In this document: positions 1 through 12,181 of the stretch, piece by piece
Position numbering within the stretch: position 1 is the stretch's first letter
How the letters are laid out: the number at the start of each line of letters is the position of its first letter
From: Thermoproteaceae archaeon
GTDB taxonomy: Archaea > Thermoproteota > Thermoprotei > Thermoproteales > Thermoproteaceae
Direction of reading: 5' to 3'
DNA length: 12,181 nucleotides
NCBI GenBank assembly: GCA_020833025.1
Contig: JAJHRB010000046.1
Coordinates: forward strand, 1-12,181
Program-made: the position numbers and the translations under genes
The notes under the pieces: model-generated
Databases searched by the model: none
Told to the model about the DNA's origin: nothing
What the model saw: only the letters and a program-made list of their open reading frames with translations

Positions 1-476
1 TGAGTGTAAAGGGGGTCCGCGTGCATGCCCGATGCATGCACCGGCGTCCACACCCACATAACGCCCGTGACTCTCGGCGGGCTGCCCCGGAAGATGACGT
101 CCTCTACGTGCACGCCGAGAATTATCCTGGCCCCGGCGTCTACCGCGCCGGCCGCTAGCTTTGCTATGAGCTCGGCGGGGTTGACGGCGTAGAGACCGGC
201 CCCCGCGGGCTTGTATCTCACTCTGAAGTCAGCAAGTATCGGAAGGGCCTCTTCCTGCACTACAACCTTCGGTATCATGCTGCCGCCGGGTCCTATGCCG
301 CCGCCGAATGAGTACCTCCTCTCGTAGATGACTACCCTGTAGCCCCTCTCGGCTAGGTAGCGGGCGGCTGTCAGGCCAGACGGGCCCGCCCCCACTATGA
401 CCACGTCAACGTCGCTGCACTCCTCGAGGTCCTCAAGCCCGTGCCTTATTATTGCGCGCGCTATTCTAGCCTCCAC
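1..476 (-). CDS. thi4: Thiazole synthase Thi4 (sulfide-dependent, His-type); 3' end runs off the window
   Basis: Not in the ORF track; translated by hand from GTG at 476: MEARIARAIIRHGLEDLEECSDVDVVIVGAGPSGLTAARYLAERGYRVVIYERRYSFGGGIGPGGSMIPKVVVQEEALPILADF...LIAKLAAGAVDAGARIILGVHVEDVIFRGSPPRVTGVMWVWTPVHASGMHADPLYT. It has a Rossmann GAGPSG, the GGGxxxGG loop and the Thi4 H/C-x-D-P motif (His codon at 23-21). Confidence 0.93.
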   Translation of the reverse strand, partial: MEARIARAIIRHGLEDLEECSDVDVVIVGAGPSGLTAARYLAERGYRVVIYERRYSFGGGIGPGGSMIPKVVVQEEALPILADFRVRYKPAGAGLYAVNPAELIAKLAAGAVDAGARIILGVHVEDVIFRGSPPRVTGVMWVWTPVHASGMHADPLYT

Positions 477-497
477 CGCGGCCGTGCGCGCGCCCGC

Positions 498-503
498 TTT
501 AAA
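498..503 (-). promoter_or_regulatory. TATA box of thi4 (probably leaderless transcript)
   Basis: TTTAAA in a GC-rich background, 22-27 nt upstream of the GTG at 476. Confidence 0.55.
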
Positions 504-531
504 GTCTTCGCGCCCGCCCGGCAGTCTGGAG

Positions 532-538
532 TTATTAA
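532..538 (+). promoter_or_regulatory. TATA box of the small hypothetical gene
   Basis: TTATTAA 21-27 nt upstream of the in-frame GTG at 559. Confidence 0.5.
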
Positions 539-558
539 CAACGCTTGGCTGGCGTGCC

Positions 559-909
559 GTGGCCTTCCTCCAGCTGTTGCTCGAGGGGAGCGGTTATTAC
601 ATGGACACTCTGCTGAAGTGGGTCAGGGAGGTAATGGACTTCCTGTGGGAGGCGGGAGTCAGGTGCGTGATTGAGATCGAGGGAGAGGAGATACCCAGGA
701 TTTGGCTCTGCGGCAGGCTGGTGTACGAGGGGCTCCCCGACAGCGAGGGAGAGCTGCTGGAAGCCCTCCTCTCAGCCGCCAGGAGGTGCGCCGAGACGGC
801 GCAAGCCGGCAGTCTTAGTCTCCGGGAGCGCGAGCACCGCAGCGCAGACCAGCAGCCACAGCGCCGATATTGTCGCGAGACCGTAAACAAGCCCGACCGC
901 GGGGTATAG
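559..909 (+). CDS. Small hypothetical protein, possible thioredoxin-like fold lacking CxxC
   Basis: 3' part of ORF 397..909. MAFLQLLLEGSGYYMDTLLKWVREVMDFLWEAGVRCVIEIEGEEIPRIWLCGRLVYEGLPDSEGELLEALLSAARRC reads as natural protein. Start placed at GTG 559 from TATA spacing (ATG 601 is an alternative). The last 45 codons overlap the MFS gene antisense. Confidence 0.6.
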   Translation: MAFLQLLLEGSGYYMDTLLKWVREVMDFLWEAGVRCVIEIEGEEIPRIWLCGRLVYEGLPDSEGELLEALLSAARRCAETAQAGSLSLREREHRSADQQPQRRYCRETVNKPDRGV

Positions 910-1932
910 CATCGGCCCGACTATCATGCCAACTCTGGCCATGGAGCCGGCCGTGCCGCACGCGAGACCTCTCACCCGGCCGGGGAATAGCTCGGGAGTG
1001 TAGGCGTAGACAACGCCCCATGCCCCTAAGTTAAAGAAGTTGAACGCCAGCGCGGACGCGAAGAGCTGCGCCTCGCCCGTGCTGTATGCCAGCCCCAGTG
1101 CTGACAGAGCCGACATTAGGAAAAACGCCGCGGCGGTTGCCCTGCGCCCCAAGGCCTCGACAAGCCACGCGGCAGTCAGGTAGCCGGGAATCTGGGCGGC
1201 AGTAGTAACGAGCATGAACTCAAGCGTCCGCACCACGGTAAACTTCTTCTCCGCGACTAGAATCGTCGGCAGCCACATGACGACGCCGTAATAGCCCAGC
1301 GCGAGGGCGAGCCAGATGTACCAGACCGGCAGCAGCCTTCTCGCGAAAGCCGGTAGCTCCACTCTCTCCTCCCGCGGCGGTAAGTGCTCGGGCAGCGTGG
1401 TTCTCACGACCGCCGCGTACAGCGCCATAGCGCTCAGAACGAGCAGCGTGACTCTCCAGCCCAGCCGCGGGAATAGGAAGTACGCGACTGCCGCGGCCGC
1501 AAGAGAGCCCACAGACCAGAAGCTCTCGAGCAGCACGACGTTACGCCCCCGCCTCTCTGGCGGCGATAGCTCTGAGACATACGCCGACACCACAGGCAGC
1601 TCCCCGCCGAGGCCAAGTCCCGTCACGAAGCGCGCCAAGGCCAGCTCGGCCGGGCTGCTGACGAGGGCCGTGGCTCCCGTGGCAATGCTGTAGAGGGCGA
1701 GAGTCGTTATGAACACGCGCCTCCTGCCCACGTGATCCGAAAGCCTTCCGAAGAGCACGGCCCCCACGAGCATGCCGACGTTGTTCGCCAGGATTACAGC
1801 GGCCTTCTCGGGGGTGCCCAGTCCCAGCTCTCTCGCAGACACCAGAAGTATGTACGACAGCAAAATCACGTCCATGGCGTCAAACATCCAGCCTATGCCG
1901 GAGACCGCGATAAGTCTCGCCTCGGAGACCAC
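772..1932 (-). CDS. MFS transporter, NiaP/AAHS/SV2-like
   Basis: 386 aa with about 12 hydrophobic segments; GWMFDAMD in TM1, motif A GRLSDHVGRR, GLGLGGELPVVSAYVSELSPPERRG, YAYTPELFP..R and terminal LPETK. Confidence 0.88.
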   Translation of the reverse strand: MVSEARLIAVSGIGWMFDAMDVILLSYILLVSARELGLGTPEKAAVILANNVGMLVGAVLFGRLSDHVGRRRVFITTLALYSIATGATALVSSPAELALARFVTGLGLGGELPVVSAYVSELSPPERRGRNVVLLESFWSVGSLAAAAVAYFLFPRLGWRVTLLVLSAMALYAAVVRTTLPEHLPPREERVELPAFARRLLPVWYIWLALALGYYGVVMWLPTILVAEKKFTVVRTLEFMLVTTAAQIPGYLTAAWLVEALGRRATAAAFFLMSALSALGLAYSTGEAQLFASALAFNFFNLGAWGVVYAYTPELFPGRVRGLACGTAGSMARVGMIVGPMLYPAVGLVYGLATISALWLLVCAAVLALPETKTAGLRRLGAPPGG

Positions 1933-2042
1933 GGCGTGCCTCTCTCTTGCTTTTTGAAGTGTAACTGTGTCAAGTATTGCTCATAGCAACAGGCCGAGTG
2001 CGAAGAGCCGGCAAGTTTTTGTACTGTACAGAATGCCAGCGC
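1933..2042. promoter_or_regulatory. Divergent promoter region between the MFS gene and the NAD-kinase-HTH gene, with two palindromes
   Basis: AT-rich elements at 1951-1958 (TTCAAAAA on minus) and 2016-2023 (TTTTTGTA on plus); inverted repeats TTGCT-cat-AGCAA (1977-1989) and TGTAC-t-GTACA (2020-2030). Confidence 0.5.
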
Positions 2043-2933
2043 GTGAGCACCGTGAGGGTCTACGAGGTGGAGACAGACAACGAGATGCTGGCCGACATCC
2101 TCGTGCGCCACGGCATTGAGGTGGGGCGCGGCGCTCCCATCATAGCCGTTTACGGCAAGGACAGGAACATACTCAAGGCCCTTCGCGAAGAGGACAGGCC
2201 GGTACTCGGCATTTCCCCGCCGGGGGTCAGCGCCAAGCTGGCCGCGCTTGAGCTGAGAGAGGTGCCCAGGCTGCGCGAGCTCGAGTTCCGCGTGATCAAC
2301 GCTATTAGGCTGGAGGCGGAGAGCGGCGGGCAGAAAGTACGCGCGATAAACGAGGTGGCGCTGCTGCCCGCCGAGCCGGCAACCTTCGTCCGCTACTCGC
2401 TATTTGTCAACGGGGAGTTCGTCTTCAACGATCTCGGCGACGGTTGCCTAGTCTCAACGCCGGTGGGCTCAACGGCATACGCCCTGGCCGCGGGCGGCGC
2501 TGTGGTGGACCCGAGGGCGGAGGTCTTGGAAGTCGTCCCCGTGAACTCTGCCCTTAGAAGGCCGCCTCACATATTCCCGTCGAGCGCGACTCTAGAGCTG
2601 CGCGACGTTAGGAGCGTGGCTGAAGTTTACGTGATAGGCGACGGCGTTGAGAGAATAAAGTGCAAAGGCAGCGCCACAATCCGACGCTGCGGCACGGCAA
2701 GACTTCTGGCCAGGGTCGGCGCGGCTTCCAAGCATGTCAAACTCCCGCCCAGCGCGCTCCTGATAAAGAAAGTGCTCGAGGAGCGCGGCCCGCTGACGGC
2801 GTCGGAAATCGCTGCGCTCACGGGCCTCTCCATTAGGACGGCAAGATACGCGCTCGAGAGACTGCGGAGGGCAGGGCTTGTCAGGTCATTCGTGGACCCG
2901 ACAGACCCCAGGAGGAGGGTGTACGTCGCGTGA
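2043..2933 (+). CDS. NAD(+) kinase-like protein with C-terminal winged helix-turn-helix
   Basis: NE motif (INEVA at 2349), DG..VSTPVGSTAYALAAGG and a degenerate GGDG position (YGKDR at 2154-2165). The C-terminus LPPSALLIKKVLEERGPLTASEIAALTGLSIRTARYALERLRRAGLV...DPRRRVY (2742-2930) is a MarR/ArsR-like wHTH. Start GTG 2043 or 2052 is preferred over TTG 1977. Confidence 0.85.
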   Translation: MSTVRVYEVETDNEMLADILVRHGIEVGRGAPIIAVYGKDRNILKALREEDRPVLGISPPGVSAKLAALELREVPRLRELEFRVINAIRLEAESGGQKVRAINEVALLPAEPATFVRYSLFVNGEFVFNDLGDGCLVSTPVGSTAYALAAGGAVVDPRAEVLEVVPVNSALRRPPHIFPSSATLELRDVRSVAEVYVIGDGVERIKCKGSATIRRCGTARLLARVGAASKHVKLPPSALLIKKVLEERGPLTASEIAALTGLSIRTARYALERLRRAGLVRSFVDPTDPRRRVYVA

Positions 2934-2954
2934 GACGAACAGCCGTGCGCCGCC

Positions 2955-3836
2955 ATGATCGTCTGCGAGAACCTAGGGCGGCAGTTTCGCGGCGCGTGGG
3001 TGTTGCGCGGGGTGAGCTTTGCGACCAAAAGCGGTGTCGTGCTCGGCGTGCTTGGGCCGAACGGCGCCGGCAAGACAACACTCATACGCATACTCACCAC
3101 CGAGCTCTTGCCCTCTGAGGGCAGGGCGTTTGTCGCCGGCTTTGATGTCGTGAGGGAGACCGGCAGAGTGCGGAGAGTGATCGCAGCAGTGCCGCAGGAG
3201 GGCAAGCCCATCGACTTCCTAACGCCGTACGAGTTCGTTGTGAGCTACCTCCTGCTGAGGGGGCTCTCGCTGCGGGAGGCCAGGAGGAGGGCTGCGGAGG
3301 CGCTGAAGCAGTTCGGCCTCTGGGAGGTCCGCGGCAGGGAGATCGAGACACTGTCGGGCGGCATGAAGAGGAGAGTCCTCGTCGCGGCGGTGTTCGCGGC
3401 AGATGCCGAGGTGATCTTTCTCGACGAGCCCACCGTAGGTCTCGACGTGTACTCGCGGAGGGTAGTGTGGAATGCCGTGCTGGAGATGAAGCGCGCGGGC
3501 GCCACGGTTGTCGTCTCAACGCACCACGCAGAGGAGGCAGCCGCTCTGAGCGACTACGTTGTGGTACTGAGCCGCGGGCGCGTCGCCGGCTTCGCCCCGC
3601 CGCGGGAGCTGGTGGAGAGAGTCCCGGGTAAGTACGTCGTGGAGGTTGAGGGCGGCGCTGACAGCATTGCAGATTACGTGGCCGTTTTGCAGGTCGGCAG
3701 CACAAAACTTTACTACGTGAACGAGCTGCCGCAGACGCTGCAACGCGCCATAAACGGCACCCGCGTGGTGGTCAGGCCTAAGTCGCTGGAGGACTACGTG
3801 CTGCTGGCATCACACAGCGCACAAGGTGGCCTATGA
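2955..3836 (+). CDS. ABC-2 type exporter ATP-binding subunit (DrrA-like)
   Basis: Walker A GPNGAGKT, Q-loop PQE, signature LSGGM, Walker B IFLDE, H-loop STH; 293 aa. Confidence 0.95.
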   Translation: MIVCENLGRQFRGAWVLRGVSFATKSGVVLGVLGPNGAGKTTLIRILTTELLPSEGRAFVAGFDVVRETGRVRRVIAAVPQEGKPIDFLTPYEFVVSYLLLRGLSLREARRRAAEALKQFGLWEVRGREIETLSGGMKRRVLVAAVFAADAEVIFLDEPTVGLDVYSRRVVWNAVLEMKRAGATVVVSTHHAEEAAALSDYVVVLSRGRVAGFAPPRELVERVPGKYVVEVEGGADSIADYVAVLQVGSTKLYYVNELPQTLQRAINGTRVVVRPKSLEDYVLLASHSAQGGL

Positions 3837-4579
3837 GCGCGGCCGGCACGGCCCTCAAGGCCATCAGAGACGCCCTAATCGTGGCGTGGGTCAACGGGTG
3901 GATCGCCATGGTGAGAGGTTTTGTGTGGGTTCTGTCGAGCGCGCTCACCCCGCTCTCGATTCTTGTCGTTCTCGCAGCTCACGGCGGGCTTAAGGGGCTG
4001 AAGTGGGGTCTCGTCGGCGGTCTCATTTGGATCGTCACGTCAAGCAGCCTATCGCTGATAGGAGACGCCGCTTACTATCGCGTAGCAATAAAGTACCAGA
4101 GCATGCTAGTGGCGTCGCCGACATCGGCTGTGGGGTATGCTATTGGCCTGGCCCTCAGCGCGCTCATATTTGCGCTGCCAGCGCTGCTCGCGCATATAAT
4201 TCTGCTCGCGCTCCTTGACGTCCCGGCGCTCACGCTCGAGAGTCTGTATGCTCTCGCGACGCTGTGGCTGGCAACTGCCGGTATGGCATTCGCGGCCTCC
4301 GGTCTCGTCAGGCACATGAAGTACGCGTGGTCGGTCCCCTCGATACTGTCTGCCGTGATGGTAGTCTGTGCCCCCGTGTACTACCCGGCAACGCTCATGC
4401 CCAGCCCCTACCTCGGAGTGCTGCTGCCGACGGGCGCGGCCGGAATCGTGCTGCAGCACTCGGCGCGCCTGGCAACTTACAGCGCGCCCCTTTTGCTTGC
4501 CGCGCTGCTGTCGCTCACGGCGCAAAGCATTGTGGGCTTGTACTGCACCGCAAGGCTCGCCAGGTGGCGCGAGCGCTAG
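3833..4579 (+). CDS. ABC-2 type exporter permease
   Basis: 248 aa with about 6 hydrophobic segments; ATGA overlap with the ATPase stop; P-x-Y-Y-P motif (APVYYPATLMP). Confidence 0.85.
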   Translation: MSAAGTALKAIRDALIVAWVNGWIAMVRGFVWVLSSALTPLSILVVLAAHGGLKGLKWGLVGGLIWIVTSSSLSLIGDAAYYRVAIKYQSMLVASPTSAVGYAIGLALSALIFALPALLAHIILLALLDVPALTLESLYALATLWLATAGMAFAASGLVRHMKYAWSVPSILSAVMVVCAPVYYPATLMPSPYLGVLLPTGAAGIVLQHSARLATYSAPLLLAALLSLTAQSIVGLYCTARLARWRER

Positions 4580-4905
4580 ATGTAAAGCGTCTGCGTGCCT
4601 CCCGACTCGGCGACCACCTCTATCTCGACGCCCATGTAATAGGACTTCACCGTCACCTTGATGTACGGCGGGTTGATGGCCGACTTGACGCGCTCTAGAA
4701 TGTCCACGGCAAGCTCCTCGTGCAGTATCTCTCTGCCCCTATAGCTGTCAACTATCCTCTTGAACTCCTCGACCGTAAGCGCGGCGCCCCGGGGTACGTA
4801 CTCGAGCGTCACCTCAAACGAGTCGACAGTCCTGCTCACCGGACACACGGACTCCCCCCGCGTCTTCATGCGCACGAGGCCCGGGCTCTTCGCTAGCTTG
4901 AGCAC
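4576..4905 (-). CDS. queF-L: QueF-like (QueF-L) archaeosine synthase, preQ0-tRNA amidinotransferase
   Basis: 109 aa T-fold protein MLKLAKSPGLVRMKTRGESVCPVSRTVDSFEV...EILHEELAVD...YIKVTVKSYYMGVEIEVVAESGG. Cys21 (codon 4845-4843), Asp28 and HEE match the Pyrobaculum QueF-L pattern as I recall it; it lacks the canonical QueF NADPH motif. Confidence 0.9.
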   Translation of the reverse strand: MLKLAKSPGLVRMKTRGESVCPVSRTVDSFEVTLEYVPRGAALTVEEFKRIVDSYRGREILHEELAVDILERVKSAINPPYIKVTVKSYYMGVEIEVVAESGGTQTLYI

Positions 4906-4923
4906 AGCTCTAGAGGGCGCGCG

Positions 4924-4931
4924 TTATTAAA
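4924..4931. promoter_or_regulatory. Single central TATA element, probably bidirectional (queF-L / pyrC)
   Basis: TTATTAAA is the only AT-rich run in the 45-bp gap, 19-26 nt from GTG 4905 and 20-27 nt from GTG 4951. Confidence 0.6.
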
Positions 4932-4950
4932 GCGCGGCGCCGCGGCTGGC

Positions 4951-6120
4951 GTGGACGCCGGCCGGTGCATTAGGGTAGAGGGCAGGGCCTACCTGGGCGG
5001 GCGGCTCGTGAGGGTTAGAATCGGCGCGGCTGGCTGCAAGACTCTACAGCTGCCCCGCGGCTTTCTGATACTGCCCGGCATGGTCGACATTCACGTGCAC
5101 TTCCGCGACTGGGAGCTTGCCTACAAGGAGACGCTGGAGGGCGGCGCGAGGGCGGCTCTGGCGGGAGGCGTCGTTGCCGTGGGCGACATGCCGAACGTGA
5201 AGCCCTTTATAAGGACGGCCGAGCTCTACCGCAAGAGACTGGAGGAGGGGGCCAGGCTGCCGGTGATCTACCGGCTTCACATGGGCGTGCCTGAAGACCT
5301 CAGCGAGCTTGAAAAGGCCAGGCCGCTGTCGGTCAAAGTTTACCCCGAGGACATAGAGACGTACGGGTGGGGCCACGTCGAGCGCGTGATGAAGGAGTGC
5401 GCGCGGCTGGAGTGCGCTGTGATTTTTCACTGCGAAGACCCCGCGTACTTCAGCGACGGCGAGAGGCCGCCAGAGGCCGAGCTCCGCTGCGCTGAGAGGG
5501 TGCGCGCGCTCGCAGCGCTGACCGGCGCGAGGGTTCACCTCGCTCACGTCACGCTGCCGCAGGTAGTCGAGATGTCGCGAGGGTGGGCGTCTGTTGACGT
5601 GACGCCGCACCACTTGCTTCTGGACAGCGAGAACTGCAGAGACCGCGGGCTCTGTCTCGTCAATCCCAGGCTCAGGACGCCCGAGACGCGCAAGTCTTTA
5701 CTGGCCGCGCTCGCCGCGGGGCTGGTGGACATTTACGCAACCGACCACGCCCCCCACGCTGCGCACGAGAAGCGCTCGGAGAGCCCGCCGCCGGGGGTTT
5801 GCAGCATAGAGATTGCGCTCAGCCTGCTGCTGCGCATGTGGAAGGCCGGCGTGCTGGCCCTCGAGGACGCGGTCAGGCTCTACTCGTACAGGCCGGCGCG
5901 TTTCTTGAGAGTCGACGCCGACCCGCTGAGCGGGGTCTTCACAATCGTGAGGCTTGAGGAGTTCAGAGTGCAGGGAAATGACTTCATCGGCGCGTGCAAG
6001 CTCACGCCATTTGAGGGCATGCTGGCATTCGGGAGGGTTGTGGCGACAGCAGTGGGCGGCCGGGTTTACTTCAGGGATGGCGAAATTTACGAGCTGGCCA
6101 GCGCTAGCAGGGCCGCTTAA
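4951..6120 (+). CDS. pyrC: Dihydroorotase (amidohydrolase superfamily)
   Basis: PGMVDIHVHFRD (HxH plus substrate Arg), AALAGG..V.DMPN, FHCED, HLAHVT, VTPHHL, VNPRLR and TDHAPH. Confidence 0.9.
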   Translation: MDAGRCIRVEGRAYLGGRLVRVRIGAAGCKTLQLPRGFLILPGMVDIHVHFRDWELAYKETLEGGARAALAGGVVAVGDMPNVKPFIRTAELYRKRLEEGARLPVIYRLHMGVPEDLSELEKARPLSVKVYPEDIETYGWGHVERVMKECARLECAVIFHCEDPAYFSDGERPPEAELRCAERVRALAALTGARVHLAHVTLPQVVEMSRGWASVDVTPHHLLLDSENCRDRGLCLVNPRLRTPETRKSLLAALAAGLVDIYATDHAPHAAHEKRSESPPPGVCSIEIALSLLLRMWKAGVLALEDAVRLYSYRPARFLRVDADPLSGVFTIVRLEEFRVQGNDFIGACKLTPFEGMLAFGRVVATAVGGRVYFRDGEIYELASASRAA

Positions 6121-6123
6121 ATG

Positions 6124-6131
6124 CATATAAA
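6124..6131 (+). promoter_or_regulatory. TATA box of the dsrC-like gene
   Basis: CATATAAA just after the pyrC stop, about 26-33 nt upstream of ATG 6157. Confidence 0.45.
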
Positions 6132-6156
6132 GTGCCGTAGGAGCGCGATAAATGAA

Positions 6157-6498
6157 ATGCTGATGTGCCCCGGCGCTATAGTTATCTCCGGCAGGCGTAT
6201 TGAGCTTGTCAACTGTCTGCCAAAGAACAAGGACTTGTGGAGCCCGGAAATTGCAAAGGTAATTGCCGAAATAAACGGAATTCGATTCACTGACGACATG
6301 CAGCGGGTAATAGAGCTCGTCAGGGACTTCTGGCAGAAGTATCACGTGTGCCCGCCGATGTCAATTCTAGAGCTATTGACCAAAATGAGCGGGAGCTCTA
6401 TATTGAAGATGTTCAAAAACAACTACGATATTATGTGTGTGCTCGCGGGGATAGAGCCCCCATCTGGGTGCCTCTCCAGAGTACTCTCCACAGCCTAG
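6157..6498 (+). CDS. dsrC: DsrC/TusE-family sulfur-carrier protein, divergent and C-terminally extended
   Basis: 113 aa from ATG 6157: N-terminal CPG, WSPEIAKVIA, VIELVRDFW, CPP and C-terminal C94-VLAGIEPPSG-C105 (CX10C) followed by LSRVLSTA. Confidence 0.82.
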   Translation: MLMCPGAIVISGRRIELVNCLPKNKDLWSPEIAKVIAEINGIRFTDDMQRVIELVRDFWQKYHVCPPMSILELLTKMSGSSILKMFKNNYDIMCVLAGIEPPSGCLSRVLSTA

Positions 6499-6526
6499 GA
6501 CTTAAGAGCGAGAGTCCAGGCGGGCG

Positions 6527-6570
6527 CCCCCCAGCTCCCCGCCGCCCCGGGGCGGCGGGGAGCTGGGGGG
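6527..6570. repeat. Perfect 44-bp palindrome between convergent dsrC-like and dsrK-like genes
   Basis: CCCCCCAGCTCCCCGCCGCCCC (6527-6548) is immediately followed by its exact reverse complement GGGGCGGCGGGGAGCTGGGGGG (6549-6570). Confidence 0.97.
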
Positions 6571-6593
6571 ACATAGTAGCCCTGCCAGTACTC

Positions 6594-7790
6594 CTACTCC
6601 GCGGCGGCGTAGAGGAGCTCGGCTATCCCGGTTACTCTCGCCCGCGCGCCAATTACCGCGAAGACTCTCTTGAGCTGTGCCTTGCACGTCGCGCACGGCC
6701 TAACGACGGTTCCGGCGTCGAAATTGCCATAGGCAGCCCTCCAGTACTTAGCGGCAATATCGAGCATTGCGGGCGCAATGAGCCCGCCGCCGCCGAAGCA
6801 ACACACAGATTCCTTGGGGTCTCTCCACATCTCAACGTACCGGCCCGCCAGTTCCTTGAGCAGGGCCCGGGGCTCGGTTACCAGCGGGATGCAGGACCTT
6901 GAGTAGTTGCACGGGTCCATGTACACAACCGGCTGTGCCAGCTCGACGCGTCTCAATTTCAACGTGCCTTTAAATACCGCTCTGTGCAGCAGCTGGTGCA
7001 CGTGTAACGCCGGCCTGGAAATACTGGGAACTACAAGTCGCGTGAAGACGTGCCACCCGTGCCCGCACTCGCCGAACACGACGAGCGCAGGCCTTGCTCT
7101 CTCGATCTCCTCGATGTACATCTCTGCAATCTTGTGCATGCAGCTCTCGCTTAGGTAATAGCCGTAATTCGCCGTGTCTGCAACCCTGGCGCTCACGACA
7201 GTGTCAAGCCCGAGCCTGCCTAGCAGGTAGATGTAGCCCTTCAGCGCGTCCTCAAACTCAAAAATATCAGAAGATGAGGGGAAGAGGAGCGCAGGCCTCC
7301 TGGGAGCCCCCGCATCTTGCTGCGTGTAGGCGTCGACGTAACCGCTATCCGTGCACACGAAAACCTGCGGCGCCTCGCCCCTCTCGCGCTCTATTTTTTT
7401 CACAATCGCGTGCAGCGCCAGAACTACGACCTCCTGCGGCATGCCCATGTTGTTCCCGCGCCTGAGGAAGTTCTCCACGACTCTCGCCACGTAGGGCAGG
7501 ACGCGCCCCCTCACGAAACCGCACTTCACCAGCGCGTCTCTCACTTGCCGCGTGACCTCGGCAACGTCAATGCCCAGAGGGCACGCGTAGGCACACCTCT
7601 TGCACATCGAGCACATGGAAAACAGCTCGCACAGCACGTCCTCCGGTGTCCGCGACCTCAGCAGTGACAGGCGGCCTGCCGGCGAGTAGCGCGGGTCCCC
7701 AGTTGCTACGTAAGACGGGCAGGACGCAATGCAGCTCCCGCACTGCATGCACATCAACGCGGCCAGCTTGGCGTACATTGCTGATAGCAC
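6594..7790 (-). CDS. dsrK: DsrK/HdrD-like Fe-S heterodisulfide-reductase-type catalytic subunit
   Basis: Two CX2CX2CX3CP motifs (C14-C24, C60-C70), GNNMG, FGECGH (241-244), and a CCG-type domain DPCN (C294)...CCFGGGG (C330/C331)...PCATCK (C366/C369). Start GTG 7790 or ATG 7778. Confidence 0.82.
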   Translation of the reverse strand: MLSAMYAKLAALMCMQCGSCIASCPSYVATGDPRYSPAGRLSLLRSRTPEDVLCELFSMCSMCKRCAYACPLGIDVAEVTRQVRDALVKCGFVRGRVLPYVARVVENFLRRGNNMGMPQEVVVLALHAIVKKIERERGEAPQVFVCTDSGYVDAYTQQDAGAPRRPALLFPSSSDIFEFEDALKGYIYLLGRLGLDTVVSARVADTANYGYYLSESCMHKIAEMYIEEIERARPALVVFGECGHGWHVFTRLVVPSISRPALHVHQLLHRAVFKGTLKLRRVELAQPVVYMDPCNYSRSCIPLVTEPRALLKELAGRYVEMWRDPKESVCCFGGGGLIAPAMLDIAAKYWRAAYGNFDAGTVVRPCATCKAQLKRVFAVIGARARVTGIAELLYAAAE

Positions 7791-7806
7791 AGGTGCCAGG
7801 CGCTCC

Positions 7807-7847
7807 TTTTAAGCTTGTCGGGCAGCCCCGAGAGAGACTTTTATTTT
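7807..7847. promoter_or_regulatory. Divergent promoters for the dsrK-like and dsrM-like genes
   Basis: TTAAAA on minus (7812-7807) upstream of dsrK; TTTTATTTT (7839-7847) 20-28 nt upstream of GTG 7867. Confidence 0.45.
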
Positions 7848-7866
7848 GCCGGCAGGGAAGGGTGCG

Positions 7867-8448
7867 GTGCTTGTGGCACTGTTCTGCGCCGCGCTTGCGG
7901 TTTCGCTGGCAACAGCCGGCTACAGAGCAGTCAGAGCGGCGGGGGCAGCGCCGCTCGCCGTGGCGCCTCAGAGCGTGGCGCGGCTTCTTACATTTGGCAG
8001 CATGGGCGGCACGGCGCGCGCGCTCGCGCTCGCGTTTCACGCCTCGGTCGCATTGTCGCTTGCCGGTCACGCGCTCGCGCCACTCGCGCGGGAATGCGCG
8101 TGGCCCAGCGCGCCGGCGATGCTTACTGGCATTCTCTCTCTGGCGTCTCTCGCGGCCATGAGCTTGGCGCGCCCTCGCGGCCTCCCGCCAGGGCGCGTGC
8201 TCGCGCGCGCCCTCGCAGCGCTCACCATAGCCTCTGGCACCCTCCTCCGAGTCAGTGAGTGGGCCGCCCCCGCGGCGCCGTGGCACGCACTGCTGGCGCT
8301 GCATGCTGCCAGCGCGGCCGCGCTCGCACTATCAGTGCCGTTCACGCCGATGGCGCACTTGATGTCACTGCCAGTATGCATGGTACTTAGATACAGAGAT
8401 AAGAAAATTAAGCAGAGGCTAAAACGCGCCCTCGTGGAGCTTGTATAA
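7867..8448 (+). CDS. dsrM: DsrM/NarI-like di-haem b membrane cytochrome
   Basis: About 5 hydrophobic segments; His pairs F-H-X9-H (codons 8038, 8068) and H-X17-H with PFT (LHAASAAALALSVPFTPMAH; codons 8302, 8356), the NarI/DsrM haem-ligand spacing. Start GTG 7867 by TATA spacing (TTG 7846 in the ORF track). Confidence 0.72.
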   Translation: MLVALFCAALAVSLATAGYRAVRAAGAAPLAVAPQSVARLLTFGSMGGTARALALAFHASVALSLAGHALAPLARECAWPSAPAMLTGILSLASLAAMSLARPRGLPPGRVLARALAALTIASGTLLRVSEWAAPAAPWHALLALHAASAAALALSVPFTPMAHLMSLPVCMVLRYRDKKIKQRLKRALVELV

Positions 8449-8849
8449 TGACGGCGGCCGTGAGCGCGATGAGAAAATAGGAGGTGTCTCCACGCTCCCT
8501 TTTAGCCCCTACCGCCCTCCGGAGGCCGGCGCTCCTTGCATCGAGGCGAGACTCTACCAACGGTGCGCCCGGAATGCGGCCTAGAGACGAATAGAGGCGA
8601 GGTGCCGACATTGTGGCAGTGGAGAGGTTTGACGTGTTACTCCAGATTGCCAAATTCCAATCCCTCTTTTCCTTCTCCCGAGTGTTTATCAACCCCAGCA
8701 GCGCTCCAGCGCACGGAGAGGCCGCTGCCCAGCCGCCCTCTAGGCTGCCCAGGCGCAATCTGCTTGGCTGCGCCGCCCCGCCGCCGAGCCCCCGGGCCAT
8801 CTGGACCCCCTCGTCCCACTCCTTTTTCTCCCCTCCCCTCCGGCTTCCC

Positions 8850-9317
8850 GTGGGACGGCACAAGAGCACCCACACCGGAGGGCCCCGTGACGGCGCGACG
8901 TACGACGAGGTCTCCGCAGGCGCCGTGGTGTTCTACAGGGGCGACACGGTGAAGTACCTGCTGCTCTACTACCCAGCCGGGCACTGGGACTGGCCTAAGG
9001 GTAATGTAGAGCCCGGCGAGACTCCCGAGCAGGCAGCGCTGAGGGAGGTGAAAGAGGAGACAGGCCTCGAGGTAGAGCTCCTGCCCGGGTTTAGAGAGGA
9101 GGTGGAGTACGTGTACTCCCGCGGGAGGCGCAGAATTCGCAAGAAGGTTGTCTTCTTCCTCGCGCGAGCGCATAGCGATGACGTGAGGCTGAGCTGGGAG
9201 CACGAGGGCTACGCGTGGCTCACGTACGACAGGGCTCTCGCGAGAATAACATATGACTCATCGCGGCGCGTGCTCGTCAAGGCACACAAATACCTGAGGC
9301 AGCTCGGCCTCGCCTAG
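8850..9317 (+). CDS. NUDIX hydrolase, Ap4A hydrolase-like
   Basis: NUDIX box GNVEPGETPEQAALREVKEETGL, plus SAGAVVF, HWDWPKG and LSWEHEGYAW. The start is uncertain; GTG 8850 is the nearest in-frame canonical start upstream of the domain. Confidence 0.9.
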   Translation: MGRHKSTHTGGPRDGATYDEVSAGAVVFYRGDTVKYLLLYYPAGHWDWPKGNVEPGETPEQAALREVKEETGLEVELLPGFREEVEYVYSRGRRRIRKKVVFFLARAHSDDVRLSWEHEGYAWLTYDRALARITYDSSRRVLVKAHKYLRQLGLA

Positions 9318-9366
9318 CCCTGCCGCGGAGCGAACGCGCAGGGCACGGCGGTTGAGCTGGCTTGCC

Positions 9367-10074
9367 TCAGCGCGGGAGGCCCGCCGGCCTCTCGCGCCTC
9401 CTTAACAGCTCGCTCACAACGCGGGGGGCCTCTCTCAGCGAGCGCACCGTGGCGTCTGGCGTGACGTCGGAGAGCTTGAGCCCCAGCCTGCTCAAATAGG
9501 CTCTCGCCTCTCTCTCCCAGTCGCCGTAAAACACCGCGAGGAGGCCAAACCTCTTGGGGAAGTAGACGTCAAAGGCAGGATTGTCGCCAATAATAACATC
9601 GGCACCGCGGAAGAACTCGGCGCACGTCTTGGGGCACCTGTGCGCATCCGACGTCCTCACGCCGTCTACAAGCGAGTAGATGCCGAGATGCCGCAAGACT
9701 GGCAATTGGTAGCGCGCGTGACCGTTAGTCGCCACCTCGACGCGATACCCTCCGGCCTTCAGCGCGGTTACTGCCTCAACGGCCCCCTCGTTGAGCGTGA
9801 ACTCGTGCAGGTGGCGGCTAAGCGCCTCAAGCACGTCGGGAGCGCCGCCGGCGCCGAGCTCCCTTGCCGTTCTGTTGAAGACCTCCTGCCAGTCAAACGC
9901 GCGCCAGTCAAGCGCTCTCAGGAGCTCTGCGCTTATTGCCATGGCCCTGGCGCACACGCTCTCCGCGCTCGTGCCCGCGGCCCCGGCTATTTGCCTGCAC
10001 ACATCAGCAAATGTCGAGCTCCACGACCCTCTCGGTATCAGTGTGCCGTCGAGGTCTATCAGAACAGTCGCCAT
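9367..10074 (-). CDS. HAD-superfamily hydrolase, subfamily IA
   Basis: From ATG 10074 (235 aa): motif I IDLDGTL, motif II VATNG, motif III PK, motif IV IGDNPAFD. It overlaps the DGGGP synthase 3' end by 16 nt. Confidence 0.88.
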   Translation of the reverse strand: MATVLIDLDGTLIPRGSWSSTFADVCRQIAGAAGTSAESVCARAMAISAELLRALDWRAFDWQEVFNRTARELGAGGAPDVLEALSRHLHEFTLNEGAVEAVTALKAGGYRVEVATNGHARYQLPVLRHLGIYSLVDGVRTSDAHRCPKTCAEFFRGADVIIGDNPAFDVYFPKRFGLLAVFYGDWEREARAYLSRLGLKLSDVTPDATVRSLREAPRVVSELLRRRERPAGLPR

Positions 10075-10904
10075 GCCGCCTCTGCCGCCAGCGCTATTAG
10101 CGTCGCGCCAAATGCCACGAGAGTCCCCGTCCTGTACGCCTCTAAACGCCCCCTGATTGCCTCGACTGAGAGAATTGTAAGCGCGACGTTCGTGGCGGCA
10201 GCGCCAGCGGCCAGTGCCGCGAGCCGCGCGTCGAGCGCCACTAGCACGAGAATCCAGCCAAGCGCCGTGGAGGACAGCGTGAGGGCCGCGCCGAGCAGCA
10301 CAGAACGGCGCGGCCCTATGACGGCCGCTATGGTCCTCACGCCGGCTCTCAAGTCGCCCTCGTAATCCAGCGCCGCCTTTACGAACTCCCTGCCGAGAGC
10401 TGCCAGCAGCGAGGAGGCAAATAACAGCAAGAGCGCGGGCGCGAGCGCGCCAGCGCACGCCATGCCGTAAATATACGTCATTGAGGTGATGATAGAAACG
10501 GCGAGGCTGCCGGCCACAGGAATGCGCTTCAGCCTCGAGTTGTACAGTATTCCGAGCGCAACCGCGGCGGCATAGACGAGCGGGGGCGCCGGGCCCAGCG
10601 CGAGTCCCAGCAGCAATGAGGCAAGCGCGCCGGCTGCGAGCGAGCTGTATGCCACCACGCGCGCCGCTCTGATGCTAATAGCGCCGGTGACGAGCGGCGC
10701 GCCGGGCCTGTTTATTCTGTCCTCCGCCAAGTTGCAGAGGTCGTTGTGCGCAAAAAGACACGCCTCTGCCAGAAACGTTGACGCGACGACCAGCGCGATT
10801 GCAAGCGCGTCGCGCCCGCCTGCAATCACGTAGGACGACGAGGACGCGAGCGCTGCCAGCACGCCGTGCTCGCCTCTAGTGAGCCGCCAGAGGTGCTGGA
10901 GCAC
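10059..10904 (-). CDS. Digeranylgeranylglyceryl phosphate synthase (UbiA prenyltransferase family)
   Basis: 281 aa, multi-TM; first acidic motif NDLCNLAEDRINRPGAPL, YNSRLK, second motif GREFVKAALDYEGDLRAGVRT. Confidence 0.85.
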   Translation of the reverse strand: MLQHLWRLTRGEHGVLAALASSSSYVIAGGRDALAIALVVASTFLAEACLFAHNDLCNLAEDRINRPGAPLVTGAISIRAARVVAYSSLAAGALASLLLGLALGPAPPLVYAAAVALGILYNSRLKRIPVAGSLAVSIITSMTYIYGMACAGALAPALLLLFASSLLAALGREFVKAALDYEGDLRAGVRTIAAVIGPRRSVLLGAALTLSSTALGWILVLVALDARLAALAAGAAATNVALTILSVEAIRGRLEAYRTGTLVAFGATLIALAAEAAWRLF

Positions 10905-10923
10905 AAAGGCGCAGAAGCCTAGC

Positions 10924-10929
10924 TTTAAT
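10924..10929 (-). promoter_or_regulatory. TATA box of the DGGGP synthase-HAD pair
   Basis: ATTAAA on minus, 20-25 nt upstream of GTG 10904. Confidence 0.5.
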
Positions 10930-11213
10930 GCTGACCCCGCGCGGGAAGCGGCCGGGGCTCTCGCCGCGGGGCCTGCGTCTCAAAGCAGTAGGAGCCGCGC
11001 GCATTCCGGGGGCCGGCGCCCCTCAACTATCTCGCCGCGACGAAGGGCGGCACTTAACCCGCGCTCAGGGGGCCGGGTCTAGTCGATACTCCCGGCGCGC
11101 CATCTCGCGCAGAAGTCCGCGCGCAGGCTGGGAGCCGGGGCGCGCGATCAGGCGCAATCAATTGACGGGGGCCGGAGGTTGCCTCGATTCCCCGCAGGCT
11201 CCCCATCATCCCC

Positions 11214-11972
11214 TCACCTCGCGGGCGGGCTGCGTGCGGGCTGGCGCGGCTCCGAGGAGGCGGGCATCGCCTCGAGGATGTTCTCAGCCACTTGGGCGAG
11301 GTATACCGGCAGCTCCTGATAGCTCACCGGTATTGCGCCGTCGACGCGGAGATCGCAGTTTAGGCTGTGCCTCACGAGAATTTTCACGTCTGCCTCGCGC
11401 CACGCGGGGAGGTCGTTTTCGCTGTCGCCTACGTAAACTACATACCTGACGCCGAGAAACGCCTTGAGGAGGCGCACAGCACTCCCCTTATCTGCTCCGG
11501 CGCCGTAAACGTCCGCAAGGGGACGTCTGGCGTATCTCAGGACCTTAAGCCCGAGCCGTCCAGCGAGCTGGAGGACGTCCTCGAGGTCTCTCGGCGGCGT
11601 CCCTCTCTCTCGCCAGTCCACCGTGAACCCCGCCAGTCTCCCTCCCCAGACCCTCTTCGGCTCCACGTAGGCATCTAGGCCCAGTGCCGCCCTGTATGCC
11701 TCCTCCACCGTCTCGAACTTTACGTCGCGGGCCACGGCCACGTACTCGCCGGCCCTCACCTCTATCCCGTTTATACAGGCATACGCCGCTGCATAAGGCA
11801 CGGCCCGGGAGGCAAACTCGCAGTCCTTCGTCGTCACCACCGCTACCGGTATCAGCTCGGCGAGCCTCCTCAATGTCTGGTCGAGCTGCGGCGGCACTTG
11901 CGGCCGGGGCCGGACAAGCTCCGGCGGAATAAGCGTCCCGTCGAGGTCTGTGAAGAGGGCGATATTTGCCAT
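11214..11972 (-). CDS. HAD-IIB phosphatase, trehalose-6-phosphate phosphatase-like
   Basis: From ATG 11972 (252 aa): FTDLDGTL, VVTTK, CINGIE, cap VEPK...FTVDWR, ADKGSAV and YVGDSENDLPAW. Confidence 0.8.
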   Translation of the reverse strand: MANIALFTDLDGTLIPPELVRPRPQVPPQLDQTLRRLAELIPVAVVTTKDCEFASRAVPYAAAYACINGIEVRAGEYVAVARDVKFETVEEAYRAALGLDAYVEPKRVWGGRLAGFTVDWRERGTPPRDLEDVLQLAGRLGLKVLRYARRPLADVYGAGADKGSAVRLLKAFLGVRYVVYVGDSENDLPAWREADVKILVRHSLNCDLRVDGAIPVSYQELPVYLAQVAENILEAMPASSEPRQPARSPPAR

Positions 11973-11992
11973 AGTATTTGCGCTCTCCGCGC

Positions 11993-11998
11993 TTAATA
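11993..11998 (-). promoter_or_regulatory. TATA box of the HAD-IIB gene
   Basis: TATTAA on minus, 21-26 nt upstream of ATG 11972; this supports 11972 over the track start at 12140. Confidence 0.55.
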
Positions 11999-12115
11999 GA
12001 GGTTGAGGCCAAGCATCGCGTTTAGCGGGGCGGGCCGCGCACGCCCCCGCGCAGACGCCTCCTTCCAGCCACGGCAGGACACGCCCTGGGCCTCCCGGGG
12101 CGGGGCCGCGGCGGG

Positions 12116-12125
12116 TTTTTTTTAA
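12116..12125 (+). other. T8-AA tract: archaeal oligo-T terminator or TATA box of an off-window gene
   Basis: TTTTTTTTAA directly after a G-rich, hairpin-capable segment; the two functions cannot be told apart here. Confidence 0.35.
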
Positions 12126-12181
12126 CTCCGAATGCGCCACATACCTGCCGGGCGACTACTTTGAGGTTGTGAGCGGCGTGC

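Follow-up and report, generated by a model that had tools for sequence, protein, structure and literature searches.

Genes for a DsrC-like carrier, a DsrK/HdrD-like Fe-S protein and a NarI/DsrM-like membrane protein (hereafter C, K and M) were found side by side on contig C8 of a Pyrobaculum MAG (94% complete), within a stretch of 12,181 nucleotides that was analysed as a whole and is referred to here as the window (Table 1). The first-pass annotation of this DNA had described the three genes as adjacent, on the plus, minus and plus strands, respectively, and in a non-canonical layout. The adjacency was borne out, with matching positions and slight corrections to the starts, and the order, in which C and K converge and K and M diverge, proved to be real, being the same in 8 of the 9 orthologous loci. 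Rather than forming a co-oriented dsrM-dsrK tandem, the K and M genes were divergent in the window and at all nine orthologous loci; in Vulcanisaeta, the nearest outgroup, a narI-like gene is followed by the K gene in tandem.

Table 1. Genes and sequence features of the C, K and M locus (positions within the window; TATA-like boxes are candidates picked out by eye).
Feature	Positions	Strand	Remarks
TATA-like box ATATAAAG	6125..6132	+	Precedes the dsrC-like ATG by about 29 nt
dsrC-like gene, 113 aa	6157..6498	+	PF04358, DsrC fold, invariant Cys pair
Perfect palindrome, 44 bp, GC-rich, spacerless	6527..6570		In the 95-nt gap of the convergent dsrC-like and dsrK-like genes
dsrK/HdrD-like Fe-S protein gene, 394 aa	6594..7778	-	ORF extends to GTG 7790 (398 aa)
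TATA-like box GCTTAAAAGG (minus-strand letters)	7805..7814	-	Precedes ATG 7778 of the dsrK-like gene by about 31 nt
TATA-like box TTTTATTTT	7839..7847	+	24-30 nt upstream of GTG 7867/7873
NarI/DsrM-like membrane protein gene, about 193 aa	7867..8448	+	Longest ORF from TTG 7846 (200 aa)

The start chosen for the dsrC-like gene agreed with the form present in the protein collection (P0026), and as related strains carry V at the position of M3, ATG 6163 was rejected as the start. The TATA-like box upstream would be compatible with a leaderless transcript of this gene. ATG 7778 is probably the start of the dsrK-like gene and yields the form found in the protein collection, while GTG 7867 or GTG 7873 is probably that of the dsrM-like gene, since TTG 7846 falls within the TATA-like box. 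At 8 of the 9 orthologous loci, the C and K genes overlap by 4-9 nt at their 3' ends, where the window has the gap that contains the palindrome. This palindrome is lineage-specific and the sole copy in the genome; from two studies, four metagenome runs contain its sequence, with contigs that break off at the palindrome, and it may act as a bidirectional terminator or an RNA-stabilising hairpin. Among the runs listed as containing region 6100-8500, no RNA run was found, the matches all being DNA metagenome contigs from hot springs.

The DsrC-like protein scored 43 bits with family PF04358 (E 6.8e-11), exceeding the 24.9-bit cut-off, and 44.2 bits with the narrower TIGR03342 subfamily model, below the cut-off of 53.5. 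It was 30% identical to the canonical DsrC of the same genome, with both Cys lining up, and the best eight Foldseek matches of its AF2 model (pLDDT 86) were all DsrC/TusE structures (TM 0.64-0.77). The best solved relative of its profile was the DsrC of P. aerophilum, at 70 bits, with bacterial DsrC proteins reaching no more than 39. CysB (C94) and CysA (C105), spaced as C-x10-C, were invariant across the 10 orthologues, as were L106, S107 and V109. Eight residues follow CysA, reading LSRVLSTA in the window and conserved as LSxVLSxx, and CysA is therefore not penultimate. In all solved DsrC structures and in all other DsrC proteins found in the 41 genomes, the chain stops at CysA or one residue beyond it, and the same was true of nearly all weaker DsrC matches among the protein representatives. 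The DsrC motif used by DiSCo, AGLPKPTG(not N)CA, allows at most one difference (PMC8477390), whereas the corresponding AGIEPPSGCL of the DsrC-like protein differs from it at five positions. By analogy with the known DsrAB-DsrC structures, it can be argued that the change would sit exactly at the part where DsrC meets or enters DsrAB.

The K gene, labelled merely '(Fe-S)-binding protein' in public genomes, encodes a protein whose best NCBIfam match was DsrK (NF045796) with 141 bits, far under the 400-bit equivalog cut-off, and whose runner-up families were TmcB (80 bits) and HmcF (61 bits), leaving DsrK as the top named family. The canonical DsrK of the same genome, at 330 bits, also fell under the NF045796 cut-off. 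Two CxxCxxCxxxCP [4Fe-4S] motifs (C14/17/20/24 and C60/63/66/70) are present, as is the sequence GECGHGWH, and a single CCG domain is complete (C294, CC330/331 and C366xxC369), the PF02754 score being 22.2 bits against a cut-off of 20.6. All 14 ligand Cys were invariant in the 10 orthologues. The structures that matched this protein by sequence included no solved DsrK or HdrD, only HdrC-type ferredoxin domains. In the K tree, it fell within a separate clade (K4) that had 100% support and sat on a long stem; its sister group (98) in this tree, which had no named bacterial DsrK, HdrD or TmcB among its sequences, was the DsrK-type clade of the Thermoproteales.

For the membrane protein, the window copy matched PF02665 with an E of 0.0035 and 17.4 bits (cut-off 22.9) and HmcE with an E of 0.0066. 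PF02665 was the sole recurring family among the orthologues, matching 7 of the 10 (E 0.1 or better, best 1.1e-5), and the weak NCBIfam matches were all to NarI-type families (DsrM, HmcE, NarI and TmcC). The protein spans the membrane with about five helices, and four of its His are invariant, namely H65 and H75 in one helix and H153 and H171 near the last helix (ORF numbering), with x9 and x17 spacings that we take to equal those of E. coli NarI. In hhalign comparisons, these residues fell on the His of NarI-type proteins from its own genome and from Vulcanisaeta, at an overall probability of 9-17%. The AF2 model (pLDDT 74) was all-helical and gave no Foldseek match at an E of 0.001 or better, with NarI ranking 42nd and 49th (TM 0.37-0.43), and VIA-align returned mostly generic helical bundles. 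For the window copy, the His pattern and family matches weakly suggest a NarI-type di-haem b protein.

Mycobacterial EtfD (PDB 9ojn, 9ojn_A) was the sole listed match to span nearly the whole of this model (Z 8.7, 180 residues), although at an rmsd of 7.6 Å this value lies within helical-bundle noise. EtfD likewise joins NarI-type haem b and HdrD-type Fe-S/CCG modules, and the weak structural match raised the idea that K and M might together form an EtfD-like ETF:quinone oxidoreductase for acyl-CoA dehydrogenases, one such gene being a divergent neighbour of the dsrC-like gene at 5 of the 10 loci. This neighbour is, however, missing at the window and, to judge from how close pyrC lies to the dsrC-like gene, also in P. 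neutrophilum and P. arsenaticum. Furthermore, genomes that do not have the three genes (P. aerophilum and one that we take to be P. calidifontis) carried ETF genes equally, and none turned up in the 94%-complete genome to which the window belongs. EtfD is also one fused protein fed by ETF, whereas K and M are separate genes with a tightly linked DsrC-like gene, which this idea would leave unexplained. Because the distribution of ETF genes does not follow that of the trio, the idea was considered very unlikely and was dropped.

Contig C24 of the same genome carries a canonical dsrM-dsrA-dsrB-dsrC cluster as well as dsrM/dsrK, and the trio is therefore a paralogous set. The first-pass annotation had proposed such paralogy, and the separate, fully supported K4 clade agrees with it; its further description of the three proteins as divergent yet retaining their cofactor ligands was upheld by the low family scores and by the invariance of the ligands among the orthologues. 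Relaxed selection, with dN/dS near 1, had been put forward as a finding that would count against a functional module, and dN/dS was instead between 0.09 and 0.35 for the closest pairs (C, 0.09-0.10; K, 0.13-0.19; M, 0.31-0.35). Strain-level changes were mostly synonymous (13:6 in K and 6:4 in C). The trio is thus under purifying selection.

An intact orthologous trio was present in 9 of the 17 other Pyrobaculum genomes, the named carriers being P. islandicum, P. neutrophilum, P. arsenaticum and P. yellowstonensis WP30. Of the 18 Pyrobaculum genomes, the extended DsrC-like protein and K4 occur in one and the same set of 10, and the NarI-like gene is always adjacent too; in P. islandicum, the C gene has been relocated and still lies beside M. 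The trio was not found in P. aerophilum (G012), nor in two other searched genomes that we take to be those of P. calidifontis and P. oguniense, and a search of 23 further genomes of Thermoproteales did not find it either. It did not form a separate cluster that could be found among 1.84 billion protein representatives. An alignment-based scan of the collection with K recovered six loci, compared with none when a single K protein served as the query. Duplication of crenarchaeal dsrC and dsrMK within Pyrobaculum is the best explanation for the origin of the trio, and no papers discussing the module were found in the literature.

The presence of the trio was then compared with that of DsrAB. Both P. 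yellowstonensis WP30 (complete genome) and the MAG G013 (98% complete) carry an intact trio, and searches of these two genomes returned neither a canonical dsrC nor any other gene of the DsrK family, and for dsrA and dsrB nothing but weak matches to ferredoxin domains. In a third genome (G003), the trio has been kept while dsrB is split over two frames and an intact dsrA was not found. The DsrC-like gene therefore does not depend on dsrAB for its occurrence, as WP30 and G013 show, although dsrAB is also present in 7 of the 10 trio-bearing genomes. As the trio occurs without sulfite reductase, it probably serves a different sulfur or disulfide reaction, and the earlier suggestion of a sulfur input other than DsrAB is strongly supported by the two genomes with an intact trio and neither dsrA, dsrB nor canonical dsrC. 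According to the passages of PMC8579995 and PMC12794621 that cite Jay et al. 2015, WP30 respires elemental sulfur or arsenate.

The co-occurrence in seven genomes, together with the retention of both redox Cys, would also be expected if the trio were an alternative DsrC pool still served by DsrAB, for example under other conditions or by a second Pyrobaculum DsrAB copy. This was judged to be improbable, as the trio is intact without dsrAB in WP30 and G013 and alongside a split dsrB in G003, and as the arm itself has changed, with a CysA that is no longer penultimate and five mismatches to the DsrC motif.

An inverted repeat, GTGCA-N5-TGCAC, was identified at orthologous loci upstream of the C promoter and also between the divergent K and M promoters, and neither the P. 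islandicum nor the P. neutrophilum genome has a perfect copy anywhere else. This placement points to co-regulation of the trio genes by a putative operator. The repeat was missing from the window's own promoters, and near-matches in the window's genome lay in coding regions or had GC-rich spacers (e.g., C65:7018). The degenerate pattern RTGYWWWWWWTRCAY was no commoner than its reversed control in five genomes, and no regulon could therefore be defined. In P. arsenaticum, one good operator-like site was observed between two divergent TusA genes beside a dsr locus; such a site was absent at the TusA genes of four other genomes, and it is therefore only an unconfirmed lead.

Given the palindromic operator in both promoters of the orthologous loci, the DsrC-like protein could itself be a redox-sensing DNA-binding regulator, using a helix-turn-helix in the manner of RspA to bind GTGCA-N5-TGCAC and control K and M. 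LexA winged-helix folds did match it over about 46 residues, ranked after the DsrC structures. This explanation was nevertheless considered highly improbable, since the window's own promoters are without the operator and since a strictly conserved Cys pair beside a CCG-type reductase suits a substrate better than a regulator.

The closest known counterpart of the trio is the minimal archaeal combination of DsrC and DsrMK, as in the Thermoproteales DsrABCMK set (Neukirchen, Pereira and Sousa 2023, PMC10504309), the combination being of the same three protein types. Common to both are the Cys-x10-Cys arm, the two [4Fe-4S] motifs with one CCG domain and GECGH, and the four-His NarI-type membrane protein. 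The trio differs in having no linkage to dsrAB and in occurring where dsrAB is absent, in the eight residues instead of one past CysA, in K and M genes that diverge instead of running in tandem, and in an M of about 193 aa, compared with 257-303 aa for the other copies in the genome. All three proteins are, moreover, far under the cut-offs that define the DsrK, DsrM and DsrC/TusE subfamilies. A further likeness is to HdrDE of methanogens and to the Hme, Tmc and Hmc pairs, in which a membrane di-haem b protein and a peripheral ferredoxin/CCG protein take electrons from a quinone-like donor and reduce a disulfide. The substrate here would presumably be a protein, the DsrC-like carrier, and not CoM-S-S-CoB, and K4 has a single CCG domain, whereas HdrD has two complete ones. 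TusE and other DsrC-family proteins also provide the DsrC fold in organisms without DsrAB. TusE, which belongs to the bacterial tRNA-thiolation sulfur relay with TusBCD and MnmA as partners, has only CysA, in penultimate position; the DsrC-like protein, in contrast, keeps both Cys, extends further at its C terminus and is encoded beside a CCG reductase.

The reading that we prefer, with a probability of about 0.6, is that the trio encodes a self-contained, membrane-anchored redox module for thiols and disulfides, which would act as a quinol-linked reductase on the disulfide or trisulfide of a DsrC-like carrier loaded by something other than DsrAB. Which way the electrons flow, what is reduced and where the sulfur comes from we infer to be as follows. 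The small NarI-type di-haem b protein would draw electrons from the quinol pool and pass them on to the peripheral DsrK-like protein, with its two predicted [4Fe-4S] clusters and one CCG catalytic cluster. The latter would then reduce the oxidised DsrC-like carrier, in the form of a CysA-CysB disulfide or trisulfide, and sulfide would be freed if sulfane sulfur were bound. Loading of the carrier would most plausibly be with cytoplasmic sulfane sulfur, in persulfide or polysulfide form, originating from elemental sulfur or thiosulfate.

It was also considered whether the same proteins might constitute a general membrane-linked disulfide reductase, with the DsrC-like protein acting not as a respiratory sulfur carrier but as a thioredoxin-like dithiol shuttle that mends disulfides or persulfides of proteins or low-molecular-weight compounds during sulfur stress. 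Such a role would fit the HdrDE-type architecture and the surroundings of the trio, as the neighbours are housekeeping genes and no sulfurtransferase or molybdoenzyme gene was found linked to it in the neighbourhoods of the orthologous loci. Furthermore, the trio is missing from at least one genome taken as that of a sulfur-respiring species. P. oguniense is reported to respire sulfur, and as the genome that we take to be P. oguniense does not have the trio, the trio is not essential for sulfur respiration. However, the C-x10-C arm that is typical of sulfur-carrying DsrC proteins is strictly conserved, and sulfur compounds are used by the named carriers, which are obligate anaerobes. A role in redox homeostasis was therefore regarded as rather unlikely, and it would depart from the preferred quinol-linked reductase mostly in physiological role, the chemistry being alike.

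A more specific form of the preferred reading is that the trio is a complete, DsrAB-independent and protein-based sulfur reductase, in which cytoplasmic sulfane sulfur from elemental sulfur or polysulfide would be carried on the extended DsrC-like arm and reduced to sulfide at the expense of quinol. We put this forward only tentatively, as a possibility that we would not at present favour over its absence. If true, strictly anaerobic Pyrobaculum would have a means of conserving energy by sulfur respiration other than the molybdoenzyme sulfur and polysulfide reductases, which face the periplasm, and the chemistry of DsrC and DsrMK would be able to operate apart from sulfite reduction.

In dissimilatory sulfite reduction and in sulfur oxidation, DsrC and DsrMK are seen as partners that invariably go with DsrAB, and the action of DsrMK on the DsrC trisulfide is only partly understood. 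The module is a natural split of the DsrAB/DsrC/DsrMK system, in which carrier and reductase are conserved in archaea without sulfite reductase. If the proposed function is correct, metagenome surveys that use dsrC, dsrM or dsrK as markers of sulfite reduction would need caution, the trio would offer a simple three-protein system in which to study how a CCG cluster acts on a protein disulfide or trisulfide, and hyperthermophiles would gain a new electron-acceptor pathway for sulfur compounds.

The three adjacent genes described in the first-pass annotation as DsrC-, DsrK- and DsrM-like were followed up in their source Pyrobaculum MAG (1.56 Mb, 94% complete), on whose contig C8 they lie in convergent and then divergent order between pyrC and a NUDIX gene. 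The description was borne out by family, motif and fold evidence, the NarI assignment being the weakest leg of the identification. The DsrC-like protein shares 30% identity with the canonical DsrC of the same genome, with both redox cysteines (CysB, C94; CysA, C105) aligned; its AF2 model has the DsrC fold (pLDDT 86), and its best eight Foldseek matches were all DsrC or TusE. The DsrK-like protein, annotated in public genomes only as '(Fe-S)-binding protein', scored 141 bits to NCBIfam DsrK against a cut-off of 400 bits and contains two CxxCxxCxxxCP motifs, GECGHGWH and one complete CCG domain. As for the third protein, PF02665 was matched by 7 of 10 orthologues and no other family recurred. 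Its four invariant histidines (spacings x9 and x17) were aligned by profile onto those of NarI-type proteins from the same genome and from Vulcanisaeta, and its AF2 model is helical (pLDDT 74), although Foldseek gave no match to it at E ≤0.001. A TATA-like box was seen 24–31 nt upstream of the likely start of each gene, as noted earlier. The dsrC-like gene has a G+C content of 50%, against 63% for the genome and 58% for canonical dsrC, and a GC3 of 0.66 against 0.77–0.82 in neighbouring genes.

Coordinates of the features discussed (window positions unless a locus or genome is named)
Feature	Position	Strand	Remark
pyrC (dihydroorotase)	4951-6120		flanking gene
DsrC-like gene	6157-6498	+	Pfam DsrC match 43 bits, above cut-off
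44-bp palindrome	6527-6570		
DsrK-like gene	6594-7778 (ORF extends to 7790)	-	best NCBIfam match DsrK
TCGGG-N4-CCCGA	about 7822-7835		
NarI/DsrM-like gene	7846/7867-8448	+	weak matches of the window copy alone: PF02665, E 0.0035; HmcE, E 0.0066
GTGCA-N5-TGCAC, L014	2709-2723, 3688-3702		
GTGCA-N5-TGCAC, L016	1106-1120, 2713-2727		
GTGCA-N5-TGCAC, L018	1448-1462, 3037-3051		
Near-perfect repeat, L070	1501-1515		G005, P. arsenaticum, C1:1096631-1096645
Acyl-CoA dehydrogenase gene, L033	6616-7761		same position in L034-L037
dsr region, G003	C1:96246-97674		dsrB split over two frames

The trio is a paralogous set in a genome that also has canonical dsr genes, as had been proposed. Contig C24 of the same genome carries a NarI-like gene, dsrA, dsrB and dsrC (118 bits to TIGR03342) as well as DsrK (330 bits) and a further DsrK-family paralog (236 bits), and a fourth DsrK-family gene lies on contig C65. 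A DsrK-family tree was built from 32 Thermoproteales proteins and six distant relatives that the protein search had yielded; in it, the window protein and nine orthologues were placed not inside the canonical DsrK clade but in one fully supported clade of their own, on a stem of 1.23 changes per site. Its sister (support 98) is a clade with the other Thermoproteales DsrK-type proteins, including a Vulcanisaeta tandem pair, narI-like then dsrK-like, which adjoins a tetrapyrrole methylase and a CobB/DsrN-like gene. Among solved structures, P. aerophilum DsrC came closest to the DsrC-like profile (70 bits, against at most 39 bits for bacterial DsrC), which suggests that the set arose within the lineage by duplication and not by import. 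Up to four or five distinct DsrK-family paralog classes occur in Pyrobaculum genomes (C24 of the window's genome, G005, G007); a 552-aa form adjoins dsrAB in the window's genome and P. islandicum, and a form of about 490 aa does so instead in P. arsenaticum.

An orthologue of the DsrK-like protein (53–62% identity) was found in 9 of 17 further Pyrobaculum genomes; the 23 other Thermoproteales genomes searched yielded none. Strong full-length matches to the DsrC-like profile (185–205 bits) were confined to precisely these nine genomes and the window's own, and the remaining DsrC proteins searched reached at most 75 bits and ended one residue after CysA; among 1.84 billion 50%-identity representatives, a single full-length cluster fitted, represented by the window's own protein. 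Each of the ten genomes has the three genes side by side; those with a species or strain name are P. islandicum, P. neutrophilum, P. arsenaticum and Pyrobaculum sp. WP30. The 3' ends of the dsrC-like and dsrK-like genes overlap by 4–9 nt in eight of nine orthologous loci, the exception being P. islandicum, where the former was relocated to the far side of the narI-like gene. Given this overlap, the 95-nt spacer of the window is lineage-specific; it holds a perfect, GC-rich palindrome with no internal spacer, single-copy in the genome and present in four metagenome runs of two studies, whose contigs break there. Five orthologous loci have, between the dsrC-like gene and pyrC, a highly conserved acyl-CoA dehydrogenase gene (64–94% identity) divergent from the former and not at this position in the window. 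This neighbour and a weak structural match of the NarI-like model to EtfD would suit an EtfD-like ETF:quinone oxidoreductase, a very unlikely identity for the DsrK-like and NarI-like proteins; ETF genes do not co-vary with the trio.

Among 18 Pyrobaculum genomes, the window's own included, seven have both trio and dsrA (G000, G004, G005, G006, G007, G011, G016), three the trio without intact dsrA (G003, G013, G015), six dsrA without the trio (G001, G002, G008, G009, G012, G017) and two, 61–74% complete, neither (G010, G014). The suggestion that the module might serve an input other than DsrAB is favoured by the complete genome of WP30 (G015) and by G013 (98% complete), in which the trio is present and no dsrA match at E ≤0.001 was found, only weak ferredoxin-domain matches for dsrB, and neither a canonical DsrC nor a further DsrK-family gene. 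According to passages in PMC8579995 and PMC12794621 citing Jay et al. 2015, WP30 respires elemental sulfur or arsenate. That the trio supplies an alternative DsrC pool for DsrAB is improbable, being weakened by these genomes. G003 keeps the trio and has a split dsrB and no intact dsrA found; its dsr region is an apparent decaying locus beside intact canonical dsrC and DsrK, or could be an assembly error. Two genomes without the trio are presumably P. calidifontis and P. oguniense, and another, G012, is P. aerophilum, its DsrC being one residue off PDB 1JI8. A suggestive pattern, not strict and partly dependent on background physiology, places the trio in obligate anaerobes using sulfur compounds, with facultative aerobes missing it.

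All 14 ligand cysteines of the DsrK-like protein, the four histidines of the NarI-like protein and both cysteines of the DsrC-like protein are invariant across orthologues, so that cofactor ligands are indeed kept despite divergence. The dN/dS values from the two unsaturated pairs (0.09–0.10, 0.13–0.19 and 0.31–0.35 for the dsrC-, dsrK- and narI-like genes, respectively) lie below the value near 1 of relaxed selection. Strain differences listed from contigs holding the stretch in four hot-spring metagenome runs of two studies were mostly synonymous (dsrK-like 13:6, dsrC-like 6:4), with cysteine codons intact. A role of the trio as a redox-homeostasis disulfide reductase is considered rather unlikely, and there is only a slim chance that the DsrC-like protein is a regulator.

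In DsrAB–DsrC structures, the DsrC arm reaches into the cleft of DsrAB and brings its penultimate cysteine to the sirohaem. All ten DsrC-like orthologues continue for eight residues beyond CysA, in the conserved pattern LSxVLSxx, against one residue in canonical DsrC, and this internal CysA would therefore be expected to fit poorly in that cleft. Arm residues 104–113 had a pLDDT below 50 in the AF2 model, as expected of a flexible arm, and the flanking motif reads AGIEPPSGCL in the window versus AGLPKPTGCA in the DiSCo motif (PMC8477390). Text searches of the literature found no paper on the trio module or on a DsrC with a C-terminal extension.

In orthologous loci L014–L022, an inverted repeat with an AT-rich spacer, GTGCA-N5-TGCAC, occupies two sites: one immediately upstream of the promoter of the dsrC-like gene, the other between the promoters of the divergent dsrK-like and narI-like genes. 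Its occurrence at both promoter regions, with the complete P. islandicum and P. neutrophilum genomes having no perfect copy other than that at the second site, supports probable co-regulation of the three transcription units in these loci. The repeat is missing from the window's own trio promoters, where TCGGG-N4-CCCGA instead lies between the dsrK-like and narI-like TATA-like boxes, and a degenerate pattern search defined no regulon. A near-perfect copy (GTGCTAAATATGCAC) sits between two divergent TusA-family genes beside a dsrB-like gene of a P. arsenaticum dsr locus; it may be chance, since TusA genes of four other genomes are without it.

The best-supported reading, to which a probability of about 60% is assigned, is that the NarI-like and DsrK-like proteins would form a quinol-linked reductase of a dedicated DsrC-like carrier, which would be loaded independently of DsrAB.
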